Source: Shigella phage ESh33. From it: a stretch of 64,000 nucleotides of DNA. A model generated the notes under the pieces. That model saw nothing but the letters and a program-made list of their open reading frames with translations. It did not search any database and had not been told where the DNA came from. How positions within the stretch are numbered: the stretch's first letter is position 1; each line of letters begins with the position of its first letter. Shown piece by piece: positions 1 to 64,000 of this stretch. The translations under genes and the position numbers were made by a program. Where the stretch lies: the sequence record ON528743; one strand, given 5' to 3'.

Positions 1-701
1 TCAGGAGTATTTATACCCTCAGTAATAGTGCTTTCATCTTTATTAGACTTCTTCACCATTTCTACGATGGCACTCAATTTACTTGAGAATGCATCTGAAT
101 AATCCATACCTTCGACCAGAGCAGAGACTTTTTCTTTTTGAGACTCAGTCAGATCTTTAGTACTTTCGCTCAATGCCACTTCACGCTGCACATAATTGAT
201 ATATGCGTCACGCTTATTGAGTTCTTCGAACAGACGAGCTGATTCTTCTTTATGTTCTTGCAGTTCTTCTTCCATTTCAGCTACAACATCAACTGATTCT
301 TCTGGAACAACAACGTTGTGTTCAACGAAGAGCTCTTTCAATCCACCAAGCATGGATTCAAACAGTTCGGCTTTGATGCCTTTATCTACTGCTAATTTAT
401 TTTCAGTGAGCCATTCTTTTGCAAGATGGTCAAGGAATTTAGAAGCTTGCTCAGCGATTTTCTTCTCAGCTTTTTCTTCTGCTTCTTCTTTATTTTTTTC
501 TACTTCTTCTTCTGCTTTTTCAGCAATTTTAGCGATATGAGATTCAGCTAATTTAACGGCGTGCTGCTTGACGGTAGCTTCGAATACAGTGCCGAAAGTT
601 TCTTTTGCTTCCGGAGAAATATTAACTGATTCGAAAATACTATCAAGAGCAACGGAAGCATCAATTTTCTGCGCTTCAGCAATCAGTTGTTCTTTAAGCA
701 T
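1..701 (-). CDS. 22: prohead core scaffold protein gp22, N-terminal part (ATG at 699-701; gene runs off the window start)
   Basis: Minus-strand translation from 701 reads MLKEQLIAEAQKIDASVALDSIFES..., Ala/Glu/Lys-rich scaffold-like; lies downstream of gp21 as in T4 order 20-67-68-21-22; absent from ORF track because truncated. Confidence 0.8.
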   Translation of the reverse strand, partial: MLKEQLIAEAQKIDASVALDSIFESVNISPEAKETFGTVFEATVKQHAVKLAESHIAKIAEKAEEEVEKNKEEAEEKAEKKIAEQASKFLDHLAKEWLTENKLAVDKGIKAELFESMLGGLKELFVEHNVVVPEESVDVVAEMEEELQEHKEESARLFEELNKRDAYINYVQREVALSESTKDLTESQKEKVSALVEGMDYSDAFSSKLSAIVEMVKKSNKDESTITEGINTP

Positions 702-731
702 TTTGTAGTCCTGTTGTTTAGATAATAATAT

Positions 732-1370
732 TTATAACGCTTTTTTCATGGCCTCTGCGAGAGCCATATAGGCGTCATCGGCACTTGTATCGGCTTCCGC
801 CGTCTGTGATTCGGTAATTTCCTTAGGAGTTACCCATGCATCTGGAGCACTTGGACCCCATACTGCATCAACACCTACAGTTAATTTGAATCCTTCGTTT
901 ACGATACGATAACCTTTATTTGTGTCAGTCAATGAACCTAATCCACGAGAAGAAACTCCTGGAATCCATCCGGCACGAATATTAGCTGCTAATTTATCTC
1001 CAGGACCATGGTCACCTTCAATAACACGAGCTCGTCCGTATACGTCATTTCCTTTCCACCACATATCTTCTATAATGATAGCGGCTTGCATCGGGTCAAC
1101 ATTAGCGCGTGGAGGATGATTTAATTCTCCGAGAGCTTGTTTAGTTAAAACTTGCTCATTAATATAGTCTTTTACCGCTTTTTCTAATATACGTTTTGGA
1201 TAAAGACGTTTATTTCTATTGACGACTTCCGCTTGCATGAATATTCCTTCGATGTATAAACCAGGTTTTAAACCTAAGTCTTTTCCATCATGAGATTCAA
1301 GCATTGGTACGCCATCAATAATTTCGCCAGGTTGACCCCAAGTTTCAATTAGTAATTGGGGTTCATTCAT
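732..1370 (-). CDS. 21: gp21 prohead core protease
   Basis: 212 aa; N-terminus [31 protein letters not shown] matches recalled T4 gp21; synteny. Confidence 0.95.
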   Translation of the reverse strand: MNEPQLLIETWGQPGEIIDGVPMLESHDGKDLGLKPGLYIEGIFMQAEVVNRNKRLYPKRILEKAVKDYINEQVLTKQALGELNHPPRANVDPMQAAIIIEDMWWKGNDVYGRARVIEGDHGPGDKLAANIRAGWIPGVSSRGLGSLTDTNKGYRIVNEGFKLTVGVDAVWGPSAPDAWVTPKEITESQTAEADTSADDAYMALAEAMKKAL

Positions 1371-1795
1371 TAGCTTAATCCTAATGCTTTACGGCGTTTA
1401 AGAGCTTTTTTACGCTTACGCTGAGCACGAGATTGACCTGCTGGATTGGCAATCTTCGTTTTGGTAGCTTTACGAGCAATTTGTCTACGTTTTGCTTTAG
1501 ACAACCCGGTAGTTTGAAATGCATTACGTTCGCGGGTTTTGCGATCTTTAGTGCGAGTAATTTCACCACGGGCAGAAACATGTTTAACGATAAATTCATT
1601 TAACGGCATATTTTCATTAATAGAAGCTAATGCAACCGCTAAATCAGTTTCATCATCAAGCATATTCTCGACAATTGTATTTATATCGTCTTTATTTAAA
1701 GCAGAAGACAATTCGTCAAAGCGACCCTGTGCTTCAGGAATAAGTGCTTCGACATTCTCGAGAACTAATTCATGAGTTTCAGGGATCAGAAGCAT
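1370..1795 (-). CDS. 68: gp68 prohead core protein
   Basis: 141 aa, basic C-terminus; position between gp67 and gp21 as in T4; stop/start overlap with neighbours. Confidence 0.85.
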
Positions 1796-2039
1796 TATTC
1801 ATCATCCTCGTCTTCGTCAGAGTCTTTGTCTTTTTTGTCGTCTTTATCATCACTATCTTCGTCTTCGTCTTCGTCATCATCCTCGTCATCAGGTTCTTCA
1901 CCTTCGATTAAGAAATTACGAGCGATAGCGATTTTTTCTTCTTTAATTAAATCAGTCGTTCTTGCAGCCATGGCTTCAGCAAATAATTTACGAGCGGCTA
2001 CGAGGTCGTTTGATTTAATAGCTTCAATTAAACCTTCCA

Positions 2040-2040
<1 letters not shown>
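1795..2040 (-). CDS. 67: gp67 prohead core protein (highly acidic)
   Basis: 81 aa with Asp/Glu-rich C-terminus; position between portal and gp68. Confidence 0.85.
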
Positions 2041-3665
<1,625 letters not shown>

Positions 3666-3697
3666 TTAAGCAGGATGGGGATTTCTCCCCATTCATT

Positions 3698-4189
3698 TTA
3701 TTCCCAATAATCGAGAGCAAGAGTTACTTCAAAGGTTTGAATTTCATTGTTTGAATCCCAATCTAATTGAAGTTCACCCACGTTAGTAGGCCACAGACCT
3801 TTAATTTCAATTTCTTTTGTTACTGTTTTAGCGTCACGAGCATATTGACGAACGATAGCGCTCTTTTTATACTCTGCAGGTTTTCCACCAGTAATTTCGT
3901 TTCCTTGTCCCGCAGCAATGCTTTGCCAATCAACGAACTTCTGGCGAGCATCATGAGCTTCATCGTTCATTACTGTAACAGTCCAGTCATCGAATGTACG
4001 ATCGCCTGCTACGTTAATTTTACGGTTCATAAATCCGACTGGAATTTTTTCTACAATACCAGCTGGTAAAGCAGTGGCTTTACATTGGAACGTAAAATTT
4101 TGTCCAAGATAAGAAATTTCTACTTGGAATAAGTTAGGTCGAGCAAAATCACCAGATTCAAACGCTCGTGTTACATCATCTACAAACAT
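3698..4189 (-). CDS. 19: gp19 tail tube protein
   Basis: 163 aa; MFVDDVTRAFESGDFARPNLFQVEISYLGQNF matches recalled T4 gp19. Confidence 0.95.
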   Translation of the reverse strand: MFVDDVTRAFESGDFARPNLFQVEISYLGQNFTFQCKATALPAGIVEKIPVGFMNRKINVAGDRTFDDWTVTVMNDEAHDARQKFVDWQSIAAGQGNEITGGKPAEYKKSAIVRQYARDAKTVTKEIEIKGLWPTNVGELQLDWDSNNEIQTFEVTLALDYWE

Positions 4190-4203
4190 ATTAGCCTCTG
4201 TAG

Positions 4204-4211
4204 TATTTATA
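4204..4211 (-). promoter_or_regulatory. late promoter TATAAATA upstream of gene 19 (second copy at 4263-4270)
   Basis: TATAAATA on minus strand 15-20 nt upstream of gp19 ATG; hairpin GGCCTGCCGAAACAGGCC at 4272-4289 lies just after the gp18 stop. Confidence 0.55.
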
Positions 4212-4305
4212 TCCCTATGTTTAACCTAGGGCATATAGAATTAAAGAATTAAGGATATAGTGTATTTATATGGCCTGCCGAAACAGGCCTTTAGAATGCA
4301 CCGTA

Positions 4306-6285
4306 TTAACCTGCAAGACCAGTTAACTCATCGAAATCTGCACCAGTAGCAGTTGCGACGAAATTCAAAGTAATATAATTTATACTGCGCGCCGGTTGGA
4401 TGTAGAATGTTGCAACAAACTCATTTCTATCAATTACTGACGGAGTGTTATTTGTTGTATCGCAAACTACACGATATTCATAAATTCCACCGAGAGCTTT
4501 AATTCCCTGTAAGTACTGGGCAGTTTCTGTGCGGAATGATGAACGAGTAAACGCGTTGTTTAATTCGAACAAACGATATTTTGAACTACGTCCGATGTTC
4601 GTTTTCAACATATTAAACAGACGACGAACGTTAATACGATCAAATGGAGAAGGAACAGAAGTAGCTGTTTTATCACCATACAATACGTAACCATCACCAC
4701 CTGTACCAGTTACCGGGTTGATAGCTTCTTGGTATAAACGGTCGCGCTGAGCCTGGCGAGTTTCAATAGCCAGTTTAATAACGTTAAGAATCTGGCCACG
4801 ATTATAACCAGCTGGAGACATCCAAGTCTGAGATACGTTATCAGTTCTTGCGCATAAACCAGCAATATCAGCTGCTAATGGAACCCAACGATTCACATCA
4901 TTATATTTGTCATACTGATACTTATAGTTACCATCAATTGCTGCATAGGTTGAACTGATATTAAAGTTATTATCAGTGTATGAACCTGTTGCGGTTCTCC
5001 AGTTGACTAAGTTGTCAACAGCGCGAGTTACAGGAATTCCAACTACAGTTTCACGCGGTGGTGAGCACAATACTAAGCAATCCTGGCGAGCATCCCCAAT
5101 TGAAACGACGTGTTTTTGGACAGTAGATGCTGTTTCTAAAGATTCACCGGCACAAGAACCCGCAATAAACAGTTGAACATCAACGGATTCACGGTCAGCA
5201 AAGAAGTCCCAAGCTTCCATCAAATCTCCTGCTGTTACTTCAGCATTTGATGATAATCCACCAGACAGAGTTAAAATTCCAGAGAAGCCTTCTGGCCAGT
5301 TTTGTGCAGTTGCAAAAATATATTCTGAGCCGCCTTTTGCGAAAAAGTCATCGATATAGATGTTACTATCGTAAATATCTTTTTCACCACGCTTAGTTGA
5401 AAGAACAACGCTTTGAACAATAGCATCATTGCGACGAACTATAATAGCGTACTGTGAATCAGTTTGTGGTCCATATCCAAACACTGCTTTAGCAGTAGAT
5501 GCACGAGTACCACCACCTGGATAAATTGGGAGTAATGCAGAAGCTCCTTTTGCATAGTCAGCTTTAGATACGATTTCAATTTCAATTTTATCGCCTAATT
5601 CGCCTGGATAAAGAGCTACTACTCCTGGAATTCCGTATTTTTCGAGATTTGCTTGAAAGTCAACCGCTGTCATAGCAGCTTCAGCATTTTCAATTTCAGC
5701 TAATAAAATACCAGAATCAGTAATAATTTTTCCAAGAGTTATTACTGCAGCTAAACCAGAGGAAGACGAAGAAATTTCCGCAGTCCAGTTAGAACCTAAT
5801 TCCGGATATTCACCGACTTCTTTCGCTTTAGCGATAATTTTTGCAGTAGGAATATTAATTTTCTTAATTTTTCCATCTGCGTCTACTTCGGTAATTTTAC
5901 CTTCAGTTTCAATATCATCTGAAACATATTTGACCGTGATTTTATCTCCAACTGCATAGTTACTACCTGGGGTAGAAATTGTGTATTCAATATTACCAGC
6001 AATTGGCGATGAGTTTTTAGCGGTATCTCTATCAACAGCACGAACTACTCGTAAGTCATTTCCGTATTGTAAGAAATTCATTGCAGACATAAAATAGTCA
6101 GCAGTTTCAGCTGTAGGTTGACCAAAAGTATTAACTAAATCTACTTCATTTGTAACCTGTTTAATTTGAAAAGCAGGACCCCACTGGAATTTACCGGCCA
6201 AAGCTGCTGTACCAGTAGAGTTATTAACCACGGTGCTTTGAACCGTAGTTTCTTTGAGCTCAATGCCCGGAGATAATAAAGTCAT
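4306..6285 (-). CDS. 18: gp18 contractile tail sheath protein
   Basis: 659 aa; MTLLSPGIELKETTVQSTVVNNSTGTAALAGKFQWGPAFQ; length and sequence match T4 gp18. Confidence 0.95.
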   Translation of the reverse strand: MTLLSPGIELKETTVQSTVVNNSTGTAALAGKFQWGPAFQIKQVTNEVDLVNTFGQPTAETADYFMSAMNFLQYGNDLRVVRAVDRDTAKNSSPIAGNIEYTISTPGSNYAVGDKITVKYVSDDIETEGKITEVDADGKIKKINIPTAKIIAKAKEVGEYPELGSNWTAEISSSSSGLAAVITLGKIITDSGILLAEIENAEAAMTAVDFQANLEKYGIPGVVALYPGELGDKIEIEIVSKADYAKGASALLPIYPGGGTRASTAKAVFGYGPQTDSQYAIIVRRNDAIVQSVVLSTKRGEKDIYDSNIYIDDFFAKGGSEYIFATAQNWPEGFSGILTLSGGLSSNAEVTAGDLMEAWDFFADRESVDVQLFIAGSCAGESLETASTVQKHVVSIGDARQDCLVLCSPPRETVVGIPVTRAVDNLVNWRTATGSYTDNNFNISSTYAAIDGNYKYQYDKYNDVNRWVPLAADIAGLCARTDNVSQTWMSPAGYNRGQILNVIKLAIETRQAQRDRLYQEAINPVTGTGGDGYVLYGDKTATSVPSPFDRINVRRLFNMLKTNIGRSSKYRLFELNNAFTRSSFRTETAQYLQGIKALGGIYEYRVVCDTTNNTPSVIDRNEFVATFYIQPARSINYITLNFVATATGADFDELTGLAG

Positions 6286-6316
6286 TTTTAATCCTCTTTA
6301 ATATGCTTTAATATAT

Positions 6317-9454
<3,138 letters not shown>

Positions 9455-9495
9455 GATTTCTCCTAATCTGGGCTTTAATTAGTTTATAATATTTA

Positions 9496-11197
<1,702 letters not shown>

Positions 11198-11229
11198 TTA
11201 AAAATCCTTTGGGGCCTTGCGGCCCCATG

Positions 11230-12693
11230 TTATGCTGGTGATAAAAAGGTAGAAAGTAATACCCATTCGCCGTCTTTACGAACGTAAGCTTGGCCATCTT
11301 TTGGAGCTTCAGGAATATAACCTGCTTCTTGGAGAGCTTGAACATCACCTTGCAGAGAAGATATACTACCTTTAGCGGTATTCACTTCTTGTGTAACTGA
11401 TGCAATGTTGGTTTCGTTAGCTTTTATTGAATTGGTTAATCCGCGTTCTTCGACAGTTGAACCATTTGGGTTAGTTCCATTTACTAAAGTATTTAACGCT
11501 ACAACTTGCCCTTTAATTCCTGTGCTGTTATTACCAATTTCTACCTGTAGGTTTTGAACATCGTTATTCAAGCCTGAAACAGAAGTTTCAATTGTAGAAA
11601 CTCGGTTTAAAAGAGACCCAGGAGGAGACGGTTGTCCACCGCTAGAATCAGTTCCAACAATTTGGTTTAACCACGAAACATTCGCTCTTAAACCGGATGA
11701 AGTGTTTTCACCCACAATTCCGTTTAGAGCTTCGATTGAAGTTGTATTATCTTTGATTTGTCCTTTAATACTCGAAGGAATATCGTCTGAACCAATAGAA
11801 GTTTCAATAACGGTTAAACGCTGTTTAATACCTCCACTTTGATTTAGCTCTAAATTAATAGATGCAATATTATCAGTGTTTGTATTAACACTCGTGATAA
11901 TCGAATTATTTCCCGGATATCCTATTGAGGTCTTAATAACACTAATGTCAGACTCAACTGTTGTCTGTTTAGTGTCAATTTCATTTAAACGACTATAAAC
12001 AGTTTGGGAAAATGACGGCGGTTTCGGTCCAAGCTCTTCACGAAGATTGCCAACTTCAATAGTCAAAGAACCTACATCAGATTCAATAAATTTTGTTTCT
12101 AATTCGCTTAAACGTATTCCCTGTGAAGTAATGACATCAGTATTATTAATAATGCGATGCTTCATTCCAGTGCTAGGATTTCCTACAACAGGAAGACCAT
12201 TAATATCTTGACCTGTATATTGACCTAATTCACGTTTAATCCAAAGTAAATCATTTCTGATCGTTCTATATACAGAGTTGGCCTCAGAGTTAAATGGACC
12301 AATATCAGCAAGAATGCTGTCAACCGTACTATTAGTTCCATTTAATATTTCTGTATGTTCACTGGTTAGCGTTTTAAGGTCAGAAATATCCTTTTTATTG
12401 ATACTTATTTGAGCCAAAGCTTCAATATCACCAGATACATCTAAGATGCCCTGGATGGTTTTAATATCACTATTTGCGGTTTCTAAAGATGTTTTAAGTA
12501 TTCCAATGTTTTTATCAAGAACTTCAACATTTCTTAGTACAGAAACTGTAGGTCTATTCATTGAACCTTCGCTTCCATACTGTGTGTCAGCTCCTAATAT
12601 TTCTTCGCCGTTTTTAATCCAGGAAATGCGGCTCTGGCCCTCCGCAGGAGGGCCGTCAACGAATGGTAAGTCATTCAGTACAATATCTGTCAT
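11230..12693 (-). CDS. wac: fibritin (whisker antigen control), coiled-coil with C-terminal foldon
   Basis: 487 aa; C-terminus [27 protein letters not shown] is the foldon (T4 has R where this has K at PKDGQ). Confidence 0.95.
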
Positions 12694-14273
12694 TCTTTTA
12701 CCTTAATTATGTAGTTTAAAGAAATGTTCCATGGACGTGTTTCATTTCCAATTAATTCAGGACGATTTAATGTATATTTGGAATTTCGTTGTGATGCCGG
12801 GTCAATTTCATATCCGTCATTGGTGAAGTATGAACGGTTATCCCAGTCAAGTCCTTTACGTGTACCAACAAAATTTGATCTACGGGTATTACCGAATGCT
12901 CCAGAATCATCATGCTCACCAAATCCGCCAGCATGTTTATGATAAGACATCTGTTGTTTCTGTACTTCACCAACATATCCACCAGTACAACCTACACCTA
13001 ATCTAGGCTTACCAAACTGGTCATTACCATTAACATTTGGATTTGTTAAGTGAGAGCCACGACCAGAGCCGCGAACAAAAAGACCACGCATATCAGGTAA
13101 TCCAGGATTTGATGAACTTCCGCCGTATCTTGTTCCAATTCTAGAAGCATATAATGGACAATCTGATGCTGAAACAGTTCCACCGTGGCAAAAACGCCAA
13201 GCATCACTAGGAAGACTATCAGCGGCCCACATCATAATAGCTCCGACAGGAATAGTTCTATCTATTTCATTCTGCGTTACAACACGCTTACCCTGAATAT
13301 AACCACCGGTCATGTTAACTGTTCCGGTAATATTTGCTCCGCCTGAAGCTATTGTGAGCGTATTATTAATGCGAAGTGTTCCATTAATCGTTTGACCACC
13401 TCTTTGATGGATAACGTCAGCATTCCAAGCTAGTGCTGATGAAGCATCACCTCCACTCTGTGAGCCGGCGGTTGTAGTTAATTTAACTACGCCTCTCATT
13501 GACGTTGTAGAACCACGACCATTAAGAGTTGCGCCAGTAACCGCAACAGAAGCATTATTCGAGTTAACTTCTGATTGTGTTCCTAATTTAATTACGCCTT
13601 TATATTCTTCAGTAGCAGTAGAATTCATTAGCGTATAAGGAGAAATTGCATAGCCTTCTCTTAAGGTTCCTTGACGAACTTGAGCTACTGTCGCTAATTG
13701 AACAACACCTTGGTCCGATTCGGTAGCTGTGGTTTCAGAAGGAGCGATTTGCGCAATTAGTTTAATAGCTAACTGCTGCGTTTTTAACGGAGTCATCGCA
13801 GTAGTATCATCTGCGCCAGCTAATGCTTGCGGTAGAGATGAAATTTTAATAACTCCATTTGATGATTCAGTTGAAACTCGTGTTTCAAATGCATTATTAA
13901 GGGCAACAGTAAATTTAGCAGGAGTTATAGAAGATTCATTATTAACTCCAGCAATCGCTTCATCATCTGTTGAATATCTTGTTAATCCGTAAACAGTTTC
14001 AGTTGCGTTTGGATAAGATAATCTTGTTGCCAACGTTGCGGGTGTAACTGCTTTGGTATTATCAGTTCCGTCGATAACTTCTTGTTCAGTGGCAAGAAAT
14101 AAAATTCCTTTTGTTGTTGATGATGCATCAGGAACTCCATTTACACCAGCAGGAGAAATGGCTGCTATAGCAGCCTGAACATCAGTAATCTCTGCCGGAA
14201 AATTTGTACCAGTTGGATCAAATTTTACATAGCGAGATTCATTAGAAACGTGTTGATATGTATTATTACTCAT
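12690..14273 (-). CDS. 12: gp12 short tail fibre
   Basis: 527 aa; position between gp11 and wac; length matches T4 gp12. Confidence 0.9.
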
Positions 14274-14929
14274 GCTGTTCTCTCAAAATGATAAAGTACT
14301 ATTGGAGTTTGCTGATTATCTAAAGTTACAGTTTGTGCACCAAGCAAATTCCATGTGCCATATCCAGGCTTAGATTCTGAAATAATTTCTTGGGAAATAG
14401 TTATTCCATATGTGGAATATGTGCTTAATACATGTTTCTGATTATCTAAATAAGTAACTTCTAATTTACTACCATCGGTTGGATGGTCTTTATATGAATT
14501 GATAGCAGTAAATGACGCAATAGCTTCTTGTAGAGCAACACGAACTTTGGCGACAAACTCAATAGCTGTCATTCCGGTTGTTGCTGAAACTGGAAGACCG
14601 AATACTAATACAGTAACAGGAGAACCAGGAGGAAGCGAATCATCTGTTACAGTTCCCGAAAACGCCCAATAATCAGTTTGAGAAACACCCTCAGGAGAAA
14701 CACCAGTTTTATTAGTAATAATTGTACCAACGTCTTTTATAGAAAAATTATGAACATCATTAATAGCTGATTCTACGTTTGGTTCATAGAATCCTTTCGC
14801 TAATTGAGAAATTGTCACTGACCCAACTGATTGATGATTCATTACATCTATATTACCAGCTTTAGGTCTAAAACCAAGAAAATCGGCTAAGCGGGAAATA
14901 ACTCCCGCTTTATTATTAAGTAAACTCAT
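14270..14929 (-). CDS. 11: gp11 baseplate wedge/short tail fibre connector
   Basis: 219 aa from [20 protein letters not shown] (internal ATG of the track ORF, abutting the gp10 stop). Confidence 0.9.
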
Positions 14930-16737
14930 TATGCAATCCTTATCCAACGATAAACTGTAATATATGGTTGAATGTTAGTTATTGATGTTGGCGGAGTGTG
15001 AGTAGAGTTAGTAGATGCTTTAGCTTCACGGTATTTAGTGTAAATTGGACCGGATTCATCTGGATCGTATTGACACCCACCAACAATGACTGATCCATTT
15101 TCATCAACTATTAGAACTTCTTCATCTGTTTCAGTTGCAGGAAGATTAGCATTTTCCAATGTAACAGAAGTAGAACCACCTGTTCCACCTGCAGTATGCG
15201 AAGGATTTCCGCCAGAATCTAAATCGTTGTTATTTAGAGCAAAATTCGGATCTGAAATATCTTCATTCCATCCAACTAAAACTTTTCCTTGCCCAAATAA
15301 TTTCCATGAGCCGAATCCCATATATGTAACAGGGTTGTTTGGATTAACAGCGTTTTCATATATAGTTCCAATAGGATAAATCGTATCAAAGATATTTGAA
15401 ACAGCATTAAATTCGCGTTGATAAGATTGAACTGCTTCTACATTTGGCCAACCAATTTTATCGAAGTCTGTTAAATTTACATCACCGGAAATATCTACTC
15501 CTGGTCCTTGCGATACATAGAGATTATCAGTTTCATCAATAATCTCATCTTTTGTTAATAATGTACCTAAATCATTATTAAACCAGGTGATATTGATAAT
15601 GTCGCCATGCTCAAATACTCTATCGAAATGTAAAATTTCTGGTATGCCGTTTTCATCAGTTTCAACTGAATAGTCTGTGTGAGACTGTTCCCAAGTTCCA
15701 CCTAAAACAGAGCATTCTACTTCGTCGTCTGAATCAGCACCAACACAATGAAATAATGGCATTCCAACTGTTCCAGCCAATTCTTGTAAAATTCCATTAA
15801 AACGAACCTCAAGAGAATTAGGATTAATAGGTTCACCTGGAATTAATCCAAAAGCTGAAAATGGAATTGATTTCATTGTTGATAAATCAGTAACGTAAAT
15901 GCTTCCTTCTAAAGAAGTCTTTGACGTTAATTTTGAATCTAACACTCTAATTTGACGTCTTGTATATGAACTTCTCCACTGTGATACGCCATCCATAAAT
16001 GTTTCAATTTGAACAGTATCACCAATATTACAAGGCTGTCTTAATCGAATATTAAATCCATCAAGAGGAACTAATTCACCTTCGCTTTCGCCCGGAGAGC
16101 CAAAATCGCTGTTTTCGCTAAATACATCGCCATAATATAATTCGTTACCACGATGTTTTACTCTGATGTTATTTACATTATAACTAGTTCCACGGAAAAC
16201 ATCTAAAAAGTCTGTTTGTCCTTGGACTTCGACTAAAAATTCTTTACGAGCTACATTACTAATGTCTGAACTGGTAATTTTGTCAATTTGCTTATTTTTG
16301 ACATATTCCCAACGTCCTGGGGCGCAATACACTAATTCCAAATCGCTGAATTGAACATTAATTTCAACTGGTACCGCAGACCCTTTAATTGTATCGCCGG
16401 AAGCAGCTACTAATGTAACTGGGTTGACGTTCCATGTAGCAAATACGTCTCTAGCTCTAATTACCTTGTTGTAATCATTGACAGTTCCTTTTGGAAGATT
16501 TATAGTCACTCTTCCAGAAGAGGTATTAATAGCGTATGATTTTCCCCATTCGGCTTTTAGTGTTTGACCAGATGAAGCATCATAAGTTTTCCAGGCACCG
16601 GCTGAATATGGAACATCTCCATCACCAAGCTCGTAATAAAGCTCATCAAAGTTTTCATTTATTTTTATACCACCTTTACGCAGGTAGTCACCGGTACCAT
16701 CATCTACAACATTACCGATATTAATATTTTGTTTCAT
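14929..16737 (-). CDS. 10: gp10 baseplate wedge protein
   Basis: 602 aa; synteny 9-10-11; length matches T4 gp10. Confidence 0.9.
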
Positions 16738-17603
16738 TATTGAGCCACCCCGATTTTCTGCGTAGCGATAACTTTAACTGCTGCTCTCATACCGACAGTT
16801 GAAGAACTTATAGTCGCCGTTACGTAATTTTCTTTAATACTAAATGCAATATTAGCGATTTCGTCTTCTTCGGTTTCATTCCCAACTCGCATGACAGCAT
16901 ATTCAGAAGAAATGACCTCTGAATTAACAGTATCCACAAGAATATTTATTTCTGCTGTTTTAATTTTTCTTCCATCTACCGATTGGCATGTAACTAGCAA
17001 TTTAGCCATATTGTATTCAGTGCGATGAAATAATGGAATATCAACTGATCCGGATGTAGAAATATTCCATGTACCTTCAGCTGGTGATTCCTTTTGTCCA
17101 AACATGCTTTCAATAGAATAATTCCAAACCGATGTAGAATTATCAGATGAAATACAGCGTAAAGTTACTTTACTATATGGGCTAGTTACTACTAAATTAC
17201 CCGAAACACCTTTAATTGAATCAATCGCTTGAATCGTTAAAGGATTAGTAACTGATATAGATCCATTTGAGTTAATAAATTCAACACAGTCGCCAAGTTC
17301 GCCTCTTTCAATGATAACTTTAACACCTACAGTAGAGGTATCAATATCATGCCTAGTGCCAACTTTTACTGGAGTTGCGTACTCTGCAATAGAGTGTTTT
17401 TGATAATATCCAGTAGCATGAATAATTTGGCCATCTGCTCCAGTTCCATTTGCTACTGCCATTTTACGTTGATCGCCAAACGCATTATAAATTGCGTTAA
17501 AATCACTATTAATTTTATTACCACCGTCGAATAAGATATCACCAGTAGAAGCGTTACCAATTTCGCCGGTATCAATCAATTTCTTTGGTTCTTGAATGAA
17601 CAT
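16737..17603 (-). CDS. 9: gp9 baseplate wedge/long tail fibre socket
   Basis: 288 aa; synteny; length matches T4 gp9. Confidence 0.9.
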   Translation of the reverse strand: MFIQEPKKLIDTGEIGNASTGDILFDGGNKINSDFNAIYNAFGDQRKMAVANGTGADGQIIHATGYYQKHSIAEYATPVKVGTRHDIDTSTVGVKVIIERGELGDCVEFINSNGSISVTNPLTIQAIDSIKGVSGNLVVTSPYSKVTLRCISSDNSTSVWNYSIESMFGQKESPAEGTWNISTSGSVDIPLFHRTEYNMAKLLVTCQSVDGRKIKTAEINILVDTVNSEVISSEYAVMRVGNETEEDEIANIAFSIKENYVTATISSSTVGMRAAVKVIATQKIGVAQ

Positions 17604-17627
17604 AGCGGTTTCCTTATGAGTTTATAG

Positions 17628-17635
17628 TATTTATA
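17628..17635 (-). promoter_or_regulatory. late promoter TATAAATA upstream of gene 9
   Basis: TATAAATA on minus strand between the gp8 stop and gp9 start. Confidence 0.55.
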
Positions 17636-17652
17636 AAGAAAAAGGGAGCCCA
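17635..17652 (-). terminator. palindromic GC hairpin after gp8 (likely intrinsic terminator/RNA-stabilising hairpin)
   Basis: GGGAGCCCATGGGCTCCC perfect palindrome flanked by A-run/T-run. Confidence 0.5.
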
Positions 17653-17666
17653 TGGGCTCCCTTAAG

Positions 17667-18671
17667 TTAAAATGTAAACAGAATATTGATTTCTTCTGTT
17701 TGATCCATTGCCATGATAATAGGTGGCCTATTTTCCATATAAATCATTTCGCCCGAATGCCTCATTAAATCTTCCGGATCATAATAATCCTTTTCAGCTT
17801 TAACGTTTGGGTCATTTGGATGAGCTTTAGCTTCAAGAGGATTCGTGATTATTGATATTTGTCTAAATCCTTTATTTCCCGGCAATGCAGCTTCTGGAAA
17901 ATAAACTGAATCTAAATATGCTTTAAAACGGATAGTATTTGCCTTAACACGGTAAATTAATCCAAAATCATCTTGTTGCCAAGTGAGATTATCTTCATAC
18001 CCCCATCTAGCCGGGTCTTCTTTTAATTCCTCAGGCCAAGGAACCACGATATATTCATTCGTGCATCTATTTATAGATACATCAGGCGGAATCTCAAAAA
18101 GATATTCCCAAACATATCCGTCTCCTGGTTCGATTGTTCCTTCCGCGTCTCCTCGACCTTCAGGAGGAGTCATTGACCTAACAGAAGGAGTCCATTTTCC
18201 ACCTAACTTAAGGCATTCATCTTTATCAGTTAAAGATGCTATTGAACACATTCCTGTGTCAGGAACATCTAAACAGCGATATACTAACCAGCCTGCGCCT
18301 GATTCAGTAGCATTGTAAGGAGCTGAGTTACACACTACAATATCGTTAATTCTAAATGTATATGGATCCGGATATCTAGTATCTCCCCAATCTCTACGAG
18401 GAATAACTGCATCAAGCATAGATGGAAGAACCTTTACGGTTCCCATCATATGCGTCCACATGTCAGTTACGCCTAATACAGAATCAGTTGGATAAGGTGG
18501 AGCAAAGCCCACCTCATTTTCATTTGATGACCACGGTTCTGATCTTCCAAATGTGATAAAGATAGTGTTTTTATCCGGACCACTTCCAATTGAATTATAA
18601 AAATTCAACATTTTTTCTGTTCTAAATTTTGAAGTAACTATCGCACGATAGATAACACTTGAATCATTCAT
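17667..18671 (-). CDS. 8: gp8 baseplate wedge protein
   Basis: 334 aa; synteny; length matches T4 gp8. Confidence 0.9.
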   Translation of the reverse strand: MNDSSVIYRAIVTSKFRTEKMLNFYNSIGSGPDKNTIFITFGRSEPWSSNENEVGFAPPYPTDSVLGVTDMWTHMMGTVKVLPSMLDAVIPRRDWGDTRYPDPYTFRINDIVVCNSAPYNATESGAGWLVYRCLDVPDTGMCSIASLTDKDECLKLGGKWTPSVRSMTPPEGRGDAEGTIEPGDGYVWEYLFEIPPDVSINRCTNEYIVVPWPEELKEDPARWGYEDNLTWQQDDFGLIYRVKANTIRFKAYLDSVYFPEAALPGNKGFRQISIITNPLEAKAHPNDPNVKAEKDYYDPEDLMRHSGEMIYMENRPPIIMAMDQTEEINILFTF

Positions 18672-21600
18672 CTATTTTAACCTGTGTTGGATTTTCAGGG
18701 TCTCTTGGATTTCCTATATTATCTTTTAGACGTTTATTAACTAAATCTCTAAATTGCGCAAATGTTGTTCCAGATGCGTCAAATAGAGGACTCATTAATT
18801 TACGTCGTTCAGACGGCAATTGACCTTGAAATATTGAATTGTTATTTTCAGCATTATAGTCATCAGGAAGAGGATATTCTACACCAGCCATTGGGCCAGG
18901 CTCATAAATTGCTTCGCCTGTTACCGAATCATGCTCAATTTCACCAGTCGGAGTTAATTTAGCTACTCTATCAGCATATTCAGTAGGCAATCCAGAATCC
19001 CATTTATAGTTTTTGTATTTATTAATTATGGTCTCTGTATGTTTAAGAGTTAAACCAACATTAATAAACATAGTTAAAAGGGTAATTGCTATAAATCCAA
19101 ATCCTACTGGATGAACAAAACGAATAACGTCAGATTTCCAGCGGGAAGAAGGTAAGTTGGATTTAATTTTCATTACATAATATGATCGACTTCTATTAAT
19201 ATAGTCTATATTATTTTGAAGCAAATCCTTTCCTTTAACCCCACGAATAATTTCGCCTTCAAAACTAGGAAGTCTTTCTGCTTTAACTTCTTGACCGGCA
19301 ATCAATCTTCCCAAAAGATTATGAATAGTTACGGTCCATTGCAATTTACCATTAGAATAGCTTCTTTCTATATAAGTAACATTACATCTTCCTGTAGCTG
19401 TATAAATCGTTTGTCCTACTAAGTCTTCAGTCAAAGAATCAGATTGAACGATTATATCATATTCAGTACCAGCCCCAGATTCAATTTCAATTTCAACTTC
19501 TTCATTATAAAGAACTTTAAAAAGAAATTTGTATGATGCTTCAATTCCTTTAGTAGAATAAAAATCATAGCTACGTGATTCGAAAAATCTTGTAACAGCA
19601 TCACGTTTGTCAGCATTTAAATAAATGTTTCTTTTATATATCTCTGACCACAAATATTCCCATGCATGCTCTTCTCGTGGATATTTGTTACGAATTAAAT
19701 TTCGTAAATTGTTATACTGAGTTCCATATCCATCAGAAAGATACTGAATATATGCTTCGCAAAATGCCTCAAAATTCGAATCCTGCAACAAATAAGAATC
19801 AGGCATCATTGTGCCAATCAATGGTCTTAAATCAGGGTCAGCTAATCCACGCTCTTCTTCGGGCGACCAAGGAGTTTCATGCTCTTGGTTTTGTAAAAAT
19901 GCTTTTAAAAATACTTCAGTTGGCTTCCAAATAATTTCGACAGTGTCTCTAACACGATAGTTAAAATCATAGTAAGAAATTATTTCACCAGAGGCTTTAT
20001 AGAAAAGCATCCCAGATGCATATTTTTTAAATCCAGTGAATTTAACATTTGGCATTACTATAGTACAATCGCCATCATCCCAGTATTCATGAACTAATCT
20101 ATCTGGTGATGTTTCCGGAATATTTTCTATAACTTTAGTGTATTTTAAATCAGCATAAACTACTACAACCTTATCGGAGTTGTTTATCCAACAACGTGTG
20201 TTAGATTTTTTAGACCAGTTAAAGAACGGTTCTGCGTAGTATTTCATCGGCTGAGGCGTAAAAGTTTCCCAATCAGACTTTTCATCTGCTATAAATGCCA
20301 TCATATGATAATGCTTATCAGCTAACCATTCACGAGGAAATTCATATTTAACAGCACCGATTAACTGATATTTTGCTGCAGTTTCAGGGTCATTAACAAC
20401 ATTATCACTTAAAAATTTAAAATTACTCGATGATAGAGAAACTAATTTACCATCAGTTGACATATTCGCATACCCCGGTTGAATACGTCTTCTTTCTTCT
20501 TCAGTGTTGCCAAAAACTCTTTTCCACGTTTTTGTGTCGTGATTTAAAACATATATTCCTTTATCAGCAGAATCAATTATTTTTGATGTTCTAGGATTAG
20601 CATTTAATGTTTCAACTTCACCGATAATAAGAGCAAAAACTTTATCACCGATAGAATCCATTTTATAGCATACTGCTTTAGGATTTCCGGTTATAGTCAT
20701 CGTATCAGGTTCAAAAAGCCTTTCCGAATATGTTGGAGATAATGGATCAGAATCTATAGGTGCATTGCTCGTTTTTATGTATCTAACTTTGTCTCTGGCG
20801 ACAACGTAAATGTAGTCATCGGTGCAAGTAATAGCTTCTGCAATGCGATATACATTCGCTGGTAAAGTCGCGTAAGTGGCAAAAATTTCTACATCAAATC
20901 CTAAATGTAATTGGTCGCCAAGTTTAGCGAATGTTATATCCTGAGAACTAAATCTGACATCATCAGCTGACCATCTAACATCAGTCGATTTGCGGCTATA
21001 GAAAATCTTGTCGTATCCTAGAACGTATGTTGTGTTCGCAGATTGGTAATATACTGTCTTAGATAAAGGATATCCTACGCGGTCATTGAAGAGCTTTACA
21101 GCTTTCCAAGTTTGTCCTTTATCATTGGATACTTTAACTACAGGTTGATAACGCTCAAAAAGGTATAGAATCCCTTCTGATTCCATCAAATAAACTCGGT
21201 TAATATCCTTACATACTTGCTGAATAGAACCCTGTATTTCATGATACTCATTTTCACCAATAATAAAATTACTTATTGATGAAACATCAACATATGATGG
21301 GCTGAACTGAAATGATTCATTCATCAATGCAGCCATTATAGTGTCATTATTAAAATTAACATAATCAGAATTATTAAGAGTAAATTTTTCCTGAATGAAT
21401 TTATTAGCTAATTGCATTTCAATCATGTTTTGAAATGTATAAGCATTTGTAGCAAAAGTTTCAAACTCTTCGGTATAAATCCAATCAGACTGCTCAAAAT
21501 CTTGCGCAGCTGTAGCTACTCTAATAACGTATGATGTCAATGGGTCAGCATCATCAAAAAAGAAGCTGTTATTTGCAGTATATCCTAAGTTAATCCATCT

Positions 21601-21762
21601 GTATTGATTACTCGGGAGATTTTCCCCCGAGTTTGTTTTTGTCTCAGCGATTTCTACAAAATAGTAGAAATTAGCACCAACGTCATCCCAGCGTACTTGC
21701 ACCTGATTTGCGGATAACTTGGAAATTCTGAGACTAGTGACTGAAGGTGCTTTTACTGTCAT
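18664..21762 (-). CDS. 7: gp7 baseplate wedge protein
   Basis: 1032 aa; synteny 6-7-8; length matches T4 gp7. Confidence 0.9.
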   Translation of the reverse strand: MTVKAPSVTSLRISKLSANQVQVRWDDVGANFYYFVEIAETKTNSGENLPSNQYRWINLGYTANNSFFFDDADPLTSYVIRVATAAQDFEQSDWIYTEEFETFATNAYTFQNMIEMQLANKFIQEKFTLNNSDYVNFNNDTIMAALMNESFQFSPSYVDVSSISNFIIGENEYHEIQGSIQQVCKDINRVYLMESEGILYLFERYQPVVKVSNDKGQTWKAVKLFNDRVGYPLSKTVYYQSANTTYVLGYDKIFYSRKSTDVRWSADDVRFSSQDITFAKLGDQLHLGFDVEIFATYATLPANVYRIAEAITCTDDYIYVVARDKVRYIKTSNAPIDSDPLSPTYSERLFEPDTMTITGNPKAVCYKMDSIGDKVFALIIGEVETLNANPRTSKIIDSADKGIYVLNHDTKTWKRVFGNTEEERRRIQPGYANMSTDGKLVSLSSSNFKFLSDNVVNDPETAAKYQLIGAVKYEFPREWLADKHYHMMAFIADEKSDWETFTPQPMKYYAEPFFNWSKKSNTRCWINNSDKVVVVYADLKYTKVIENIPETSPDRLVHEYWDDGDCTIVMPNVKFTGFKKYASGMLFYKASGEIISYYDFNYRVRDTVEIIWKPTEVFLKAFLQNQEHETPWSPEEERGLADPDLRPLIGTMMPDSYLLQDSNFEAFCEAYIQYLSDGYGTQYNNLRNLIRNKYPREEHAWEYLWSEIYKRNIYLNADKRDAVTRFFESRSYDFYSTKGIEASYKFLFKVLYNEEVEIEIESGAGTEYDIIVQSDSLTEDLVGQTIYTATGRCNVTYIERSYSNGKLQWTVTIHNLLGRLIAGQEVKAERLPSFEGEIIRGVKGKDLLQNNIDYINRSRSYYVMKIKSNLPSSRWKSDVIRFVHPVGFGFIAITLLTMFINVGLTLKHTETIINKYKNYKWDSGLPTEYADRVAKLTPTGEIEHDSVTGEAIYEPGPMAGVEYPLPDDYNAENNNSIFQGQLPSERRKLMSPLFDASGTTFAQFRDLVNKRLKDNIGNPRDPENPTQVKIDE

Positions 21763-23741
21763 TGTGATATAGGCTCCAAATCGATAGTTAAGTATTGTGG
21801 ACGTAAGTCATTTTCAAATACAATCAGTGAACCATCGCGAGTAAAGATAACATCATCGGTTGGGTCAGAATATAATTCAATAGTCTGAACTTCAAATTTT
21901 TCAGATGTTAAATTAATTTTAGCGATATTCCAATAAATCACATCAGCTGGGTAATTTATTTCACCGATAACATAGTATTTGTCGCGTCCATCAGAATTTG
22001 CTAATTTGTTAAAATCGTTGCCTGTATACGGCTGAATGTTTTCATTTTCTGTAACATCGCCAGAAGCAAATGGACCAATAATAACTTTACCAATTCCTTT
22101 AGAATCTCGGTCTGTTGATACTATGCGAACGTCATATAATACATCTTCTTCTAAACCAGTATCAGGATTTACAACCTTTCGTCCGGAATTAAATGAAAAC
22201 GTATTAGATTCCATAGAACGATCTTTTATTTGATTATTGTATTTAATACCTGCTTCAGGCGTTTTATAGAAGTTTTGTACTTCACGAACAATTTGAATTG
22301 TCGCTGATGAGCCAATGATAGAATGATCTGCATCATCTACATATGTCAACATCTTAGATTTAGCGAAAGATGAGTTAAAAATTTCTACATCTTCGGTATA
22401 ATAACGATCAATTTTATCAATTATTTGACCTTCGAGCCACTGTTCGGATTCTTGCAGCTTATTTAAAGCATATGTGACTTTTAAATTAGTCTTAATAAAA
22501 AGATAATTAGGAGAAATAATTGATGGCGTAATAGGAGCTAAATTATAGTCTTTGAGATAATTTTTAATATCTTCGCGCTGTACAGTCGTTAAATATAGCC
22601 CTGATTTAGGTTTAGCAGCAATAAATGCATAACCAGGTTTAGTAGAATCAGTGAACGTCTGAACTGCTTGAATAATAGAACCAAATCTCTCTGAAACGAA
22701 TGTATCATAGTCAGTCGCAGTTACGCAGCGTTGCTGGGTTTCGCGTTTAATAGTACCCAATTCGCGAATACGTTCAATATCTTCTGGATCACCGCCGCCA
22801 TCTGCCCCAACAAAATCTGGGTCATCGTTTGGATTTTCATTAATATTGATGACAGTTATATTTGTTAATGTATCTGCGTATGAAAATCCGACTGCGCCAT
22901 TCGCATCTGCACCGTTAGTACTGATGTACTCAATAACAATCGTAGAGTTCTGGGTAGGCTTAAGACCTCCAATATAATTAGCAGTCAATGCTCCTTCTGC
23001 CGCATTAACAGAAATCTCGCCTTCACCAAAATAAAACTCAGTATTTCCATCAATAGTTTCACGCATGTAGTAAATTGTTGATGTAGAACCAGCATGAACC
23101 ATTGACTTTCTTGTCCAGTTAATCCATTCTGCTCCATCAACGTACAGTTTAACTTGGTTTCTATCAATATTTTTATCATAAATGATAATAGGTGTTAATT
23201 TATCATAAATGATTTCAGTTCTTACTATACGTCCCTGAGCCAATTTTAAACGCGGAAAATATTGGTTATTTTTATCACGAATGGCAATAACGTCTTCGGT
23301 AGAAACGAAGTTATATGGATTAACAGAAGTATCTTTTGCATATGCTAAAAAGCGAGTTCCGCGAGGAATAGTAATGTAATTCCTATTCAATGCGTCTGTA
23401 CAAGTTAACATAATTTCAGTCTGCGCAGCGGATTTTGAAGTAGGTAAATATCCATTATCTTGTGCCGCTTGAACTACTGAACTACGTAAGTTAGCAGTAC
23501 GCATAAAGCTTTCATACACGGCAGCATTACCAAACTGCTGAATGTACAATGTATTATAAGCCAAAAGGTCGCACAGAACGTTTAATCTTGAGCCTTCAAA
23601 ATCATAATCCAAAAATTCATTTTGGCCATTAAGCCATTCAATGAGGTTTTGTTTTATTTCAGCAAATGTACCCCCGACGAATATCTCGGGAATAGCATTT
23701 GCTGTTCTTGTTAATTGATAATTTACAGGGGTATTTGCCAT
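21759..23741 (-). CDS. 6: gp6 baseplate wedge protein
   Basis: 660 aa; synteny; length matches T4 gp6. Confidence 0.9.
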   Translation of the reverse strand: MANTPVNYQLTRTANAIPEIFVGGTFAEIKQNLIEWLNGQNEFLDYDFEGSRLNVLCDLLAYNTLYIQQFGNAAVYESFMRTANLRSSVVQAAQDNGYLPTSKSAAQTEIMLTCTDALNRNYITIPRGTRFLAYAKDTSVNPYNFVSTEDVIAIRDKNNQYFPRLKLAQGRIVRTEIIYDKLTPIIIYDKNIDRNQVKLYVDGAEWINWTRKSMVHAGSTSTIYYMRETIDGNTEFYFGEGEISVNAAEGALTANYIGGLKPTQNSTIVIEYISTNGADANGAVGFSYADTLTNITVININENPNDDPDFVGADGGGDPEDIERIRELGTIKRETQQRCVTATDYDTFVSERFGSIIQAVQTFTDSTKPGYAFIAAKPKSGLYLTTVQREDIKNYLKDYNLAPITPSIISPNYLFIKTNLKVTYALNKLQESEQWLEGQIIDKIDRYYTEDVEIFNSSFAKSKMLTYVDDADHSIIGSSATIQIVREVQNFYKTPEAGIKYNNQIKDRSMESNTFSFNSGRKVVNPDTGLEEDVLYDVRIVSTDRDSKGIGKVIIGPFASGDVTENENIQPYTGNDFNKLANSDGRDKYYVIGEINYPADVIYWNIAKINLTSEKFEVQTIELYSDPTDDVIFTRDGSLIVFENDLRPQYLTIDLEPISQ

Positions 23742-23749
23742 TTTAAATC

Positions 23750-24043
23750 CTATTTAATGAATACTTTAGATGATGCCTGAGCCACAGTATCACCGCATGA
23801 TATTGGATCAGCCATTTGAACAGCTTTCTTTCCAGTGACATATACCTTAGAAGTTCTAGGTTGTGTCACTCCGCCATGTGTTTCATATGGCTTTTTAATT
23901 TCTGTATGTTCTGTAATTGGATCACCTGCTACGAGAACAGCAATTCCTCCAGTGAATACTTTACTTTGCGTAGCATTCACAACTGTTGGAGGCCATGCTT
24001 CATGGCCGGCAGTAACACACTTATCATAACTTAATCCTGACAT
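23750..24043 (-). CDS. 5.4: gp5.4 PAAR-repeat spike tip protein
   Basis: 97 aa directly upstream of gp6; length and position match T4 gp5.4. Confidence 0.8.
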
Positions 24044-24627
24044 TTATAATACCCCGCTTTAACTCGCCCCTTTAAGGTACTATAATTTATATTAAGAGCT
24101 TTAGCTGCGATTTTAATACTTTTATATAAAACGCCGTTGATAATAACAGATTTAGCATTAGGGGCTATTTTGCCATACCTTGGGTTATTGGCGCCACACA
24201 TCTTCAGAGTTTTACCTCTAGGCCCTCTAGGCCCTCTTTTTCTAGACGATTTAATGCTAATTTTCAATCTAGTTTCACGCGAATGAGATTTACCGTAAAA
24301 TCCATTTTTAGCACCCGCTGTGTTATGTTTTGGGAAGCCACCGATACCGCCTAGTTTCATATTATAAGTTTTCTTAGATTTAACAAATTCCTCTGTGACT
24401 ATTTCTGCCTCTGCGTCATACATAGCTTTTTCAGATTCAAAGAATTTTATAATATGCTTATAAAAATTATCTATGCCATATTTTTTAATGGCATTTTTAA
24501 TGGCAACGCCAGAACCCATATACCCATCATCCAAATTTGAAGTTTTGTGGACGCCTACATAAATTTTTCCTGTTGTTTTATTAGTTATTGAATACAAATA
24601 AAAATATTTATGGTCTTGCATAGACAT
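24031..24627 (-). CDS. segC: GIY-YIG homing endonuclease (Seg family, SegC-like by position)
   Basis: 198 aa; N-terminal [23 protein letters not shown] is a GIY-YIG motif; basic C-terminal DNA-binding tail; sits between 5.1 and 5.4 overlapping both. Symbol is positional recall, not verified. Confidence 0.7.
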
Positions 24628-25165
24628 ATTCTCTCAATTTATTAGCCCAACGACTCCAATTTCCAACTATAGTTTTTGTGTAATTTTTAACAAGAGTTTT
24701 TCTTATTGGAGCTGGAGGATTCGTTGGTTCAGTAGTATCAGAAGATGACCTAGAATTACTGCCAGAACCTCCAGATTCACCTTGTTCTTGGTAGTCATAT
24801 ATTAATGTTACTTCGTAAGTGAATGTCTTCTGGAGGTTTTGAGGAGCTTTCCATAAATATAACTGAGTATTAGAATCAGTTGGAAGGTCTTCCCATGAAG
24901 CAGCGGTTTTAAATTCATTATCTAAACGATATTTCAACGCATCATTTCCAAATCCAAATACAGATTCATACGTTCCATATAAACGATTTTCTTCTACTAA
25001 AACCCCAGGAGTTTCTTCGTAACTAGTTATATTTATAGATACTAACGTTTCACCTGTTTCTAATTGAGCGGTAAAGGTGACGTCGATAGAAGAACCTTCC
25101 ATGGATTCTCCTAAATCAGTGCTCATTGGAAGTATATTAGCCAATGTCAATCCTCGATCCATCAA
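24608..25165 (-). CDS. 5.1: gp5.1-like conserved protein downstream of gene 5
   Basis: 185 aa ORF overlapping the gp5 stop; position as in T4; function unknown. Confidence 0.6.
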   Translation of the reverse strand: MMDRGLTLANILPMSTDLGESMEGSSIDVTFTAQLETGETLVSINITSYEETPGVLVEENRLYGTYESVFGFGNDALKYRLDNEFKTAASWEDLPTDSNTQLYLWKAPQNLQKTFTYEVTLIYDYQEQGESGGSGSNSRSSSDTTEPTNPPAPIRKTLVKNYTKTIVGNWSRWANKLREYVYARP

Positions 25166-26864
25166 TTGTGTATTGACCAGATGAAATAGAACTCATAGAT
25201 GCCATTTTTTCTGTCCAATCGCCACCAACGTCCCAATCAACTGTCCCAGCAACTTTCCAAGAAAGATTTCCATTTACTGTATTAGTCTGATTTCCTTCAA
25301 CTAAAGTGGTAGCATCTCCTTTAACTGTAATGTCAGCATTACCTTCAACTACAATAGTAACATTACCTTTAACTAGGATAGTTCCATTACCTTCAACTGT
25401 CTTAGTTTCATCGCCACGTACAAATATTGTATTGCTTCCATCTATTTGGTGAAGACGATTATCCATGTTGTAATAAATTTCTGATCCACCGACGTTAGTC
25501 TTTTTATCGCCGGCTACCAAAAAATTACCATCAGCATTTGTTATATCATACAAATTATCAACAGTTTTTCTTGTTCTTCTCCCTGACGGTGATACTTCTT
25601 CATAAGTTCCAGTTGGATGAACTAATCTATATCGTTCTTGCCCAGGGGTATCATCAAATTCCTGAATATGCCCACTTTCAGTTTCCATTGTATGCACATA
25701 AGGATATTCGCCTTTATATGAAGAAACTGGTTCTTTGAATAAAATTCTTGAATCATTTGGAATAGGAGGGTCAGCAGGGTCAGAAGATTTAGCTACAGTC
25801 GCAGCCATTGCCGATAAAGACCTAGCTGGAGTTTTCACTTCAACACCATATGATTCCAAATTCCCCGTAAGAATAATCATGGTAACACGGGATGCACGGC
25901 CTTTTGTTTGTTGATACCACAATGAATCACGACCGGCTTTATATGCTTTTTCCCAATCTCCTGCTAACATAGCAGTTAACATTGTGTTAAATTTAGCTAC
26001 ACCGCCAACACCCATCTGAAATGCCATATTTTCTAATGCCATTTGACGAGAACGATTGACAGCTTGCCAGACTGGTCCTACTTTAGAATGTGATTTAATG
26101 TCACGTTGCATATCAGCCAAATCACGCTCAAATAAAGTCGTCGCCTCTTCCATTGTAATAGAACCTGGGTTTCCAGTAATTTCACGACCAACTTGTTTTG
26201 ATAAAACTTTATTAATTTGAGCCATATCACGAACTGGCTGCTTCATGATAAGATGACCAATTCCAATTGTCGGATATCCTTCGGTATCCCAATAAACTTT
26301 TAGTCTTAATCCTTCATCACGGCGAAGCATTTCAGCCATTGACATATTTGGATTATCATCAGTTGGAATCTCTGATAGTGGTCTATCATCAGGATTTATT
26401 GCAGTGTCTAAGTTACTATCTTGGATAACGTTAGAAGACGAATCATATCCTACTTCTCCGCCTTGGTTTAGTACGTTAGTATCATTTCCTAAACGTCTAG
26501 GATATTGCCCAGTTGGGTCAGAAAATCCTTCAAGTCTATTCGGTTTTTCGCGAACTATTCCACCATACGTGCCAAGGACAATTCCGTTAGTTTTCCATTT
26601 GTCCAAAAAATGACCATAAACTCTAGTTCCTTCTACCGGTCCAGTAACAGAACCTCCAATTCCTGACATTGCTGCAGAAGTTATAGGTTGAATAACTGAC
26701 ATCCATGGTAATTTTTCAGTTGGAATACCCATTACATCACCTTGTGCTCTTTGAGGTGGATGCAAACCAACCACACGAACACGAACACGACCTAATTTCA
26801 ATGGGTCCATTCTATCTTCAACAACACCAACAAACCAATTGAGGTTATTACTTATCATTTCCAT
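25137..26864 (-). CDS. 5: gp5 baseplate hub/cell-puncturing device with lysozyme domain
   Basis: 575 aa; internal lysozyme-like segment MAEMLRRDEGLRLKVYWDTEGYPTIGIGHLI resembles T4 lysozyme; C-terminal VxGxxxV beta-helix repeats. Confidence 0.95.
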   Translation of the reverse strand: MEMISNNLNWFVGVVEDRMDPLKLGRVRVRVVGLHPPQRAQGDVMGIPTEKLPWMSVIQPITSAAMSGIGGSVTGPVEGTRVYGHFLDKWKTNGIVLGTYGGIVREKPNRLEGFSDPTGQYPRRLGNDTNVLNQGGEVGYDSSSNVIQDSNLDTAINPDDRPLSEIPTDDNPNMSMAEMLRRDEGLRLKVYWDTEGYPTIGIGHLIMKQPVRDMAQINKVLSKQVGREITGNPGSITMEEATTLFERDLADMQRDIKSHSKVGPVWQAVNRSRQMALENMAFQMGVGGVAKFNTMLTAMLAGDWEKAYKAGRDSLWYQQTKGRASRVTMIILTGNLESYGVEVKTPARSLSAMAATVAKSSDPADPPIPNDSRILFKEPVSSYKGEYPYVHTMETESGHIQEFDDTPGQERYRLVHPTGTYEEVSPSGRRTRKTVDNLYDITNADGNFLVAGDKKTNVGGSEIYYNMDNRLHQIDGSNTIFVRGDETKTVEGNGTILVKGNVTIVVEGNADITVKGDATTLVEGNQTNTVNGNLSWKVAGTVDWDVGGDWTEKMASMSSISSGQYTIDGSRIDIG

Positions 26865-27438
26865 AAGATTTCTCCATTATACGTATAAGGTCGTTCATAA
26901 ATGAATTAATGTCTGATTTTGCTATTATTTTTATTTGACGAAGTTTTTCATTTTCAAGAACAGCAGCTTCATACGTATCGACCGCAGCAAGTGCTCCTTC
27001 ATATTGAGGATATTTTCTAGCTTTATCACCTTTGTCATACCAAACATATGGATTATCATCGTATGATACTAAATTATAAAATTTTTCACCGTTCTCATTC
27101 ACATGATATACTATTTGGTCTCCACCTACGTTTTTGTATTTTTGTATAGATGCTTGATAAGCAGCTTCTTGTGAAGTAATCCATCCATAATACGGATCAT
27201 AATTATCATTACACATCAATAAAACCCAATACAACTGCGGATTTCCATATATAGTATTTGCTAATTCTTCCGGGCGTGGTGAACCTTTAATATAATAAGT
27301 ACGTAAGCGGTATCCCGCAAGAGCACGTTTGAAATAGTCTTTATAGTTTCTAAAAATATCTGTCATAGGAATAGTCGGCGCGTTTTTATTCACCGTTTTG
27401 GCCGCATATTCAATCGGATCAAAAAATGTAAAGAGCAT
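26848..27438 (-). CDS. 53: gp53 baseplate wedge protein
   Basis: 196 aa; position upstream of gp5; length matches T4 gp53. Confidence 0.9.
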   Translation of the reverse strand: MLFTFFDPIEYAAKTVNKNAPTIPMTDIFRNYKDYFKRALAGYRLRTYYIKGSPRPEELANTIYGNPQLYWVLLMCNDNYDPYYGWITSQEAAYQASIQKYKNVGGDQIVYHVNENGEKFYNLVSYDDNPYVWYDKGDKARKYPQYEGALAAVDTYEAAVLENEKLRQIKIIAKSDINSFMNDLIRIMEKSYGNDK

Positions 27439-27451
27439 GGGCCCTCCTGTT

Positions 27452-27474
27452 TATAAATATATTATCTATTTATA
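27452..27474. promoter_or_regulatory. divergent late promoters (TATAAATA on + at 27452-27459 for gene 4; on - at 27467-27474 for gene 53)
   Basis: Two back-to-back TATAAATA boxes in the 47-bp gap between divergently transcribed gp53 and gp4. Confidence 0.6.
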
Positions 27475-27485
27475 AGGAGAATCCA

Positions 27486-27938
27486 ATGGCATATTCTGGA
27501 AAATGGGTTCCTAAAAATATATCAAAGTATAGAGGTGACCCTAAAAAAATTACGTATAGATCAAATTGGGAAAAATTCTTTTTTGAATGGTTAGATAAAA
27601 ATCCAGAAATTATTGCATGGGGTAGTGAAACAGCAGTAATTCCTTATTTTTGTAATGCAGAAGGGAAAAAACGTAGATACTTCATGGATATTTGGATGAA
27701 AGATTCTTCTGGACAAGAATTTTTTATTGAAATAAAGCCTAAAAAAGAAACACAACCACCAGTTAAACCAGCACATCTAACAACTGCAGCGAAGAAAAGA
27801 TTTATGAATGAAATTTATACATATTCTGTTAACACCGATAAATGGAAAGCAGCGCAAGCTTTAGCTGAAAAGCGTGGAATAAAATTTAGAATTCTAACAG
27901 AAGATGGATTACGAGCTCTTGGCTTTAAGGGGGCATAA
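27486..27938 (+). CDS. 4: gp4 head completion protein
   Basis: 150 aa; [30 protein letters not shown]; length/sequence match T4 gp4. Confidence 0.9.
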
Positions 27939-28762
27939 TGGCTATTTTTCAAATAATTAATGAAAGCACTCCCCAAGTTCCAAAGGTTAAGCAATCATTA
28001 AACGAAAAGAAATGGATTCAGATAGGTCTTGAATATAAAAAGGCCAAAGCAAAAGGAATGGCAGGAAAGCAATTTGCTGAAGAAAGAGGAATCAAATACT
28101 CTACGTTTACTTCGGCAATGTCAAAATATGCTTCAGGAATTAAAACAGCTGAAAAGATTCAAAAGCTTGAATCAAAACCAATGAACAAGCTAAATAAGCA
28201 AGAAAGACAATTGCTTATGATAAATTCATTCAGACAAACATTGCGCGATAAAATTCGTAATGAAGGTGCAGCAATTAATAATAAAACCAGAAAATGGTTT
28301 GCTGAAACTATTAAGCAAGTAAAAGGACATAAAGTTGTTCGCCCGCAGCCGGGACGAATATATGCTTTTGCTTATGATGCTAAACACAAGGAAACTCTTC
28401 CTTACTGGGATAAATTTCCTTTGATAATTTACCTTGGTTTAGGTAAGCATAATTTAATGTACGGATTAAACCTGCACTATATTCCACCTAAAGCTCGTCA
28501 GCAATTTCTAGAAGAGCTTTTAAAGCAATATGCAAATACACCTACTATTACTAATAAAACGAAATTAAAAATTGATTGGAGTCAAGTGAAAGGATTTAGG
28601 GGTGCAGACCAAATGATTAAGGCATATATACCCGGTAATATTATGGGTAGCCTTGTTGAAATCGCCCCGAAAGACTGGGCGAACGTTGTGTTAATGCCAC
28701 TTCAGCAGTTCGTTTCAAAAGGAAAACGTTTCTCTGCAAACAAAGTCTGGTCAAATATCTAA
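27938..28762 (+). CDS. 2: gp2 DNA end protector protein
   Basis: 274 aa; synteny 4-2-3; length matches T4 gp2. Confidence 0.9.
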
Positions 28763-28868
28763 TTCTATTATCTTCCATTCTTTTCTGTTGTTTGTTCTAA
28801 ATGGAATTGAATGGAAGGGACTTAGACCCATTATACCACCAACAGTTATAAAGCATTATGAGGAATAT

Positions 28869-29399
28869 ATGTCGCAAGCTCTGCAACAAATTTTTAACCA
28901 AGCAAATACAACTAACTTTGTAGTATCAATACCACATAGTAATACTACATCTGCTTTTACTTTAAATGCTCAGTCAGTTCCTATTCCAGGAATTAGAATA
29001 CCTGTTACTGATACCGTGACTGGGCCGTTTGGACTGGGTAGAGCACAACGTCCAGGTGTTACATTTGAGTATGATCCACTCATTGTGAGATTTATAGTTG
29101 ATGAAGAGCTTAAGTCATGGATAGGAATGTATGAATGGATGCTAGGAACTAGTAACTATCTTACAGGCGAAAATACTGCCCAAAAAACAGGTCCTGAATA
29201 CATTACGCTTTACATTTTAGATAATAGTAAAACTGAAATCGTGATGTCAATAAATTTTTATAAGCCCTGGGTTTCTGACCTGTCTGAAGTAGAATTTAGC
29301 TACACAGAAGATTCAGACCCAGCCTTAGTATGCACAGCAACGATTCCTTATACGTATTTTCAAGTAGAAAAAGATGGAAAAATTATAGCAGAAGTTTAA
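28869..29399 (+). CDS. 3: gp3 tail completion/tube terminator
   Basis: 176 aa from ATG 28869 (MSQALQQIFNQ, RBS GAGG upstream); track ORF begins at an upstream TTG. Confidence 0.85.
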   Translation: MSQALQQIFNQANTTNFVVSIPHSNTTSAFTLNAQSVPIPGIRIPVTDTVTGPFGLGRAQRPGVTFEYDPLIVRFIVDEELKSWIGMYEWMLGTSNYLTGENTAQKTGPEYITLYILDNSKTEIVMSINFYKPWVSDLSEVEFSYTEDSDPALVCTATIPYTYFQVEKDGKIIAEV

Positions 29400-29448
29400 T
29401 GCTTCAGTTTTGTGTGTTATAATCTTAATTAAATTTGAGGAGAAACAC

Positions 29449-30161
29449 ATGAAACTAATCTTTTTAAGCGGTGTAAAGCGTAGTGGAAAAGATACTACTG
29501 CTGATTTTATCATGAGCAATTATTCTGCAGTTAAATACCAACTTGCTGGTCCTATTAAGGATGCATTGGCTTATGCATGGGGAGTATTTGCAGCAAACAC
29601 TGACTATCCTTGCTTAACTCGTAAAGAGTTTGAAGGAATTGACTATGATCGTGAAACTAATTTAAATCTGACTAAATTAGAAGTAATTACGATTATGGAA
29701 CAAGCATTTTGCTATCTTAATAGTAAAAGCCCAATTAAAGGTGTGTTTGTTTTTGATGACGCAGTTAATTTCGTAGCATTTAACAAGATTGCTGACGTTA
29801 TAAATAATATTGAAGATCAATGGTCAGTCCGTCGTCTGATGCAAGCCCTAGGTACGGATTTGATTGTTAATAACTTCGACCGCATGTATTGGGTAAAATT
29901 ATTTGCTTTAGATTATCTTGATAAATTTAACTCAGGTTATGATTATTATATCGTTCCTGATACTCGTCAAGATCATGAAATGGATGCGGCTAGGGCGATG
30001 GGTGCTACAGTAATTCATGTAGTTCGTCCTGGTCAAAAATCCAATGATACTCATATTACAGAAGCTGGATTGCCAATTCGTGATGGCGATTTAGTAATTA
30101 CAAACGATGGTTCTCTTGAAGAACTTTTTTCTAAAATTAAAAATACACTAAAGGTACTATA

Positions 30162-30162
<1 letters not shown>
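29449..30162 (+). CDS. 1: gp1 deoxynucleoside monophosphate kinase
   Basis: 237 aa from ATG 29449 (RBS GAGGAG); P-loop LSGVKRSGKDT; position before 57A. Confidence 0.85.
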
Positions 30163-30859
<697 letters not shown>

Positions 30860-30871
30860 TTTCACAAAGTT

Positions 30872-30901
30872 GTTTACATGCTGATGAGGTAGTGATACTA
30901 T
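30872..30901 (+). promoter_or_regulatory. early promoter (GTTTAC ... TACTAT) upstream of ipI, overlapping 10-bp inverted repeat
   Basis: Preceded by AATAATTTCACAAAG UP-like element; TGATGAGGTA/TACCTCATCA arms flank the -10. Confidence 0.5.
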
Positions 30902-30932
30902 TACCTCATCAAAATTAATTAGGAAAAATAAA

Positions 30933-31217
30933 ATGAAAACTTATCAAGAATTCACTTCAACGACTAGCGCTTCTACTTTGACTGAAGCGACCCTTACTTC
31001 TGAAGTTATTAAAGCAAACAAAGGACGTGAAGGTAAACCGATGATTAGCCTGGTTGATGGCGAAGAAGTCAAAGGTACTGTTTACCTGGGTGATGGATGG
31101 TCCGCTAAGAAAGATGGTGCTACAATCGTTATCTCCCCTGCTGAAGAAACTGCTTTGTTTAAAGCCAAGCATATTTCAGTAGCTCAGCTTAAAATTATTG
31201 CAAAAAATCTTCTATAA
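30933..31217 (+). CDS. ipI: internal protein I (capsid-packaged, injected; anti-restriction in T4)
   Basis: 94 aa; N-terminal capsid targeting sequence MKTYQEF followed by LTE cleavage motif; position after 57B. Confidence 0.85.
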   Translation: MKTYQEFTSTTSASTLTEATLTSEVIKANKGREGKPMISLVDGEEVKGTVYLGDGWSAKKDGATIVISPAEETALFKAKHISVAQLKIIAKNLL

Positions 31218-31219
31218 TA

Positions 31220-31249
31220 GTTTACAACTTGATAGAACTATGTTATAGT
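31220..31249 (+). promoter_or_regulatory. early promoter-like element (GTTTAC N18 TATAGT) overlapping a perfect 12-bp inverted repeat
   Basis: GTTTAC at 31220-31225, TATAGT at 31244-31249. Confidence 0.45.
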
Positions 31250-31260
31250 AGTTCTATCAA
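31229..31260 (+). repeat. perfect 12-bp inverted repeat with 8-bp spacer (TTGATAGAACTA-TGTTATAG-TAGTTCTATCAA)
   Basis: Arms are exact reverse complements; a second copy with compensatory base changes is at 50874-50905. Confidence 0.8.
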
Positions 31261-31285
31261 AACAAATGTGAAATTGGAGAATAAA

Positions 31286-31471
31286 ATGAAACGCTGTGAA
31301 TTAATTCGAAATGTTGCTATTGCAATTTCTGCTTCCGCTTTTAGTTTTTCAATGTTTGTTGGATTTATATGCGGATTATTAACTACAGCAGAAAATGTGT
31401 TTTCGCTTGTAGTAGCATTTTTAATTGGTTTAATCGCTATCGTTATGGATAAAATTTCTAAAGGTGAATAG
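31286..31471 (+). CDS. small hydrophobic (membrane) protein, 61 aa
   Basis: ATG 31286 after RBS GGAGAA; sequence MKRCELIRNVAIAISASAFSFSMFVGFICGLL is a predicted TM helix. Confidence 0.5.
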   Translation: MKRCELIRNVAIAISASAFSFSMFVGFICGLLTTAENVFSLVVAFLIGLIAIVMDKISKGE

Positions 31472-31472
31472 A

Positions 31473-31853
31473 ATGTATAAAGTGTACGCGGATTATCAGG
31501 CTAATCCATCTGAAAAGCCAGATTGCCAAATTGGATGGGCTCATGATACCCTGCTTGAAGCAGTAGATGCTGCTCAAAAATTAGGATATAGTTATGTAGA
31601 TATTGTTCAACCTGGCGGAACAGTTATTACTCTTGAAGAGTTTAATAATATTAAACCAAACTTTTTACTTTTTGCAGGTGATAATTATTATCCTCGTGGT
31701 GGATATGCTGATTTAATCGCGAAAGCCGCTACCGAAGATGAACTCCGTGACATTATCAAAGAAAATGAGAACAAACCAATGTATGGTTCTAATCGCTTTG
31801 ATTGGTGGCAAATTGTAAATGCCCACACTCATACTATTGTTGATGAAGGGTAA
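31473..31853 (+). CDS. hypothetical protein, 126 aa
   Basis: ATG 31473 after RBS AAAGGTGAA (track start is an upstream GTG). Confidence 0.55.
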   Translation: MYKVYADYQANPSEKPDCQIGWAHDTLLEAVDAAQKLGYSYVDIVQPGGTVITLEEFNNIKPNFLLFAGDNYYPRGGYADLIAKAATEDELRDIIKENENKPMYGSNRFDWWQIVNAHTHTIVDEG

Positions 31854-31856
31854 ATA

Positions 31857-32147
31857 ATGATTCTTTATGCTAAAGTATCATCAATTGAAAATGGATATAA
31901 ATATGATCAAGACGCGGCTAAAGCCTTGATTGATGATTATGGTGTTTTAACATGTTTTGAAGTTGAAAAGGTTTATGTTGACCGTTCATCTTCTCAAGTT
32001 AAATTAGTGAAGGAAGACCATAAATTTAATACAGTAAATTTTGATTTCTTTATTGAAACAGAAAAAGGTCCTCTTGAATATGATATTTTCAAGAATCCTT
32101 TGGGTCTTGAATGTATTCAGAAAACGTATATTAATGCAGCGTGGTGA
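31857..32147 (+). CDS. hypothetical protein, 96 aa
   Basis: ORF tightly packed after the previous gene. Confidence 0.5.
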   Translation: MILYAKVSSIENGYKYDQDAAKALIDDYGVLTCFEVEKVYVDRSSSQVKLVKEDHKFNTVNFDFFIETEKGPLEYDIFKNPLGLECIQKTYINAAW

Positions 32148-32149
32148 AA

Positions 32150-32665
32150 ATGAATATTTGTTTAGGTACTACAATTCCACAGGGTTACGTAATTGATGTC
32201 ACTACCTGGGAAAATGATGGTGACAACTATAAAACTAAAACACTGTTTGGCGTAGAAGAGCATGAAATCTTACAATTCCAATATCTTTTAAAGAAGTTTA
32301 AAAGCAGACATTCTAGTACTAAAGCTGAACGTTATTGTGGTAATGGCTTGTTCAGCGAGCAATCGCTTTTTATTTATGAATACTTGGTTGAAGGACTGTT
32401 CTCAGAACAACTTTATCCAGAATTCATTAAAAAGGTCTTTGACATAGAAGTTGACCTTGGTAATAAATCCGAAGAAGACGAAGAACGTGTATTTGACTTA
32501 TTCTTTGTGAATGGTAATAAAGTGCTTGAAGGACTTATTAATATTTTAGGTAATGCTTCTGAGTATTATGATTATGATTTTTTGCGTGTAGTTGAGAGTG
32601 TTAAATACTCTTATATAGAAGAAGAAATTGTTTTGCCGACCGTTAAGATGTTTAATTTGCTTTAA
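32150..32665 (+). CDS. hypothetical protein, 171 aa
   Basis: ATG 32150 (MNICLGTT...); acidic KSEEDEERVFDLFF segment. Confidence 0.5.
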   Translation: MNICLGTTIPQGYVIDVTTWENDGDNYKTKTLFGVEEHEILQFQYLLKKFKSRHSSTKAERYCGNGLFSEQSLFIYEYLVEGLFSEQLYPEFIKKVFDIEVDLGNKSEEDEERVFDLFFVNGNKVLEGLINILGNASEYYDYDFLRVVESVKYSYIEEEIVLPTVKMFNLL

Positions 32666-32752
32666 GAATTATTTGTTATTATTAACTCATACCGCACTGA
32701 TTAATACCCTCTATCATCAAGGGTTCTTATTTGAGAGCCTTTGTTAATAATT

Positions 32753-32824
32753 GGGAATTAGCCAAGTTGGTAAGGCACTGGATTTTGATTCCAGGATGCA
32801 AAGGTTCGAGTCCTTTATTCCCAG
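32753..32824 (+). tRNA. tRNA-Gln (UUG)
   Basis: Acceptor TGGGAAT/ATTCCCA; anticodon stem CTGGA/TCCAG, loop TTTTGAT; T-loop TTCGAGT. Confidence 0.85.
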
Positions 32825-32825
32825 C

Positions 32826-32912
32826 GCGAGAATGGTCAAATTGGTAAAGGCACAGCACTTAAAATGCTGCGGAATGATTTCCTTGTGGGTTCGAGTCCCA
32901 CTTCTCGCACCA
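32826..32912 (+). tRNA. tRNA-Leu (UAA)
   Basis: Acceptor GCGAGAA/TTCTCGC; anticodon loop CTTAAAA; long variable arm; 3' CCA encoded. Confidence 0.85.
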
Positions 32913-32917
32913 AATTT

Positions 32918-32991
<74 letters not shown>

Positions 32992-33001
32992 ATTTAATTT
33001 A

Positions 33002-33075
33002 CTCCGTGTAGCTCAGTTTGGTAGAGCGCCTGATTTGGGATCAGGAGGTCCAAGGTTCAAATCCTTGTATGGAGA
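33002..33075 (+). tRNA. tRNA-Pro (UGG)
   Basis: Acceptor CTCCGTG/TATGGAG (two G-U pairs); anticodon stem CCTGA/TCAGG, loop TTTGGGA; T-loop TTCAAAT. Confidence 0.8.
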
Positions 33076-33078
33076 CTG

Positions 33079-33167
33079 GAGGCGTGGCAGAGTGGTTTAA
33101 TGCACCGGTCTTGAAAACCGGCAGTCGCTCCGGCGACTCATAGGTTCAAATCCTATCGCCTCCGCCA
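33079..33167 (+). tRNA. tRNA-Ser (UGA)
   Basis: Acceptor GGAGGCG/CGCCTCC; anticodon loop CTTGAAA; long variable arm; 3' CCA. Confidence 0.85.
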
Positions 33168-33172
33168 GTTTT

Positions 33173-33248
33173 GCTGATTTAGCTCAATAGGTAGAGCAAC
33201 TCACTTGTAATGAGAAGGTCGGCGGTTCGATTCCGTCAATCAGCACCA
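33173..33248 (+). tRNA. tRNA-Thr (UGU)
   Basis: Acceptor GCTGATT/AATCAGC; anticodon loop CTTGTAA; T-loop TTCGATT; 3' CCA. Confidence 0.8.
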
Positions 33249-33249
33249 A

Positions 33250-33324
33250 GGCCCTGTAGCTGGAAGGTTCAAGCAAGCGACTCATAATCGCCAGATGGTG
33301 GTTCAATTCCACCCAGGGCCACCA
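33250..33324 (+). tRNA. tRNA-Ile (CAU; lysidine-type as in T4) or tRNA-Met
   Basis: Acceptor GGCCCTG/CAGGGCC; anticodon loop CTCATAA; T-loop TTCAATT; 3' CCA; Ile assignment by analogy to T4. Confidence 0.75.
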
Positions 33325-33330
33325 AATTAA

Positions 33331-33417
33331 GGGGAGTTATCCCGTAGAGGTAGCGGTGTGGACTGTAAATCCATTGTCATTGCGACTCGGGTGGTTCGAC
33401 TCCATCACTCCCCACCA
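33331..33417 (+). tRNA. tRNA-Tyr (GUA)
   Basis: Acceptor GGGGAGT/ACTCCCC; anticodon stem TGGA/TCCA, loop CTGTAAA; long variable arm; T-loop TTCGACT; 3' CCA. Confidence 0.75.
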
Positions 33418-33421
33418 ATTT

Positions 33422-33496
33422 GGATGTGTAGCTCAATGGCAGAGCGATCGCCTGTTAAGCGATTGGTTATAGGTTCGAATCCTATCACGTCCGCCA
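33422..33496 (+). tRNA. tRNA-Asn (GUU)
   Basis: Acceptor GGATGTG/CACGTCC; anticodon stem ATCGC/GCGAT, loop CTGTTAA; T-loop TTCGAAT; 3' CCA. Confidence 0.75.
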
Positions 33497-33501
33497 AATT
33501 T

Positions 33502-33612
33502 GTGACAACTGTCACATTAATATCTACTTGACGCGATTATAGGGGTTGAACTGATCACTCTTCTCTTAATTTCGTGTGAAGACATCATGATTGTTGGAGT
33601 AGATATTAATGT
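33502..33612 (+). repeat. structured tRNA spacer: palindrome GTGACAACTGTCAC plus 15-bp inverted repeat ACATTAATATCTACT / AGTAGATATTAATGT
   Basis: Left arm 33514-33528, right arm 33598-33612 (perfect reverse complements); right arm overlaps first bases of tRNA-His. Confidence 0.7.
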
Positions 33613-33686
33613 GGCCGTAGTTCAGTTGGTAGAACTCGAGATTGTGATTCTCGTAGTCATGGGTTCGACTCCCATCGGTCACCCCA
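33610..33686 (+). tRNA. tRNA-His (GUG)
   Basis: Acceptor GTGGCCG/CGGTCAC; anticodon stem CGAGA/TCTCG, loop TTGTGAT; T-loop TTCGACT; 3' CCA. Confidence 0.7.
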
Positions 33687-33690
33687 ATTA

Positions 33691-33766
33691 CGGGGCATAG
33701 CTCAGAAGGAAGAGCAAGGACCTTCTAAGTCCTAGGTCGTAGGTTCGATCCCTACTGCCTCGACCA
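33691..33766 (+). tRNA. tRNA-Arg (UCU)
   Basis: Acceptor CGGGGCA/TGCCTCG; anticodon stem AGGAC/GTCCT, loop CTTCTAA; T-loop TTCGATC; 3' CCA. Confidence 0.8.
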
Positions 33767-33784
33767 ATTATAAGTGAGGAAAAT

Positions 33785-34135
33785 ATGAAAGGTAATGTTT
33801 ATTTAGTAGTTCATGATTTAACATTCTATTTTAATCATAATGATACTGCTATTTCTGAACGTGTAATTAATTTACTTTATCAGCATGCAGATTATGTTTA
33901 TGTTGAAAATGAATTTGGCCATTGGCAATTTCTCAAAAATCGTTCATTTGGTTTAGATGGTTACGAATACTTTGATCGTAAAGACCTTTTAGATACAATT
34001 CCATTATCTACACAATATCAAAATCATAAGTCTTTACATAAATGCCGGCTAATTCGAAATGCTGAATCTGCGTATGAAGCAATTGATTTATGGCGTAAAC
34101 GCCGTGAACAGATTGATGCTTTAAAAGAATATTAA
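33785..34135 (+). CDS. hypothetical protein, 116 aa
   Basis: ORF starting 19 nt after tRNA-Arg with RBS GAGGAAAAT. Confidence 0.5.
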   Translation: MKGNVYLVVHDLTFYFNHNDTAISERVINLLYQHADYVYVENEFGHWQFLKNRSFGLDGYEYFDRKDLLDTIPLSTQYQNHKSLHKCRLIRNAESAYEAIDLWRKRREQIDALKEY

Positions 34136-34139
34136 GAAA

Positions 34140-34475
34140 CCGGGTCGCTACCGGTAAGTCGTCGGACTGATGTTCCCTGTTTAAGGACTGGCATTAATAA
34201 ATCTTTATGTTTTGTTAATGTCCCCTTATATCACAGCAGAAACGGCGCACCGAATTATCGATTCGAGGAAATATCTTTGCCGTAAGCCGAGTAGCGTTTT
34301 TGACGGAACGTTCGGATATGGTCGAGATATGGCCTTTTAAAAATATTGAGTAGCGTCAACTGCTTGATAACCGGGTTCGAATCCCGGCGTTTCGTACAAA
34401 CACTTGCCTTAGCAGGTGGAACCCCGACAAGGTTGCCGCAAGGCTTAGCCCCAGCCGAAAGGTTGGGGCTTTTTA
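34140..34475 (+). ncRNA. putative structured stable RNA region (GC-rich, no ORF, tRNA-like T-arm hairpin), possibly T4 species 1/2 (rnaC/rnaD)-like
   Basis: No ORF of 60 aa or more on either strand; GC-rich vs flanks; CCGGGTTCGAATCCCGG at 34370-34386; hairpin CGAAT-TATCG-ATTCG at 34250-34264; ends in terminator. Confidence 0.35.
34446..34473 (+). terminator. intrinsic terminator (AGCCCCAGCC-GAAA-GGTTGGGGCT + T-run)
   Basis: 10-bp GC stem, GAAA tetraloop, TTTT. Confidence 0.7.
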
Positions 34476-34520
34476 GTATAAATAAGTATATTAAATCTAC
34501 AAATTAAAACAGGAAATAAG

Positions 34521-34994
34521 ATGAAATCATATACTCAATTTTTAAATGAAGCGGTGTTAAATGAAGCGTCTAGCACCGAAATTCAAGCTGTCGCAAAAGC
34601 AGCCATTGCAGCGGGTAAATATTCCTATAAAGATGCTTCTGATGAATCACGATTCCAATTTGCTCGCGACATGAAAGCAGAAGGATTTACGGGGAATGCT
34701 GTTAGTATGGCCTGGAAAAGTTTAGTTGCTACTGGCGCTGCTTTTGCAAAGGCTTCAGGTAAACCTGCTCCTAAAGCAGATCCTAAAGTCACACAAGAGA
34801 AAAATATCGTTAAAGGAATTATCTCCAAATATGAAGCTATCCTTAAAGAGCTTTTAGTAATCAAAACTGAAGGCCAAAAGCTAGCTCGTGCTTATAGTTT
34901 CAAAGATAACCCACATGTTCACTCTCTTGAGTATGTTGAAGACATCCAAAAAATTATTAAAGACCGCATTTGGTCTGCTAAACAAATCAAATAA
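34521..34994 (+). CDS. internal-protein-like capsid-targeted protein, 157 aa
   Basis: N-terminus MKSYTQFLNEAVLNEAS resembles the IP capsid targeting sequence with LNE cleavage motifs; bracketed by near-identical terminators. Confidence 0.6.
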   Translation: MKSYTQFLNEAVLNEASSTEIQAVAKAAIAAGKYSYKDASDESRFQFARDMKAEGFTGNAVSMAWKSLVATGAAFAKASGKPAPKADPKVTQEKNIVKGIISKYEAILKELLVIKTEGQKLARAYSFKDNPHVHSLEYVEDIQKIIKDRIWSAKQIK

Positions 34995-35001
34995 CATTCT
35001 T

Positions 35002-35029
35002 AGCCCTAGCCAAAAGGTTGGGGCTTTTT
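35002..35029 (+). terminator. intrinsic terminator (AGCCCTAGCC-AAAA-GGTTGGGGCT + T-run), near-duplicate of 34446-34473
   Basis: Same stem with two substitutions that keep pairing via G-U, then TTTTT. Confidence 0.7.
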
Positions 35030-35162
35030 GATATCTAGGCCTTTCCAGGCCTCTCTAGACATCGTTTAGTTTCTACCCTTTATAATATATTATCCTATCC
35101 TTTGATTTCCCCTCCCTGCCCTAGAATTCCCCAAAACTTTTTAAAAATTTTTTCACAAAACT

Positions 35163-35192
35163 GTTTACATCCTTGTCCTTCCATGGTACTAT
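35163..35192 (+). promoter_or_regulatory. early promoter (GTTTAC N18 TACTAT) with upstream A/T-rich element
   Basis: AAAAATTTTTTCACAAAACTGTTTACA ... GGTACTATACAACTATCAA; same cassette recurs at 50596 and 52297. Confidence 0.5.
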
Positions 35193-35235
35193 ACAACTAT
35201 CAACTACTGATACAGAAAACAACTTGGAGAATGAA

Positions 35236-35499
35236 ATGGATAATTACGGTGAGCTGTTCAACTTCTTTATGAAATGTGTTTCAGAAGATTTCGGTCGTAC
35301 AGTGAATGATATTAAAGTTATCGGTCCTGACCATCCGATGTTTGAAACCTATGCAGTAATGGGTAATGAAGATGGTCAGTGGTATACTGTAAAGGTTGTG
35401 ATTAATATGTTCACTGCTGAAGGTTATGTTAAACTGTCTTCTAAAGTTTACCATGATAACGATGAAATCGCAGAAGAATATTTCAATAATATGAAATAA
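35236..35499 (+). CDS. hypothetical protein, 87 aa
   Basis: ATG 35236 five nt after GGAGA (MDNYGELFNFFMK...). Confidence 0.5.
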   Translation: MDNYGELFNFFMKCVSEDFGRTVNDIKVIGPDHPMFETYAVMGNEDGQWYTVKVVINMFTAEGYVKLSSKVYHDNDEIAEEYFNNMK

Positions 35500-35567
35500 T
35501 TGTGTACAAACACCAAGGACGGTGTTATTATAGACTTATCAAAACAAATACAGAAACGGAGAAATAA

Positions 35568-35744
35568 ATGACTACTTTAATTATTTGGTTTGACGAAAAT
35601 GAAGAAACATACTGCGTGAACATTGGCGAAAGCCCAATGCCAGAATTTGAATCTTCGGATAAAAACTCGGTTATATCTTGGGCTGAAGGTTATAAAGCAG
35701 CAAAAGGCGATGTTGAAATAGTTTATAAACTATCCGGAGTATAA
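35568..35744 (+). CDS. small hypothetical protein, 58 aa
   Basis: ATG after RBS GGAGAAATAA; MTTLIIWFDENEETYCVNIGE...; below the ORF-track length cutoff. Confidence 0.4.
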   Translation: MTTLIIWFDENEETYCVNIGESPMPEFESSDKNSVISWAEGYKAAKGDVEIVYKLSGV

Positions 35745-35787
35745 TACTCTCACGGATTTTAAATCTTAATCAACCTAAGGAAATACT

Positions 35788-36381
35788 ATGAACACACTGA
35801 AGAAAATTGTTGAGTTTATTCGCACTAAACTTGGTTCTGCTATGGCTAAAAATTTATCTGTTGAAGAACAGTATACTGCCGCAGCAGCAAAACTACTTGA
35901 TAAAATTAAAGATCTAAAAACTGCTTCTGTTAAATCTATTAATGAAGAAAAGCGTATTCGTGAACTTATTGTCGAAAAGAATAAGCAGGCCGAATCAAAA
36001 GAGCGTGAAATTCGCAAGCTTCTTTCGGAAGGTCAAGATGTAACAATGCATGCTAAACTTGGTTTACTATATCGTCGAACAGCTGAGCAGTTGACTACTA
36101 AAGCTGATGGTTATGCTGAAATGCGAATTGAAATCGCCAAGAAAGTAGTTGAGTTAGATGATGCTCGCCAAGAACTTGCAGTTAAATTGGAATATATCCG
36201 TGAAACTCGCGCCGCGAATGCCCTCGGAATTAGTACTGCTGATGATGTAGTTGAAATTGCAGCACTGACTAAGGTTGATATTGAAGATACTCTTGCTCGA
36301 GTTGAAACCTTTAATGGCAATATTTCTGGGGTTGAAACTACCTCTGCCGATGTTCAGGAATATATTAATTCTCTGAAATAA
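35788..36381 (+). CDS. coiled-coil protein, 197 aa (possible PspA/IM30-like fold, unverified)
   Basis: Strong heptad-like Ala/Glu/Lys/Leu pattern throughout; followed by hairpin GGGGCTTCGGCCCC at 36388-36401. Confidence 0.55.
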
Positions 36382-36422
36382 TGATAAGGGGCTTCGGCCC
36401 CTATTACTTGGAGTAAGTAGGA

Positions 36423-37028
36423 ATGAAAATGCAAAGTGATTTCAATTCAATGTTTGAAGAGTTCCAAAGACGAGTTGATGTTCCGGACCAATTATTAAAT
36501 GCTCTTAAACGTATGGCAGAAGGACGTAATTATTATTGGGGTTCTTCATATGAAACTGATGAAAGTCTTTCTGGATTTTATAAAGGTAAAAAGTCTTTAA
36601 TACGTCCTGGAATACTTATTAACAGTATTGAATCAATTCATTCATTAACATGCGATTTTGACGTTGAATTTACTGATTTTGTTTCTCCTGAATGGACGGT
36701 CTGTTATTTAAACGACGATTATGATTATCTTGGCGTTTATAGTTTAAGTGATGCATGGTTTAAACGTAATTTACAAAAGTCAAATTTATTCTATATTGAT
36801 ACTACTGTAAAATTTCAGGGCAAGAAATATTTCTTTACTCTTATAGTTGATTCTGAAACAAAGCATGAAAATAAACGTATTCTTAGTAAAAAGAATATCT
36901 TAACTATTGTTGATGATCTTTTTGATAAATTCGTAGAAAATCCTAATTTTGAAAGCGATTTATTATTAGAAAAATTTGTTAAGGAATGTAGAGAATATGT
37001 CAAAGCCATCACTATACCTTCCAAGTGA
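36423..37028 (+). CDS. hypothetical protein, 201 aa
   Basis: ORF; C-terminus EKFVKECREYVKA shares a motif with the next three genes. Confidence 0.55.
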   Translation: MKMQSDFNSMFEEFQRRVDVPDQLLNALKRMAEGRNYYWGSSYETDESLSGFYKGKKSLIRPGILINSIESIHSLTCDFDVEFTDFVSPEWTVCYLNDDYDYLGVYSLSDAWFKRNLQKSNLFYIDTTVKFQGKKYFFTLIVDSETKHENKRILSKKNILTIVDDLFDKFVENPNFESDLLLEKFVKECREYVKAITIPSK

Positions 37029-37389
37029 ACCTGTGAAGTATGAACTAAAGCGTCAGCTAATTCCTACTGATGTATTAATAGGTCCTGTGACAGCTATATC
37101 ATTTGTAATTCTATTGATTGTTGGAATGGTTATAGACTTTATGACTGATATTGAATCTGGCGTAATATTTTTGTTAGTATTAATTCTTCCATTAGTAGTT
37201 CCATTTTTATTGGTACCTGTAAATTGGGTAGGATATTGGTATCAAGGAAGGCATTATCGTAAACGTGTACGTGAATGGAAAGCTCAGTGTAAAAAGATTA
37301 AAAAGGAACACCAGCTTAAACTAAATATGTATGAATTTAATGAAATTATGAAATTTGTTAAGGAATCACGATGCAAAAGCCAAAACTAA
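36997..37389 (+). CDS. small membrane protein, 130 aa
   Basis: ATG 36997 (MSKPSLYL); two predicted TM helices; C-terminus EIMKFVKESRCK. Confidence 0.55.
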   Translation: MSKPSLYLPSEPVKYELKRQLIPTDVLIGPVTAISFVILLIVGMVIDFMTDIESGVIFLLVLILPLVVPFLLVPVNWVGYWYQGRHYRKRVREWKAQCKKIKKEHQLKLNMYEFNEIMKFVKESRCKSQN

Positions 37390-37745
37390 ATAAAGTCAAA
37401 TATTCTTTTTCTGAGTCATTTTTAATTTTTGCTGTGGCGTTGGCTGCAGCTCTTGCTGGTAGTCTTATTGGATTAATGATTGACTGTATTATTTTAAACA
37501 TCCGCAGTAACGTCAGCGGTATAGTAGATATAATAGAAGTTTGGAGTGAACTTCATTATACTATAGCAATTTCATTATTTTCATTCTTTAGTATCATTTT
37601 ATATTTTCATTATGATAATTTTAAAATAAATTGGCAAAGAAAAAAGGATTACAAAATACAATTAAAAGAATATAATAACTACATGTCTTATATTGAAAAT
37701 GAATCAATGAAAGAATTCGTGAATGATTGTAGGAAAATCAAATGA
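37371..37745 (+). CDS. small membrane protein, 124 aa
   Basis: Overlaps previous gene; predicted TM helices; C-terminus MKEFVNDCRKIK. Confidence 0.55.
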   Translation: MQKPKLNKVKYSFSESFLIFAVALAAALAGSLIGLMIDCIILNIRSNVSGIVDIIEVWSELHYTIAISLFSFFSIILYFHYDNFKINWQRKKDYKIQLKEYNNYMSYIENESMKEFVNDCRKIK

Positions 37746-38226
37746 TTTTAAAAACTCGCTGGTATGATTTAGATGATGGGGACGATGGCATTTCAGTCGA
37801 TAGAGTTGACTGGAGCGGCTGTTCTGAAGATACAAAGAAACGATTAATTAGGGAGTTTAGAATGGGATATCAAGCAGTTAAGCCATCTACTGTAACAGAT
37901 GATAAATTCGTGTGTATTCAAAATGGTCGTGCTAAGTTAACGAACGCTGATTGGTTCACAGATAAGAAGGTTATTCTGTGGTATATTATTAGTTTTCCTG
38001 TGACATCATTTGTATTTTGCTTCTTTGGAGAAAGTCCAGTAGGCAGAACGGAAGATTGGATTCTTTTAATTATACTTGTTAATATTTTTACAGCAGCAGT
38101 ACTATCAGGAATATGGTGCGTGTTCATTGAAATGCCATGGCGGTTACGTAGACAGCAAAAGATTTTTGATGAAAAGAAATATACTCAAAATTTAAATAAT
38201 TTTATCACTGAATGCAGGAAATTAAA

Positions 38227-38230
<4 letters not shown>
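37742..38230 (+). CDS. membrane protein, 162 aa
   Basis: ATGA overlap with previous gene; predicted TM helices; C-terminus NNFITECRKLK. Confidence 0.55.
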
Positions 38231-39199
<969 letters not shown>

Positions 39200-39203
39200 A
39201 GTT

Positions 39204-39233
39204 GTTTACTTTCTCCTAGAACTGTGATAGTAT
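39204..39233 (+). promoter_or_regulatory. early promoter (GTTTAC ... TAGTAT) upstream of denV
   Basis: GTTTAC at 39204-39209, -10-like TAGTAT at 39228-39233. Confidence 0.45.
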
Positions 39234-39258
39234 ATTCACAGTTACTTGGAGGGATAAA

Positions 39259-39675
39259 ATGACTCGTATTAATTTGACTTTAGTATCTGAACTTGCTGAT
39301 CAGCATTTAATCGCAGAATACCGTGAATTGCCGCGTGTTTTTGGTATAGTTCGTAAACACTTGGCAAATGGTAAGCGGGTTAAAGATTTTAAAATATCTT
39401 CCGAGTTTATTTTAGGTTCTGGTCATGTTACGTTCTTTTACGATAAGTTAGAATTTTTGCGAAAGCGTCAATCAGACATTATAACGGAATGCTTAAAACG
39501 TGGGTTTAGTATAAAAGATACTGAAGTTCCTGACATCAGTGATATTCCAGCAGAATGGAAAAATGATTATAATCCATGCAAATCAGCTATTAAATTGAGT
39601 CAACAACGACTCGATGAAAAAATTTTAATGAAGCCACACTGGTACAAGTATTACGGCAAAAATATTTACATTTAA
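39259..39675 (+). CDS. denV: endonuclease V (pyrimidine-dimer DNA glycosylase)
   Basis: 138 aa; [29 protein letters not shown] matches T4 DenV. Confidence 0.92.
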
Positions 39676-39684
39676 AGGAAACAT

Positions 39685-40002
39685 ATGAAAACGTATAAAG
39701 AATTTATTGCAGAATCTGCCGCAGGACAACGTGTAGAAGGCGGTTATATCTGGATTGAACAAGTTGAGCCGCCAAGTCGCACTTCTACAGGTAAATGGAA
39801 AATCACTGTTGATGGTCCTGGCGGTAAACGTAGGACTCTTAAAGAAATTAACGGGTACTATGAAGAAGCTCTTTCTGACGCGGGTACTTATATGATGCAA
39901 ATCATGATTAAAAACCCAGAAAATCGTTTTGCGGCTAGAGTTTTCCGCCGTATTGGAAATAAGCTTTATGATGCATATTCTAAAAACTTCCCTAAAGAAT
40001 AA
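39685..40002 (+). CDS. internal protein (IPII/IPIII family), 105 aa
   Basis: N-terminal capsid targeting sequence MKTYKEFIAE; which T4 IP it corresponds to is not resolved. Confidence 0.7.
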   Translation: MKTYKEFIAESAAGQRVEGGYIWIEQVEPPSRTSTGKWKITVDGPGGKRRTLKEINGYYEEALSDAGTYMMQIMIKNPENRFAARVFRRIGNKLYDAYSKNFPKE

Positions 40003-40018
40003 AAATTAAAGGAAACAC

Positions 40019-40492
40019 ATGAAAACATATCAAGAATTTATTACTGAAGCAGCTATTAATTCTCAAATTATTGCTGAATCTTTTACTGATCTTTTGAAAT
40101 TTAAAAAAGGTCAAAAAATCACTGCTGTATTGGATGATGGTACAGAAGTTGAGATGGATGTACAAGGATATAATTATGCAGTAGATGGAAAACTGTATAA
40201 TAAATCTCATGCTAAATTTGATTCATTTGACGACTTTGTTAATGCAGTTGAAGATGAAAAAACTCGTCGATCCATTGCAACTGGTGATGCTAAGGTTCTT
40301 ATGGCACATGGTCATGAACGCATTCGCGCTAAACAGAATAAAATGGGTGAAGATAATTTTGCATTAGTTGGTTATCAATCTGGTAAACAAACTTATGGTT
40401 ATCAGCGTACTGCTACCATGTATAACAAAAATGGTAAAATCGCTTTCGTGAATAGTAAAGGTTCTGTTCAGTACGTCAAATCATTCAAATAA
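40019..40492 (+). CDS. internal protein (IPII/IPIII family), 157 aa
   Basis: N-terminal capsid targeting sequence MKTYQEFITEAAINSQIIAE. Confidence 0.7.
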   Translation: MKTYQEFITEAAINSQIIAESFTDLLKFKKGQKITAVLDDGTEVEMDVQGYNYAVDGKLYNKSHAKFDSFDDFVNAVEDEKTRRSIATGDAKVLMAHGHERIRAKQNKMGEDNFALVGYQSGKQTYGYQRTATMYNKNGKIAFVNSKGSVQYVKSFK

Positions 40493-40645
40493 GCAAATAA
40501 GAAATATGGGAACAAGCTGGACCTCATGATTCTATGAGGGATTCCCGCCAACCTGTAATAAGGTCGAGCCCAAGTGCGGTAATGGGTAAATACAGAAATG
40601 GACAATTCATGCGCCACGGAATGGCCCAAACTTAGAGAGAATAAA

Positions 40646-41185
40646 ATGAGAACATTTTTAACTGGTCCTTATCTATCCCTGATGAATGCTTTTACACACC
40701 ATTCTGATGCTAGAGTAGAAGAAATTTGTAAGAATGATTATCTTCCACCAATGGAAGATATGCTCAAACAGTACTGCACACTTCGATTAGATGGTGGACG
40801 TCAATCCGGTAAATCAATTGCTGTGACTAACTTTGCTGCTAATTGGCTGTATGATGGTGGAACAGTTATTGTTCTTTCTAATACTTCAGCTTACGCTAAA
40901 ATTTCTGCAGGCCACATTAAAAAAGAATTTTCTCGTTATTCTAGCGATGATATTCGATTCCGTTTATTTACCGATTCTGTCCGTAGTTTTATCGGTAATA
41001 AAGGAAGCAAGTTCAGAGGTTTATCGCTTTCGCGGATTTTGTATATAATCGATGAGCCTGTTAAATCTCCTGATATGGATAAAATTTACGATATTCATAT
41101 TGAAACTGTGCAACACTGCTGCAATAGTAAATGTTGCATTGGTGGTATTACTCGTCCACAGTTTTTCATAATCGGAATGCAATGA
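40646..41185 (+). CDS. P-loop NTPase-like protein, 179 aa
   Basis: Walker A-like GGRQSGKS and Walker B-like ILYIIDEP; ATG 40646 after RBS GAGAGA (alternative start 40598). Confidence 0.5.
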   Translation: MRTFLTGPYLSLMNAFTHHSDARVEEICKNDYLPPMEDMLKQYCTLRLDGGRQSGKSIAVTNFAANWLYDGGTVIVLSNTSAYAKISAGHIKKEFSRYSSDDIRFRLFTDSVRSFIGNKGSKFRGLSLSRILYIIDEPVKSPDMDKIYDIHIETVQHCCNSKCCIGGITRPQFFIIGMQ

Positions 41186-41511
41186 TGACAGACACGCAGC
41201 TTTTCGAATATCTTTATTTTTCGCCAAAAACTATTAAAAATAAATTGGTGAATCATTTTGAAATTTTGGCAAATAACAACGTCTTGAGCGAATTTTATCC
41301 TAAGCAATACAAATTACAAAAAGGTGTATTCAAAGGATGCAGAGTTTTGTGCACTGCTCCTAACGCGCAGTTAATGAATAAAATTCCATATTTTACCATG
41401 GAATTTATTGATGGACCTTTTAAAGGACTAATCACCCAAAGTTTAATGGCATATGATTCTGAGCCATTTTTAATTAAAGAACAATCTTGGATAAATTTAT
41501 TTTCTAATTGA
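41182..41511 (+). CDS. hypothetical protein, 109 aa
   Basis: ATGATGA stop/start overlap with previous gene. Confidence 0.5.
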
Positions 41512-41518
41512 GGTTTAT

Positions 41519-41881
41519 ATGAAAGCATATCAAATTCTTGAAGGCACGCATAAAGGTACTATTTATTTTGAAGATGGTATTCAAGCACGAATTATTGTCT
41601 CTAAAACCTTTAAAGAGGACTCTTTTGTAGACCCAGAAATTTTCTATGGTTTGCATGCCCGTGAAATTGAAATTGAGCAACAGCCTACAGTTAAAATTGA
41701 AGGTGGTCAACACCTGAACGTTAACGTTCTGCGTCGCGAAACTCTGGAAGATGCAGTTAAGCATCCGGAAAAATATCCGCAGCTGACCATCCGTGTATCA
41801 GGTTATGCAGTTCGCTTTAACTCTCTGACTCCGGAACAGCAGCGCGACGTTATCGCTCGTACCTTCACCGAGAGTTTGTAA
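41519..41881 (+). CDS. autonomous glycyl radical cofactor (GrcA/YfiD-like; T4 Y06I-type)
   Basis: C-terminal glycyl radical motif [27 protein letters not shown]. Confidence 0.8.
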
Positions 41882-42102
41882 TGGCAAAGATAATTATTGA
41901 AGGTTCTAAAGATGTGCTAAATGCTTTCGCCGAGTGGTTTAGTAATTCAGGCGAACAGCAATTTAATGAAGCCTGGAATATGGGTGATATTGATGGAATT
42001 TATCCTACGACAGAAATTTCTGTTCAAGGATATGGCATTCATGAACCTATTCGTTTAGTTGAATATGATTTATGCACTGGTGAGGAAGTCAAATATGATT
42101 GA
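41881..42102 (+). CDS. hypothetical protein, 73 aa
   Basis: ATG overlapping previous stop. Confidence 0.45.
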   Translation: MAKIIIEGSKDVLNAFAEWFSNSGEQQFNEAWNMGDIDGIYPTTEISVQGYGIHEPIRLVEYDLCTGEEVKYD

Positions 42103-42361
42103 AGATATTAAAGGTTATAAGCCGCATACCGACGAAAAAATCGGTAAAGTAAATGCTATTAAAGACGCTGAAGTTCGTTTAGGACTTATCTTTGATGCTT
42201 TATACGATGAATTTTGGGAAGCATTTGATAGCTGTGAAGATGATGAACTCGCGAAGAATTACGCCGAAAGCCTCGATCAGTTAACTATTGCTAAAACGAA
42301 ACTCAAAGAAGCCAGTATGTGGGCTTGCCGTGCTGTGTTCAAACCAGAGGAAAAATACTAA
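42095..42361 (+). CDS. hypothetical protein, 88 aa
   Basis: ATG 42095 after RBS GAGGAAG. Confidence 0.45.
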
Positions 42362-42639
42362 TGGCTCAATTAAGCGCAGGGTTTGGTTATGAGTATTATA
42401 CTGCACCTCGTCGTGTATCTGCCGCTCCTAAGAAAATTCAAAGTCTTGATGACTTCCAGGAAGTAGTCCGTAAAGCTTTCCAGGACTATGCACGCTATCT
42501 TAAAGAAGATTCACAGGACTGTCTCGAAGAAGATGAAATTGCTTACTATGAACAGCGTCTTGAACAGCTTAAAAACTTACATGAGGTTCGTGCAGAAGTT
42601 TCAAAGTCTATGAATAAATTGATTAGATTTAAAGAATAA
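42361..42639 (+). CDS. hypothetical protein, 92 aa
   Basis: ATG 42361 ([13 protein letters not shown]). Confidence 0.45.
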
Positions 42640-42641
42640 CT

Positions 42642-42671
42642 GTTTACTTTTCCTCTTGACTGTGGTATAAT
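42642..42671 (+). promoter_or_regulatory. early promoter (GTTTAC N18 TATAAT) upstream of regB
   Basis: GTTTAC 42642-42647; TGTGG TATAAT 42666-42671. Confidence 0.55.
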
Positions 42672-42698
42672 TTTTCTATCAGTTAAGAGGAGAATAAC

Positions 42699-43160
42699 AT
42701 GACTATCAATACAGAAGTTTTTATCCGTCGAAATAAGCTTCGTCGTCACTTTGAGTCGGAGTTTCGTCAAATTAACAATGAGATTCGTGAGGCATCAAAA
42801 GCAGCAGGGGTCTCATCGTTTCATCTAAAATATTCTCAGCATCTTCTTGATCGTGCAATTCAACGGGAGATTGATGAGACATATGTTTTTGAATTATTCC
42901 ACAAAATAAAAGACCATGTTTTAGAAGTTAATGAATTCCTGAGTATGCCTCCGCGTCCTGACATTGACGAGGATTTTATTGATGGGGTTGAATACCGTCC
43001 TGGACGTTTAGAAATCACAGATGGAAATCTTTGGCTTGGATTTACAGTTTGTAAACCTAATGCGAAGTTCAAAGACCCGTCACTTCAATGTAGGATGGCA
43101 ATTATTAACAGTCGTCGTTTACCAGGAAAGGCTTCTAAAGCAGTAATTAAAACTCAATGA
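42699..43160 (+). CDS. regB: RegB site-specific endoribonuclease
   Basis: 153 aa; MTINTEVFIRRNKLRRHFESEFRQINNEIREASKAAG matches T4 RegB. Confidence 0.92.
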   Translation: MTINTEVFIRRNKLRRHFESEFRQINNEIREASKAAGVSSFHLKYSQHLLDRAIQREIDETYVFELFHKIKDHVLEVNEFLSMPPRPDIDEDFIDGVEYRPGRLEITDGNLWLGFTVCKPNAKFKDPSLQCRMAIINSRRLPGKASKAVIKTQ

Positions 43161-43167
43161 GGTAAGC

Positions 43168-43713
43168 ATGAGAAAAGCACTACTCGCTGGTCTATTGGCC
43201 ATTTCAATGATGGCACATAGCTCCGAGCATACTTTCAGTAATGTCCAACTCGATAACATGCGTTACGCGTATCAATTCGGGGAACAGTTTTCTAAGGATG
43301 GAAAATATAAAACACACAAAAATATCCACAAGAGCGGATTAGGTCATATAATGGCTGCTATTTTATGGCAAGAAAGCTCTGGCGGAGTTAATTTAAAATC
43401 TAAACCAAAGCATCACGCCTACGGAATGTTCCAAAATTATTTGCCTACTATGCGAGCAAGAGTTAAGGAACTTGGTTATAATATGACCGATGCTGAAATA
43501 AAAAGAATGTTGAATAAACGGTCCAATTCAGCTTCCTGGGCGTACATTGAACTTTCTTATTGGTTAAATATACATAAGGGCGATATAAGAAAAGCAATAT
43601 CCTCTTATAATTCGGGATGGAATGTTAAAGCTGGTTCTAAATATGCTTCTGAAGTCCTAGAAAAGGCTAATTACCTTAAAAATAATAAACTTTTGGAAAT
43701 AGTAAATGACTAA
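43168..43713 (+). CDS. secreted lysozyme-like/lytic transglycosylase-like protein, 181 aa
   Basis: N-terminal signal peptide MRKALLAGLLAISMMAHS; ILWQESSGG resembles the catalytic Glu-Ser region of SLT/goose-type lysozyme folds. Confidence 0.5.
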   Translation: MRKALLAGLLAISMMAHSSEHTFSNVQLDNMRYAYQFGEQFSKDGKYKTHKNIHKSGLGHIMAAILWQESSGGVNLKSKPKHHAYGMFQNYLPTMRARVKELGYNMTDAEIKRMLNKRSNSASWAYIELSYWLNIHKGDIRKAISSYNSGWNVKAGSKYASEVLEKANYLKNNKLLEIVND

Positions 43714-44053
43714 AATTTTGGTTTTATGTATAGGATTAATTTCATTTTCTGCTTCTGCATCAGCAGATACATCATATACTGAAATTAGAGAATATGTAAA
43801 CCGCACTGCGGCAGATTATTGTGGGAAAAATAAAGCATGCCAAGCTGAATTTGCACAGAAATTAATATATGCATATAAAGACGGAGAAAGAGATAAATCA
43901 AGCAGATACAAAAACGATACATTGTTAAAACGATATGCTAAAAAGTGGAATACCTTAGAATGTTCAGTTGCGGAGGAGAAAGATAAAGCCGCTTGTCATT
44001 CAATGGTTGACCGTTTGGTAGATTCTTATAATCGAGGATTGAGTACTAGATGA
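43706..44053 (+). CDS. secreted/periplasmic protein, 115 aa (T4 vs-region ortholog?)
   Basis: Signal peptide MTKILVLCIGLISFSASASA; four Cys; length equals T4 vs by recall but identity not verified. Confidence 0.5.
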   Translation: MTKILVLCIGLISFSASASADTSYTEIREYVNRTAADYCGKNKACQAEFAQKLIYAYKDGERDKSSRYKNDTLLKRYAKKWNTLECSVAEEKDKAACHSMVDRLVDSYNRGLSTR

Positions 44054-44529
44054 TTGTAAAATATATCAAGGGCGATATTGTCGCCCTCTTTCTTGAAGGT
44101 AATATTATTGCGCATGGGTGTAACTGTTTTCATACAATGGGCAGTGGTGTAGCTGGTCAATTAGCAAGAGCCTATCCCAAAATTTTAGAAATAGATAAAA
44201 CCACTACTGAGTACGGTTCTCGTGATAAATTAGGCGATATGTCTATTGTTTTTAAACATAAACCTAATGGTTTTGGCATATGTTATAACTTGTATACGCA
44301 ATACGAACCAGGTCCTAATCTTGATTATGGTGCTTTAGTAAACTGCATGATAGAATTAAATCTACAGGCAGAAACCCTTTTGTTTAAACCAGTAATTTAT
44401 ATTCCACGCATAGGTTGTGGTATTGCTGGCGGTGATTGGGATAAGGTTTCTAAATTAATTGACATGTTTACTCCTGATATTGATTTAATAGTGGTGGATT
44501 ATGAAAGTACATTACCCACATCCGTTTGA
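44050..44529 (+). CDS. macro domain (ADP-ribose binding/hydrolase) protein, 159 aa
   Basis: Gly-rich macro-domain-like motif IIAHGCNCFHTMGSGVAGQLARAYP and GCGIAGGDW. Confidence 0.6.
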   Translation: MIVKYIKGDIVALFLEGNIIAHGCNCFHTMGSGVAGQLARAYPKILEIDKTTTEYGSRDKLGDMSIVFKHKPNGFGICYNLYTQYEPGPNLDYGALVNCMIELNLQAETLLFKPVIYIPRIGCGIAGGDWDKVSKLIDMFTPDIDLIVVDYESTLPTSV

Positions 44530-44713
44530 TCCTAAAAACAAAGTGGAAATTATTCGTCAATGGGAACGCATTTGTCGTACTAAATGTCCAATTAATAGTC
44601 CACATGATGTAGATAAAGACTACATTGGAACATTCGTTGAATATACCTTTATTGATAAGAAAGGTCGTAAACAACATGTAGAAGAATATTGCTTAAAGGT
44701 TACATGGTTATGA
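44501..44713 (+). CDS. small Cys-containing protein, 70 aa
   Basis: ORF overlapping macro-domain gene 3' end. Confidence 0.4.
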   Translation: MKVHYPHPFDPKNKVEIIRQWERICRTKCPINSPHDVDKDYIGTFVEYTFIDKKGRKQHVEEYCLKVTWL

Positions 44714-44916
44714 GCCAAACTAGTATTCTTAAAAATGCCCACTGTGAAAAGTGTAAGTGGCCGGTTGTTTTTGCTTTATGCAACGATGAAATGGCTTGTG
44801 ATTTCGATTATTGGTGCTATTGTTCTAATAAAGGATGCATCAATCATAAAGGTGAAGGATTTTATTCAGGATTTTATCCTTATCCTGATTTCGTTAAAGA
44901 AGGTAAACCAAAATGA
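44710..44916 (+). CDS. small Cys-rich protein, 68 aa (possible zinc binding)
   Basis: ATGA overlap; CEKCKW...CNDEMACDFDYWCYCSNKGC. Confidence 0.45.
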   Translation: MSQTSILKNAHCEKCKWPVVFALCNDEMACDFDYWCYCSNKGCINHKGEGFYSGFYPYPDFVKEGKPK

Positions 44917-45092
44917 ATAGTTTTGAGTTACAATACGAAGTGTTACGTGAGCTTGATAATTTAATTGAACTCGCTGTTAATAAAGGTTTTGCCATTGGAA
45001 TCGGTCAAAAAGATACTGGTCATTTAACTATGGAAATATTTAAGCAAAAGCGAATTATTTTAAAACTCCTGGAAATTAATATACGAGTCTAA
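44913..45092 (+). CDS. small hypothetical protein, 59 aa
   Basis: ATGA overlap with previous gene; followed by an open +2 frame to 45268 lacking an ATG with RBS. Confidence 0.4.
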   Translation: MNSFELQYEVLRELDNLIELAVNKGFAIGIGQKDTGHLTMEIFKQKRIILKLLEINIRV

Positions 45093-45277
45093 GTAAAGAA
45101 CAAAAAGATAAATTGTTTGAGCTTATCCATGAACTTCTAGATGAGCATACAGAAGCAAACACCTTTTATGATGAATATGGCCCGCTATCTCCCGAACAGC
45201 AGGAAGAATTTGCTGATCGGTTTGATAAGAAAGAAAACGAATTAATAGCTTATGTGAATACGCTTTAAGAAGGTGAT

Positions 45278-45859
45278 ATGGCGAGTTTAATTTTTACTTA
45301 TGCAGCAATGAATGCTGGAAAATCTGCTTCTCTTTTGACTGCTGCACATAATTATAAAGAACGTGGAATGAGTGTATTAGTTCTTAAGCCTGCTATTGAT
45401 ACTCGCGATTCTGTCTGTGAAGTCGTTTCTCGCATTGGAATTAAGCAGGAAGCGAATATTATTACAGATGATATGGATATTTTCGAGTTCTATAAATGGG
45501 CTGAAGCACAAAAAGATATTCATTGCGTATTTGTAGATGAAGCTCAGTTTTTAAAAACTGAACAAGTGCATCAATTGAGCCGAATTGTTGATACATATAA
45601 TGTTCCTGTTATGGCTTATGGATTAAGGACTGATTTCGCTGGAAAATTATTTGAAGGTTCTAAAGAACTTTTAGCGATTGCAGATAAACTTATTGAACTA
45701 AAGGCAGTTTGTCATTGCGGTAAAAAAGCGATTATGACAGCTCGATTAATGGAAGATGGAACACCAGTTAAAGAAGGTAATCAAATCTGTATTGGTGATG
45801 AAATTTATGTTTCTTTGTGTAGAAAACATTGGAATGAATTAACTAAAAAGCTCGGTTAG
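45278..45859 (+). CDS. tk: thymidine kinase
   Basis: 193 aa; P-loop AAMNAGKSASLL; C-terminal zinc ribbon CHCGKK...CRKH; matches T4 Tk. Confidence 0.92.
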   Translation: MASLIFTYAAMNAGKSASLLTAAHNYKERGMSVLVLKPAIDTRDSVCEVVSRIGIKQEANIITDDMDIFEFYKWAEAQKDIHCVFVDEAQFLKTEQVHQLSRIVDTYNVPVMAYGLRTDFAGKLFEGSKELLAIADKLIELKAVCHCGKKAIMTARLMEDGTPVKEGNQICIGDEIYVSLCRKHWNELTKKLG

Positions 45860-45901
45860 TGCAAAAGTTATAAATAGGTTTATCTAACTAAAGGGGTATA
45901 T

Positions 45902-46114
45902 ATGCTACAATTAACTGAAAAGCAACTTCGCAATCTTACTGTGCTTCAATTAGATGAAATTCGTAGGGAAGTTGGAAATATCATTTCAGCTTTGCGTCGA
46001 GAAGTATCACTCAACCAATCTCCGGCAGACTATACTAGATTGCGAAATTTTGAAAAATACCTTGATAAAGTTAAGGCCGTGCATCGGCATAAAGTAAATA
46101 CAGGACAAAAATGA
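45902..46114 (+). CDS. hypothetical protein, 70 aa
   Basis: ORF between tk and rI with RBS AAAGGGGTATATATG. Confidence 0.5.
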
Positions 46115-46126
46115 TAGGAGGCCTTT

Positions 46127-46420
46127 ATGGCCTTAAAAGCAACGGCACTATTTGCCATGCTAGGATTGTCATTTGTTTTATCTCCATCGATTGAAGCGAA
46201 TGTCGATCCTCATTTTGATAAATTTATGGAATCTGGTATTAGGCACGTTTATATGCTTTTTGAAAATAAAAGCGTAGAATCGTCTGAACAATTCTATAGT
46301 TTTATGAGAACGACCTATAAAAATGACCCGTGCTCTTCTGATTTTGAATGTATAGAACGAGGCGCGGAGATGGCACAATCATACGCTAGAATTATGAACA
46401 TTAAATTGGAGACTGAATGA
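46127..46420 (+). CDS. rI: lysis inhibition regulator RI (periplasmic antiholin)
   Basis: 97 aa; MALKATALFAMLGLSFVLSPSIEA signal-anchor; matches recalled T4 RI. Confidence 0.85.
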   Translation: MALKATALFAMLGLSFVLSPSIEANVDPHFDKFMESGIRHVYMLFENKSVESSEQFYSFMRTTYKNDPCSSDFECIERGAEMAQSYARIMNIKLETE

Positions 46421-46803
46421 AATTCAGCGACTTTTCACAAAGTGGAAAACCTTCAAAGGCAGATGAATACTTGGGTTTATTAATGGCTGCACAAGCTTAT
46501 TTTCATTCTGCACATTTTGAAACTAAAAGTTATGCTAGACACAAAGCATACGATTTTATTTTCTCCGAGTTGCCAGATTTGATTGACAAATTTGGTGAGC
46601 AGTATTTGGGGTATTCTGGTAGAAAATACACACCTTCAATTCCAGATGCTAGTAAACTTCCTACCGACACAATTAAAATGATTGATCGCATACTAGACCA
46701 ATCTAACAGCATTTATAAAGAAATGCCTCCAGCCATCCAAAGCACGATAGATGATATTACTGGAATGTTTTACCAAAGTAAGTATCTTCTTTCCCTCGAA
46801 TAA
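46417..46803 (+). CDS. hypothetical protein, 128 aa
   Basis: ATGA overlap with rI; followed by terminator. Confidence 0.5.
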
Positions 46804-46808
46804 CATTA

Positions 46809-46829
46809 GTCTCCTTCGGGAGACTTTTT
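46809..46829 (+). terminator. intrinsic terminator (GTCTCC-TTCG-GGAGAC + TTTTT)
   Basis: Perfect 6-bp stem, TTCG loop, T-run; immediately followed by an early promoter. Confidence 0.7.
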
Positions 46830-46839
46830 CATTTTACCG

Positions 46840-46869
46840 GTTTACTTTTCGTTTGAGCCGTGGTACTAT
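46840..46869 (+). promoter_or_regulatory. early promoter (GTTTAC N18 TACTAT)
   Basis: GTTTAC 46840-46845; TGG TACTAT 46864-46869. Confidence 0.55.
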
Positions 46870-46897
46870 ACAACCATCGGATAAAGAGGAGAACATC

Positions 46898-47086
46898 ATG
46901 AAAATTGAAGCACTTAATCAAGAAGGAAATATCTACGTCATCATTAATGGTGATTTTTTCGTCGACATGGATGAAGTTACTAGTGAAGAACTTGTAGAAC
47001 TTCTTAAGAAACGTTATAATATGTGTGATGAAGTTGCAACTCACATGGCGTGTGCAATATTCTCTCTTTCATATGTGGTGGAATAA
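46898..47086 (+). CDS. small hypothetical protein, 62 aa
   Basis: ATG after RBS AAGAGGAGAA. Confidence 0.45.
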
Positions 47087-47289
47087 TGATTAGTGTAGAG
47101 CAAGCGGATAAAATCAAGGAATTAGTGGCTTCAATTCGTAAAGCAGATGAGGAACTTAGTGACTTTGCTTGGTTTTCGTCAGGCATTGCAAATAAAGGTA
47201 TTGATGAACTTGAAGCTAAAGTTGATAATGCTTTAGAAGCGTTAGATATGTTTCTTGATGAAATTATCGATCATAATACGAGAGTTTAA
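47086..47289 (+). CDS. small hypothetical protein, 67 aa
   Basis: TAATG stop/start overlap (GGTGGAATAATGA). Confidence 0.45.
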   Translation: MISVEQADKIKELVASIRKADEELSDFAWFSSGIANKGIDELEAKVDNALEALDMFLDEIIDHNTRV

Positions 47290-47291
47290 GT

Positions 47292-47486
47292 ATGCTAACA
47301 CGCGAACAGTTTGAAAAAATCATTAAATTAGCACGTGATATTGAAATAGATTCATATCAATTAGCAGTTGAGCATTGTGAAGGATATTCATACGACGGTA
47401 TAGAAGCAGCTAAAAAGGATTTGGATAAATCTAAAGTTAAGTTAGTTCAATATCTTGAAATGATTAGGTGGAATAATGAAAACTGA
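47292..47486 (+). CDS. small hypothetical protein, 64 aa
   Basis: ORF tightly packed. Confidence 0.45.
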   Translation: MLTREQFEKIIKLARDIEIDSYQLAVEHCEGYSYDGIEAAKKDLDKSKVKLVQYLEMIRWNNEN

Positions 47487-47649
47487 AAAGCAGATGTTTT
47501 TAATGAAACTAATTGAAGAATATGCTAATGCAGTTTCTGACTATGAATGTTCTTCTCGGGAAAGAGGTACAGCTTTCGCCAAAGAAGAAATGAAAATCAT
47601 GGTTGATGCTCACACAAAGCTTCAAAATTTTATTGAAAACGTCATTTAA
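47476..47649 (+). CDS. small hypothetical protein, 57 aa
   Basis: ATG within repeated junction GGTGGAATAATGA; overlaps previous gene 3' end. Confidence 0.4.
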   Translation: MKTEKQMFLMKLIEEYANAVSDYECSSRERGTAFAKEEMKIMVDAHTKLQNFIENVI

Positions 47650-47651
47650 TG

Positions 47652-47681
47652 GTTTACAAGTTGGCAAGGTTATGGTATAGT
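47652..47681 (+). promoter_or_regulatory. early promoter (GTTTAC N18 TATAGT)
   Basis: GTTTAC 47652-47657; TGG TATAGT 47676-47681. Confidence 0.5.
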
Positions 47682-47813
47682 AATCTTGTCAACTGTCAAG
47701 GAGAAGAGAATGAAAATTTTGTTTGTTGTGTATGTGGTGATTCAATATAATTACCCAATGTTTACTTATAATCTGGTGAACAACATTATTGATATGATTC
47801 AGAGGAGTATGTA

Positions 47814-47999
47814 ATGACAAGTGAGCAGGCTTTTAAATTAAGAGAATTAATTGAGACGTATAGTAAAGCTGTTCATACATCAACAATTATTGATGAATCA
47901 GCTTTCTCCGGACATGCTAACAAGATTAAATACAAAACTCTTATGGAAGAAGCTAAAGTAAATCTTGATTCTTATATTGAAACTTTAATTGGTAAATAA
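47814..47999 (+). CDS. small hypothetical protein, 61 aa
   Basis: ATG after RBS GAGGAGTATG. Confidence 0.45.
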   Translation: MTSEQAFKLRELIETYSKAVHTSTIIDESAFSGHANKIKYKTLMEEAKVNLDSYIETLIGK

Positions 48000-48000
48000 T

Positions 48001-48543
48001 ATGAAAGCTGTAATTGAAACAACTGATTTGTTCGGTGACCTGGTTATCGAAAAACGTGATAATGTATACGTTCTGACGCAGGAAGACGATAGTATTACTA
48101 TTCTTCCTATGGAACTGGCTGCGATTTTATCTTATGCTCCCTCAGGAGTTACCGGTGTAACTAATATTACAGGCGACCTCCAAGTTCGTTTTTATCGTGG
48201 CCTTTACGGCGGTAATATTGAAACTGAATTTATGTGTCTTTCTATCAACAATTGGGCAACATTCGTTGCCAAGGTGAAAGAATTCTTAGAATCTGAAACA
48301 GTCGAAACACCCGAAAAGGCTAAACTTCAATGGGCTAAAGATCGCGGTGCTAACATTATTAATCCAGTAGCTGCAAACTATACTACGACTTTGGATGTCA
48401 AGACTTCTTATGAAGATGGCGATGTCGTACTTGTTCGCCAAAATGATGATTCTCGAGCACATATTGTCACATTTACCAAAGACGAAGCTATTGCGCTAAA
48501 GACTTATCTTGATTCTGTCATTCTAACTATGATTTCAAAGTGA
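48001..48543 (+). CDS. hypothetical protein, 180 aa (paralog of next gene; internal two-module repeat)
   Basis: ATG 48001; modules NVYVLTQEDDSITILPMELAAI and VRQNDDSRAHIVTFTKDEAIALKTYL. Confidence 0.55.
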   Translation: MKAVIETTDLFGDLVIEKRDNVYVLTQEDDSITILPMELAAILSYAPSGVTGVTNITGDLQVRFYRGLYGGNIETEFMCLSINNWATFVAKVKEFLESETVETPEKAKLQWAKDRGANIINPVAANYTTTLDVKTSYEDGDVVLVRQNDDSRAHIVTFTKDEAIALKTYLDSVILTMISK

Positions 48544-48549
48544 GGAAAT

Positions 48550-49071
48550 ATGTTTATTTCAAGTGGAAGTGGTTTAATTCGTGTTGAATTTAAAAATGAC
48601 ATCTTTCTTATTCAAGGAGATGATATTATTAAAATGAGTTATGACGAAATCAAGAAAATTTGTCATGCTCTTGAAAGTCATGGAAAAGTGAACGCTGTTA
48701 TTGATATTGGCGATTTATGGGTGACACTTTATGAAGTATCCGAAGGATTTAACATTGAAGATGAAAATAACATTTTAGCTATTGATAAAAGAAGTGATTT
48801 GTTTGATGTATTAAAAGTTTATGAACAGTCAAATGGCGGAAGAAAAGCTGCATTGATTTATCAAAAACCGCATTCATGTGGAACTGCTTCAATCATTTCA
48901 AATATTGAAGATGAAGTTGATACTTATATGTGTGTTTTAAAAGCTGGTGGTGACCGTCATCCGGATTTTATTTCTATTCGTCAAAACAATGGAGAAATTT
49001 CATTATCAAAATCAGAAGCTGAAGCTATGATTAAGTATTTAACAACTGTTACGCCTTCAATGAAAGGATAA
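48550..49071 (+). CDS. hypothetical protein, 173 aa (paralog of previous gene)
   Basis: Shares IFLIQGDDIIKMSYDEIKKI and IRQNNGEISLSKSEAEAMIKYL modules with 48001-48543. Confidence 0.55.
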   Translation: MFISSGSGLIRVEFKNDIFLIQGDDIIKMSYDEIKKICHALESHGKVNAVIDIGDLWVTLYEVSEGFNIEDENNILAIDKRSDLFDVLKVYEQSNGGRKAALIYQKPHSCGTASIISNIEDEVDTYMCVLKAGGDRHPDFISIRQNNGEISLSKSEAEAMIKYLTTVTPSMKG

Positions 49072-49073
49072 TT

Positions 49074-49535
49074 ATGATTATTAATGAAAACGCTTGGCAC
49101 TATAAATTATTCAAATTGTTTAACGATGAATGGCAACGACCTAAGACACTATGCGCATATTTTTGGTCTATTGCCATTCCTACATTTTTCGTTTCTATTT
49201 TTGGATGTGCTATACTCGTAGGGCTAACAATTATTTGTGCAGAAAGCCTACAACGTTGGCTTATTTTCGGTAGTTTATGGACTCTTATTCCATCAGCATT
49301 TATACTTGCCATTTTGTTTGTTTTACTTATTATTGGTTCATTTGTTATTCCTGCACAACTGCATGAAAAATATAAAGATTATAAATGGAAAAAGGATTAT
49401 GCTTTACATGTAGAAAATATTGATAGGGCGTATAAGGGTTTACCTCCTATTCAACCCAAGAAATCTATTATCGTCGAATTTTTAAAAGCGCGTAAAGCTA
49501 AAGTATGTCCTGTTATTGAATATAAGGCTGAATGA
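49074..49535 (+). CDS. membrane protein, 153 aa
   Basis: Two long hydrophobic segments. Confidence 0.5.
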   Translation: MIINENAWHYKLFKLFNDEWQRPKTLCAYFWSIAIPTFFVSIFGCAILVGLTIICAESLQRWLIFGSLWTLIPSAFILAILFVLLIIGSFVIPAQLHEKYKDYKWKKDYALHVENIDRAYKGLPPIQPKKSIIVEFLKARKAKVCPVIEYKAE

Positions 49536-50545
49536 TGAAAACAGTAATGAAAAGCTATTTTGGTAGTCATCTTTATGGAACTTCTACCCCAGAATCTGAT
49601 GTAGATTTTAAAGAAATCTTTGTTCCTCCTGCTCGTGATATTCTTATCGGAAATGTTAAAGAGCATATGAGTAAAAACACTAACAACACATCATCTAAAA
49701 ACACTAAAGATGATATTGACCATGAACTATACAGTCTTAAATATTTCTTTAAATTAGCAGCAGATGGTGAAACTGTAGCATTGGATATGCTCCACACTCC
49801 GCCGGAACTAGTGGTTAAATCTGATTTGCCTGATGTATGGAAATTTATCCAAGACAATCGTTCACGGTTTTATACAACTAACATGAAATCCTATTTAGGA
49901 TATGTCCGCAAGCAAGCTTCTAAATACGGTGTCAAGGGTTCTCGTTTGGCCGCATTACGTGATGTATTGAAAGTAGTTAATCAAATCCCTGACCAGTGGG
50001 TCGACTATCAAGAAGGAATCCCTGATAGACTTCGTCGTACTAAGGTAGAAGATATCAAACACAGACTCCCTGAAAACGAGTTCTGTGAATGGGTGTTCCA
50101 TAATCACGAGAAAACAGGCCCGCAAACGTTCTACACTGTGTTGGGTCGTAAATATCAGACAACACTTTCTCTTATTGAGCTTAAGCAGTCACTGAACAAA
50201 TTAGATGCTGAATATGGTGAACGTGCTCGTAAAGCCGAAGCTAATGAAGGTATTGATTGGAAAGCTCTGAGTCATGCTTGTCGTGGTGGACTTCAACTAT
50301 TGGAAATTTACAAAACTGGTGACTTGATTTATCCACTCCAAGATGCTCCATTTATTCTCGACGTGAAGTTGGGTAAGCATCCATTTAAAACAGTTCAAGA
50401 GTTTTTGGAAGATGTGGTCGATCAAGTAGAAGCAGCATCTACTGAAGCTTCTAAGAACGGTATGCAGCAAAAAGTAGACATGAGTTTCTGGGATGACTTC
50501 CTTGAGAAGGTCTATCTTGAAAACCACCGAAGTTATTATAAATGA
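49532..50545 (+). CDS. nucleotidyltransferase-fold (Pol-beta superfamily) protein, 337 aa
   Basis: N-terminal motif FGSHLYGTSTPESDVDF (hG[GS]-x10-DxD) plus downstream VALDML acidic strand; ATGATGA overlap with previous gene. Confidence 0.6.
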   Translation: MMKTVMKSYFGSHLYGTSTPESDVDFKEIFVPPARDILIGNVKEHMSKNTNNTSSKNTKDDIDHELYSLKYFFKLAADGETVALDMLHTPPELVVKSDLPDVWKFIQDNRSRFYTTNMKSYLGYVRKQASKYGVKGSRLAALRDVLKVVNQIPDQWVDYQEGIPDRLRRTKVEDIKHRLPENEFCEWVFHNHEKTGPQTFYTVLGRKYQTTLSLIELKQSLNKLDAEYGERARKAEANEGIDWKALSHACRGGLQLLEIYKTGDLIYPLQDAPFILDVKLGKHPFKTVQEFLEDVVDQVEAASTEASKNGMQQKVDMSFWDDFLEKVYLENHRSYYK

Positions 50546-50547
50546 TA

Positions 50548-50571
50548 GGGAGCCTTCGGGCTCCCTTTTTT
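50548..50571 (+). terminator. intrinsic terminator (GGGAGCC-TTCG-GGCTCCC + TTTTTT)
   Basis: Perfect 7-bp GC stem, TTCG loop, 6 T. Confidence 0.75.
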
Positions 50572-50595
50572 ATTTCAAAAATTTTTCACAAAACT

Positions 50596-50625
50596 GTTTA
50601 CAAGCATAAAGCTTTATGGTACTAT
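50596..50625 (+). promoter_or_regulatory. early promoter (GTTTAC N18 TACTAT) with AAAAATTTTTCACAAAAC upstream element
   Basis: Near-identical to the cassette at 35163-35192. Confidence 0.55.
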
Positions 50626-50663
50626 ACAACTATCAAAACAAATGAGTAAATTGGAGATACAAA

Positions 50664-50864
50664 ATGACTACTTTGAATAAACGTTTCGGTAAAGCTAAAT
50701 CTGGTTGTGCAGCTGAACGTCGTTATGTTTTCGCTCAGTTAGAAGATGTAGAGTATCAGATTAATCAAGTTCACATTACTGGTATCGAGCCTATGTGTGG
50801 CCTTGAAGCTCTTCGTGAAGTTCGTGACGGGTATCGTCGTGACATCGAAGAAATGTCAAAATAA
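50664..50864 (+). CDS. small hypothetical protein, 66 aa
   Basis: ATG after RBS TGGAGATACAAA. Confidence 0.45.
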   Translation: MTTLNKRFGKAKSGCAAERRYVFAQLEDVEYQINQVHITGIEPMCGLEALREVRDGYRRDIEEMSK

Positions 50865-50873
50865 GTATACAAA

Positions 50874-50905
50874 CTGATAGGACTATGTTATAGTAGTCCT
50901 ATCAA
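50874..50905 (+). repeat. inverted repeat CTGATAGGACTA-TGTTATAG-TAGTCCTATCAA (second copy of the 31229 palindrome, with compensatory changes)
   Basis: Arms complementary at 11 of 12 positions; A-to-G / T-to-C change relative to copy 1 keeps pairing; lies before the AAA+ ATPase gene. Confidence 0.75.
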
Positions 50906-50921
50906 ATCAAAGGAGAATAAA

Positions 50922-51890
50922 ATGAAAACTGTAACTATCAATAAGGGTATCTACTTTGGCAAAGAAATCTCTGGAACTTTTGAGCTCTTAGGCGAATGGT
51001 TCCCAGATAATGCTCCGGTAGATGCGCAAGGAGATGGTAAAGTTTTTGTTGAAATTGACGGTAAACGTCGCGGTGTTTGGGTTTACAAATCAGACATTTC
51101 ATATGATGGTGTAAAAGTTGAAGAAGTTAAAGAATCATATGAAGATATGAAAACCCGCATTAATAAAAGATTTAATGTTATGGGAATGATGACGAATGGT
51201 ATTATTAACGGAAACATTCGTTCATTAATTATCTCTGGTGCGGCGGGTATTGGTAAAACGTATTCTTTAGATAAAGCTTTAAATAAAGCAAATGATATTG
51301 GATACATTGAATATAAAAGCATTAACGGTAAAATCTCCGGTATCGGTCTTTATGAACAGCTTTGGAATAATCGTGAAGAGAATTCTGTCCTTTTGATTGA
51401 TGATGTGGATGTTTTCTCTGATATGGACATTCTTAATCTTCTGAAAGCTGCTCTGGACACTGGAGAGACCCGTAAAGTCTGCTGGAGCACCGCATCTTCT
51501 TACTTAGAAGAAAAAGGCATTGAGCGTGAGTTTGAATTTAAAGGAACGATTGTTTTTATCACAAACGTTGACATTGACCGCGAATTAGACCGTGGTACTA
51601 AACTTGCTCCACATTTACAAGCATTAGTGTCCCGCTCAGTTTATTTGGATTTGGGTGTTCACACTAATGAAGAAATTATGGTCAGGGTTGAAGATGTTAT
51701 TCTTTCAACTGACATGATGCAAAAGCGCGGTCTTTCTGATGAAGAAACTTATAAAGCATTATCATGGATGAAAGTCAATGTTAATCGTTTACGCAATGTT
51801 TCACTGCGTACTGCTCTTTATCTTGCTGACTTTATTATGACCGACAAAAATGGTTGGGAAGAAATTGCTGAGGTTACTCTTCTGAAATAA
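50922..51890 (+). CDS. AAA+/P-loop ATPase, 322 aa
   Basis: Walker A ISGAAGIGKTY, Walker B VLLIDDVD, sensor-like IVFITNVD. Confidence 0.6.
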   Translation: MKTVTINKGIYFGKEISGTFELLGEWFPDNAPVDAQGDGKVFVEIDGKRRGVWVYKSDISYDGVKVEEVKESYEDMKTRINKRFNVMGMMTNGIINGNIRSLIISGAAGIGKTYSLDKALNKANDIGYIEYKSINGKISGIGLYEQLWNNREENSVLLIDDVDVFSDMDILNLLKAALDTGETRKVCWSTASSYLEEKGIEREFEFKGTIVFITNVDIDRELDRGTKLAPHLQALVSRSVYLDLGVHTNEEIMVRVEDVILSTDMMQKRGLSDEETYKALSWMKVNVNRLRNVSLRTALYLADFIMTDKNGWEEIAEVTLLK

Positions 51891-51988
51891 TTCATAAGAG
51901 GCCTTCTATGACAAAAAGGCAGTTCAGAAATAGATTATATGGACTGCCATCAAAAAGATGACTAGAATTAAACTGGTAAATGGAGGTA

Positions 51989-52294
51989 ATGATGTTATAC
52001 TCAAAGGCTCGTGAAATTTACGAAACTAAAATTAAAGAAGCAGTATTTCAGTTCGCAACGACAATGCGTTGGACAAATGACTGGGAATACTCCAAGAATC
52101 ATAAGAAGCCCTTGGTGACAAGAAAGGCTCATATGTTAGTGTTAATAGACCGTGAGCAGATTAAAGCCCGAGAAGCCCTCCAGAATCATAAAAAGGCTGC
52201 CTTTGAATGGTTTATGGATAACACTGCTCCTGAGACTAAGAAAGCAGTGAGCGCTTGGTTCAGTGGAAAAAATTGTGAAAGAAGTTTCTTTTAG
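51989..52294 (+). CDS. hypothetical protein, about 101 aa
   Basis: ATG after GGAGG RBS (track start 51980). Confidence 0.45.
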   Translation: MMLYSKAREIYETKIKEAVFQFATTMRWTNDWEYSKNHKKPLVTRKAHMLVLIDREQIKAREALQNHKKAAFEWFMDNTAPETKKAVSAWFSGKNCERSFF

Positions 52295-52296
52295 TT

Positions 52297-52326
52297 GTTT
52301 ACAAGACTGTTCCTCTGTGGTATTAT
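52297..52326 (+). promoter_or_regulatory. early promoter (GTTTAC N18 TATTAT)
   Basis: GTTTAC 52297-52302; TGG TATTAT 52321-52326; leader CAACTATCAACTAC as at 35192. Confidence 0.5.
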
Positions 52327-52354
52327 ACAACTATCAACTACGGAGGAACAGAAA

Positions 52355-52882
52355 ATGAATGCTAAAGATATTTTCAACTTGGTAAACTACAATGATGGTA
52401 AATTTAAATCTGAAGCTCAAAGCAAGTTCTTTAATGATGTCTCAATCGGTGGTGAAATCACGGTTGATGGAGGACAAATTTACAAATCCCGTTGGAATTG
52501 GATCGTTATTATCGATGAGATTGGTATTGTAGAAATTTACAAAAATACGAATAAAAATCGTACATTACACTGGTCTCGTGATACTAACGAACAGTACAAA
52601 AAGGATAAAGCATCTAAATTATCTCGTGTAACTCAAGAAGATATTGAGTTCATCAAGAAAGATATTTTGATGTATGATAACTTAATTGCTGAAGAGCAAG
52701 CTGTTATTGATAAATTTGACGAGATTAAAGCTTCTCGTGAAATTCCTGATTTTATGAAAGAATCAGTAAATGAACGATACACTCTCATTTCAGAGCGTAT
52801 TGAAACTTACAAAAAGCAAAGAGCTGAACGCCAGAATACTCTTCGGAAGTTTGAAGAACGGTTAAAGACGGTACTCGCATAA
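52355..52882 (+). CDS. hypothetical protein with C-terminal coiled coil, 175 aa
   Basis: ATG 52355 after GGAGGAACAGAAA. Confidence 0.5.
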   Translation: MNAKDIFNLVNYNDGKFKSEAQSKFFNDVSIGGEITVDGGQIYKSRWNWIVIIDEIGIVEIYKNTNKNRTLHWSRDTNEQYKKDKASKLSRVTQEDIEFIKKDILMYDNLIAEEQAVIDKFDEIKASREIPDFMKESVNERYTLISERIETYKKQRAERQNTLRKFEERLKTVLA

Positions 52883-52937
52883 CCGCTTTATACCAAGGAT
52901 GGTATAATGGTTCTAAGCCCTTTTAATTGAGATTATT

Positions 52938-53339
52938 ATGAAACAGTTGATAATTAAAAGATTGAATTTATTGATATGTTGTTTATGTATAGTAGTTGCA
53001 TATGGTTATTATGCTATTAATGATTATATGCATTATAAAGATTATGATGTTACTGTAGTTAATACCCTTACAGGAACTCAAGGAAAGGGGTCTAGTTTAT
53101 CGTTTATTGCTGTATATGAGCTGAATGATGGTTATAGATTTAGCGAATATATTTCACCAGAGATGTATTCGTCAATAGAAAAAGGTGATAATATTACTGT
53201 AAGTTTACGTCCTTTCGACGTAAAACAGACATTGTTTGATAATATCGTTTGGTTCTTTGGAATGGTATTAGTTCAATCTATATGCGGTGCTTATATAGTC
53301 TTTTCCATCATATTCTGTATATTTAGTAAAATTGAGTGA
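52938..53339 (+). CDS. membrane protein, 133 aa
   Basis: N- and C-terminal hydrophobic helices. Confidence 0.5.
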   Translation: MKQLIIKRLNLLICCLCIVVAYGYYAINDYMHYKDYDVTVVNTLTGTQGKGSSLSFIAVYELNDGYRFSEYISPEMYSSIEKGDNITVSLRPFDVKQTLFDNIVWFFGMVLVQSICGAYIVFSIIFCIFSKIE

Positions 53340-53346
53340 GGAAAAT

Positions 53347-54234
53347 ATGTCAGTAGTAATTAATAATGTTAATGCAGTAATTAAATCTTTAGTTAATAAA
53401 AAATTGAATGAATGGACTGTACTTCGTCGTGGAGAGCCAGATAAATTTTTTCATAGATTTAACCCAACTTTGGATTTGAATGTTATTGACAGAGATGTTC
53501 ATGCAGAAATTTTAGATAAGTTTAAAGTTGATATTGGATTTGGATTAGAAAAACATTTACAGCGAACAAACGGGTCTGGAATGGGTTTATCTAATCGCAT
53601 TATGAAAGCCCTTAATAAAATTGGAGCATTGTCTCGTATTAATGCAAGTGAAATTCTTCGCAATTATAATAAAGGATATGACCTTTATGGTCGACTAATG
53701 CCAAAATTATCATTCGATCAAATGATTGAGGATTTGTGGGAAAATCAACGACGATTATTAGCATTAGGCGCTCGATTAGCTAAAGGTCTAGATAAACAAA
53801 TGATTTTTAAGACCAATAATACAGAAGACCTTAAATGCTTTAAATTTAGTATTCGCGGCGATGATTATTACGTCAGAGCTCGCTCTACAGATTATGTTAA
53901 TATGGGGCATCATCTCTGTTTAGCTTTTGAAGTTTTAAAAGAAGCTGGAACATTAGAATATTCATCTGGTGCAAAATGCCCGATTGGTTCAAGTTGTATT
54001 TTAATTTATCGCCCGGATGAATCCAGTTCAACTAAATTGCCTACAAACCCTGTACCAGTTCGTAGTAACGAAAAACATTCTGAGCAAATTGATTATTTTA
54101 ATAAGCAAATTGAAGAGCTGAATATTTCTATTCAACAGTATGACGATGAAATTTTCAGACTATCTGGATTGAGTAGTAAAGCTAAATCTGAGCGTGAAAA
54201 ATTAATTAAAATTGTTGATTTACTTAAATCTTAA
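53347..54234 (+). CDS. paralog family member A (coiled-coil C-terminus), 295 aa
   Basis: ATG 53347 after GAGTGAGGAAAAT; motif RLLALGARLAKGLD; C-terminal coiled coil. Confidence 0.55.
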   Translation: MSVVINNVNAVIKSLVNKKLNEWTVLRRGEPDKFFHRFNPTLDLNVIDRDVHAEILDKFKVDIGFGLEKHLQRTNGSGMGLSNRIMKALNKIGALSRINASEILRNYNKGYDLYGRLMPKLSFDQMIEDLWENQRRLLALGARLAKGLDKQMIFKTNNTEDLKCFKFSIRGDDYYVRARSTDYVNMGHHLCLAFEVLKEAGTLEYSSGAKCPIGSSCILIYRPDESSSTKLPTNPVPVRSNEKHSEQIDYFNKQIEELNISIQQYDDEIFRLSGLSSKAKSEREKLIKIVDLLKS

Positions 54235-54242
54235 GGAACACT

Positions 54243-55247
54243 ATGAAAACTCGTTCTCAAATTGAAGATATGGTTCGTAATGCCAGCTATACCCGTAATG
54301 TTATGACATTTTTGTGCCAAAATAATTTAGACCCTGATAAAGTTAATCGTGATATTCACTTTAAGTATATGAATAGCAGTGAATGGTTACGTCATTTTAG
54401 TAAAGCGGGATATATTACACAAATGACTGCTCGTGAGCAGCTCACCGATTTCTGTAAAACTATTGATTATAAAAATCCTCTATTTGTTCAAGGCGTTGGT
54501 CAGAGTAAGGTTGATTTATCAACAGGATTTTTTAATCCAAATCATTATCGTATTGAATGGAGATTTATTGCTCTATTTCGTAAACAATTAAAGCAAATTT
54601 TGTCTACTGCTAGTCGATTAAAGGGCTCTGATATTAACTTAAAGAATCTGAAATTTGATGGTTATACTCTTCAGATGGAAGTAAGACCATTAAAAGAAAA
54701 TAATAGAACTGCACGAATTAGCTTTAAACCTAGTACTAAAAATTCTCTTTCAATTTGTGAATGTCTTAAATCACAGTTGACAGAAGCATTTAAGTATATG
54801 GATGTTGTTTCTGCTGTTCAGTCTAAGATTTCGCAGCATTTCGAACGATTTAAATTAGATACGACAACATATGAACTTGATATGATCGTTTCATTTAAAT
54901 ATGATTTTTTGAGAAAGGACGAAGTTACACAAGAGAAAAAACCTGAACCCCAAACTAATTACTCATCAAACGATCCTAAATTTTGGATGTATAGTTCAGG
55001 TAATAATGATGCATGGAAATTCAATAAAGTGAATTTTCTTCCTGTTGAAAATCCGAGTCTTAAACCTGTTGAAAAATGGCACGCGGATGCGATTGAGAAG
55101 TCTATCAAGGCAGTAGATGATGAACTCGTTAAAGCAACTAATGAAGTGTTAGAAGCTGAAAAGATGCTAGAAAAAGCTCAAGAAAAAGTAAAAAATCTCA
55201 CGAAGCAACGTTCTAAATTGAACAACGCACTAAATGCACTAAACTAG
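54243..55247 (+). CDS. paralog family member B, 334 aa
   Basis: Motif RIEWRFIALFRKQLKQILSTASRLKGSD; C-terminal coiled coil ending LNNALNALN. Confidence 0.55.
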   Translation: MKTRSQIEDMVRNASYTRNVMTFLCQNNLDPDKVNRDIHFKYMNSSEWLRHFSKAGYITQMTAREQLTDFCKTIDYKNPLFVQGVGQSKVDLSTGFFNPNHYRIEWRFIALFRKQLKQILSTASRLKGSDINLKNLKFDGYTLQMEVRPLKENNRTARISFKPSTKNSLSICECLKSQLTEAFKYMDVVSAVQSKISQHFERFKLDTTTYELDMIVSFKYDFLRKDEVTQEKKPEPQTNYSSNDPKFWMYSSGNNDAWKFNKVNFLPVENPSLKPVEKWHADAIEKSIKAVDDELVKATNEVLEAEKMLEKAQEKVKNLTKQRSKLNNALNALN

Positions 55248-55276
55248 TTTACTTCGCCACAAGGATGTGGTATAAT
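55247..55276 (+). promoter_or_regulatory. early promoter (GTTTAC N18 TATAAT)
   Basis: GTTTAC 55247-55252; TGTGG TATAAT 55271-55276. Confidence 0.55.
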
Positions 55277-55304
55277 GTTCTTACTTTCTACTGAGGAGAT
55301 TAAT

Positions 55305-56306
55305 ATGACTCGCAACGAATATATTAAATCGTTCAACAGCGTTATTGATGATAAAGTTAAACCTATGTCTAGTCAGAATAGTGTGATTTCTATTATCAAT
55401 CAATGGCTCAATAATACTGATGCAAGTATTGTTTCTTCCGGCAAATTTATTCATGAAGTTCGTGAAATTTCTAGTCGTACAGATAAAGATGACATTAAGA
55501 AAACCTTTAAAGGGTCTCGTCTTCTTTCATACTTAGTCAACAGAGATATTCTTAGTAAATTTGGGAAAGAAATTAAACGAACTAAAGATGTAGTAGGATA
55601 TAATTGGTTCGGTGATGTTAATTCTTATCATCTTAATAATAAAGAATACCCTGAGAATATTTTTACTCGTCGTTGGATTAGTAATTTCAGACTTTTCAAA
55701 GGACAAATTCTAAAATCAGCTTCTAAATTATGTTATGGCGATTATCGTCAAATTCATCCTTTGGCTTCTGATATGATTATCGTAAAAGAATATGAGCTTG
55801 ATGAAAATAAAGTAGCTATTTTTGTGAATTATGGATTTTTTACACCAAACGCTAACCAAAAGAATATTAATAAATTTTTCTCAATTGCTAGCACTATAAC
55901 TTATCAATTAGAGGCGGTTTTGGGCTGTATGGAAACTGTAAAAAGTATTCATACATATCCTTTCAAAAATATGTGTGGTTGGGAAGGATATAAAATTATA
56001 ATTAGCCTTCGTGAAGTAAAGTGTGCGTGCTCATCGACTGATAAAGAAATTTACCAACAAAAATGTGATGAAATTGTGAATACTCCTAAAGAAGAAACTA
56101 CCCTTGAAGAACTAATGGAATGTCTTGACGATTCACCTGAACCGATAGAAATTCGTCCAGAAGTTATTGCACTAGAAAAAGCTTATAAAGAAGCTCTAGA
56201 AATTTCTAATAAAGCACAGAAAGAATATGAGAAGGCTAAAAGGATTTGGGAAGAATCTGTTAATCGCCTGGATCGTCTTGAACAAGCTTTACAGTTAATT
56301 AAGTAA
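55305..56306 (+). CDS. paralog family member C, 333 aa
   Basis: ATG 55305 after GAGGAG (the track ATG at 55275 lies inside the -10 box); motif RRWISNFRLFKGQILKSASKLCYGDY; coiled-coil C-terminus. Confidence 0.55.
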   Translation: MTRNEYIKSFNSVIDDKVKPMSSQNSVISIINQWLNNTDASIVSSGKFIHEVREISSRTDKDDIKKTFKGSRLLSYLVNRDILSKFGKEIKRTKDVVGYNWFGDVNSYHLNNKEYPENIFTRRWISNFRLFKGQILKSASKLCYGDYRQIHPLASDMIIVKEYELDENKVAIFVNYGFFTPNANQKNINKFFSIASTITYQLEAVLGCMETVKSIHTYPFKNMCGWEGYKIIISLREVKCACSSTDKEIYQQKCDEIVNTPKEETTLEELMECLDDSPEPIEIRPEVIALEKAYKEALEISNKAQKEYEKAKRIWEESVNRLDRLEQALQLIK

Positions 56307-56358
56307 TTTAAAGCCAAGGATGGCTCGGAGTATAAACCATTAACCAAGTGAGAAGAAT

Positions 56359-57288
56359 ATGAAAACTCGTAAACATTATATTGATTATTTTGACAGTCTT
56401 ATTACTAAACACCGTAATTATCAGATCGGGCACAGAACAGTAATCAATAATATTCTTCGTGATTTCCTTCAATATGTTGGTCAGGAAAATCATATCTGTA
56501 AAGATACTCAAAACGCTTATTCTCATTCGTTAGGCAATTTGCTTGAATGGTTTAAACGTTCTCGTATGTTATCTTCTACTGTAGCTCATGAGAACATTAA
56601 AAACTTTATGAAGCCGAGCTTCATTAAATCTGAGACATCTATAACCGATTTGGTTGAATTTACTATTGTTAATGATGTTAAAAAGACTCATTTGGCTGAT
56701 TGGTTTTCTACCATTCCTGAAACTAATTTTGCTGATAAATTTGCTTGTCAATTCAATGACCAAGTGAATATGCTTTTTAAGCATGCTCGCAAACTATTTA
56801 CCGCGGGCGATGACCGTACAAATACAGTTCATGTTAAGGACTGGGTTATTGCTGATGAAGTAACACATAAGCCAGGTGGTTCATCAGTATTAATTAATAT
56901 CCAGGTTCCTTATTATTACTCACGTAATCTTGGCACCATGACAGCTAAAGAAATTAATAAGCACAACAAAACTATTCGTTCGTTATCTTATAAACTCCGC
57001 ATGATGTTAAAAATCATGGACGTAGTAGAAATGTATGACGAAACCGAAGATAATGGTTCAATGTTATACAGTTCACGCATTTTAATTAAACTGAAGAACC
57101 CTAATACATATAAGACAGTTGTAAAAGAGCCTAAAGTAGAAAAGATTGATAACTTGAGCGAAGAACGTGAATACCTCAAATCTCGACTAGTTGAAGTTGA
57201 AGCTCAGATTGCCGAACACACTAAATTGTTAAAAGCTCTTAATGCAAAAGCAAATGGTTTACGTAATGCTATTGAGGTATTGAAATGA
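56359..57288 (+). CDS. paralog family member D, 309 aa
   Basis: Motif NMLFKHARKLFTAGDD; coiled-coil C-terminus ending LRNAIEVLK. Confidence 0.55.
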   Translation: MKTRKHYIDYFDSLITKHRNYQIGHRTVINNILRDFLQYVGQENHICKDTQNAYSHSLGNLLEWFKRSRMLSSTVAHENIKNFMKPSFIKSETSITDLVEFTIVNDVKKTHLADWFSTIPETNFADKFACQFNDQVNMLFKHARKLFTAGDDRTNTVHVKDWVIADEVTHKPGGSSVLINIQVPYYYSRNLGTMTAKEINKHNKTIRSLSYKLRMMLKIMDVVEMYDETEDNGSMLYSSRILIKLKNPNTYKTVVKEPKVEKIDNLSEEREYLKSRLVEVEAQIAEHTKLLKALNAKANGLRNAIEVLK

Positions 57289-57674
57289 AAAAGCGTCTAT
57301 TAGAAGATATTGCAGCTTCAAGTAATTCCAGTCTAATTAAAATTATTATGGCTGGTGAAGAAGACGATCTGGAAATGCGCGGAAAGATTCATGGTTGTGA
57401 TGATTTAGATTTTAAACCTCCAGCCTGGGATGCTATTATGGTTATGGTTGAACGTCGCGAAAGGGCTTCTAAAAACGTTCCTAATTGTCCTGAATGCGGT
57501 ACTGAACAAGTTCAATTGATTAACTGGCGTAAACCGGAACTTGAATATAAATGCCGTCATTGCAAACATAAATTTAGTAAGCATGCTCCGGAAATGGTTA
57601 AATTACCTGACTCTACTGAGTTCTTTAAAGAACTTGCGAGTGTTCAACCAATGCCTAATAATATTTTGGATTAA
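57285..57674 (+). CDS. zinc-ribbon protein, 129 aa
   Basis: [31 protein letters not shown] (CPxCG...YxCxxCxxxFS) resembles IS1/IS1595-type N-terminal zinc ribbons; no transposase catalytic domain. Confidence 0.5.
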
Positions 57675-57675
57675 A

Positions 57676-57918
57676 ATGACAAAGCGTAAAGAATATATGG
57701 AGACTGCTGAAAAGGCAGTCCGTGAATTAGCAATAGCGTATTATAATGAACACGGTAAATTTCCTGATAGATATAGCGTGCTTAAATCTGCTTTAACTCG
57801 TTCATATAAAAATATGCTATCAGAAGTAAGTGATATTATATACAAACATAAAGAACAAACAGGTCAAAGTCTTGATTACGACGAGACTTTTAAACAAGTA
57901 CTAGGAATTAAGGAATAA
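57676..57918 (+). CDS. hypothetical protein, 80 aa
   Basis: ATG 57676 immediately after previous stop. Confidence 0.45.
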
Positions 57919-57919
57919 T

Positions 57920-58183
57920 ATGTTTAAAGTATATGGTTATGATAGCAACATCCATAAATGTGTGTATTGCGATAATGCAAAACGTCTCTTGACTGTGAAG
58001 AAACAGCCATTTGAATTTATCAACATTATGCCGGAAAAAGGTGTTTTTGATGATGAGAAAATCGCTGAGCTTCTGACGAAACTAGGTCGTGATACTCAAA
58101 TTGGTTTGACAATGCCACAAGTATTTGCTCCTGATGGAAGTCATATTGGTGGATTTGACCAATTGCGGGAATACTTTAAATGA
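57920..58183 (+). CDS. nrdC: glutaredoxin/thioredoxin NrdC
   Basis: 87 aa; MFKVYGYDSNIHKCVYCDNAKRLL with CVYC active site; matches T4 NrdC. Confidence 0.92.
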   Translation: MFKVYGYDSNIHKCVYCDNAKRLLTVKKQPFEFINIMPEKGVFDDEKIAELLTKLGRDTQIGLTMPQVFAPDGSHIGGFDQLREYFK

Positions 58184-58395
58184 TGCTCGAAGGAACTGAT
58201 TATATCCATGACTACCGCGGAAGCGCGGTATATGTAGGTGATGAGGTTACAGTTTATTACGGGTATGGAACTTTGATGACAGCAAAGGTTATTCAAATTA
58301 AAAATAATCGTGCTAAACTCGAAGTTTATTATTCTAACGGTGAAAAGTCTATTTCTAAATGGAAATATGGCGATTGCATGGTCAAACTGGGGTAA
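58180..58395 (+). CDS. hypothetical protein, 71 aa
   Basis: ATGA overlap with nrdC. Confidence 0.45.
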   Translation: MMLEGTDYIHDYRGSAVYVGDEVTVYYGYGTLMTAKVIQIKNNRAKLEVYYSNGEKSISKWKYGDCMVKLG

Positions 58396-58397
58396 AT

Positions 58398-58568
58398 ATG
58401 ATTTACGATATTAGTGTATCAAGAACTCCGTCAATGGTTACTATTCCAGCCGAAGAATTAGATCGTCTTCAGAAAATTGAAGAGCTTCTTTGGGAAATTG
58501 AATCTGATTTGCCATCAGGACTAGAATCTTGGATTGATTATGAAGAACTTAATAAATTGCGAAATTAA
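58398..58568 (+). CDS. small hypothetical protein, 56 aa
   Basis: ATG 58398 after GGGGTAAAT. Confidence 0.4.
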   Translation: MIYDISVSRTPSMVTIPAEELDRLQKIEELLWEIESDLPSGLESWIDYEELNKLRN

Positions 58569-58578
58569 TTGGTGAAAA

Positions 58579-58899
58579 ATGAATATTGAAAATAAATTAG
58601 ATGTTGATGCAGTTCTGAGCGAAATCATCGAAGACCATGATGCATTTTCAGAAAATTATGATTTCGATTTTTCGGATTATCTTAAACCTATCGAAATAGA
58701 AGACTGGGTGCAAGATGGTAAATGCCAATATCGTCAGTGTGTTTATTTTAGTCCAAAACATAACGTTCATGTGTCTGTAAATGAATCTCGCTCAGGTTCT
58801 TACCATTCTGACTGGTATTATGCAGTTCCGACTGTTGAACTAGTCGAGCCCCGTGAACGTGTAGTAACTCAGACAGTACGAGAATGGATTACGCTATAA
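58579..58899 (+). CDS. hypothetical protein, 106 aa
   Basis: ORF with acidic N-terminus. Confidence 0.45.
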   Translation: MNIENKLDVDAVLSEIIEDHDAFSENYDFDFSDYLKPIEIEDWVQDGKCQYRQCVYFSPKHNVHVSVNESRSGSYHSDWYYAVPTVELVEPRERVVTQTVREWITL

Positions 58900-58952
58900 A
58901 ACCTTGGTGGGCGGCTAGATGGGAAACAGTAGAGCCAGAGCCGGAAGAACCG

Positions 58953-58982
58953 GTTTACACTGATGAAGAAACAGTATATAAT
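58953..58982 (+). promoter_or_regulatory. early promoter (GTTTAC N18 TATAAT)
   Basis: GTTTAC 58953-58958; TATAAT 58977-58982. Confidence 0.5.
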
Positions 58983-59022
58983 GAACCGACGATAAATGAC
59001 TTAATTGATATGGAGATGGGGT

Positions 59023-59469
59023 ATGATTGCAGTAGATAAGTGGTTTAGAATTAATCGTGCTGATAAAGGGCTGTGTAATTACTGGCCGGAACTTAGTGCA
59101 GGTACTGTCTTTAAAGTTCGTGAACTTGCAAAAGAATGCGAAGATGATATAGAACCTGATACTGGAATTATTGAAATTGAACTTTCTGATGGAAAGATTA
59201 TTAACATCTACGATAAGCCAATTACGTATTGGTGCTTGTGGAATACTGAATCCGCAGAAAATGGCGAAATTGAAGAAGTTGTAGAACGAATTGATCAAGT
59301 TCTTCATAAACCTAAAGCTGGATTTCAGGGTGAACGCATTTCATATGCATTATCTAAATCGGCGTTGAAAAAAGATATTGATGATTACGAAGGAAATTTA
59401 ATGCAAGCCGCGGCAGAATATATTGAATGGCTTGAAACTCAAATTTCTTTTTCTGACCGAGCGTTTTAA
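59023..59469 (+). CDS. hypothetical protein, 148 aa
   Basis: ATG 59023 after GGAGATGGGGT (track start is upstream TTG). Confidence 0.45.
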   Translation: MIAVDKWFRINRADKGLCNYWPELSAGTVFKVRELAKECEDDIEPDTGIIEIELSDGKIINIYDKPITYWCLWNTESAENGEIEEVVERIDQVLHKPKAGFQGERISYALSKSALKKDIDDYEGNLMQAAAEYIEWLETQISFSDRAF

Positions 59470-59645
59470 TGAAAACCGAATTAATTTATACTGAAAAGTT
59501 AAATGGTGGTAAGGTTTGGAAACTTTTTATTAAAGGAAGTCCTACTGACCCTAATATGACCACTTGTATAGGAACTTATTCTCGTCCTACTAAAAAGATG
59601 ATTCGACAATATAAGCGATTGCATCGAATGTTTTACAATACTTGA
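59469..59645 (+). CDS. small basic protein, 58 aa
   Basis: TAATG overlap; MKTELIYTEKLNGGKVWKLFIKG...; below track cutoff. Confidence 0.4.
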   Translation: MKTELIYTEKLNGGKVWKLFIKGSPTDPNMTTCIGTYSRPTKKMIRQYKRLHRMFYNT

Positions 59646-59687
59646 AAATAATAAATACCCTTATCTATTTAAGGTAAGGGTTTTATT

Positions 59688-60161
59688 ATGTTATTGACTG
59701 GCAAATTATACAAAGAAGAAAAACAGAAATTTTATGATGCACAAAACGGTAAATGCTTAATTTGCCAACGAGAACTAAATCCTGATGTTCAAGCTAATCA
59801 CCTTGACCATGACCATGAATTAAATGGACCAAAAGCAGGAAAGGTACGTGGATTGCTCTGTAATCTCTGCAATGCTGCGGAAGGTCAAATGAAGCATAAA
59901 TTTAATCGTTCTGGCTTAAAGGGACAAGGTGTTGATTATCTTGAATGGTTAGAAAATTTACTTACTTATTTAAAATCCGATTACACCCAAAATAATATTC
60001 ACCCTAACTTCGTTGGAGATAAATCAAAGGAATTTTCTCGTTTAGGAAAAGAGGAAATGATGGCTGAGATGCTTCAAAGAGGATTTGAATATAATGAATC
60101 TGACACTAAAACACAATTAATAGCTTCATTTAAGAAGCAGCTTAGAAAGAGTTTAAAATGA
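59688..60161 (+). CDS. 49: endonuclease VII (Holliday junction resolvase) gp49
   Basis: 157 aa; MLLTGKLYKEEKQKFYDAQNGKCLICQRELNPDVQANHLDHDHELNG matches T4 endo VII. Confidence 0.95.
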   Translation: MLLTGKLYKEEKQKFYDAQNGKCLICQRELNPDVQANHLDHDHELNGPKAGKVRGLLCNLCNAAEGQMKHKFNRSGLKGQGVDYLEWLENLLTYLKSDYTQNNIHPNFVGDKSKEFSRLGKEEMMAEMLQRGFEYNESDTKTQLIASFKKQLRKSLK

Positions 60162-61975
60162 CAATTGAAAAAGAAATTGAAGGATTGATTCATAAAACTA
60201 ATAAAGACCTTTTGAACGAGAATGCTAATAAAGATTCTCGTGTTTTTCCAACTCAACGGGACCTTATGGCTGGTATTGTGTCTAAACACATTGCCAAAAA
60301 TATGGTCCCGTCTTTTATTATGAAAGCGCATGAAAGCGGAATTATTCATTTCCATGATATTGATTATTCCCCTGCTCTTCCATTTACTAATTGCTGTTTA
60401 GTAGATTTAAAAGGAATGCTTGAGAACGGATTTAAGCTCGGTAATGCACAGATTGAAACTCCTAAATCAATCGGTGTTGCTACTGCAATTATGGCACAAA
60501 TTACTGCACAGGTTGCTTCCCATCAATACGGTGGAACGACTTTTGCAAATGTAGACAAAGTCCTTTCTCCTTATGTTAAACGCACCTATGCAAAACATAT
60601 TGAGGATGCAGAAAAATGGCAAATCGCTGATGCGTTGAATTATGCCCAATCTAAAACAGAAAAAGACGTATACGATGCGTTCCAAGCTTATGAATATGAA
60701 GTAAATACTCTCTTTAGTTCAAATGGACAAACGCCTTTTGTAACAATTACATTTGGCACGGGAACTGACTGGACTGAACGAATGATTCAGAAAGCAATTC
60801 TGAAAAATCGTATTAAAGGCCTTGGTCGCGATGGGATAACTCCTATTTTCCCTAAGCTTGTTATGTTCGTTGAAGAAGGTGTTAATCTTTATAAAGACGA
60901 TCCGAACTATGATATTAAGCAGCTTGCTCTAGAGTGTGCAAGCAAAAGAATGTATCCTGATATTATTTCAGCTAAGAACAATAAAGCTATCACAGGTTCA
61001 TCTATTCCTGTTTCTCCAATGGGTTGCCGCAGTTTCTTGAGCGTATGGAAAGATTCGACTGGTAATGAAATTCTTGATGGACGTAATAATCTTGGCGTTG
61101 TAACACTGAATCTTCCTCGTATTGCATTAGATTCTTATATTGGAACACAGTTCAATGAACAGAAATTTGCCGAATTGTTCAATGAACGAATGGATTTGTG
61201 TTTTGAAGCATTGATGTGTAGAATTAGTTCATTAAAAGGAGTTAAAGCTACTGTTGCTCCTATTCTTTACCAAGAAGGTGCATTCGGGGTTCGTCTTAAA
61301 CCCGATGATGATATAATTGAGTTATTTAAAAACGGTAGAAGTTCAGTGTCCTTAGGATACATTGGTATTCACGAATTGAATATTCTTGTCGGTCGTGATA
61401 TTGGACAGGAAATTTTAACTAAAATGAATGCTCGTCTTAAGCAGTGGACTGAAAGAACTGGTTTTGCTTTTAGCTTGTATTCTACACCTGCTGAAAACCT
61501 TTGTTATCGCTTCTGTAAACTTGATACTGAGAAATATGGAAGTGTAAAGGATGTTACTGATAAAGGCTGGTACACTAACAGTTTCCACGTTTCAGTAGAA
61601 GAAAATATTACTCCGTTTGAAAAGATTTCTCGCGAAGCCCCATATCATTTCATTGCGACAGGCGGTCACATTTCTTATGTTGAACTTCCTGATATGAAAA
61701 ATAACCTAAAAGGTCTTGAGGCTGTATGGGATTATGCTGCACAACATTTAGATTATTTTGGTGTTAACATGCCAGTAGATAAATGTTTTACGTGTGGAAG
61801 TACCCATGAAATGACTCCTACTGAAAACGGGTTTGTTTGTTCTATTTGTGGAGAAACTGATCCTAAAAAGATGAACACAATAAGAAGAACTTGTGGTTAT
61901 TTGGGAAATCCGAACGAACGTGGATTTAATCTCGGCAAAAATAAAGAAATCATGCATAGGGTTAAACACCAATGA
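60158..61975 (+). CDS. nrdD: anaerobic ribonucleoside-triphosphate reductase NrdD (uninterrupted)
   Basis: 605 aa continuous ORF; C-terminal glycyl radical region and CxxC...CxxC zinc ribbon (CFTCGSTHEM...CSICGETD). Confidence 0.95.
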   Translation: MTIEKEIEGLIHKTNKDLLNENANKDSRVFPTQRDLMAGIVSKHIAKNMVPSFIMKAHESGIIHFHDIDYSPALPFTNCCLVDLKGMLENGFKLGNAQIETPKSIGVATAIMAQITAQVASHQYGGTTFANVDKVLSPYVKRTYAKHIEDAEKWQIADALNYAQSKTEKDVYDAFQAYEYEVNTLFSSNGQTPFVTITFGTGTDWTERMIQKAILKNRIKGLGRDGITPIFPKLVMFVEEGVNLYKDDPNYDIKQLALECASKRMYPDIISAKNNKAITGSSIPVSPMGCRSFLSVWKDSTGNEILDGRNNLGVVTLNLPRIALDSYIGTQFNEQKFAELFNERMDLCFEALMCRISSLKGVKATVAPILYQEGAFGVRLKPDDDIIELFKNGRSSVSLGYIGIHELNILVGRDIGQEILTKMNARLKQWTERTGFAFSLYSTPAENLCYRFCKLDTEKYGSVKDVTDKGWYTNSFHVSVEENITPFEKISREAPYHFIATGGHISYVELPDMKNNLKGLEAVWDYAAQHLDYFGVNMPVDKCFTCGSTHEMTPTENGFVCSICGETDPKKMNTIRRTCGYLGNPNERGFNLGKNKEIMHRVKHQ

Positions 61976-62442
61976 ATTATGATAGATTTTATCCTTGCGA
62001 TTTTGTGAATGGCCCTGGATGCAGGGTCGTTCTTTTCGTTACAGGTTGTTTGCATAAATGTGAAGGGTGTTATAATAAATCAACATGGAACGCTAGAAAT
62101 GGCGTTCCATTCACTGGTGAAACACTAGAACAATTAATTGAATGTTTGAATAATGATTATATAGAAGGATTAACTATAACTGGAGGAGACCCTCTCTATC
62201 CTGATAACCGAGATGTTGTTCATTGCATTGTTCAAACAGTAAAAAATTTTTATCCCAATAAAAGCATTTGGTTGTGGACAGGATATAAATTTGAAGATAT
62301 TAAACAACTAGAAATGCTTAAATATGTTGATGTTATTATTGATGGGAAGTATGAGAAAAATCTTCCGACCAAAAAGCTGTGGCGAGGATCAGATAATCAG
62401 CGACTTTGGTCAAATACCGATGGGGTGTGGAAACATGATTAA
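61972..62442 (+). CDS. nrdG: anaerobic RNR activating protein NrdG (radical SAM)
   Basis: 156 aa; CLHKCEGCYN radical-SAM cysteine motif; ATGA overlap with nrdD. Confidence 0.92.
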   Translation: MNYDRFYPCDFVNGPGCRVVLFVTGCLHKCEGCYNKSTWNARNGVPFTGETLEQLIECLNNDYIEGLTITGGDPLYPDNRDVVHCIVQTVKNFYPNKSIWLWTGYKFEDIKQLEMLKYVDVIIDGKYEKNLPTKKLWRGSDNQRLWSNTDGVWKHD

Positions 62443-62556
62443 ATTGAATTATATTATGGACACTATAAATGATATGATTTTTCATTTTGGTCCAGAATTT
62501 TATTCGCAATATAGTTTAGTGCTTATCAATGCTTGGTTAATCAATTAAGGGTAAAT

Positions 62557-62769
62557 ATGTATAAATTTCGTAAAGGTTTAGCTGATTTTCTTACAACCGT
62601 AACATTCTTTTTGTTTATGGCAGTTGGAGCTATTTTCCTTATTCCTTTTATTGCTATATTTTTCGTGATTAGTTTGATTTCTCCAGAAAAAGGACTATCT
62701 TCTAGTGAGTTCAATGAGCGTCTGGATAAAATTACTAATAAGCTGAATGCTGCTCTTAGTAAGGAATAG
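62557..62769 (+). CDS. small membrane protein, 70 aa
   Basis: ATG 62557; TM helix TTVTFFLFMAVGAIFLIPFIAIFFVISLI. Confidence 0.45.
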   Translation: MYKFRKGLADFLTTVTFFLFMAVGAIFLIPFIAIFFVISLISPEKGLSSSEFNERLDKITNKLNAALSKE

Positions 62770-62771
62770 TT

Positions 62772-63080
62772 GTGAAACAAAACAAGATTGAAGTCTATGG
62801 AATTCCAGATGAAGTAGGTCGTTGTCCTGGATGTCAATCAGTTACAAAACTTCTAAAGGAGCTCAATGCTCCTTTTACTTTCTATAAAGTTCTTACAAAT
62901 AATGGTAAGATTGAGTATGATCGTCCACTGATTGTATCTCTTGCTAAACGCGCTGGATTCACATCTCTTAACATTCGTTATCCAGTCATTTTCATCAATG
63001 ATTCTAGACAAAAGAACATTAAACACTTCAAAGAAACTCTCATTTCACTTGGATATGATAGAGATATCATAGAAGACTAA
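62772..63080 (+). CDS. nrdH: glutaredoxin-like NrdH
   Basis: 102 aa with CPGC redox motif; apparent GTG start; position after nrdG as in T4. Confidence 0.8.
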   Translation: MKQNKIEVYGIPDEVGRCPGCQSVTKLLKELNAPFTFYKVLTNNGKIEYDRPLIVSLAKRAGFTSLNIRYPVIFINDSRQKNIKHFKETLISLGYDRDIIED

Positions 63081-63083
63081 GAC

Positions 63084-63105
63084 GGGCCCTCTGGGCCTTT
63101 CTTTC
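63084..63105 (+). terminator. hairpin GGCCC-TCT-GGGCC followed by TTTCTTTCT (probable terminator)
   Basis: GC stem then T-rich run after nrdH stop. Confidence 0.45.
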
Positions 63106-63163
63106 TCGCATTCTGTATATTACCATTCTAAGCTATCGTTCCCTAAAATAATTTCACAAAGTT

Positions 63164-63193
63164 GTTTACAAGAAGTTCAAACTGTGGTATTAT
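63164..63193 (+). promoter_or_regulatory. early promoter (GTTTAC N18 TATTAT) with AATAATTTCACAAAG upstream element
   Basis: Same upstream element as at 30857-30871. Confidence 0.5.
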
Positions 63194-63223
63194 TAACATA
63201 TGAATTGCCTTTGAGGATTTGAT

Positions 63224-63400
63224 ATGGTTGATAAAGAGATTAAAAAGGATCAGTATTATCGTGTTAACGGACATATTGTTATTGTTACAGCAGTAGATGA
63301 TCTAGATGTTCATTATACTGTACTTAAATGGAATAAACAGATGATTTGCGATCGTGCTGTATTTAGTTCAGTTGCTAAGGAAATTAAACTCCATGGGTAA
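63224..63400 (+). CDS. small hypothetical protein, 58 aa
   Basis: ATG after GAGGATTTGAT; below track cutoff. Confidence 0.4.
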   Translation: MVDKEIKKDQYYRVNGHIVIVTAVDDLDVHYTVLKWNKQMICDRAVFSSVAKEIKLHG

Positions 63401-63686
63401 AACGTATCGTCGTAAAGATTTAAAAGTACGTGATTATGACTATTTCGGAAAGCGTAAAGCTCCTGATGGTGTAAGTCATAAAGATATGGTTGAAAACATT
63501 TTTCGCTCAGATAAATGGCGTAGAATGAAAGGCATTGATTCAGAAGTTAAAGATGAGTTAAATCGTCAATTACGTGGTGAAGTAAGAAAGTTGAAAAAAT
63601 CAGTTTACATTGACGATGATTTTGATTACAATACTTCTCAACGAGTTGCTAAGCGTAAATCAAACGAGTGCTATCGTTACAGCTGA
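63393..63686 (+). CDS. basic hypothetical protein, 97 aa
   Basis: ATG 63393 (MGKTYRRKDLKVRDYDYFGKRK...). Confidence 0.45.
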   Translation: MGKTYRRKDLKVRDYDYFGKRKAPDGVSHKDMVENIFRSDKWRRMKGIDSEVKDELNRQLRGEVRKLKKSVYIDDDFDYNTSQRVAKRKSNECYRYS

Positions 63687-63693
63687 GGAAAAT

Positions 63694-63825
63694 ATGAATA
63701 TCAAACGCATGCTTTTTAAACAGGGATTATATACTTTAAATGTTGCTCCAAAAGGCGATACGACCAAGTGGTCAGTAAATGACTGGATTAAATTTATTGA
63801 TGAAAATGGTAATTGGAAAATTTAA
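63694..63825 (+). CDS. small hypothetical protein, 43 aa
   Basis: ATG after GAGGAAAATATG. Confidence 0.35.
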   Translation: MNIKRMLFKQGLYTLNVAPKGDTTKWSVNDWIKFIDENGNWKI

Positions 63826-64000
63826 ATGAATCCTGAATCTAAATTATCGCAACGAATTGCTGAAGCTCGTCGCCAGTTCTTTGAAAATATGATAGACCAG
63901 GGTATTGATGACGAAGTTTTTCTGAACTGGTTTTGGAATCACAAATATTCAAAATGCGCAGGAGCAATATTAATATCAGCCGCAATGATGTACGAAGGCT
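63826..64000 (+). CDS. hypothetical protein, 5' part (continues past window end)
   Basis: ATG 63826 overlapping previous stop; open to end of window. Confidence 0.4.
   Translation, partial: MNPESKLSQRIAEARRQFFENMIDQGIDDEVFLNWFWNHKYSKCAGAILISAAMMYEG

Follow-up and report, generated by a model that had tools for sequence, protein, structure and literature searches.

The window, by which we mean the whole 64,000-nucleotide stretch of DNA that was analysed, belongs to a Tequatrovirus of the ACG-C40/RB18 type, and the 301 bp spanning the site described here are 99.7% identical to many such phages. ARAGORN reads its tRNA array, on the + strand, as Gln-Leu-Gly-Pro-Ser-Thr-Met(CAU)-Tyr-Asn, a 114-nt gap, and then His-Arg. 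The gap is flanked by tRNA-Asn (33422–33496, +) and tRNA-His (GUG; 33611–33686, +), both placed by ARAGORN and Rfam; tRNA-His has C73 and CCA encoded, and its −1 nucleotide (33610) is U. We refer to the whole Asn–His spacer (33497–33610, +) as element X; as RNA it is structured and makes up the 5' leader of tRNA-His. Its length between these gene boundaries agrees with the roughly 110 bp given by a first-pass annotation of the same DNA.

Element X lies inside a transcription unit that ends at a terminator-like hairpin (34447–34470), and scans of the spacer for sigma-70 promoters and terminators found nothing above background. The hairpin stands 3' of homologues of T4 rnaD and rnaC (about 34138–34400), which lie 0.5 kb downstream of X. 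Between tRNA-Arg and these homologues stands a 116-aa ORF (33785–34135) with no Pfam match; T4 and RB5 have no ORF there. Two further observations concern other tRNAs of the array. The gene that ARAGORN calls tRNA-Met (CAU), at 33250–33324, is the homologue of the T4 gene annotated tRNA-Ile, and its name varies among GenBank records (Met, Ile or OTHER). The first tRNA of the cluster, tRNA-Gln, is preceded by a 9-bp AU-rich helix (32678–32686 with 32743–32751; AUUAUUAAC/GUUAAUAAU) that encloses 56 nt, ends exactly at −1, and is present too in T4, RB5 and REP2; this is probably the T4 tRNA-Gln leader that older work tied to RNase III.

A conserved RNA fold on the tRNA strand

The spacer is framed by an inverted repeat. 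A perfect 15-bp repeat (33514–33528 with 33598–33612) had been noted at first pass, and the match is exact, though its true length is one base more: CACATTAATATCTACT at 33513–33528 pairs with AGTAGATATTAATGTG at 33598–33613 over 16 bp, and 69 nt lie between the arms where about 70 had been stated. The right arm runs into tRNA-His as described, positions 33611–33613 being +1 to +3 of the tRNA. With G-U pairs included the repeat extends to 19 contiguous bp (33511–33529 with 33597–33615). The 64-kb window holds no second perfect inverted repeat of at least 13 bp whose loop is at most 150 nt, and 60 first-order Markov simulations gave a mean expectation of 0.017 repeats of at least 15 bp per window. 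The predicted RNA fold of the spacer has an energy of −33.7 kcal/mol (z = −3.98), a stability that none of 200 shuffles reached.

In the predicted structure, the repeat forms an AU-rich helix, P1, which closes a three-way junction made of a P2–P3 arm and a hairpin, P4, and whose 3' strand continues directly into tRNA-His. The 5' arm of P1 occupies 33513–33529 (perfect part 33513–33528, with a G-U extension from 33511) and the 3' arm 33597–33613 (perfect part 33598–33613, with extended pairing to 33615). The minimum free energy (MFE) fold places P2 between ACGCGA (33531–33536) and UCGUGU (33572–33577), so that the P2–P3 arm spans 33531–33577, and P3 between 33540–33549 and 33559–33568, capped by the apical loop ACUGAUCAC (33550–33558). 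P4 (33581–33595) has a GACA/UGUU stem around the loop UCAUGAU and adjoins the P1 3' arm. At the 5' end of the spacer, the palindrome reported at 33502–33515 is present there as GTGACAACTGTCAC and is predicted to fold into a mini-hairpin, P0, with arms GUGAC and GUCAC around the loop AACU. The 3' half of P0 has an alternative pairing with +1 to +5 of tRNA-His. In REP2 the P0 arms are kept and the loop changes AC to GT, and the 5' half of P0 is missing from the Karamvirus and Gelderlandvirus copies.

P3 is a variable domain that takes at least three forms in related copies. Most copies carry type A, with the loop ACUGAUCAC; type B has a GGCAG/CUGCU stem and the loop AAGUCAUGAAC (Melville, L008); and Citrobacter phage CkP1 and Serratia phage CHI14 have different cores, in both of which P4 is kept. 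Inspection by eye showed that the P3 and P4 loops are complementary in both loop types, type A through UGAUCA (AUCA) with UGAU(UG) and type B through UCAUGA with UCAUGA. This complementarity suggests a loop–loop (kissing) contact between P3 and P4 and hence a defined tertiary fold, a contact for which column covariation is inapplicable as the pairing register differs between the two loop types. Other readings of these loops were tried and rejected: a hammerhead ribozyme (words CUGAUCA and GAAG) does not fit the ribozyme core and has no Rfam support; anticodon-loop mimicry by the P3 loops is inconsistent, the loops being 9–11 nt; and a complementarity of the P4 loop to the variable region of tRNA-His is not kept in the Klebsiella phage copies.

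We aligned twelve distinct copies of X and evaluated them with RNAalifold and an explicit count of base pairs. Overall, 87.6% of cells are paired, versus 35–46% in slid-partner controls, and both sides change at nine pairs; none of 500 shuffles matched the observed covariation measures, a result limited by the close relatedness of the copies (effective number 1.43). The inner nine pairs of P1 are paired in 100% of cells, four of them with changes on both sides (e.g., UA to CG, seven versus five sequences). P4 is paired in all cells, and two of its four pairs covary (ACA/UGU, GCA/UGC, UCC/GGA); P2 is nearly invariant and thus uninformative. P1 contains 28 G-U cells versus one C-A cell, and a covariance model of X scores 141.8 bits on the + strand versus 26 bits on the − strand, with a single copy in the window. 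The G-U bias and the strand-biased score together indicate a constraint on RNA of the tRNA strand and not on symmetrical DNA. The spacer is a conserved RNA fold on the tRNA strand.

A fold of this kind within a tRNA array could in principle be a degenerate tRNA or tRNA-like pseudogene left by array rearrangements and without a function of its own. Besides the location of X, P0 (GUGAC/GUCAC) reproduces the uppermost part of the tRNA-His acceptor stem, and several neighbouring or comparable RNAs (rnaC, rnaD, T5 RNA I and a spacer of Klebsiella phage Roth04) end in tRNA-like CACCA or carry T-arms. However, ARAGORN and the Rfam tRNA model (RF00005) find nothing in X even at E = 10, X has no T-loop motif, CCA end or GGTTCRANTCC, and the compensatory changes imply that selection maintains the present fold. 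We therefore consider a pseudogene very improbable.

Distribution, genomic contexts and the SegB site

BLASTN with the spacer alone matched 355 GenBank phage records, and 351 of the matches span nearly all of the spacer. About 197 matches are at least 90% identical (Tequatrovirus), some 150 fall at 80–90% (Karamvirus-type Enterobacter phages, Klebsiella T4-like phages and Gelderlandvirus Melville), and a handful come from Vequintavirinae (W70, A7_1); the type-A core is 82–89% identical between genera. Pattern scans of IMG/VR recovered six true X loci, all in enterobacterial T4-like phages, and a loose 15-base pattern run on metagenome and bacterial-genome contigs gave only chance matches among the 200 loci listed, as rescored with an nhmmer profile. 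X is non-coding: small ORFs across it are not conserved, with ATG changed to TTG in L253, REP2 and TB004. A 37-aa ORF at 33587–33700 was considered as a gene and rejected because it is not conserved.

None of the listed records annotates X as an RNA; some place a spurious 'hypothetical protein' on it. Rfam 15 assigned the spacer to no family (best E = 0.45, a plant miRNA hairpin; others E > 5), gave tRNA matches only on related loci, and has no family for T4 rnaC/rnaD or the T5 stable RNAs. A literature search for T5 RNA III or an X-like RNA found nothing in the papers covered.

X occurs in five arrangements. It lies between tRNA-Asn and tRNA-His in this window and between tRNA-Gln and tRNA-His in Klebsiella phages; Karamvirus and Gelderlandvirus have the order Gln-Y-X-His, in which Y denotes another structured spacer. 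Two arrangements have no tRNA-His: Gly-X-9 nt-Gln in W70-type Vequintavirinae, and Asn-X-13 nt-different tRNA-Arg in REP2 and TB004. Y, between tRNA-Gln and X (L002, L003 1389–1495; L256 about 236–345), has the 11-nt word AGTGTAACGGT in common with T5 RNA I (z = 4.4) and TA(A/C)CGGTAAGTC in common with T4 rnaD. Judged from such sequence likeness, the order Y-X-His may parallel the T5 order RNA I-RNA III-His.

RB5 and T2-type phages have neither X nor tRNA-His, and relative to RB5 the two together form a clean 190-bp indel between the 'CCAAA' of tRNA-Asn and the 'TAC' that precedes tRNA-Arg. This position bears on a DNA-level reading of the inverted repeat, in which X would be a scar, a pair of terminal repeats or the target of a mobile element (a SegB site, or MITE-like). 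The first-pass annotation had raised the scar and the target as possibilities, pointing out that T4 carries segB in its tRNA region. It does: segB lies in the T4 interval from tRNA-Ile to tRNA-Arg, and the same interval of the window holds Tyr, Asn, X and His. Alignment of the T4- and T2-type tRNA regions, the suggested check, thus does place the indel of X and tRNA-His where T4 has segB, but it does not make X the SegB site. The preferred site of SegB in the segB-less phages T2L, RB1 and RB3 is 27 bp long, lies wholly in tRNA-Asn and is centred on the T-psi-C sequence GGTTCRANTCC (PMC2330249). The core motif GGTTCGAATCC is found in tRNA-Asn of the window at 33472–33482, and the RB3-species phage RB5 has exactly the same tRNA-Asn. 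GGTTCRANTCC is absent from 33497–33610; of its 11 matches in the window, nine fall in the tRNA genes, one in the rnaC homologue and one at 7221. By motif placement, X adjoins the predicted SegB target and is not the target itself.

Other features that might favour mobile DNA are the terminal inverted repeats of 16 bp that enclose about 70 bp and, in REP2 and TB004, a T5orf172/MUG113 nuclease-like ORF just downstream of X. Against them, nearly every mismatch of the arms is G-U on the + strand, the interior hairpin P4 covaries too, each genome carries one copy, with only the chance matches mentioned above among the 200 contig loci listed, and there is no target-site duplication except an ambiguous AAT. 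X thus shows none of the marks of a MITE, namely dispersed copies, target-site duplication and DNA-symmetrical repeats. On the location of the SegB site, the G-U bias and the single copy we rejected the earlier proposal, and we regard a DNA-level origin of the repeat as scarcely credible.

The first-pass statement that there is no segB ORF holds for the tRNA region. Far from the tRNAs, at 24031–24627 (−), lies a 198-aa, full-length GIY-YIG Seg-like ORF that is 54% identical to T4 SegB residues 19–102. The match at 7221–7231 (+; GGTTCAAATCC) is an isolated T-psi-C/SegB core sequence outside the cluster, where ARAGORN finds no tRNA.

The tRNA region around X is a recombination hotspot. REP2 and TB004 keep X, and downstream of it they have the other tRNA-Arg and the T5orf172/MUG113 ORF, which is GIY-YIG-related (L011 1972–2526; L012, same region). 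This arrangement suggests that, in these two phages, a nuclease drove the replacement of what had followed X.

Leader helices and the 5' end of phage tRNA-His

The 3' strand of P1 enters tRNA-His, and the stem had accordingly been proposed to sequester the 5' end of the tRNA in the precursor. The conserved RNA helix is indeed predicted to pair +1 to +5 in four of the five X–His contexts: in MFE folds of the window, Karamvirus, Melville and CkP1 these nucleotides (and also 7–8) are paired with the leader. The part of the proposal that fares less well is energetic: forcing the tRNA-His cloverleaf costs only 1.8–6 kcal/mol, and for the contexts of the Klebsiella phage and W70 the MFE structure is the cloverleaf itself. 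Some of the pairing is also partly automatic, in that an upstream tRNA ending in GCCA is complementary to UGGC of tRNA-His. From these folding models, sequestration in the nascent precursor is plausible, but it would be marginal and not universal.

The helix itself recurs well beyond close relatives of X. In the other Straboviridae genera examined, tRNA-His is preceded by an AU-rich helix whose 3' arm ends 0–2 nt from +1; the tRNA-His of Aeromonas phage has only a weak 7-bp candidate. What the helix encloses varies from a 4-nt loop to a three-way junction of 70–80 nt. Kosakonia phage 305 has a plain hairpin with a 4-nt loop in a spacer of 36 nt, Morganella phage Rgz1 an interior of about 20 nt in a 60-nt spacer, Serratia phage CHI14 a 65-nt core of another type, and this window a 67-nt three-way junction interior. 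The covariance model of X matches CHI14 (56 bits), CkP1 (47 bits) and Rgz1 (34.5 bits, E = 8e-6), and weakly Kosakonia 305 (20 bits, E = 0.03). The leaders of these four phages are versions of one leader.

We then compared the helices that abut the 5' ends of 121 phage tRNA genes, which are not independent samples, with T5 as the independent case. The seven longest all belong to tRNA-His, and helices of at least 12 bp precede 8 of 11 tRNA-His genes versus 2 of the 110 others. Both of these exceptions are tRNA-Asp. In Karamvirus and Klebsiella T4-like phages, tRNA-Asp has a closed multi-branch leader of about 125–135 nt (L002 860–996; L001 985–1107), with a terminal helix of 13–17 bp that abuts the tRNA (z = −2.9 and −2.4), and part of it carries a hypothetical-protein annotation in one record. 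Klebsiella phage Roth04 also has a closed structured spacer between tRNA-His and tRNA-Ser (L001 1675–1770; GAAGGAA...UUCCUUC, z = −2.7) whose 3' end is the tRNA-like CACCA.

Histidine tRNAs of these phages share a further feature at the processed end. E. coli HisRS uses a genome-encoded G at −1. E. coli hisR encodes this G-1, unlike phage tRNA-His: U stands at −1 in each of the 11 phage genes examined, which come from T5, a mycobacteriophage and eight genera or groups of Straboviridae. The coupling of a tRNA-His without encoded G-1 to a structured leader is found in two unrelated families, Straboviridae and Demerecviridae. In the T5 record, tRNA-His starts at U-1, and the Rfam tRNA model starts it at G+1. 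The coordinates in that record raise the possibility of a 5'-phosphorylated U-1. We entertain, as a doubtful extension, the idea that the leader dictates an unusual 5' maturation of tRNA-His, for example such a U-1 or an RNase III-timed release, in which case X and T5 RNA III would be maturation devices and not by-products.

Proposed function and known analogues of element X

The reading that we favour, with a probability of roughly 0.6, is that X is a co-transcribed structured leader and processing module of tRNA-His that is released as a stable by-product RNA and acts primarily in cis. X would be made within the polycistronic tRNA transcript; its 3' end would come from RNase P cleavage at the tRNA-His 5' end and its 5' end from an endonucleolytic cut after the CCA of tRNA-Asn. 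Until processing, the leader helix may hold or insulate the 5' strand of tRNA-His, or set the timing, and the uncut precursor duplex of about 20 bp could serve as an RNase III entry site. The released RNA of ~110 nt would then persist as a stable species, as the annotation of T5 RNA III states and as T4 RNAs C and D are reported to do. The core would be a lineage-specific elaboration. As the leader helix and not the core is kept across genera, the primary role most likely lies in cis, in tRNA-His maturation.

Two observations sit less easily with a leader acting in cis. The identity of the type-A core exceeds what a simple processing stem needs, and the presence of X without tRNA-His in W70-type phages and in REP2 and TB004 means that a role strictly tied to tRNA-His is not obligatory. 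Part of the conservation of X may reflect recent horizontal transfer together with tRNA-His.

The same observations speak for the main rival, which owes that place to the survival of X away from tRNA-His: X would chiefly be an independent, trans-acting small RNA, either a decoy or inhibitor of a host factor or defence nuclease or a base-pairing regulator, and its proximity to tRNA-His would only borrow RNase P for 3'-end formation. The complementarity of the P3 and P4 loops in both loop types is consistent with it, as is the fact that phage tRNA regions are now seen as anti-defence loci (PMC13096335). However, evolution can dispense with the core, which gives way to another in CkP1 and CHI14 and is missing from Rgz1 and Kosakonia 305, all of which keep the helix; and the contexts with X alone amount to few records that look like recent recombinants beside a nuclease-like gene. 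We regard a chiefly trans-acting RNA as unlikely, if still a serious contender.

The original suggestion of a processing signal or an extra stable RNA fits the comparative data and an apparent analogue in T5. T5 rnaIII (NC_005859, 30284–30389) is 106 nt long and annotated 'stable RNA with unknown functions'. On the transcribed strand the T5 order is rna1, RNA I, RNA III, tRNA-His, and the end of RNA III is the start of tRNA-His. Its predicted fold (−46.8 kcal/mol, z = −5.9) has a 20-bp terminal helix that closes a multi-branch core and in which the 3' GCCAC of RNA I pairs with U-1 and G1–C5 of tRNA-His. X has the same layout. At about 110 nt, against about 106 nt for RNA III, it likewise immediately precedes tRNA-His on the tRNA strand, without a gap, and has a terminal helix, a multi-branch core and a short hairpin beside the 3' arm, and in the Roth04 context its helix likewise reaches −1 to +5 of tRNA-His and the 3' end of the upstream RNA. 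RNA III differs in belonging to another phage family, Demerecviridae. Local alignment of X with T5 RNA III, T5 RNA I, T4 rnaC and T4 rnaD gave z from −0.7 to 0.3, no sign of homology, and the covariance model of X had no match in T5 or T4. Since there is no detectable sequence similarity, we call T5 RNA III the closest known analogue of X and not a homologue; the layout may be convergent.

RNase III stems offer a second comparison. Like those of rRNA operon flanks and the T4 leader near tRNA-Gln, P1 is a duplex of flanking sequence that abuts the end of a mature RNA. An RNase III cut just upstream of T4 tRNA-Gln is said to have been described by McClain in 1979 and by Pragai and Apirion in 1981. 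The precursor duplex in the window has 19 contiguous bp including G-U pairs, plus 2 after a mismatch, and is shorter or interrupted in other lineages; after RNase P cleavage only about 14–15 bp of P1 would be left. Published work reports a part for RNase III in the maturation of T4 tRNAs (PMC4810235). Unlike a plain RNase III stem, X encloses a conserved core, which a processing stem does not require.

The nearest counterparts in T4 are RNAs C and D (the species 1 and 2 RNAs), which are small, are encoded in the tRNA region and have no known role (PMC3014915). Like them, X is a small non-coding RNA inside a tRNA cluster and on its strand. T4 rnaD has a CCA end and rnaC a tRNA-like T-arm and acceptor end, whereas X has neither, and the 3' end of X, unlike those of rnaC and rnaD, would come from the RNase P cut at the next tRNA.

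X shares with T5 RNAs I and III and T4 rnaC and rnaD the features of a non-coding RNA in a tRNA cluster on the tRNA strand, and by this analogy it is best filed with the stable RNAs of phage tRNA clusters, an old and functionally unexplained class. In the decades since they became known, no function has emerged for T4 RNAs C and D or T5 RNAs I and III. To this group X brings a widespread member that is absent from Rfam and unannotated as RNA in the examined records. It also raises the question of how a phage tRNA-His without encoded G-1 is matured, charged and given its histidine identity. Its natural variants, which include at least three types of core, hairpins without a core and copies separated from tRNA-His, separate the conserved cis helix from the optional core and make the old question of what such RNAs do testable.

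Follow-up and report, generated by a model that had tools for sequence, protein, structure and literature searches.

Alignment shows that positions 34,140 to 34,475 of Shigella phage ESh33 correspond to the T2/T4-type stable-RNA genes rnaD (about 34132-34251) and rnaC (34258-34396); beyond rnaC lie a trailer and the intrinsic terminator that closes the tRNA operon. The window analysed here is a 64,000-nucleotide stretch of this phage (record ON528743), which is a T2/T4-type Tequatrovirus. The two genes, rnaD encoding the "species 2" RNA and rnaC the "species 1" RNA, lie downstream of the tRNA genes in T4/T2-like phages and have been known since the 1970s. In a first-pass annotation the segment was read as one or two stable structured RNAs, with homology to T4 species 1 and 2 as the leading guess. 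The alignment to T4 rnaD, rnaC and terminator shows that guess to be correct, and the element is thus already known and ordinary for a T-even phage. We consider the account given below, which joins identity, biogenesis, structure and function, very probably the best explanation of the segment as a whole; its functional part, taken alone, is tentative.

Identity and setting of the locus

The region is colinear with its T4 counterpart, with ~94% identity over 34132-34474 and the order rnaD, 6-nt spacer, rnaC, conserved trailer and tRNA-operon terminator. Base for base, rnaD aligns with T4s002 at positions 71053-71171 and rnaC with T4s001 at positions 70908-71046 of NC_000866, together with their terminator. 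Nucleotide identity of the region was 93.6% to a T4 isolate, 95.3% to phage Aplg8 and 100% to phage ESH35; in the Aplg8 record, rnaD, rnaC and the terminator are annotated at the corresponding position. By blastn, the region matched 805 phage records, 679 of which cover at least 80% of the query. The main features are as follows.

33785-34135: 116-aa ORF (T2L trna.2), between the last tRNA and rnaD
34132-34251, + strand: rnaD homologue, ~120 nt, from alignment with T4 and Aplg8, its ends carried over from the T4 annotation
34252-34257, + strand: spacer GAAUUA between rnaD and rnaC, equal to the 6-nt gap in the T4 annotation; inferred processing site
34258-34396, + strand: rnaC homologue, 139 nt, a probable cloverleaf tRNA mimic, from alignment with T4 rnaC
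34397-34446, + strand: 3' trailer with the hairpin CACUUGC-CUUA-GCAGGUG (34401-34418), which the T4 annotation leaves out of the mature RNA
34447-34474, + strand: intrinsic terminator of the tRNA/stable-RNA operon, AGCCCCAGCC-GAAA-GGTTGGGGCT followed by TTTTT

Upstream of these genes lies an array of 11 tRNAs at 32752-33766 (ARAGORN, default settings). The flanks are T2L-type, the 116-aa ORF matching primers #24 and #25 for T2L trna.2 (PMC2330249), and PHROGs places both ORFs that flank the segment in families of unknown function.

The composition of the segment agrees with its initial description as GC-richer than its flanks. Positions 34140-34475 have a GC content of 47.6%, the same as the tRNA array (47.6%), against 29.6% in the upstream 116-aa ORF, 38.0% in the downstream 157-aa ORF and 35.8% in the full window. 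The segment had also been described as carrying no ORF of 60 aa or more on either strand, and this holds: the three longest reach 53, 42 and 34 aa and begin with TTG. All of the motifs quoted at first pass are present, each one nucleotide to the right of the position originally given, namely CCGGGTTCGAATCCCGG at 34371-34387, CGTTTCG at 34388-34394 and CGGAACG at 34304-34310. GenBank records over the element list hypothetical proteins, false tRNAs and even an 'Early E3 16 kDa glycoprotein'; over rnaC, annotation pipelines have placed a tRNA-Met in SonariX and a tRNA-Lys in phage 55.

Architecture of rnaC

Both parts of the segment carry structure above chance. For rnaC the folding energy was -49.3 kcal/mol with z = -3.8, and none of 200 shuffled sequences did as well; for rnaD it was -34.2 kcal/mol, with z between -2.4 and -2.9. 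Compensatory substitutions among relatives were present in the helices of both. For rnaC, covariation supports a four-arm tRNA mimic. Its elements, as predicted, are the following.

34259-34265, + strand: 5' strand of the acceptor stem, CGAUUCG, pairing with 34388-34394 (CGUUUCG); the helix occurs in every MFE fold
34266-34335, + strand: long arm of ~70 nt in the D-arm position, with base AGG 34266-34268 / CCU 34333-34335 and hexaloop UUGACG at 34300-34305
34344-34369, + strand: hairpin 2, in the anticodon-arm position, with a 10-bp stem, hexaloop CGUCAA at 34354-34359 and compensatory changes in 9 of 10 pairs
34371-34387, + strand: T arm, CCGGG-UUCGAAU-CCCGG, with pair 120-132 UA12/GC6 and a T-loop of UUCGAAU or UUCGAGC

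With both hexaloops held unpaired, representatives of ten lineages folded into the same cloverleaf at a cost of 0.2-2.2 kcal/mol, and in four of six the cloverleaf was the unconstrained MFE structure. Across 20 sequences, 87.4% of the cells in the model are paired, compared with 26-45% when partners are slid; 12 pairs have changed on both sides, a number that none of 500 shuffles reached. The earlier statement that no full cloverleaf exists is therefore overturned, since the entire 139-nt rnaC folds as a four-arm cloverleaf in which the arm at the D-arm position is oversized. Relative to T4 rnaC, the three-way alignment shows three substitutions only over 139 nt, with position, strand and length equal; the flanks are T2L-type here and T4-type there, and nothing else material differs.

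The terminal acceptor helix is retained in all 20 homologues, with a compensatory A-U to G-C change. At its centre, a tandem of U·U mismatches never varies, nor do the flanking pairs, and pair 4-139 reads GC13/AU7. The A-U/G-C covariation may reflect a single event dividing Tequatrovirus from the other genera. A different acceptor-like stem, CGGAACG paired with CGTTTCG, had been suggested at first pass and is rejected by covariation: an A·C mismatch interrupts it in 8 of the 18 sequences, and phages with other types of long arm lack the CGGAACG strand. The stems of that arm are wholly different between the T4/KM16, fGh-Ecl01/Melville, PEi20/NM4.3 and MY02 types; its hexaloop is retained in all stem types and sits exactly in the loop of each fold, and an invariant GG at 34331-34332 precedes the CCU strand.

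The T arm had been recognised from the outset as a canonical T-stem with a TTCGAAT loop, an assignment that stands, shifted one nucleotide rightward and now with covariation in the stem. The absence of a CCA end was likewise read correctly, the rnaC 3' end being UA(CAAA); Marfavirus, whose rnaC ends in CGUUCCG-U-CCA, is the sole genus with an encoded CCA.

rnaC thus resembles a canonical tRNA in its 7-bp acceptor stem (including the two U·U), 5-bp T stem and 7-nt T-loop. It differs in having a ~70-nt arm in place of a normal D arm, a 10-bp stem with a 6-nt loop and no U33 in the anticodon position, tandem U·U in the acceptor stem and, in Tequatrovirus, no CCA. Among tRNA-like domains processed by RNase P are the tRNA-like domain of tmRNA, mascRNA and the tRNA-like structures of plant viruses. 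With these and with tRNAs, rnaC would share an acceptor stem stacked on a T arm, a four-way junction and a discriminator-like U; unlike tmRNA, it is undetected by the tmRNA model of ARAGORN at default settings.

Complementary hexaloops in rnaC

The hexaloops UUGACG (34300-34305) and CGUCAA (34354-34359) are exactly complementary, with six Watson-Crick pairs possible. All 20 sequences keep the loop-loop helix fully paired (100%), with one double change (AU18/GC2), an A-U to G-C replacement in Marfavirus (UUGGCG/CGCCAA), so that the covariation of the kissing loops amounts to a single evolutionary event. The two loops could meet in a single molecule or join two molecules. The ~70-nt arm must bend sharply to reach the 10-bp hairpin in cis, and the contact may therefore be intermolecular; either way, rnaC would be unable to decode. 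The complementarity may instead serve another purpose. Kissing complexes of six base pairs are known from ColE1 RNA I/RNA II and the HIV-1 dimerisation site. The full Watson-Crick complementarity of the rnaC loops is a likeness that we take as a lead only, and, in contrast to both of those systems, the two rnaC loops belong to one 139-nt RNA.

Architecture of rnaD

The rnaD fold, supported by covariation, appears to comprise in order HP1, P2, an internal loop GACUGA/GAAA, P3, an internal loop CCCUG/UCAC and a swappable hairpin. The elements are assigned as follows.

34140-34154, + strand: HP1, CCGG-GUCGCUA-CCGG, with compensatory changes
34158-34164, + strand: 5' strand of P2, GUCGUCG, pairing with 34243-34250 (CGGCG-C-AC, one bulged C) in the RNAalifold consensus
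34165-34179, + strand: 5' side of the core, with junction GACUGA 34165-34170, P3 UGUU 34171-34174 and loop CCCUG 34175-34179
34180-34230, + strand: variable apical hairpin, T2-type version
34231-34250, + strand: 3' side of the core, with UCAC 34231-34234, P3 AGCA 34235-34238, junction GAAA 34239-34242 and P2 CGGCGCAC 34243-34250

In 30 sequences, HP1 covaries at pairs 10-26 (AU20/GC6/GU4), 11-25 (CG28/UA2) and 12-24 (CG29/AU1), and the junction and loop of the core are invariant or nearly so. The P3 pairs read UA17/AU8/GC1 with 4 mismatches, GC29/AU1 and UG29/CG1. P2 varies in CR9, where the innermost pair changes from G-C to C-G, and in A5-4, where a G-C becomes G-U. Between identical cores, the apical position holds at least five unrelated sequence types, the foot pairs of the hairpin covarying (GC11/AU11/CG2). 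KM16 and SonariX form a subtype, with an unrelated 7-bp hairpin in the HP1 position and GCAGC/AUA in place of GACUGA/GAAA, so the latter loop is not universal in the rnaD family.

Compared with T4 rnaD, the core is identical (HP1, P2, GACUGA/GAAA, P3, CCCUG/UCAC), as is the location directly upstream of rnaC, whereas the apical hairpin is the T2-type and not the T4 version. The two also differ upstream: T4 rnaD starts 1 nt after tRNA-Arg, and here the 116-aa ORF intervenes, its stop codon overlapping the T4-defined rnaD 5' end. Because an ORF and not tRNA-Arg lies upstream, the 5' end of rnaD is uncertain in this phage. T2-type phages, including this one, carry an ORF before an unchanged element, and adjacency to a tRNA is therefore typical of rnaD, not obligatory. 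A second copy of rnaD is absent from the window.

Several other readings of the rnaD core were discarded. The ViennaRNA MFE structure pairs CUG with CAG; we dropped this in favour of P3 (NNUU/AGNN), as Dhakavirus and A5-4 break CUG/CAG and retain P3. Judged by eye, the consensus of the GACUGA/GAAA loop fits neither a K-turn nor a sarcin-ricin or loop-E motif. A hammerhead ribozyme was suggested by CUGA and GAAA, which face each other across the junction with GUC upstream. However, the two positions that follow CUGA form covarying pairs (UG/CA, AG/CU, GA/UC), so that rnaD lacks the N7-G8-A9 of the hammerhead; moreover, the junction is two-way rather than three-way, species 2 RNA accumulates intact, and Rfam gave no hammerhead match at E up to 10.

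Biogenesis of the two RNAs

In T4, a transcript of ~1.75 kb is the precursor of eight tRNAs and the species I and II RNAs, and transcription of the tRNA cluster stops after the species I RNA gene (PMC2330249). T4 RNAC has been seen by Northern blot, and RNAC and RNAD are classed as late RNAs (PMC9697503). Together with the anatomy of the locus, these published data suggest that rnaD and rnaC would form the tail of the tRNA-cluster transcript and then be cut out. The strong intrinsic terminator noticed at the end of the segment is confirmed, with a stem of 10 pairs, 7 of them G-C. The trailer that precedes it is conserved in T4, Aplg8 and Dhakavirus; in Dhakavirus, where rnaC is missing, it directly follows rnaD.

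rnaC has determinants of RNase P recognition, a 7-bp acceptor on a 5-bp T arm and a U at -1, and cleavage by RNase P is thus predicted at ~34258/34259. Such a cut would create the rnaC 5' end and release rnaD; the mature ends would then arise by endonuclease cuts within the A/U-rich spacers, with 3' ends trimmed as far as the closing helices. The first-pass annotation had singled out a short hairpin, CGAAT-TATCG-ATTCG. Its sequence is indeed present (CGAATTATCGATTCG at 34251-34265), but it straddles the rnaD/rnaC junction. Its 3' arm is the 5' strand of the rnaC acceptor stem, so it could form at most in the precursor.

Distribution across phages and other genomes

Our comparison spanned about ten phage genera, sampled by regular-expression searches and blastn, and the rnaD and rnaC modules proved to be independent in their occurrence. 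Dhakavirus lacks rnaC, and Karamvirus has no T4-type rnaD beside its rnaC. In Karamvirus, Moonvirus and Gelderlandvirus, rnaC sits between tRNA-Trp and tRNA-Gly and is thus bounded by tRNA processing sites. rnaD was also found without rnaC and in Vequintavirinae, nearly always with an adjoining tRNA gene: rnaD-like elements abut the 3' ends of tRNA-Arg in T4 and Dhakavirus, of tRNA-Met and tRNA-Tyr in A5-4 and W70, and of tRNA-Asn in KM16 and SonariX. The rnaD-like element of CR9 is separated from tRNA-Lys by a short structured element.

Searches beyond these phages pointed to no other source. A blastn comparison of the region with 5,426 complete E. coli genomes, made with a host origin in mind, returned nothing at E up to 1. 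Scanning 185,579 bacterial and archaeal genomes with a core pattern gave 7 matches, all without other features of the family, and a metagenome scan with the same pattern returned T4-like contigs and chance matches only. In IMG/VR, the 14-mer AGTCGTCGGACTGA had 112 matches, the element being present in T4-like contigs only. One sequence, L112, shares 18 nt with the element, but at the end of an ORF, and we judged this match to be chance.

Possible roles of rnaC and rnaD

Reviews and papers of 2010, 2022 and 2025 assign no function to the species 1 and 2 RNAs, and none was assigned up to 2026. We tentatively propose that both are stable RNAs that act in trans, rnaC as a decoy or sponge and rnaD as a protein-binding RNA, a possibility that we put below even chances. 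As a non-decoding decoy, rnaC would occupy a host factor with affinity for the acceptor/T-arm half of tRNAs; candidates are defence nucleases that target tRNAs and enzymes of processing or modification. In rnaD, the conserved internal loops would be the protein-binding site. When a T4-like phage adapted to host ECOR34, each of the three lines acquired a convergent SNP in rnaD (PMC12685909), and a counter-defence function has been proven for the neighbouring phage tRNA genes (PMC13096335). These observations, the independence of the two modules and the occurrence of rnaD in Vequintavirinae speak for a role in trans or one related to the host.

It is less probable that the RNAs are functionless leftovers, with rnaC a decayed tRNA gene, rnaD a structured spacer, and both accumulating after tRNA excision as nuclease-resistant folds. 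The T4 tRNA region is non-essential for phage development, which counts against a function (PMC2330249). rnaC looks tRNA-derived in its T arm and 7-bp acceptor stem, its 3' flank UACAAAU resembles the CCAAAU that follows true tRNAs, and the absences in Dhakavirus and Karamvirus fit dispensable remnants. A pseudogene, however, would not preserve its helices by compensatory change, as seen in hairpin 2, the T stem and the acceptor stem. Nor does decay agree with complementary hexaloops that are kept though the underlying stems have been replaced, with an rnaD core that stays invariant around its unrelated apical hairpins, or with the spread of rnaD between phage subfamilies.

Unlikely to a similar degree is a role in cis, in which the elements would be scaffolds for processing and termination of the tRNA operon and the released RNAs would be by-products. 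Such scaffolds might direct RNase P or RNase E, shield 3' ends or keep the tRNAs apart from the terminator. The near-constant contact of rnaD-like elements with tRNA 3' ends and the position of rnaC between two tRNAs in several genera speak for such a role. Against this, the 116-aa ORF parts an unchanged rnaD from the last tRNA here and in T2-type phages, a processing signal would need neither conserved internal loops nor a kissing-loop pair, and most tRNAs of the same arrays lack such neighbours.

We consider it very improbable that rnaC is a real tRNA, intron-bearing or otherwise unusual, that is active in translation. ARAGORN at default settings found zero tRNAs and zero tmRNAs in the region; with introns allowed it called a tRNA-Leu(taa) with an intron at 34303-34397, and with -ps80 only a forced, permuted tmRNA. 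Rfam 15 had no match in the full window at the gathering score, and at E up to 10 the interval 33760-34560 gave chance-level matches only (snoR53, isrK, tRNA-Sec and others), of which tRNA-Sec was the single tRNA-like one (16.4 bits against a cut-off of 47, E = 2.8). Rfam holds no family for the element, and an ARAGORN call appears in relaxed or intron modes alone. The tRNA-Leu call, the tRNA-Sec score, the GenBank entries in SonariX and phage 55 and the CCA of Marfavirus could be taken to favour a tRNA. Yet those tRNA calls depend on the internal CGGAACG strand that covariation rejects, there is no normal D arm, and the loop in the anticodon position, six nucleotides on a 10-bp stem and without U33, is complementary to another loop of rnaC. 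Less probable still is that the segment encodes small proteins (a 42-aa ORF at 34212-34340 and a 53-aa ORF at 34346-34507), for which the 'hypothetical protein' entries of many GenBank records and the existence of short TTG-start ORFs could be cited: 1-nt indels within these ORFs separate close relatives (an extra G and other indels in T4 rnaD, and one T fewer in rnaC of L090), whole arms are swapped for unrelated sequence, the ORFs have no ATG start and cross the RNA boundaries and the terminator, and substitutions in homologues fall in base-paired couples and not at third codon positions.

Within the proposal of action in trans, a more specific version, which we regard as unlikely, would have rnaC and rnaD as mobile, modular structured RNAs of T4-like/rV5-like tRNA arrays that serve as counter-defence decoys with host-tuned hairpins. 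rnaC, locked by its six-base-pair kissing contact, would titrate a tRNA-targeting nuclease or a sensor that recognises tRNAs, and the invariant internal loops of rnaD would capture a second host factor. Tuning to the host would reside in the swappable peripheral hairpins, with which the convergent rnaD SNP of the ECOR34 lines agrees.

The value of the finding lies in the correct annotation of an element for which Rfam has no family. The function of the species 1 and 2 RNAs is a question that has stood for about fifty years, and the U·U acceptor stem, the UUGACG/CGUCAA loops, the rnaD junctions, the independence of the modules and the rnaD copies of Vequintavirinae offer experimental handles on it. 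As phage tRNA clusters are counter-defence loci, a decoy role would add a new class of RNA-based anti-defence factor.

Identification of the segment as rnaD and rnaC

Against 50,697 phage records, a blastn query of 34130-34490 matched 805, nearly all from T4-like phages of enterobacteria. Over this query, Shigella phage ESH35 is 100% identical and a T4 isolate 93.6% identical, and the T4 reference bases aligned to the segment (34140-34475 in the first-pass annotation) comprise rnaD (species 2 RNA, 119 nt), a 6-nt spacer and rnaC (species 1 RNA, 139 nt), with a terminator coming after a conserved trailer; the same features are annotated in phage Aplg8. From this alignment we identify the segment as the rnaD-rnaC pair of T-even phages, already known and not new, as the first-pass annotation had guessed in favouring homologues of T4 species 1 and 2. 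Its GC-richness was confirmed (47.6%, the value of the tRNA array, vs 30-38% in the flanks), as was an intrinsic terminator, and every motif it had described is present, each 1 nt further right than it had placed it.

Features of the locus (window coordinates; rnaD, spacer, rnaC, trailer and terminator transferred from the T4 alignment)
32752-33766, tRNA array, 11 genes (ARAGORN)
33785-34135, 116-aa ORF, between the tRNA array and the segment
about 34132-34251, rnaD
34140-34154, rnaD hairpin HP1
34252-34257, spacer
34258-34396, rnaC
34259-34265 (CGAUUCG) and 34388-34394 (CGUUUCG), rnaC acceptor stem, formed by both RNA ends
34266-34335, rnaC long arm, opened by a 3-bp stem, AGG/CCU
34344-34369, rnaC hairpin 2, 10-bp stem
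34371-34387, rnaC T arm
34397-34446, trailer
34447-34474, terminator
34521-34994, 157-aa ORF, downstream of the segment

The segment lacks any ORF of at least 60 aa, as had been claimed, and small proteins encoded there are very unlikely. Most public GenBank annotations placed on rnaD and rnaC are wrong, including 'hypothetical protein' (up to three per locus), 'tRNA-Lys' in phage 55, 'tRNA-Met' in SonariX and 'Early E3 16 kDa glycoprotein' in SF2-1.

The segment has T2L-type flanks: such flanks lack segB and carry additional tRNAs (Met, Tyr, Asn, His) as well as the ORF 'trna.2' (PMC2330249); primers published for 'trna.2' in that work match the 116-aa ORF, a member of phrog_3355, a family without assigned function. 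This ORF separates tRNA-Arg from rnaD, which in T4 are only 1 nt apart, and its stop codon (34133-34135) falls within the T4-defined rnaD 5' end. The 157-aa ORF belongs to phrog_2280, with no function assigned in that family. The terminator that follows it (35002-35025, AGCCCTAGCCAAAAGGTTGGGGCT) nearly repeats that of rnaC (34447-34470, AGCCCCAGCCGAAAGGTTGGGGCT). The ORF thus forms a cassette with a terminator copy on either side, a layout suggesting that it was inserted via recombination at the terminator. Within the array, the 114-nt tRNA-Asn/tRNA-His spacer (33497-33610) is conserved in Karamvirus ZX13 (L118, about 495-595) with the motif TTGACGCG...GGGTTGAACTGATCACTCTTCTCT.AATTTCGTGTGAAG.CATCATGATTG, and might serve as an internal promoter or encode a further small RNA.

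Predicted structure of rnaC

The 139 nt of rnaC fold with -49.3 kcal/mol (z = -3.8) into a predicted four-arm cloverleaf, contrary to the earlier view that a full cloverleaf was lacking. The long arm takes the D-arm position and hairpin 2, reached through an A/U-rich linker, that of the anticodon arm. We compared homologues from Tequatrovirus, Gaprivervirus, Karamvirus, Moonvirus, Kanagawavirus, Gelderlandvirus, Marfavirus, the Edwardsiella phage PEi20 group and others. Across 20 distinct sequences, 87.4% of cells in the model are paired, vs 26-45% with partners slid by 1-3 columns, and both-side changes occur at 12 pairs, a level reached by none of 500 shuffles. Compensatory changes affect nine of the ten hairpin 2 pairs; the T stem alternates between G-C and U-A, and acceptor pair 4-139 occurs as G-C (13 sequences) or A-U (seven). 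Two central U·U mismatches in the acceptor stem are invariant.

The acceptor pairing proposed at first, CGGAACG with CGTTTCG, fails by comparison: 8 of the 18 sequences have an A·C mismatch there, and it cannot form in phages with other long-arm types. ARAGORN uses the same pairing in intron mode, as probably do the pipelines that mis-annotate a tRNA over rnaC; with introns allowed, the program yields a false tRNA-Leu at 34303-34397. Neither ARAGORN with default settings nor Rfam gave a known RNA family or tRNA in the segment, and a genuine tRNA is very unlikely. Among the tRNA-like traits of rnaC, an invariant GG immediately 5' of the CCU strand is placed, in our interpretation, like G18-G19 of the tRNA D loop, and the 3' flank (U-ACA-AA in most genera, U-CCA-AU in Marfavirus) resembles the CCAAAU after the phage's true tRNAs.

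At least four versions of the long arm exist that cannot be aligned with one another (T4/KM16, fGh-Ecl01/Melville, PEi20/NM4.3 and MY02), and every one of them keeps the hexamer UUGACG at a constant distance from the rnaC 5' end. Holding this hexamer and the hairpin 2 loop unpaired cost 0.2-2.2 kcal/mol in ten representatives, and all ten constrained folds share one architecture, in which the apical hexaloop of the long arm consists exactly of UUGACG and the hexaloop of hairpin 2 exactly of its perfect complement, CGUCAA. The chance of perfect Watson-Crick complementarity between two given hexamers is 1 in 4,096, and Marfavirus (MY02, Clarke) carries the compensatory double change UUGGCG/CGCCAA. 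On the strength of this one compensatory event, we read the hexaloops as making a putative six-base-pair kissing interaction, either intramolecular, which would need the long arm to bend sharply, or intermolecular.

A conserved rnaD core

Comparison of 30 distinct T4-like and rV5-like sequences, plus CR9, KM16 and SonariX, gave a core in which HP1 is joined by a (Y)AA linker to helix P2 (GUCGUCG with CGGCG-C-AC), followed by an internal loop (GACUGA opposite GAAA), the 4-bp helix P3, a second internal loop (CCCUG opposite UCAC) and an apical hairpin with at least five unrelated versions. P3 covaries (UG/CA, AG/CU, GA/UC, and U·G to C-G) and is altered in KM16 and SonariX (UUGUU/AACAA vs UUAAU/AUUAA); one P2 pair changes from G-C to C-G in CR9. 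Since KM16 and SonariX carry another junction, GCAGC or GCAC opposite AUA, the GACUGA/GAAA loop defines a subfamily, not the whole family. A short apical version (loop AGUUCCCUCAACGAUAAC) is conserved across Vequintavirinae, Certrevirus, Moonvirus and SonariX. Folded singly, the sequences give modest z-scores (-0.2 to -2.9), so the evidence for structure is mainly comparative. The HP1 loop, GUCGCUA (34144-34150), has a complement, UAGCG, at two places in T4-type rnaC (34291-34295 and 34350-34354), in both cases within the 5' strand of a stem that closes a hexaloop, one for each; this match is probably coincidental, as it is not conserved beyond Tequatrovirus.

Distribution and modularity

The two RNAs occur independently. 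Dhakavirus (IME08, SHP1) has rnaD directly joined to trailer and terminator, the rnaC segment being absent. Karamvirus, Moonvirus and Gelderlandvirus have rnaC between tRNA-Trp and tRNA-Gly with no adjacent rnaD; their divergent rnaD-like element lies at another place in the array, after tRNA-Asn. In the rV5-like phages A5-4, W70, A73, UPEC06 and LTH01, one or two rnaD-like elements sit immediately 3' of tRNA-Met and tRNA-Tyr, and Cronobacter phage CR9 has one between tRNA-Lys and tRNA-Asn; those of the Vequintavirinae A5-4, W70 and CR9 lie in or beside tRNA arrays (L003 1609-1712 and 2500-2625; L004 2493-2596; L179 1478-1580). One A5-4 copy shares 85.5% identity with the element of JS98 (Dhakavirus), which indicates exchange between phage subfamilies. 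Nothing similar to the segment was found in complete E. coli genomes, nor by a strict core-pattern scan of one genome per prokaryotic species, nor, besides T4-like contigs, of metagenomes.

Two JS98-like contigs (L054, L078) contain a truncated mini rnaD core between tRNA-Arg and the full rnaD (GACUAUUAUAUAGUC AAGCCGUCG ... GACUGA ... CGGCGCAAC), without GAAA or apical hairpin, apparently left over from a tandem duplication. A third element, module X (GUGGAAAUAUCUUCAGG followed by a hairpin and CCCUGCGGCCCAC), is likewise small, conserved and structured. It occupies the tRNA/rnaC gap in Marfavirus (L175 548-590; L176 547-589) and separates the rnaD-like element from tRNA-Lys in CR9 (L179 1427-1469); it has GGAAAUAUCUU in common with the T4-type rnaC long arm.

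Processing and possible function

In T4, the tRNA-cluster transcript is a precursor of the tRNAs and of both species I and species II RNA and ends past the species I gene (PMC2330249). Both RNAs would be excised from the tRNA operon transcript, with RNase P probably creating the rnaC 5' end, since rnaC offers the features this enzyme uses, a stacked acceptor stem and T arm and a U at -1; the A/U-rich spacers (GAAUUA in the window, AAAUUA in T4) would be typical endonuclease targets, and 3' ends may be trimmed to the closing helices.

A 2010 review gave the roles of RNAC and RNAD as unknown (PMC3014915), and a 2022 transcriptome/proteome study listed both as late RNAs 'of yet unknown functions', RNAC being Northern-confirmed (PMC9697503). 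In a 2025 evolution experiment, one SNP in rnaD of a T4-like phage was common to all three lines adapting to ECOR34 (PMC12685909); from the published coordinates, we locate it, approximately, in the variable hairpin, some 41-46 nt before the 3' end. A 2026 paper showed that the neighbouring tRNA genes of T-even phages act in counter-defence, Septu cutting tRNA-Tyr and SegB amplifying the locus; it says nothing of rnaC or rnaD (PMC13096335).

Comparison thus far establishes the identity of rnaC and rnaD, their conservation and their covariation-supported folds; any function is a guess. Ours, offered tentatively, is that they may be trans-acting RNAs engaging host tRNA-recognising or defence factors, with rnaC a non-decoding tRNA decoy, because their tRNA neighbours serve counter-defence, the modules are mobile and independent, invariant loops persist amid changing stems, and the SNP is convergent and host-specific. 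The main rivals, each of which we hold to be unlikely, make the pair stable by-products of processing or cis-acting processing scaffolds. The structural features documented here were not found in the searchable literature, but primary papers of the 1970s may already describe part of them; with the unsolved function of rnaD and rnaC, they are where the residual interest of the locus lies.

Follow-up and report, generated by a model that had tools for sequence, protein, structure and literature searches.

The window, the whole 64,000-nt stretch from Shigella phage ESh33 (record ON528743) that we analysed, is of Tequatrovirus origin (RB32/RB51/AR1 type), and its best match, Shigella phage SHBML-50-1, agrees with it at 99.3% over 951 nt. 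The locus of interest lies downstream of the tRNA genes, and all its features given below are on the + strand. Its upstream context is formed by rnaD (34135-34251) and rnaC (34258-34396), small stable RNAs that close the tRNA transcription unit and align to their annotated T4 counterparts with 103/116 and 136/139 identical positions respectively. A 116-aa ORF at 33785-34135 was considered as a replacement of rnaD and ruled out because rnaD itself aligns right behind it. An Rfam search (evalue mode, 32-36 kb) returned tRNAs only and no family for rnaC, rnaD or the terminators; in phage GiZh, rnaC and a terminator are annotated at the corresponding place.

The tRNA/rnaD/rnaC unit ends at a terminator, T1, with a stem-loop at 34447-34470 and a T-run at 34471-34475. 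It consists of AGCCCCAGCC-GAAA-GGTTGGGGCT plus T5 (RNA dG -20.6), and the orthologous single copy is annotated 'pot. terminator' in T4 record X03016. Next come the T4 consensus late-promoter motif TATAAATA (34477-34484, 36 nt before the ATG), a Shine-Dalgarno-like AGGAAA read from the sequence (34511-34516, 4 nt before the ATG) and a candidate internal-protein (IP) gene of 157 aa (34521-34994; RB32ORF133c, PHROG 2280), of which codons 34521-34565 encode a leader. Behind the ORF stands a second terminator, T2, with its stem-loop at 35002-35025 and its T-run at 35026-35030; it reads AGCCCTAGCC-AAAA-GGTTGGGGCT plus T5 (RNA dG -17.5). The conserved right flank holds a T4-type early promoter, GTTTACA-N17-TACTAT (35164-35192), whose region recurs in the window at further early promoters, and gene e.8 (35236-35499), 99% identical to T4 e.8. 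In T4 this promoter and e.8 flank comes directly after the single terminator.

Among the terminator-like sites of 32-42 kb, T1 and T2, each a 10-bp G/C-rich stem and then T5, rank highest. Both lie within a 36-nt direct repeat with 89% identity and 555-nt spacing, the copies of which (34444-34479 with T1, 34999-35034 with T2) form the left and right boundaries of a cassette. The earlier note had described near-identical terminators on either side of the ORF; both are present, but the first starts at 34447 and not at 34446, one base off. Further copies of the T1/T2 pattern were absent from the 64 kb even when 3 mismatches were allowed, and 100 shuffles gave 0. The RB32 annotation already records a repeat flanking the ORF.

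Comparison with related phages reveals four allelic states at this site: empty, A, B and A+B, where A is the unit carrying the 157-aa ORF. The empty phages T4, T2, T6 and PST are without exactly the 555-nt unit; the T4 interval measures 396 bp against 951 bp in the window, a difference of precisely one repeat unit, and T4 retains one terminator copy. We counted 511 records with the A family, 165 with B and 128 with an A-to-B junction. The A, B and A+B sequences switch immediately after GGGGCTTTTT or GGGCTTTTT, and all breakpoints fall at the terminator T-run. Phages JK23 (state A) and G4498 (state B) are members of one species. Cassette exchange is directly visible in these allelic states and breakpoints. 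A cassette-like arrangement permitting exchange had been proposed from the window, with invariance of the ORF and terminator pair among relatives named as the observation that would speak against it; the pair is not invariant across the T-even phages, and different cassettes, joined at terminators, occur within a single species. The idea that the five internal-protein differences of PST from T4 include the rnaC-e.8 locus was ruled out, as the PST site is empty.

One could argue that the two terminators are alike by functional convergence or old duplication and have no role in exchange, the presence or absence of the ORF reflecting one ancient deletion. Both are indeed strong canonical terminators, and a Jiaodavirus homologue of the ORF persists between two dissimilar stem-loops, that is, without a repeat. 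This reading is nevertheless very improbable. At either end the repeat extends past the functional hairpin and T-run into adjacent bases. What the T4-type deletion takes out is precisely one repeat unit, and the four states differ even within one species. The inner-stem variants CCGACC and CCAGCC can each occupy either position, T1 or T2, depending on the genome, and Mosigvirus has its own matched pair with CCTTCC in both copies.

A homing endonuclease in the tRNA region could also be the main source of the polymorphism, by co-conversion of the SegB type instead of recombination at the terminator repeats. T4 has segB ~0.9 kb upstream of its empty site, the window is without segB, and according to a reference cited in PMC4122927 the T4 tRNA region is inherited preferentially under the action of SegB. 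However, the cassette encodes no nuclease, the sequences break at the terminator repeat instead of a cleavage site, and co-conversion moves alleles between genomes but does not create them. Nor does the state simply track segB: FL12 carries cassette B together with an apparent segB-sized feature upstream of tRNA-Arg. We regard this origin as improbable.

The arrangement resembles the promoter-early stem-loop (PeSL) cassettes of T4-type phages (Arbiol et al. 2010; Comeau et al. 2014), in which repeated G/C-rich stem-loop terminators flank small accessory ORFs, recombination between repeats explains indels and replacements among close relatives, and transcriptional insulation yields portable modules. 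At our locus too, the stem-loop is able to terminate, the repeats flank an accessory ORF and the indel breakpoints lie inside the repeats. The difference is in the repeat, which here comprises the terminator and a few flanking bases with no early sigma-70-like promoter within it; T1 is followed by a late-promoter motif, and the e.8 early promoter stands 138 nt beyond T2, outside the repeat. T4-type phages are known for PeSL-mediated shuffling and mini-circles, and T4 recombination needs <50 bp of homology (PMC2839356). We propose that recombination between the 34-36-bp terminator copies, or with a circle or co-infecting genome having one copy, would produce deletion, insertion and replacement, and that the empty, A, B and A+B alleles among T-even phages arose by this route. 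Swaps at the terminators would leave neighbouring transcription undisturbed.

The 157-aa ORF is a real gene, given its dN/dS of 0.06-0.11 and its presence by tblastn in the 511 phage records, which include isolates of E. coli, Shigella, Salmonella, Yersinia and Klebsiella. The family is present in Tequatrovirus, Mosigvirus, Jiaodavirus and metagenomic T4-likes. As T4, T2, T6 and PST do without it, the gene is dispensable.

The octamer TATAAATA is invariant in the seven further Tequatrovirus genomes examined for it at this position (GiZh, U115, RB32, FriedrichMiescher, slur03, JK1 and vB_SsoM_113), and is found at the homologue in Klebsiella Jiaodavirus phiKp_22 as well; the bases just downstream of it vary. 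The distant metagenomic homologues L007 and L009 have xATAAATA at an equal distance from the start. Gene e of the window is preceded by this octamer as well (38671 and 38684). A point against the motif is that it occurs intragenically too (18 copies in the window against ~10 expected). From this conservation we infer that the 157-aa ORF is transcribed late from its own promoter.

The ORF product begins with MKSYTQFLNEAVLNEASS, in which we recognise the leader MKSYTQFLNE/AVLNE/A (slashes mark candidate cleavage sites). MKSYTQFLNE is identical at 5/10 positions (M, K, Y, F and E) to the T4 capsid targeting sequence (CTS) MKTYQEFIAE, as defined in PMC8442874, with three conservative pairs in addition (S/T, Q/E and L/I), and the leader closes with L-x-E and then Ala, like IPII and IPIII. 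The prohead protease gp21 cuts after Glu, as at the ITE and LTE sites of T4 protein Alt (PMC5694885). Two candidate motifs, LNE10 and LNE15, each followed by Ala, are available to it; they coincide with a 5-codon duplication in which TTAAATGAAGCG occurs twice, 15 nt apart (34542-34568), giving LNEA-V-LNEA. Mosigvirus homologues are without those extra 5 residues.

A start of the type MK[ST]Y.[EQ]F is found in only 4 of the window's 576 Met-initiated ORF candidates with 40 aa or more, against a back-of-envelope chance expectation of ~0.001. Besides the 157-aa ORF, these are IPI and two ORFs after denV. The ipI gene (30933-31217, + strand; phrog_4363 'internal virion protein'), 91% identical to T4 IPI, represents the first known IP locus. 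The second lies here downstream of denV (39259-39675, 77% identical to T4 denV) and holds a 105-aa Ip10-like gene (39685-40002, + strand) that clusters with Ip10 of phage Pol, and the 157-aa ipIV (40019-40492, + strand; Pfam DUF7412), 155/157 identical to PST ipIV. The earlier note had listed the two ORFs after denV as further CTS-bearing proteins; they are real, but already known as Ip10 and IpIV.

Homologues of the 157-aa protein at 24-49% identity retain F-x-[ED/S]-F-[LV]-x-E ahead of the conserved domain and L-x-E followed by A, G, S or Q at the leader end. The leader residues themselves drift, and some homologues are missing K2 or Y4 (MLKFNEFLAE, MINFSDFLNE). We examined whether the leader co-varies with the phage's own CTS: in Jiaodavirus the other internal proteins keep MKTY[QK]EF and the A homologue has MKFKEFLAE. 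Cleavage at the candidate sites would give a mature protein of 142-147 aa and ~15.5-16 kDa with a pI of 9.5-9.6 and 14% Lys, comparable to T4 IPI-III (pI 9.0-9.65, 13-16% Lys); a pI of at least 9 combined with at least 11% Lys is seen in only 7/94 window ORFs. In the AlphaFold model (pLDDT 75) a leader helix precedes an N-domain of three helices (18-71), and a disordered K/P/A linker (72-87) then leads to a helical hairpin at the C-terminus (88-154).

Cassette B encodes a 187-aa protein (RB14ORF136) that starts MKTYAEFLTE/AAKLPS, with a predicted mature N-terminus at A11 (AAKLPSEADLTK) and a mature pI of 9.5. It is confined to Tequatrovirus, where it occurs in other members of the genus either alone or beside A. 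The two proteins have in common the insertion point, membership of PHROG 2280 (E 2e-53 for B), a CTS leader, a basic pI and the predicted order of domains, the low-confidence B model again running from a leader helix through a domain of three helices and a disordered linker to a helical hairpin. Unlike A, cassette B has the terminator CCCTATC-TAAAT-GATAGGG and [A/G]ATAAATA in place of TATAAATA. In BLASTP the leader alone aligns between A and B, and B has no significant match to Klebsiella-type or distant A homologues. Alignment by hhalign pairs the C-terminal hairpins, IKDRIWSAKQIK against IKNRINTASKLK, at E 2e-4 and 45% probability, which together with the PHROG co-membership suggests that A and B are homologous. 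This second CTS-bearing cassette goes beyond the earlier note, as do the role of T1 in ending the tRNA/rnaD/rnaC unit, the late-promoter motif belonging to the ORF and the RB32 repeat annotation.

Database searches place the family among T4-like phage proteins. PHROG 2280 is labelled 'unknown function' and the named family members examined 'hypothetical'; an IP annotation was absent from the named members examined of the protein's 216-member cluster. Pfam and NCBIfam have no family for either the 157-aa ORF or the cassette B protein. A sequence profile search of the PDB (E up to 1) gave no match, and in PDB and BFVD Foldseek matched the protein's own family only. A profile search of 1.84 billion representatives returned 13 proteins that all seem to be ORFs of T4-like phages and do not connect to any characterised family. 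None of these searches yielded a fold or sequence homologue pointing to a target. Literature searches on the ORF name and on virion proteomes of phages with the gene (Sf21/22, fPS-90, fHe-Yen9-01 and Tequatrovirus mass spectrometry) gave nothing usable, and no virion proteome listing the protein came up.

The missing IP annotation and virion record would suit an ordinary, unpackaged cytoplasmic protein of late or accessory type, whose CTS-like start is either coincidental or a module shared for translation initiation or recombination, as would an identity to the canonical CTS of just 5/10. Coincidence is very unlikely, however, since such starts are confined to the IP-type ORFs of the window, and the leader with its L-x-E and small-residue end survives in homologues at 24-49% identity. 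At the same site the unrelated-looking cassette B has an even more canonical CTS, and the late-promoter motif and basic composition suit an internal protein. A cytoplasmic role for the product is improbable on this evidence.

The internal-protein reading of the 157-aa ORF is well supported in silico. That the ORF starts like an internal protein, with a CTS-like leader and L-x-E sites, was already in the earlier note; it agrees with the retention of the leader in distant homologues and is strengthened by the invariant late-promoter octamer amid variable flanks and by the basic, Lys-rich mature protein. Like T4 IPI-III, the candidate has a short CTS ending in L/I-x-E and then Ala, is small, basic, Lys-rich and non-essential, and belongs to a variable locus flanking the tRNA-e region. 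It differs in showing no sequence or fold similarity to them beyond the leader (17-20% global identity), and in lying at the rnaC-e.8 locus, empty in T4, T2 and T6, with its own late-promoter motif and terminator. For Ip1-3, packaging and GmrSD inhibition have been shown (PMC12373910), whereas for the 157-aa protein packaging is a prediction and a like function an analogy.

The variant internal proteins of T-even phages (Ip4-Ip12 and others, among them Ip10 and IpIV of the window and Bas37_0260) offer a second comparison: these too are recognised by their leader, have mutually unrelated mature parts and are exchanged between close relatives. Variants Ip4-Ip12 and others are said to have been described by Repoila et al. 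in 1994. They differ from the 157-aa family in occupying the two described loci, 57B-trna.4 and e/denV; the family discussed here sits elsewhere and is more widely conserved. Arbiol et al. 2010 state that no other part of a T-even genome carries IP genes. The rnaC-e.8 position is outside both described loci, which reflect a positional convention and not a mechanistic requirement. We put it forward as a candidate third IP locus next to the two described in the literature examined here.

We consider it likely that 34444-35034 is a self-contained late-gene cassette of a PHROG 2280 candidate internal protein, a third IP locus exchanged at its terminators. The anatomy, conservation, allelic states and breakpoints of the cassette are observed directly. 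It would comprise the late promoter, a ribosome-binding site, the 157-aa ORF and an intrinsic terminator, placed between the tRNA/rnaD/rnaC terminator and the e.8 early promoter. Late transcription would coincide with prohead assembly, and the N-terminal 10-15 residues would act as the capsid targeting sequence for entry into the scaffolding core. There gp21 would cut after LNE10 and/or LNE15 to leave a basic protein of ~15.5 kDa within the head, and the cleaved protein would enter the next host along with the DNA. Packaging, cleavage and injection are what we infer from the leader and its motifs.

What such an injected protein might do is suggested by its better-known relatives in kind. GmrSD type IV restriction enzymes are inhibited by Ip1, Ip2 and Ip3, each of which has a different one as its target (PMC12373910). 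Similar behaviour is described for a further Ip encoded at the ipI locus (bioRxiv 10.1101/2025.11.20.689424), and Bas37_0260, also an Ip, is required on a K-12 strain with type IV systems. By analogy, and in line with the earlier note, it is plausible that the protein counters a host defence directed at incoming DNA, most likely a modification-dependent type IV restriction enzyme. A counterpoint is the strong conservation of the N-domain from Tequatrovirus to Klebsiella phages which, with the low dN/dS, is less arms-race-like than the hypervariable classical internal proteins.

Alternatively the protein may be packaged via its CTS with no specific anti-defence target, as one more basic internal protein that assists in building the scaffolding core or neutralises DNA charge in the head. 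It is basic and Lys-rich like other internal proteins, whose lysines contact DNA phosphates according to a review of the T4 head (PMC3012670). A dN/dS of ~0.1 and cross-genus conservation of the N-domain fit housekeeping better than an arms race, and the all-helical, partly disordered fold is without an enzyme-like or inhibitor-like homologue. Against it, the gene is dispensable, being missing from T4, T2, T6 and PST, and patchy gain, loss and swapping within species typify accessory host-range genes. The three T4 internal proteins, formerly deemed fillers themselves, are now known as specific inhibitors of type IV restriction (PMC12373910). We judge a filler role unlikely, though well short of negligible.

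Going further, we hypothesize that PHROG 2280 is a previously unrecognised IP family with two divergent forms at a third T-even locus, carried on mobile cassettes and disarming a defence outside the coverage of Ip1-3. This wider proposal is tentative, and we would lean slightly against its holding in full. The target might be a further variant of type IV restriction or, in view of the unusual cross-genus conservation, a more conserved host function.

Internal proteins act ahead of any phage gene expression, and between 2022 and 2025 they were shown to decide T-even infection of wild E. coli, through Ip1-3 where GmrSD variants are concerned and through Bas37_0260 in the case of a K-12 type IV system. 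As candidate injected effectors, the family and its sister cassette would provide two naturally dispensable genes for panels of defence systems. If the IP reading is true, the picture of 'two IP loci' would be corrected. The locus is moreover a clean natural example, with empty, A, B and A+B alleles and base-precise junctions, of how terminator repeats permit the swapping of late-gene modules.

The 157-aa open reading frame that the earlier note placed at 34521-34994 (ORF157) is present and its protein begins MKSYTQFLNEAVLNEASS. It lies between two stem-loops, T1 upstream (34447-34470) and T2 downstream (35002-35025), which the note had described as near-identical terminators. Both fold into a 10-bp stem closed by a 4-nt loop and followed by a T5 run (RNA folding energy -20.6 kcal/mol for T1 and -17.5 kcal/mol for T2), and a 10-kb scan for terminator-like sites placed them in the top two positions. 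No further copy of the 24-nt terminator pattern was found in the window with three mismatches allowed, and none in 100 shuffles. The similarity reaches past the hairpins, which are part of a direct repeat of 36 nt; its copies, at 34444-34479 and 34999-35034, are 89% identical and spaced 555 nt apart. This repeat is itself not new, as the RB32 RefSeq annotation (NC_008515.1, L013:322-795) already notes that RB32ORF133c is 'flanked by 34 bp imperfect direct repeat'. The RB51 annotation calls the equivalent of ORF157 RB32ORF132c, a numbering mismatch with the RB32 record.

Over the 951 nt around this unit, here cassette A, identity is 99.3% with Shigella phage SHBML-50-1 and 95-97% with RB32, RB51 and AR1; the window is therefore an RB32-type Tequatrovirus. 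The local gene order starts with 57B and plus-strand ipI (30933-31217), followed by the trna.x ORFs and eleven plus-strand tRNA genes (32752-33766), among which Met/Ile(CAT), Tyr, Asn and His are additions to the 8 genes of T4. The homing-endonuclease gene segB, present in the T4 and PST clusters, is absent from this one. Between tRNA-Arg and rnaD, which are adjacent in T4, lies a plus-strand 116-aa ORF (33785-34135; PHROG 3355, unknown function), another small insertion within the stable-RNA cluster that is annotated likewise in U115, G4498 and vB_SsoM_113. The T4 species 2/species 1 stable RNA pair follows on the same strand as rnaD (34135-34251) and rnaC (34258-34396; 136/139 identical to T4 rnaC), both of them well conserved. 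A search of 34135-34396 against Rfam, permissive mode included, matched no family, so these are old phage RNAs of unknown function without a curated model. Cassette A comes after rnaC and before e.8 (35236-35499), from which the order runs onward through nudE, with e at 38705-39199, denV at 39259-39675 and two plus-strand internal protein (IP) genes downstream of denV (39685-40002 and 40019-40492).

The proposal that this arrangement permits cassette exchange is borne out by comparison with relatives: the ORF and its terminator pair are not invariant, the site exists in four allelic states, and stem variants are shared between T1 and T2. In T4, T2L, T6 and PST the allele is empty (...rnaC-TTAGCCCCGACCGAAAGGTTGGGGCTTTTT-GGTATCTAAGCC...-e.8) and measures 396 bp compared to 951 bp in the window, a difference of exactly one 555-nt repeat unit that leaves one terminator copy. 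State A (the window, GiZh, RB32 and others) reads terminator, AGTATAAATA...ORF157..., terminator, GATATCTAGGCC. State B (G4498, FL12) carries the alternative cassette B with a 187-aa ORF (RB14ORF136) and reads terminator, AGTTTGAATC...187-aa ORF...CCCTATC-TAAAT-GATAGGGCTTTTT, then GGTATCTAGGCC, the limits of cassette B being the 9-nt GGGCTTTTT. U115, F25, CCU7 and vB_SsoM_113 have both units in tandem. All sequence switches between alleles fall at the 3' end of a terminator T-run.

In the phage collection 702 records match, and in 403 of them the match extends over 80% or more of the 951-nt query. Cassette B is found in 165 records and the A-to-B junction in 128, giving by subtraction about 250-275 A-only, about 128 A+B and about 37 B-only records; the rest have an empty site, a Mosigvirus-type allele of greater divergence or a fragment. 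All these are orders of magnitude only because the collection holds RefSeq/GenBank duplicates.

Several comparisons indicate that sequence is exchanged between the two terminator copies. The inner 5' stem arm occurs as CCGACC, CCAGCC, CTAGCC, CTAACC, CTGACC or CCTTCC. CCAGCC is at T1 of the window and JK1, yet at T2 of RB32; CCGACC, the T1 variant of most genomes, stands at T2 in U115, JK23, slur03 and JK1. In Mosigvirus the two copies form a matched pair of their own, both T1 and T2 having CCTTCC. In CCU7, T1 and the A allele are of Mosigvirus type and are joined to cassette B, which is found only in Tequatrovirus. Within the single species Tequatrovirus gee4498, JK23 is in state A (L015) and G4498 in state B (L004), while FriedrichMiescher and JK1 (L014/L017, both Tequatrovirus teqdroes) have A alleles about 20% apart in protein sequence. 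Such differing alleles within one species indicate recent replacement. Taken together, the allele comparison is direct evidence, at the level of sequence, for cassette loss, gain and replacement.

By published definition IPs are non-essential, highly basic proteins that receive a single cut by the prohead protease adjoining the leader, the protease cleaving after Glu (PMC8442874; PMC5694885; PMC3012670). The ORF157 leader MKSYTQFLNE has M1, K2, Y4, F7 and E10 in common with the T4 capsid targeting sequence (CTS), with conservative S/T, Q/E and L/I changes. The start MK[ST]Y.[EQ]F occurs in only 4 of 576 Met-initiated ORF candidates in the window, namely IPI, ORF157 and the two IP genes after denV. 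The leader ends L-N-E/A (the slash marking the predicted cut) and a second L-N-E/A stands five residues on; this extra LNEA-V results from a 15-nt duplication (TTAAATGAAGCG x2) that Mosigvirus alleles lack. Propeptides with multiple cleavage motifs have been described for head proteins of T4 and giant phages (PMC5694885). ORF157 homologues at 24-49% identity carry an F-x-[E/D/S]-F-[L/V]-x-E leader directly before the conserved domain, for example MLKFNEFLAE/G, MINFSDFLNE/G, MKSFSSFLNE/G and MKFKEFLAE/A.

The T4 late-promoter consensus TATAAATA is at 34477-34484, with the ATG 36 nt downstream; the same motif precedes gene e. The octamer is unchanged at the locus in seven other Tequatroviruses (GiZh, U115, RB32, FriedrichMiescher, slur03, JK1, vB_SsoM_113) and in Klebsiella phage phiKp_22, while the bases directly 3' of it vary (AAGTA, TTAG, TAGT, GATG, CAGT, TCAT). 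The predicted mature protein (15.5 kDa, pI 9.6, 14% Lys) resembles T4 IPI*, IPII* and IPIII* (pI 9.0-9.65, 13-16% Lys), and only 7 of 94 non-overlapping window ORFs are equally basic and Lys-rich. The gene is absent from T4, T2, T6 and PST. The leader and its conservation, the late-promoter motif, the basic Lys-rich composition and dispensability thus uphold the suggested IP-like nature of ORF157 as far as sequence reaches; we found no virion mass spectrometry covering the protein in the literature. Its AlphaFold model (pLDDT 75, 8-sequence alignment) consists of a low-confidence N-terminal leader helix, a three-helix N-domain (residues 18-71), a disordered K/P/A-rich linker (72-87) and a long C-terminal helical hairpin (88-154).

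ORF157 protein is matched in 511 phage records by tblastn: 381 at 80% identity or more (Tequatrovirus), 103 at 60-80% (e.g. Mosigvirus) and 27 below 60% (Klebsiella phages). Its dN/dS is 0.06-0.11 against the RB32, JK1 and Mosigvirus alleles. A profile search across 1.84 billion representative proteins returned only 13 relatives; distant ones with known context lie directly 3' of tRNA genes, between two stem-loops, with xATAAATA about 35 nt upstream. Pfam and NCBIfam contain no model for ORF157, PHROG 2280 is labelled 'unknown function', and the named members examined in the 216-member ORF157 cluster are all hypothetical.

At the distant loci (L007:640-780 and 1300-1420; L009:3130-3280 and 3800-3920; L011:2186-2300) both flanking stem-loops are followed by a T-run and GGGTATCTA(G/C), as in T4 (TTTTTGGTATCTAAG), GGTATCTA being conserved after the terminators. 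A GTTTAC early promoter at most about 30 nt past the downstream stem-loop makes these compact units like PeSLs, the promoter-early stem-loop cassettes of T4-type phages. The 94-aa metagenomic protein P0013 (Logan contig) begins as the N-terminal part of a trna.3-like ORF and ends with the final 30 residues of ORF157, equivalent to joining 31464-31853 to 34905-34994 in the window; it implies that a natural deletion, about 3 kb long, took out all of the tRNA/rnaC region together with the greater part of the IP-like gene.

The cassette B protein starts MKTYAEFLTE/AAKLPS, nearer the canonical CTS than A, and has a mature pI of 9.5; its RB14ORF136 cluster has 151 members, all hypothetical except one evidently spurious label. 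By BLASTP A and B have the leader alone in common. The B protein matches PHROG 2280 over its full length (E 2e-53), and hhalign pairs residues 92-157 of A with 95-175 of B, their C-terminal hairpins (E 2e-4, probability 45%; IKDRIWSAKQIK vs IKNRINTASKLK). A low-confidence B model (pLDDT 60) has the same element order as A. The two are probably distant paralogues. In either case, it would be difficult to account for a targeting leader on two different genes at one site if this were not an IP locus.

The two further CTS-bearing proteins reported after denV are likewise present and both are known IPs. The first (39685-40002) falls in a cluster with Ip10 of phage Pol and is labelled internal head protein in some records; the second (40019-40492) is ipIV, which matches its PST counterpart at 155 of 157 residues and falls under Pfam DUF7412 and a PHROG labelled 'internal virion protein'. 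T4 has ipIII and ipII between e and denV (L006:1917-2916), whereas the window has the Ip10-like gene and ipIV downstream of denV, so that this second IP locus differs in both content and position relative to denV. The IPI leader (30933-30986) is MKTYQEFTSTTSASTLTE (18 aa) in the window and MKTFKEFTSTTTPVSTITE (19 aa) in T4, with nearly identical mature IPI*; the propeptide is thus the faster-evolving part compared with the mature inhibitor. In Klebsiella phage phiKp_22 (Jiaodavirus, L021:10706-11533) the homologue of the DNA end protector gp2 (27938-28762 in the window) starts with MAIFEFITEAAE, which is CTS-like with I-T-E/A.

Cassette A is self-contained, with promoter motif, SD, ORF and terminator. 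It sits directly 3' of the stable-RNA unit terminator and 5' of a typical T4 early promoter (35164-35192) that resembles other early promoters of the window, and therefore its gain or loss spares neighbouring transcription. We infer that ORF157 would be transcribed late, that its CTS would take the protein to the core for cutting by the prohead protease gp21 at LNE10 and/or LNE15, and that the product would be kept in the head and then injected. By precedent, the alleles may arise through recombination between the 34-36-bp copies, either within one genome, between co-infecting genomes, or via an excised circle with one copy. Less than 50 bp of homology is said to suffice for T4 recombination, and mini-circles from PeSL-flanked ORFs occur in RB49 and phi1 (PMC2839356).

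By analogy, the injected protein might neutralise a defence against entering DNA: Ip1, Ip2 and Ip3 block GmrSD-type enzymes, a different one in each case (PMC12373910), infection of ECOR17 requires IPIII, and Bas37_0260 is required on a K-12 strain carrying type IV systems. One caution is that purifying selection on the ORF157 family is strong and that its conservation between genera far exceeds that of classical IPs; the family may have a conserved target or a structural role.

Leader-based recognition of IPs dates to Repoila et al. 1994, as cited in later papers, and Arbiol et al. mention more than 30 IP variants. Two IP loci are given in both Arbiol et al. 2010 and Silas et al. 2025; our comparison supports the rnaC-e.8 site as a third, invisible in T4, T2 and T6 because of their empty allele. 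PeSL shuffling is an analogous exchange mechanism, but a PeSL by definition includes an early-promoter half and the cassette A repeat has none. This is not a new mechanism and belongs with known IPs and regulatory-repeat-mediated module shuffling. The evidence supports ORF157 as a previously unannotated candidate IP family in a terminator-bounded, predicted late-gene cassette, which may already count among the variants of Repoila 1994 or Comeau 2007. The finding is timely, since IPs are currently being studied for their action against restriction.

Follow-up and report, generated by a model that had tools for sequence, protein, structure and literature searches.

The gene that follows a predicted membrane protein gene in Shigella phage ESh33 (record ON528743) is a real gene and the ortholog of T4 nrdC.11, and its product, as judged from sequence profiles, belongs to the RlaP subfamily (PF10127) of Pol-beta nucleotidyltransferases (NTases); RefSeq and the RlaP literature already contain the gene as well as its family assignment. 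As for its role, we lean towards a non-essential accessory RlaP enzyme, which would restore nucleotides in nuclease-damaged tRNA before repair by Pnk and Rnl1. The features are collected in Table 1, where the window is the whole stretch of 64,000 nucleotides that was analysed.

Table 1. Features of the NrdC.11 gene and its surroundings; coordinates are those of the window.
Feature	Coordinates	Strand	Basis	Remark
tRNA array	32752-33766			15.8 kb upstream of the NTase gene
Predicted membrane protein, 153 aa	49074-49535	+	ORF list; PHROG 944 "membrane protein"	upstream; context only, outside the enzyme system
NrdC.11 ortholog CDS, RlaP-family nucleotidyltransferase, 337 aa	49532-50545	+	ORF list, T4 identity, PF10127, PHROG 388, AF2 model	
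Pol-beta NTase signature, predicted NTP/metal-binding	49562-49606	+	conservation, alignment, model	G11-S12 (49562-49567), D23-V24-D25 (49598-49606)
D63, putative third catalytic carboxylate	49718-49720	+	conservation, model, alignment	in the K56-N57...D61-x-D63 motif
VALDML (aa 82-87) with D85	49775-49792	+	model, conservation, alignment	D85 is a family-conserved acidic residue
Alpha/beta insert, ~75-100 residues	49940-50167	+	Pfam match end, model, hhalign	absent from canonical ~250-aa RlaPs
K244-x3-H248-x2-R251 (DWKAxSHAxR)	50261-50284	+		conserved motif of the C-terminal helical domain
Terminator-like hairpin plus T-run	50547-50573	+	terminator scan	8-bp stem, 6 GC pairs, UUCG-type loop; directly after the stop; hairpin with T-run also delimited as 50547-50566
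Promoter-like site, T4-early-type	50597-50625			TTTACA-17-TACTAT with TG; downstream of the NTase gene
66-aa ORF	50664-50864			downstream of the NTase gene
AAA-type ATPase (nrdC.10)	50922-51890			3' of the 66-aa ORF

Gene identity and neighbours in the window

The window protein shares 323 of 336 residues (96% amino-acid identity) with T4 NrdC.11 (T4p095, NP_049709.1), whose RefSeq product name is "nucleotidyltransferase", while the nearest record is that of phage vB_EcoM-BECP11, with 99.7% protein identity. A second ATG at 49535 gives a protein of 336 residues and equals the start annotated in T4; its spacing to the AAGG at 49524-49527 is better than that of the ATG at 49532. The gene also keeps its T4 position, upstream of nrdC.10 in the nrdC-mobD early region, and nrdC.10 of the window is 99% identical to its T4 counterpart. 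The immediate surroundings differ: in T4 the gene upstream is mobD, whereas in the window it is that of the 153-aa membrane protein, and the gap to nrdC.10 is 114 nt in T4, whereas the window has the 66-aa ORF there. Flanking genes differ between relatives: upstream lies either mobD or a membrane protein gene, and the small ORFs downstream are variable.

A preliminary description of this DNA, made from its letters alone, had the gene translationally coupled to the membrane protein gene. The overlap itself is present, as the start codon (49532-49534) and the upstream TGA stop (49533-49535) form an ATGA, but the link to a membrane gene is not conserved. The membrane protein was rejected as a partner of the NTase because its place is taken in T4 by the homing endonuclease gene mobD. 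Downstream, the terminator, promoter, 66-aa ORF and AAA ATPase of the same description were all located, and phage KAW1E185 has a terminator annotated at the place of the window hairpin. In 37 of 78 viral loci, mostly T4-like, the gene after that of the NTase encodes an AAA ATPase. This linkage is confined to T-even-like phages and absent from 79 more distant phage loci and 80 cellular loci; NrdC.10 was rejected as a functional partner and the linkage is read as shared synteny. The gene had also been described as lying next to the tRNA array, from which it is in fact well separated (Table 1). No homologs of Pnk, ligase, RtcB or HD proteins were found in the 64-kb window, and in T4 itself pseT and rnlA are ~78 kb from nrdC.11.

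Family assignment

The Pol-beta NTase fold proposed in the preliminary description was borne out by PF10127 (RlaP), which matches the window protein with 44.7 bits (gathering cut-off 23, E 1.7e-11) and is above cut-off in 143 of 144 homologs, and by residues G11, S12, S22, D23 and D25, which are invariant in the 144 homologs. The Pfam match covers residues 7-136 only (profile positions 23-143 of 249). PHROG 388 also matches (E 4e-136), in hhalign residues 5-133 align with canonical RlaPs (97.8% probability, E 8e-13), and a profile of canonical RlaPs finds only this ORF in the window (E 4e-12). It is the profile evidence that carries the assignment; the short NTase motif by itself is not beyond chance, with one occurrence of the pattern h-G-[GS]-x9-13-D-h-[DE] in the window ORFs and a mean of 1.06 in residue shuffles. 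Homology of the C-terminal half rests on profile-profile alignment: residues 236-330, aligned separately with canonical RlaP, give 79.7% probability (E 1.5e-5), which is moderate support, and scans of the C-terminal half and of the insert alone against Pfam gave no RlaP match.

Among other NTase families, the window protein had no Pfam match to CD-NTase/OAS or to CCA-adding/poly(A) polymerase families, PADLOC gave no family at E <= 1, and PDB sequence searches with the protein and with the 144-sequence profile found no NTase and no PfRlaP chain. Weak local matches to NTP_transf_2 and MntA around GS...DxD could be taken as a sign of an NTase acting on proteins or small molecules, such as an antitoxin of the MNT type, with AMPylation of a HEPN RNase, or a transferase of the aminoglycoside/lincosamide type. 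We regard this as very improbable, since the NCBIfam MntA model reaches only 13.4 bits (cut-off 60) over 18 residues, the protein has 337 residues and two domains rather than a small single domain, no HEPN gene adjoins it in the window, the genes conserved next to it elsewhere encode RNA ligases, kinases and phosphoesterases, and Pseudomonas RlaPs leave E. coli proteins unlabelled (PMC12776372).

Catalytic residues and conserved motifs

Residues 10-26 of the window protein are FGSHLYGTSTPESDVDF, and in the alignment their G11-S12 and D23-D25 fall on the canonical RlaP motif SGS...SDYDVRF. D63, found in 98% of 146 aligned sequences, lies on strand 62-68 of the AF2 model and aligns in hhalign with the invariant D72 (LDxNGWD) of canonical RlaP; profile alignment with canonical short RlaPs thus points to D23, D25 and D63 as the probable catalytic set. 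VALDML had earlier been taken for the third acidic strand, but it is not a strand, because it falls within helix 81-87 of the AF2 model. Its surroundings, GETVALDMLHTP, align by hhalign to SNxxLxEWLxSP of canonical RlaP with D85 (97% conserved) on the invariant E94, and, going by this alignment, D85 is not the third catalytic carboxylate. Shared with canonical RlaP are the GS and DxD motifs, a third aspartate, which lies on the following strand of the core, the acid in the NxxLxEWLxSP helix, a C-terminal K...R motif (DWKAxSHAxR, which the C-terminal-only hhalign places on the canonical KxYxYALR) and the two-domain architecture; linkage to RNA ligases is found in relatives, though not in the window.

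In homologs ranging from 97% to 35% identity none of the catalytic and family motifs changes, a pattern indicative of purifying selection for activity. This bears on the question of whether nrdC.11 is an idle passenger, a gene that looks catalytically competent and merely sits in the hyperplastic nrdC-mobD region of T-even phages. The T4 nrdC.11-mobD.3 block can be deleted (PMC9825161) and the flanking genes change from relative to relative, as one would expect of such a passenger; against it, besides the invariant motifs, is the occurrence of homologs in 1564 phage records, near full length in 1443, so that we give this explanation little credence.

Predicted structure

The AF2 model (pLDDT 92.7, pTM 0.82) has a Pol-beta NTase core at its N-terminus and a helical domain at its C-terminus, the latter with helices 214-236, 243-262, 285-308 and 317-336; in the signature region the order is strand 3-10, helix 12-15, strand 24-31. 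In contrast to canonical RlaP, the T4 type has an insert of ~75-100 residues, with predicted strands at 155-158, 166-169, 185-192, 196-203 and 206-209 and a lower pLDDT of 73-79. As hhalign leaves residues 134-235 unaligned to canonical RlaP, the insert is possibly up to ~100 residues long. A further difference from canonical RlaP is that the Pfam match of the window protein is confined to its N-terminal half.

In the fold search the Pol-beta core was again borne out: the best solved structures matching the model are NTase-fold, kanamycin-nucleotidyltransferase-like enzymes, and its viral matches are nucleotidyltransferases. With KNTase/ANT(4'), 3c18, LinB, AadA and Hailong HalB the protein has, however, no detectable sequence relationship (the PDB sequence searches were empty), their genomic context differs from that of NrdC.11-type genes, and KNTase-like enzymes and HalB act on antibiotics or polymerise dATP, whereas RlaP acts on RNA ends. 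The resemblance to HalB could suggest an oligonucleotide or nucleotide-signal synthase, e.g., an enzyme whose short oligo(d)A products would imitate a defence signal of the host or interfere with it. That match has only 15% identity, 4.5 Å rmsd and a Foldseek E of ~0.01, and reflects a generic architecture of NTase plus helical domain, common to KNTase and 3c18; since, in addition, PADLOC has no match, sequence profiles put the protein in PF10127 and not in HalB or CD-NTases, and the genomic partners of the orthologs are RNA-repair enzymes, we find such a synthase hardly credible. Among the roles that the preliminary description listed, RNA end repair is favoured by the evidence, while signalling and antitoxin activity are without support (no PADLOC family; MntA at 13 bits).

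Genomic context in other phages and in cells

Beyond T-even phages, the subfamily adjoins RNA-repair genes, namely those for Pnk, Rnl1, RtcB, Pnkp/Hen1 and HD phosphoesterases. RtcB, T4-type Pnk, T4-type Rnl1 or another RNA ligase is encoded within 6 kb in 28 of 79 non-T-even phage loci, a count that rises to 52 of 79 when HD and metallophosphoesterase genes are included, and two phage loci (L251 and L252) have uninterrupted Pnk-Rnl1-RlaP runs. For the HD protein downstream of the gene in other phages, the PDB sequence search gave weak PhnZ matches only. At 80 cellular loci, a canonical RlaP gene lies immediately downstream of the NrdC.11-type gene in 23, and Pnkp, Hen1 or RtcB is at most 8 kb away in 17; e.g., on an Asticcacaulis plasmid the gene for the NrdC.11-like NTase (37% identity) stands in one operon after those for Hen1 and Pnkp and before a canonical RlaP gene, and on a Deferribacter plasmid RtcB is encoded 2.6 kb upstream.

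In the distant T4-like loci the longest neighbouring ORFs were read, by sequence alone, as a helicase, primase-helicase, DNA polymerase, NAMPT, methylase and ClpP, and no consistent theme was found among the large ones.

Proposed function

RlaP was reportedly named by Burroughs and Aravind in 2016, and the property behind the family name is its gene neighbourhood of RNA ligase and end-healing genes. A 2025 preprint characterises RlaP biochemically and names T4 NrdC.11 as a member, assigning it no function (PMC12776372). In that work, the RlaPs of P. fluorescens and P. aeruginosa, which are encoded in rtcB-rlaP-rtcA operons, transfer 1-2 NMP onto RNA 3'-OH ends, favour nicked-tRNA mimics and Mn2+, are inactive on DNA and protein, and restore the aminoacylation of a tRNA that is missing one anticodon-loop nucleotide (PMC12776372). 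They accept all four NTPs with little base specificity, so the repair model of the preprint requires that the correct nucleotide be added by chance (PMC12776372). In jumbo phages the distribution of RlaP parallels that of RNA ligases (PMC7824862).

NrdC.11 would share the RlaP activity, with tRNA as its substrate, and would cooperate with Pnk and Rnl1. Its N-terminal NTase core (G11-S12, D23, D25, D63) would bind an NTP and two divalent metal ions, Mn2+ being the metal preferred by characterised RlaP homologs (PMC12776372). An RNA 3'-OH end would be held in the cleft, and one or two untemplated nucleotides would be attached to it. In the infected cell, a host anticodon nuclease would cut a tRNA and trim a nucleotide in the manner of RloC, which excises the wobble base; T4 Pnk would then strip the 2',3'-cyclic phosphate or 3'-phosphate and phosphorylate the 5'-OH, NrdC.11 would refill the missing nucleotide, and Rnl1 would seal the break.

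The substrate or product of NrdC.11 could nevertheless differ from those of the Pseudomonas RlaPs, because T4 NrdC.11 falls in "cluster 5" of the PF10127 similarity network and the characterised enzymes in cluster 1a (PMC12776372), because of the insert, and because of the N-terminal-only Pfam match (136 residues). The activity might thus be directed at a different RNA end, in repair or tailing of tRNA 3'-CCA ends or in tailing of phage or host RNAs that changes their stability. Pseudomonas RlaPs do label a large number of E. coli RNAs, among them full-length tRNAs and species of rRNA size (PMC12776372), nrdC.11 is away from the Pnk and Rnl1 genes in T4 and in the window, and the insert could redirect the choice of substrate. 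Given a choice between the 3' end of a broken anticodon and that of the acceptor, however, characterised RlaPs favour the former (PMC12776372), and orthologs in other phages and bacteria adjoin end-healing and sealing enzymes, not RNA-decay factors. We therefore consider a different RNA end rather unlikely. CCA-adding enzymes offer a comparison here, as they too belong to the Pol-beta superfamily, add untemplated nucleotides onto a tRNA 3'-OH and are present in large phages (PMC7824862); unlike them, RlaP transfers only 1-2 nucleotides with little base specificity, and its expected site is the broken anticodon loop and not the acceptor end.

Long and short RlaP

The analysis adds no new kind of element, since RefSeq and the RlaP literature already cover both the gene and its family. 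RNA repair was, however, discovered in T4, a phage amenable to genetics, and the idea that RlaP is an antidote to nucleotide-excising ribotoxins is one that T4 NrdC.11 is suited to address. To go one step further, and more tentatively, the "long" RlaPs of NrdC.11 type may form a clade with a function of its own, in which the insert would recognise the damaged anticodon stem-loop of tRNA. In cells, the long enzyme would work with, and not redundantly to, the short RlaP encoded immediately downstream, and in T4 it would supply the third component that the Pnk/Rnl1 pathway lacks, one that lets the phage survive nucleotide-excising anticodon nucleases such as RloC. Taken as a whole we hold this extension to be doubtful, although long and short RlaP are probably non-redundant, because in cellular genomes the long type often adjoins the short one immediately upstream. 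If true, it would answer a question said to have been left open in 2008, i.e., whether phage repair is able to undo the lesions made by RloC. The identification of D63, and not D85, as the putative third carboxylate and the distinction between long and short RlaP would be useful for the design of experiments, and the same corrections would help to mend the widespread misannotation of nrdC.11 as "thioredoxin".

Gene identity and local organisation

The window derives from a T4-like phage (Tequatrovirus) in reverse orientation to the T4 map; for its region 49000–51900 there are 815 matching phage records, and the DNA identity to Escherichia phage vB_EcoM-BECP11 is 97.8%. The gene under study is T4 nrdC.11, which is already known: before this analysis it had been annotated (RefSeq product name of NP_049709.1: "nucleotidyltransferase"), and the RlaP literature had named it.

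Features of the window around the nrdC.11 ortholog, and homologous loci used for comparison
Feature	Position or loci	Strand	Remarks
tRNA array	32752–33766		11 genes: Gln, Leu, Gly, Pro, Ser, Thr, Met(CAT), Tyr, Asn, His, Arg
Tandem paralogs, T4 y05I/MobD.1-like	47989–48543; 48550–49071		just upstream
AAGG	49524–49527
nrdC.11 ortholog	49532–50545	+	ORF list, 337 aa; 96% identity to NP_049709.1 (T4 NrdC.11)
Second ATG	49535		T4-annotated start
Strong hairpin and T-run	50547–50566		3' of nrdC.11 ortholog
T4-early-type promoter-like site	50597–50625		downstream of nrdC.11 hairpin
66-aa ORF	50664–50864		PHROG 6200; between nrdC.11 and nrdC.10
Second promoter-like site	50866–50894		3' of 66-aa ORF; overlaps 12-bp hairpin 50874–50905
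NrdC.10, next large gene	50922–51890		99% identity to T4 NrdC.10; P-loop/AAA-type ATPase
Gene right after RlaP examined	L177–L201, L208, L214, L241, L007, L009, L011, L012		individual loci carrying NrdC.11-type homologs

The local anatomy in the preliminary description was correct, from the ATGA by which the nrdC.11 start overlaps the stop of the preceding 153-aa membrane-protein ORF, through the hairpin with T-run, promoter-like site and 66-aa ORF, to the AAA-type ATPase. The second ATG is better spaced from the AAGG. T4 has a 114-nt gap between nrdC.11 and nrdC.10, whereas the window carries there the 66-aa ORF, with its own promoter-like site upstream. Both upstream paralogs hit Pfam T4_y05I_N and T4_y05I_C, whose description reads putative transcription factor. 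The Pfam matches of NrdC.10 are all sub-threshold (AAA_14, AAA_22, nSTAND3), and neither a defence-system nor an NCBIfam assignment was obtained for it. Many phage GenBank records matching 49532–50545 name the homolog "thioredoxin", a label apparently propagated from the nrdC.x gene names, one says "HNH homing endonuclease", and KAW1E185 calls the y05I-like neighbour "MobD molybdopterin..."; all three are annotation errors.

Family, fold and catalytic residues

The short nucleotidyltransferase signature is by itself not significant (one occurrence among the window ORFs, shuffle mean 1.06), and we regard the profile evidence as decisive for the family: the ortholog matches Pfam PF10127 (RlaP) with 44.7 bits (cut-off 23) and PHROG 388 "nucleotidyltransferase" at E 4e-136. 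Relatives at E ≤ 0.001 form 3436 clusters at the 50% identity level, and PF10127 is matched by 143 of 144 sampled homologs. The ORF had been proposed as a Pol-beta-fold nucleotidyltransferase of unassigned subfamily; these profiles, the alignment to canonical RlaPs and the AlphaFold2 core support it. The subfamily is RlaP, and there is little doubt about either the family assignment or the fold.

The AlphaFold2 model is confident (pLDDT 92.7, pTM 0.82), with phage nucleotidyltransferases as top viral matches, and has three predicted parts: a beta/alpha core (strands 3–10, 24–31, 45–49 and 62–68), an alpha/beta insert of lower confidence (about aa 137–212) and a helical C-terminal domain. For comparison, short RlaPs of the canonical type were taken from bacterial loci; one of them scores 265.8 bits with PF10127 over its full length. 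Profile-profile alignment covers aa 5–133 with 97.8% probability and places D23/D25 on the canonical SDYD motif, D63 on the invariant D of LDxNGWD and D85 on the invariant E of NxxLxEWLxSP; the C-terminal halves, aligned separately, give 79.7% probability, with DWKAxSHAxR on KxYxYALR. Since both halves align to canonical RlaP, the T4 type is an RlaP carrying some 75–100 inserted residues, which explains why the Pfam match is confined to the N-terminal part.

G11, S12, S22, D23, D25, Y132, K244, H248, R251 and P268 are invariant in the 144 homologs (34–97% identity), while conservation reaches at least 90% for N57, D61, D63, G79, D85 and others. VALDML had been taken as the third acidic strand; in the model its aspartate, D85, lies on a helix (81–87) and D63 on strand 62–68, and because D63 aligns with the invariant D of LDxNGWD, it is most likely the third catalytic carboxylate. 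The corrected triad D23, D25, D63 may be useful.

Related loci in cells and other phages

In cells and phages alike the subfamily tells a consistent story, with RNA-repair genes nearby. Among 80 bacterial or archaeal loci (32–54% identity), 17 have Pnkp, Hen1 or RtcB no more than 8 kb away, and a canonical RlaP follows directly in 23 of the 70 with enough downstream sequence. The definition of a long, insert-bearing RlaP type, frequently paired with the short one in cells, is an addition of this analysis that may also be useful. An Asticcacaulis plasmid carries Hen1, Pnkp, an NrdC.11-like nucleotidyltransferase (37% identity) and canonical RlaP in one run.

In cells the long RlaP very often runs with a 4-nt overlap into a canonical short one, as at L093 (5001–6790), L098, L124, L148, L153, L160, L161, L171 and others, sometimes with Hen1-Pnkp or RtcB upstream of the pair. 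At L162 and L167 the ORFs with the canonical match reach an unusual length (493 and 601 aa), with starts 681–1005 nt upstream of the long-RlaP stop, which may point to fused or frameshifted versions. A Ro60/TROVE plus vWA protein is a known companion in RtcB operons, and such a protein lies directly upstream of the NrdC.11-type RlaP at L104 (100–1617, a "Candidatus Oleincola" contig); comparable ORFs of about 540 aa are upstream at three further loci.

A third addition of possible use is how often, in other phages, an HD phosphoesterase, Pnk, Rnl1 or RtcB accompanies this type. RtcB, T4-type Pnk, T4-type Rnl1 or another RNA ligase lies within 6 kb at 28 of 79 loci outside the T-even group, Pnk-Rnl1-RlaP runs among them, and at about 20 of the 79 an HD phosphohydrolase overlaps the RlaP stop codon. 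At about a quarter of the 79 this protein of 130–170 aa begins inside that codon or shortly behind it; it may be the end-healing partner generating 3'-OH. A small metallophosphoesterase or T4-type Pnk takes its place at a few loci. NrdC.10 comes next after nrdC.11 only in T4-like genomes (37 of 78 loci) and is absent elsewhere, and its linkage was set aside as inherited synteny.

Proposed role

RlaP owes its name to genomic linkage with RNA ligases, an assignment made by Burroughs and Aravind in 2016 and relayed in PMC12776372 and PMC7824862. Two RlaPs from Pseudomonas were characterised in a preprint of December 2025. According to it, these enzymes use Mn2+ and attach one or two NMPs to the 3'-OH of RNA; given a nicked tRNA mimic they favour its broken-anticodon end, and they restore aminoacylation of a tRNA without one anticodon-loop nucleotide. 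The preprint places T4 NrdC.11 in PF10127 "cluster 5", as an RlaP of unknown function (PMC12776372). From such homologs and the gene neighbourhoods, NrdC.11 would most likely extend RNA 3'-OH ends by one or two untemplated nucleotides, filling gaps during tRNA repair: once a host anticodon nuclease had cut and trimmed the tRNA, its ends would be healed by Pnk, the missing nucleotide put back by NrdC.11 and the break sealed by Rnl1. The known example of a nuclease that cuts and trims is RloC, and its authors proposed that wobble-base excision would defeat T4 repair (PMC2610378). We consider the scheme as a whole, addition together with gap filling, rather probable.

Action on other RNA ends is less supported, as is HalB-like oligonucleotide synthesis. 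MNT-like or antibiotic-type transfer is likewise less supported; the Pseudomonas RlaPs do not modify DNA or protein (PMC12776372). The T4 nrdC.11-mobD.3 block is deletable (PMC9825161); an idle passenger gene is still a less supported reading. At this locus the gene has no RNA-repair neighbour: homologs of Pnk, RNA ligases, RtcB and HD proteins are all absent from the 64-kb window. In T4, nrdC.11 (55.4–56.4 kb) is about 78 kb from pseT (134.0–134.9 kb) and rnlA (136.3–137.5 kb), and about 52 kb from rnlB.

The gene had been described as next to the tRNA array, which in fact lies 15.8 kb upstream. T4 has eight tRNA genes, so Tyr, Asn and His in the array look like additions. All three have GUN anticodons, a class that some anticodon nucleases attack, and could be replacement tRNAs.
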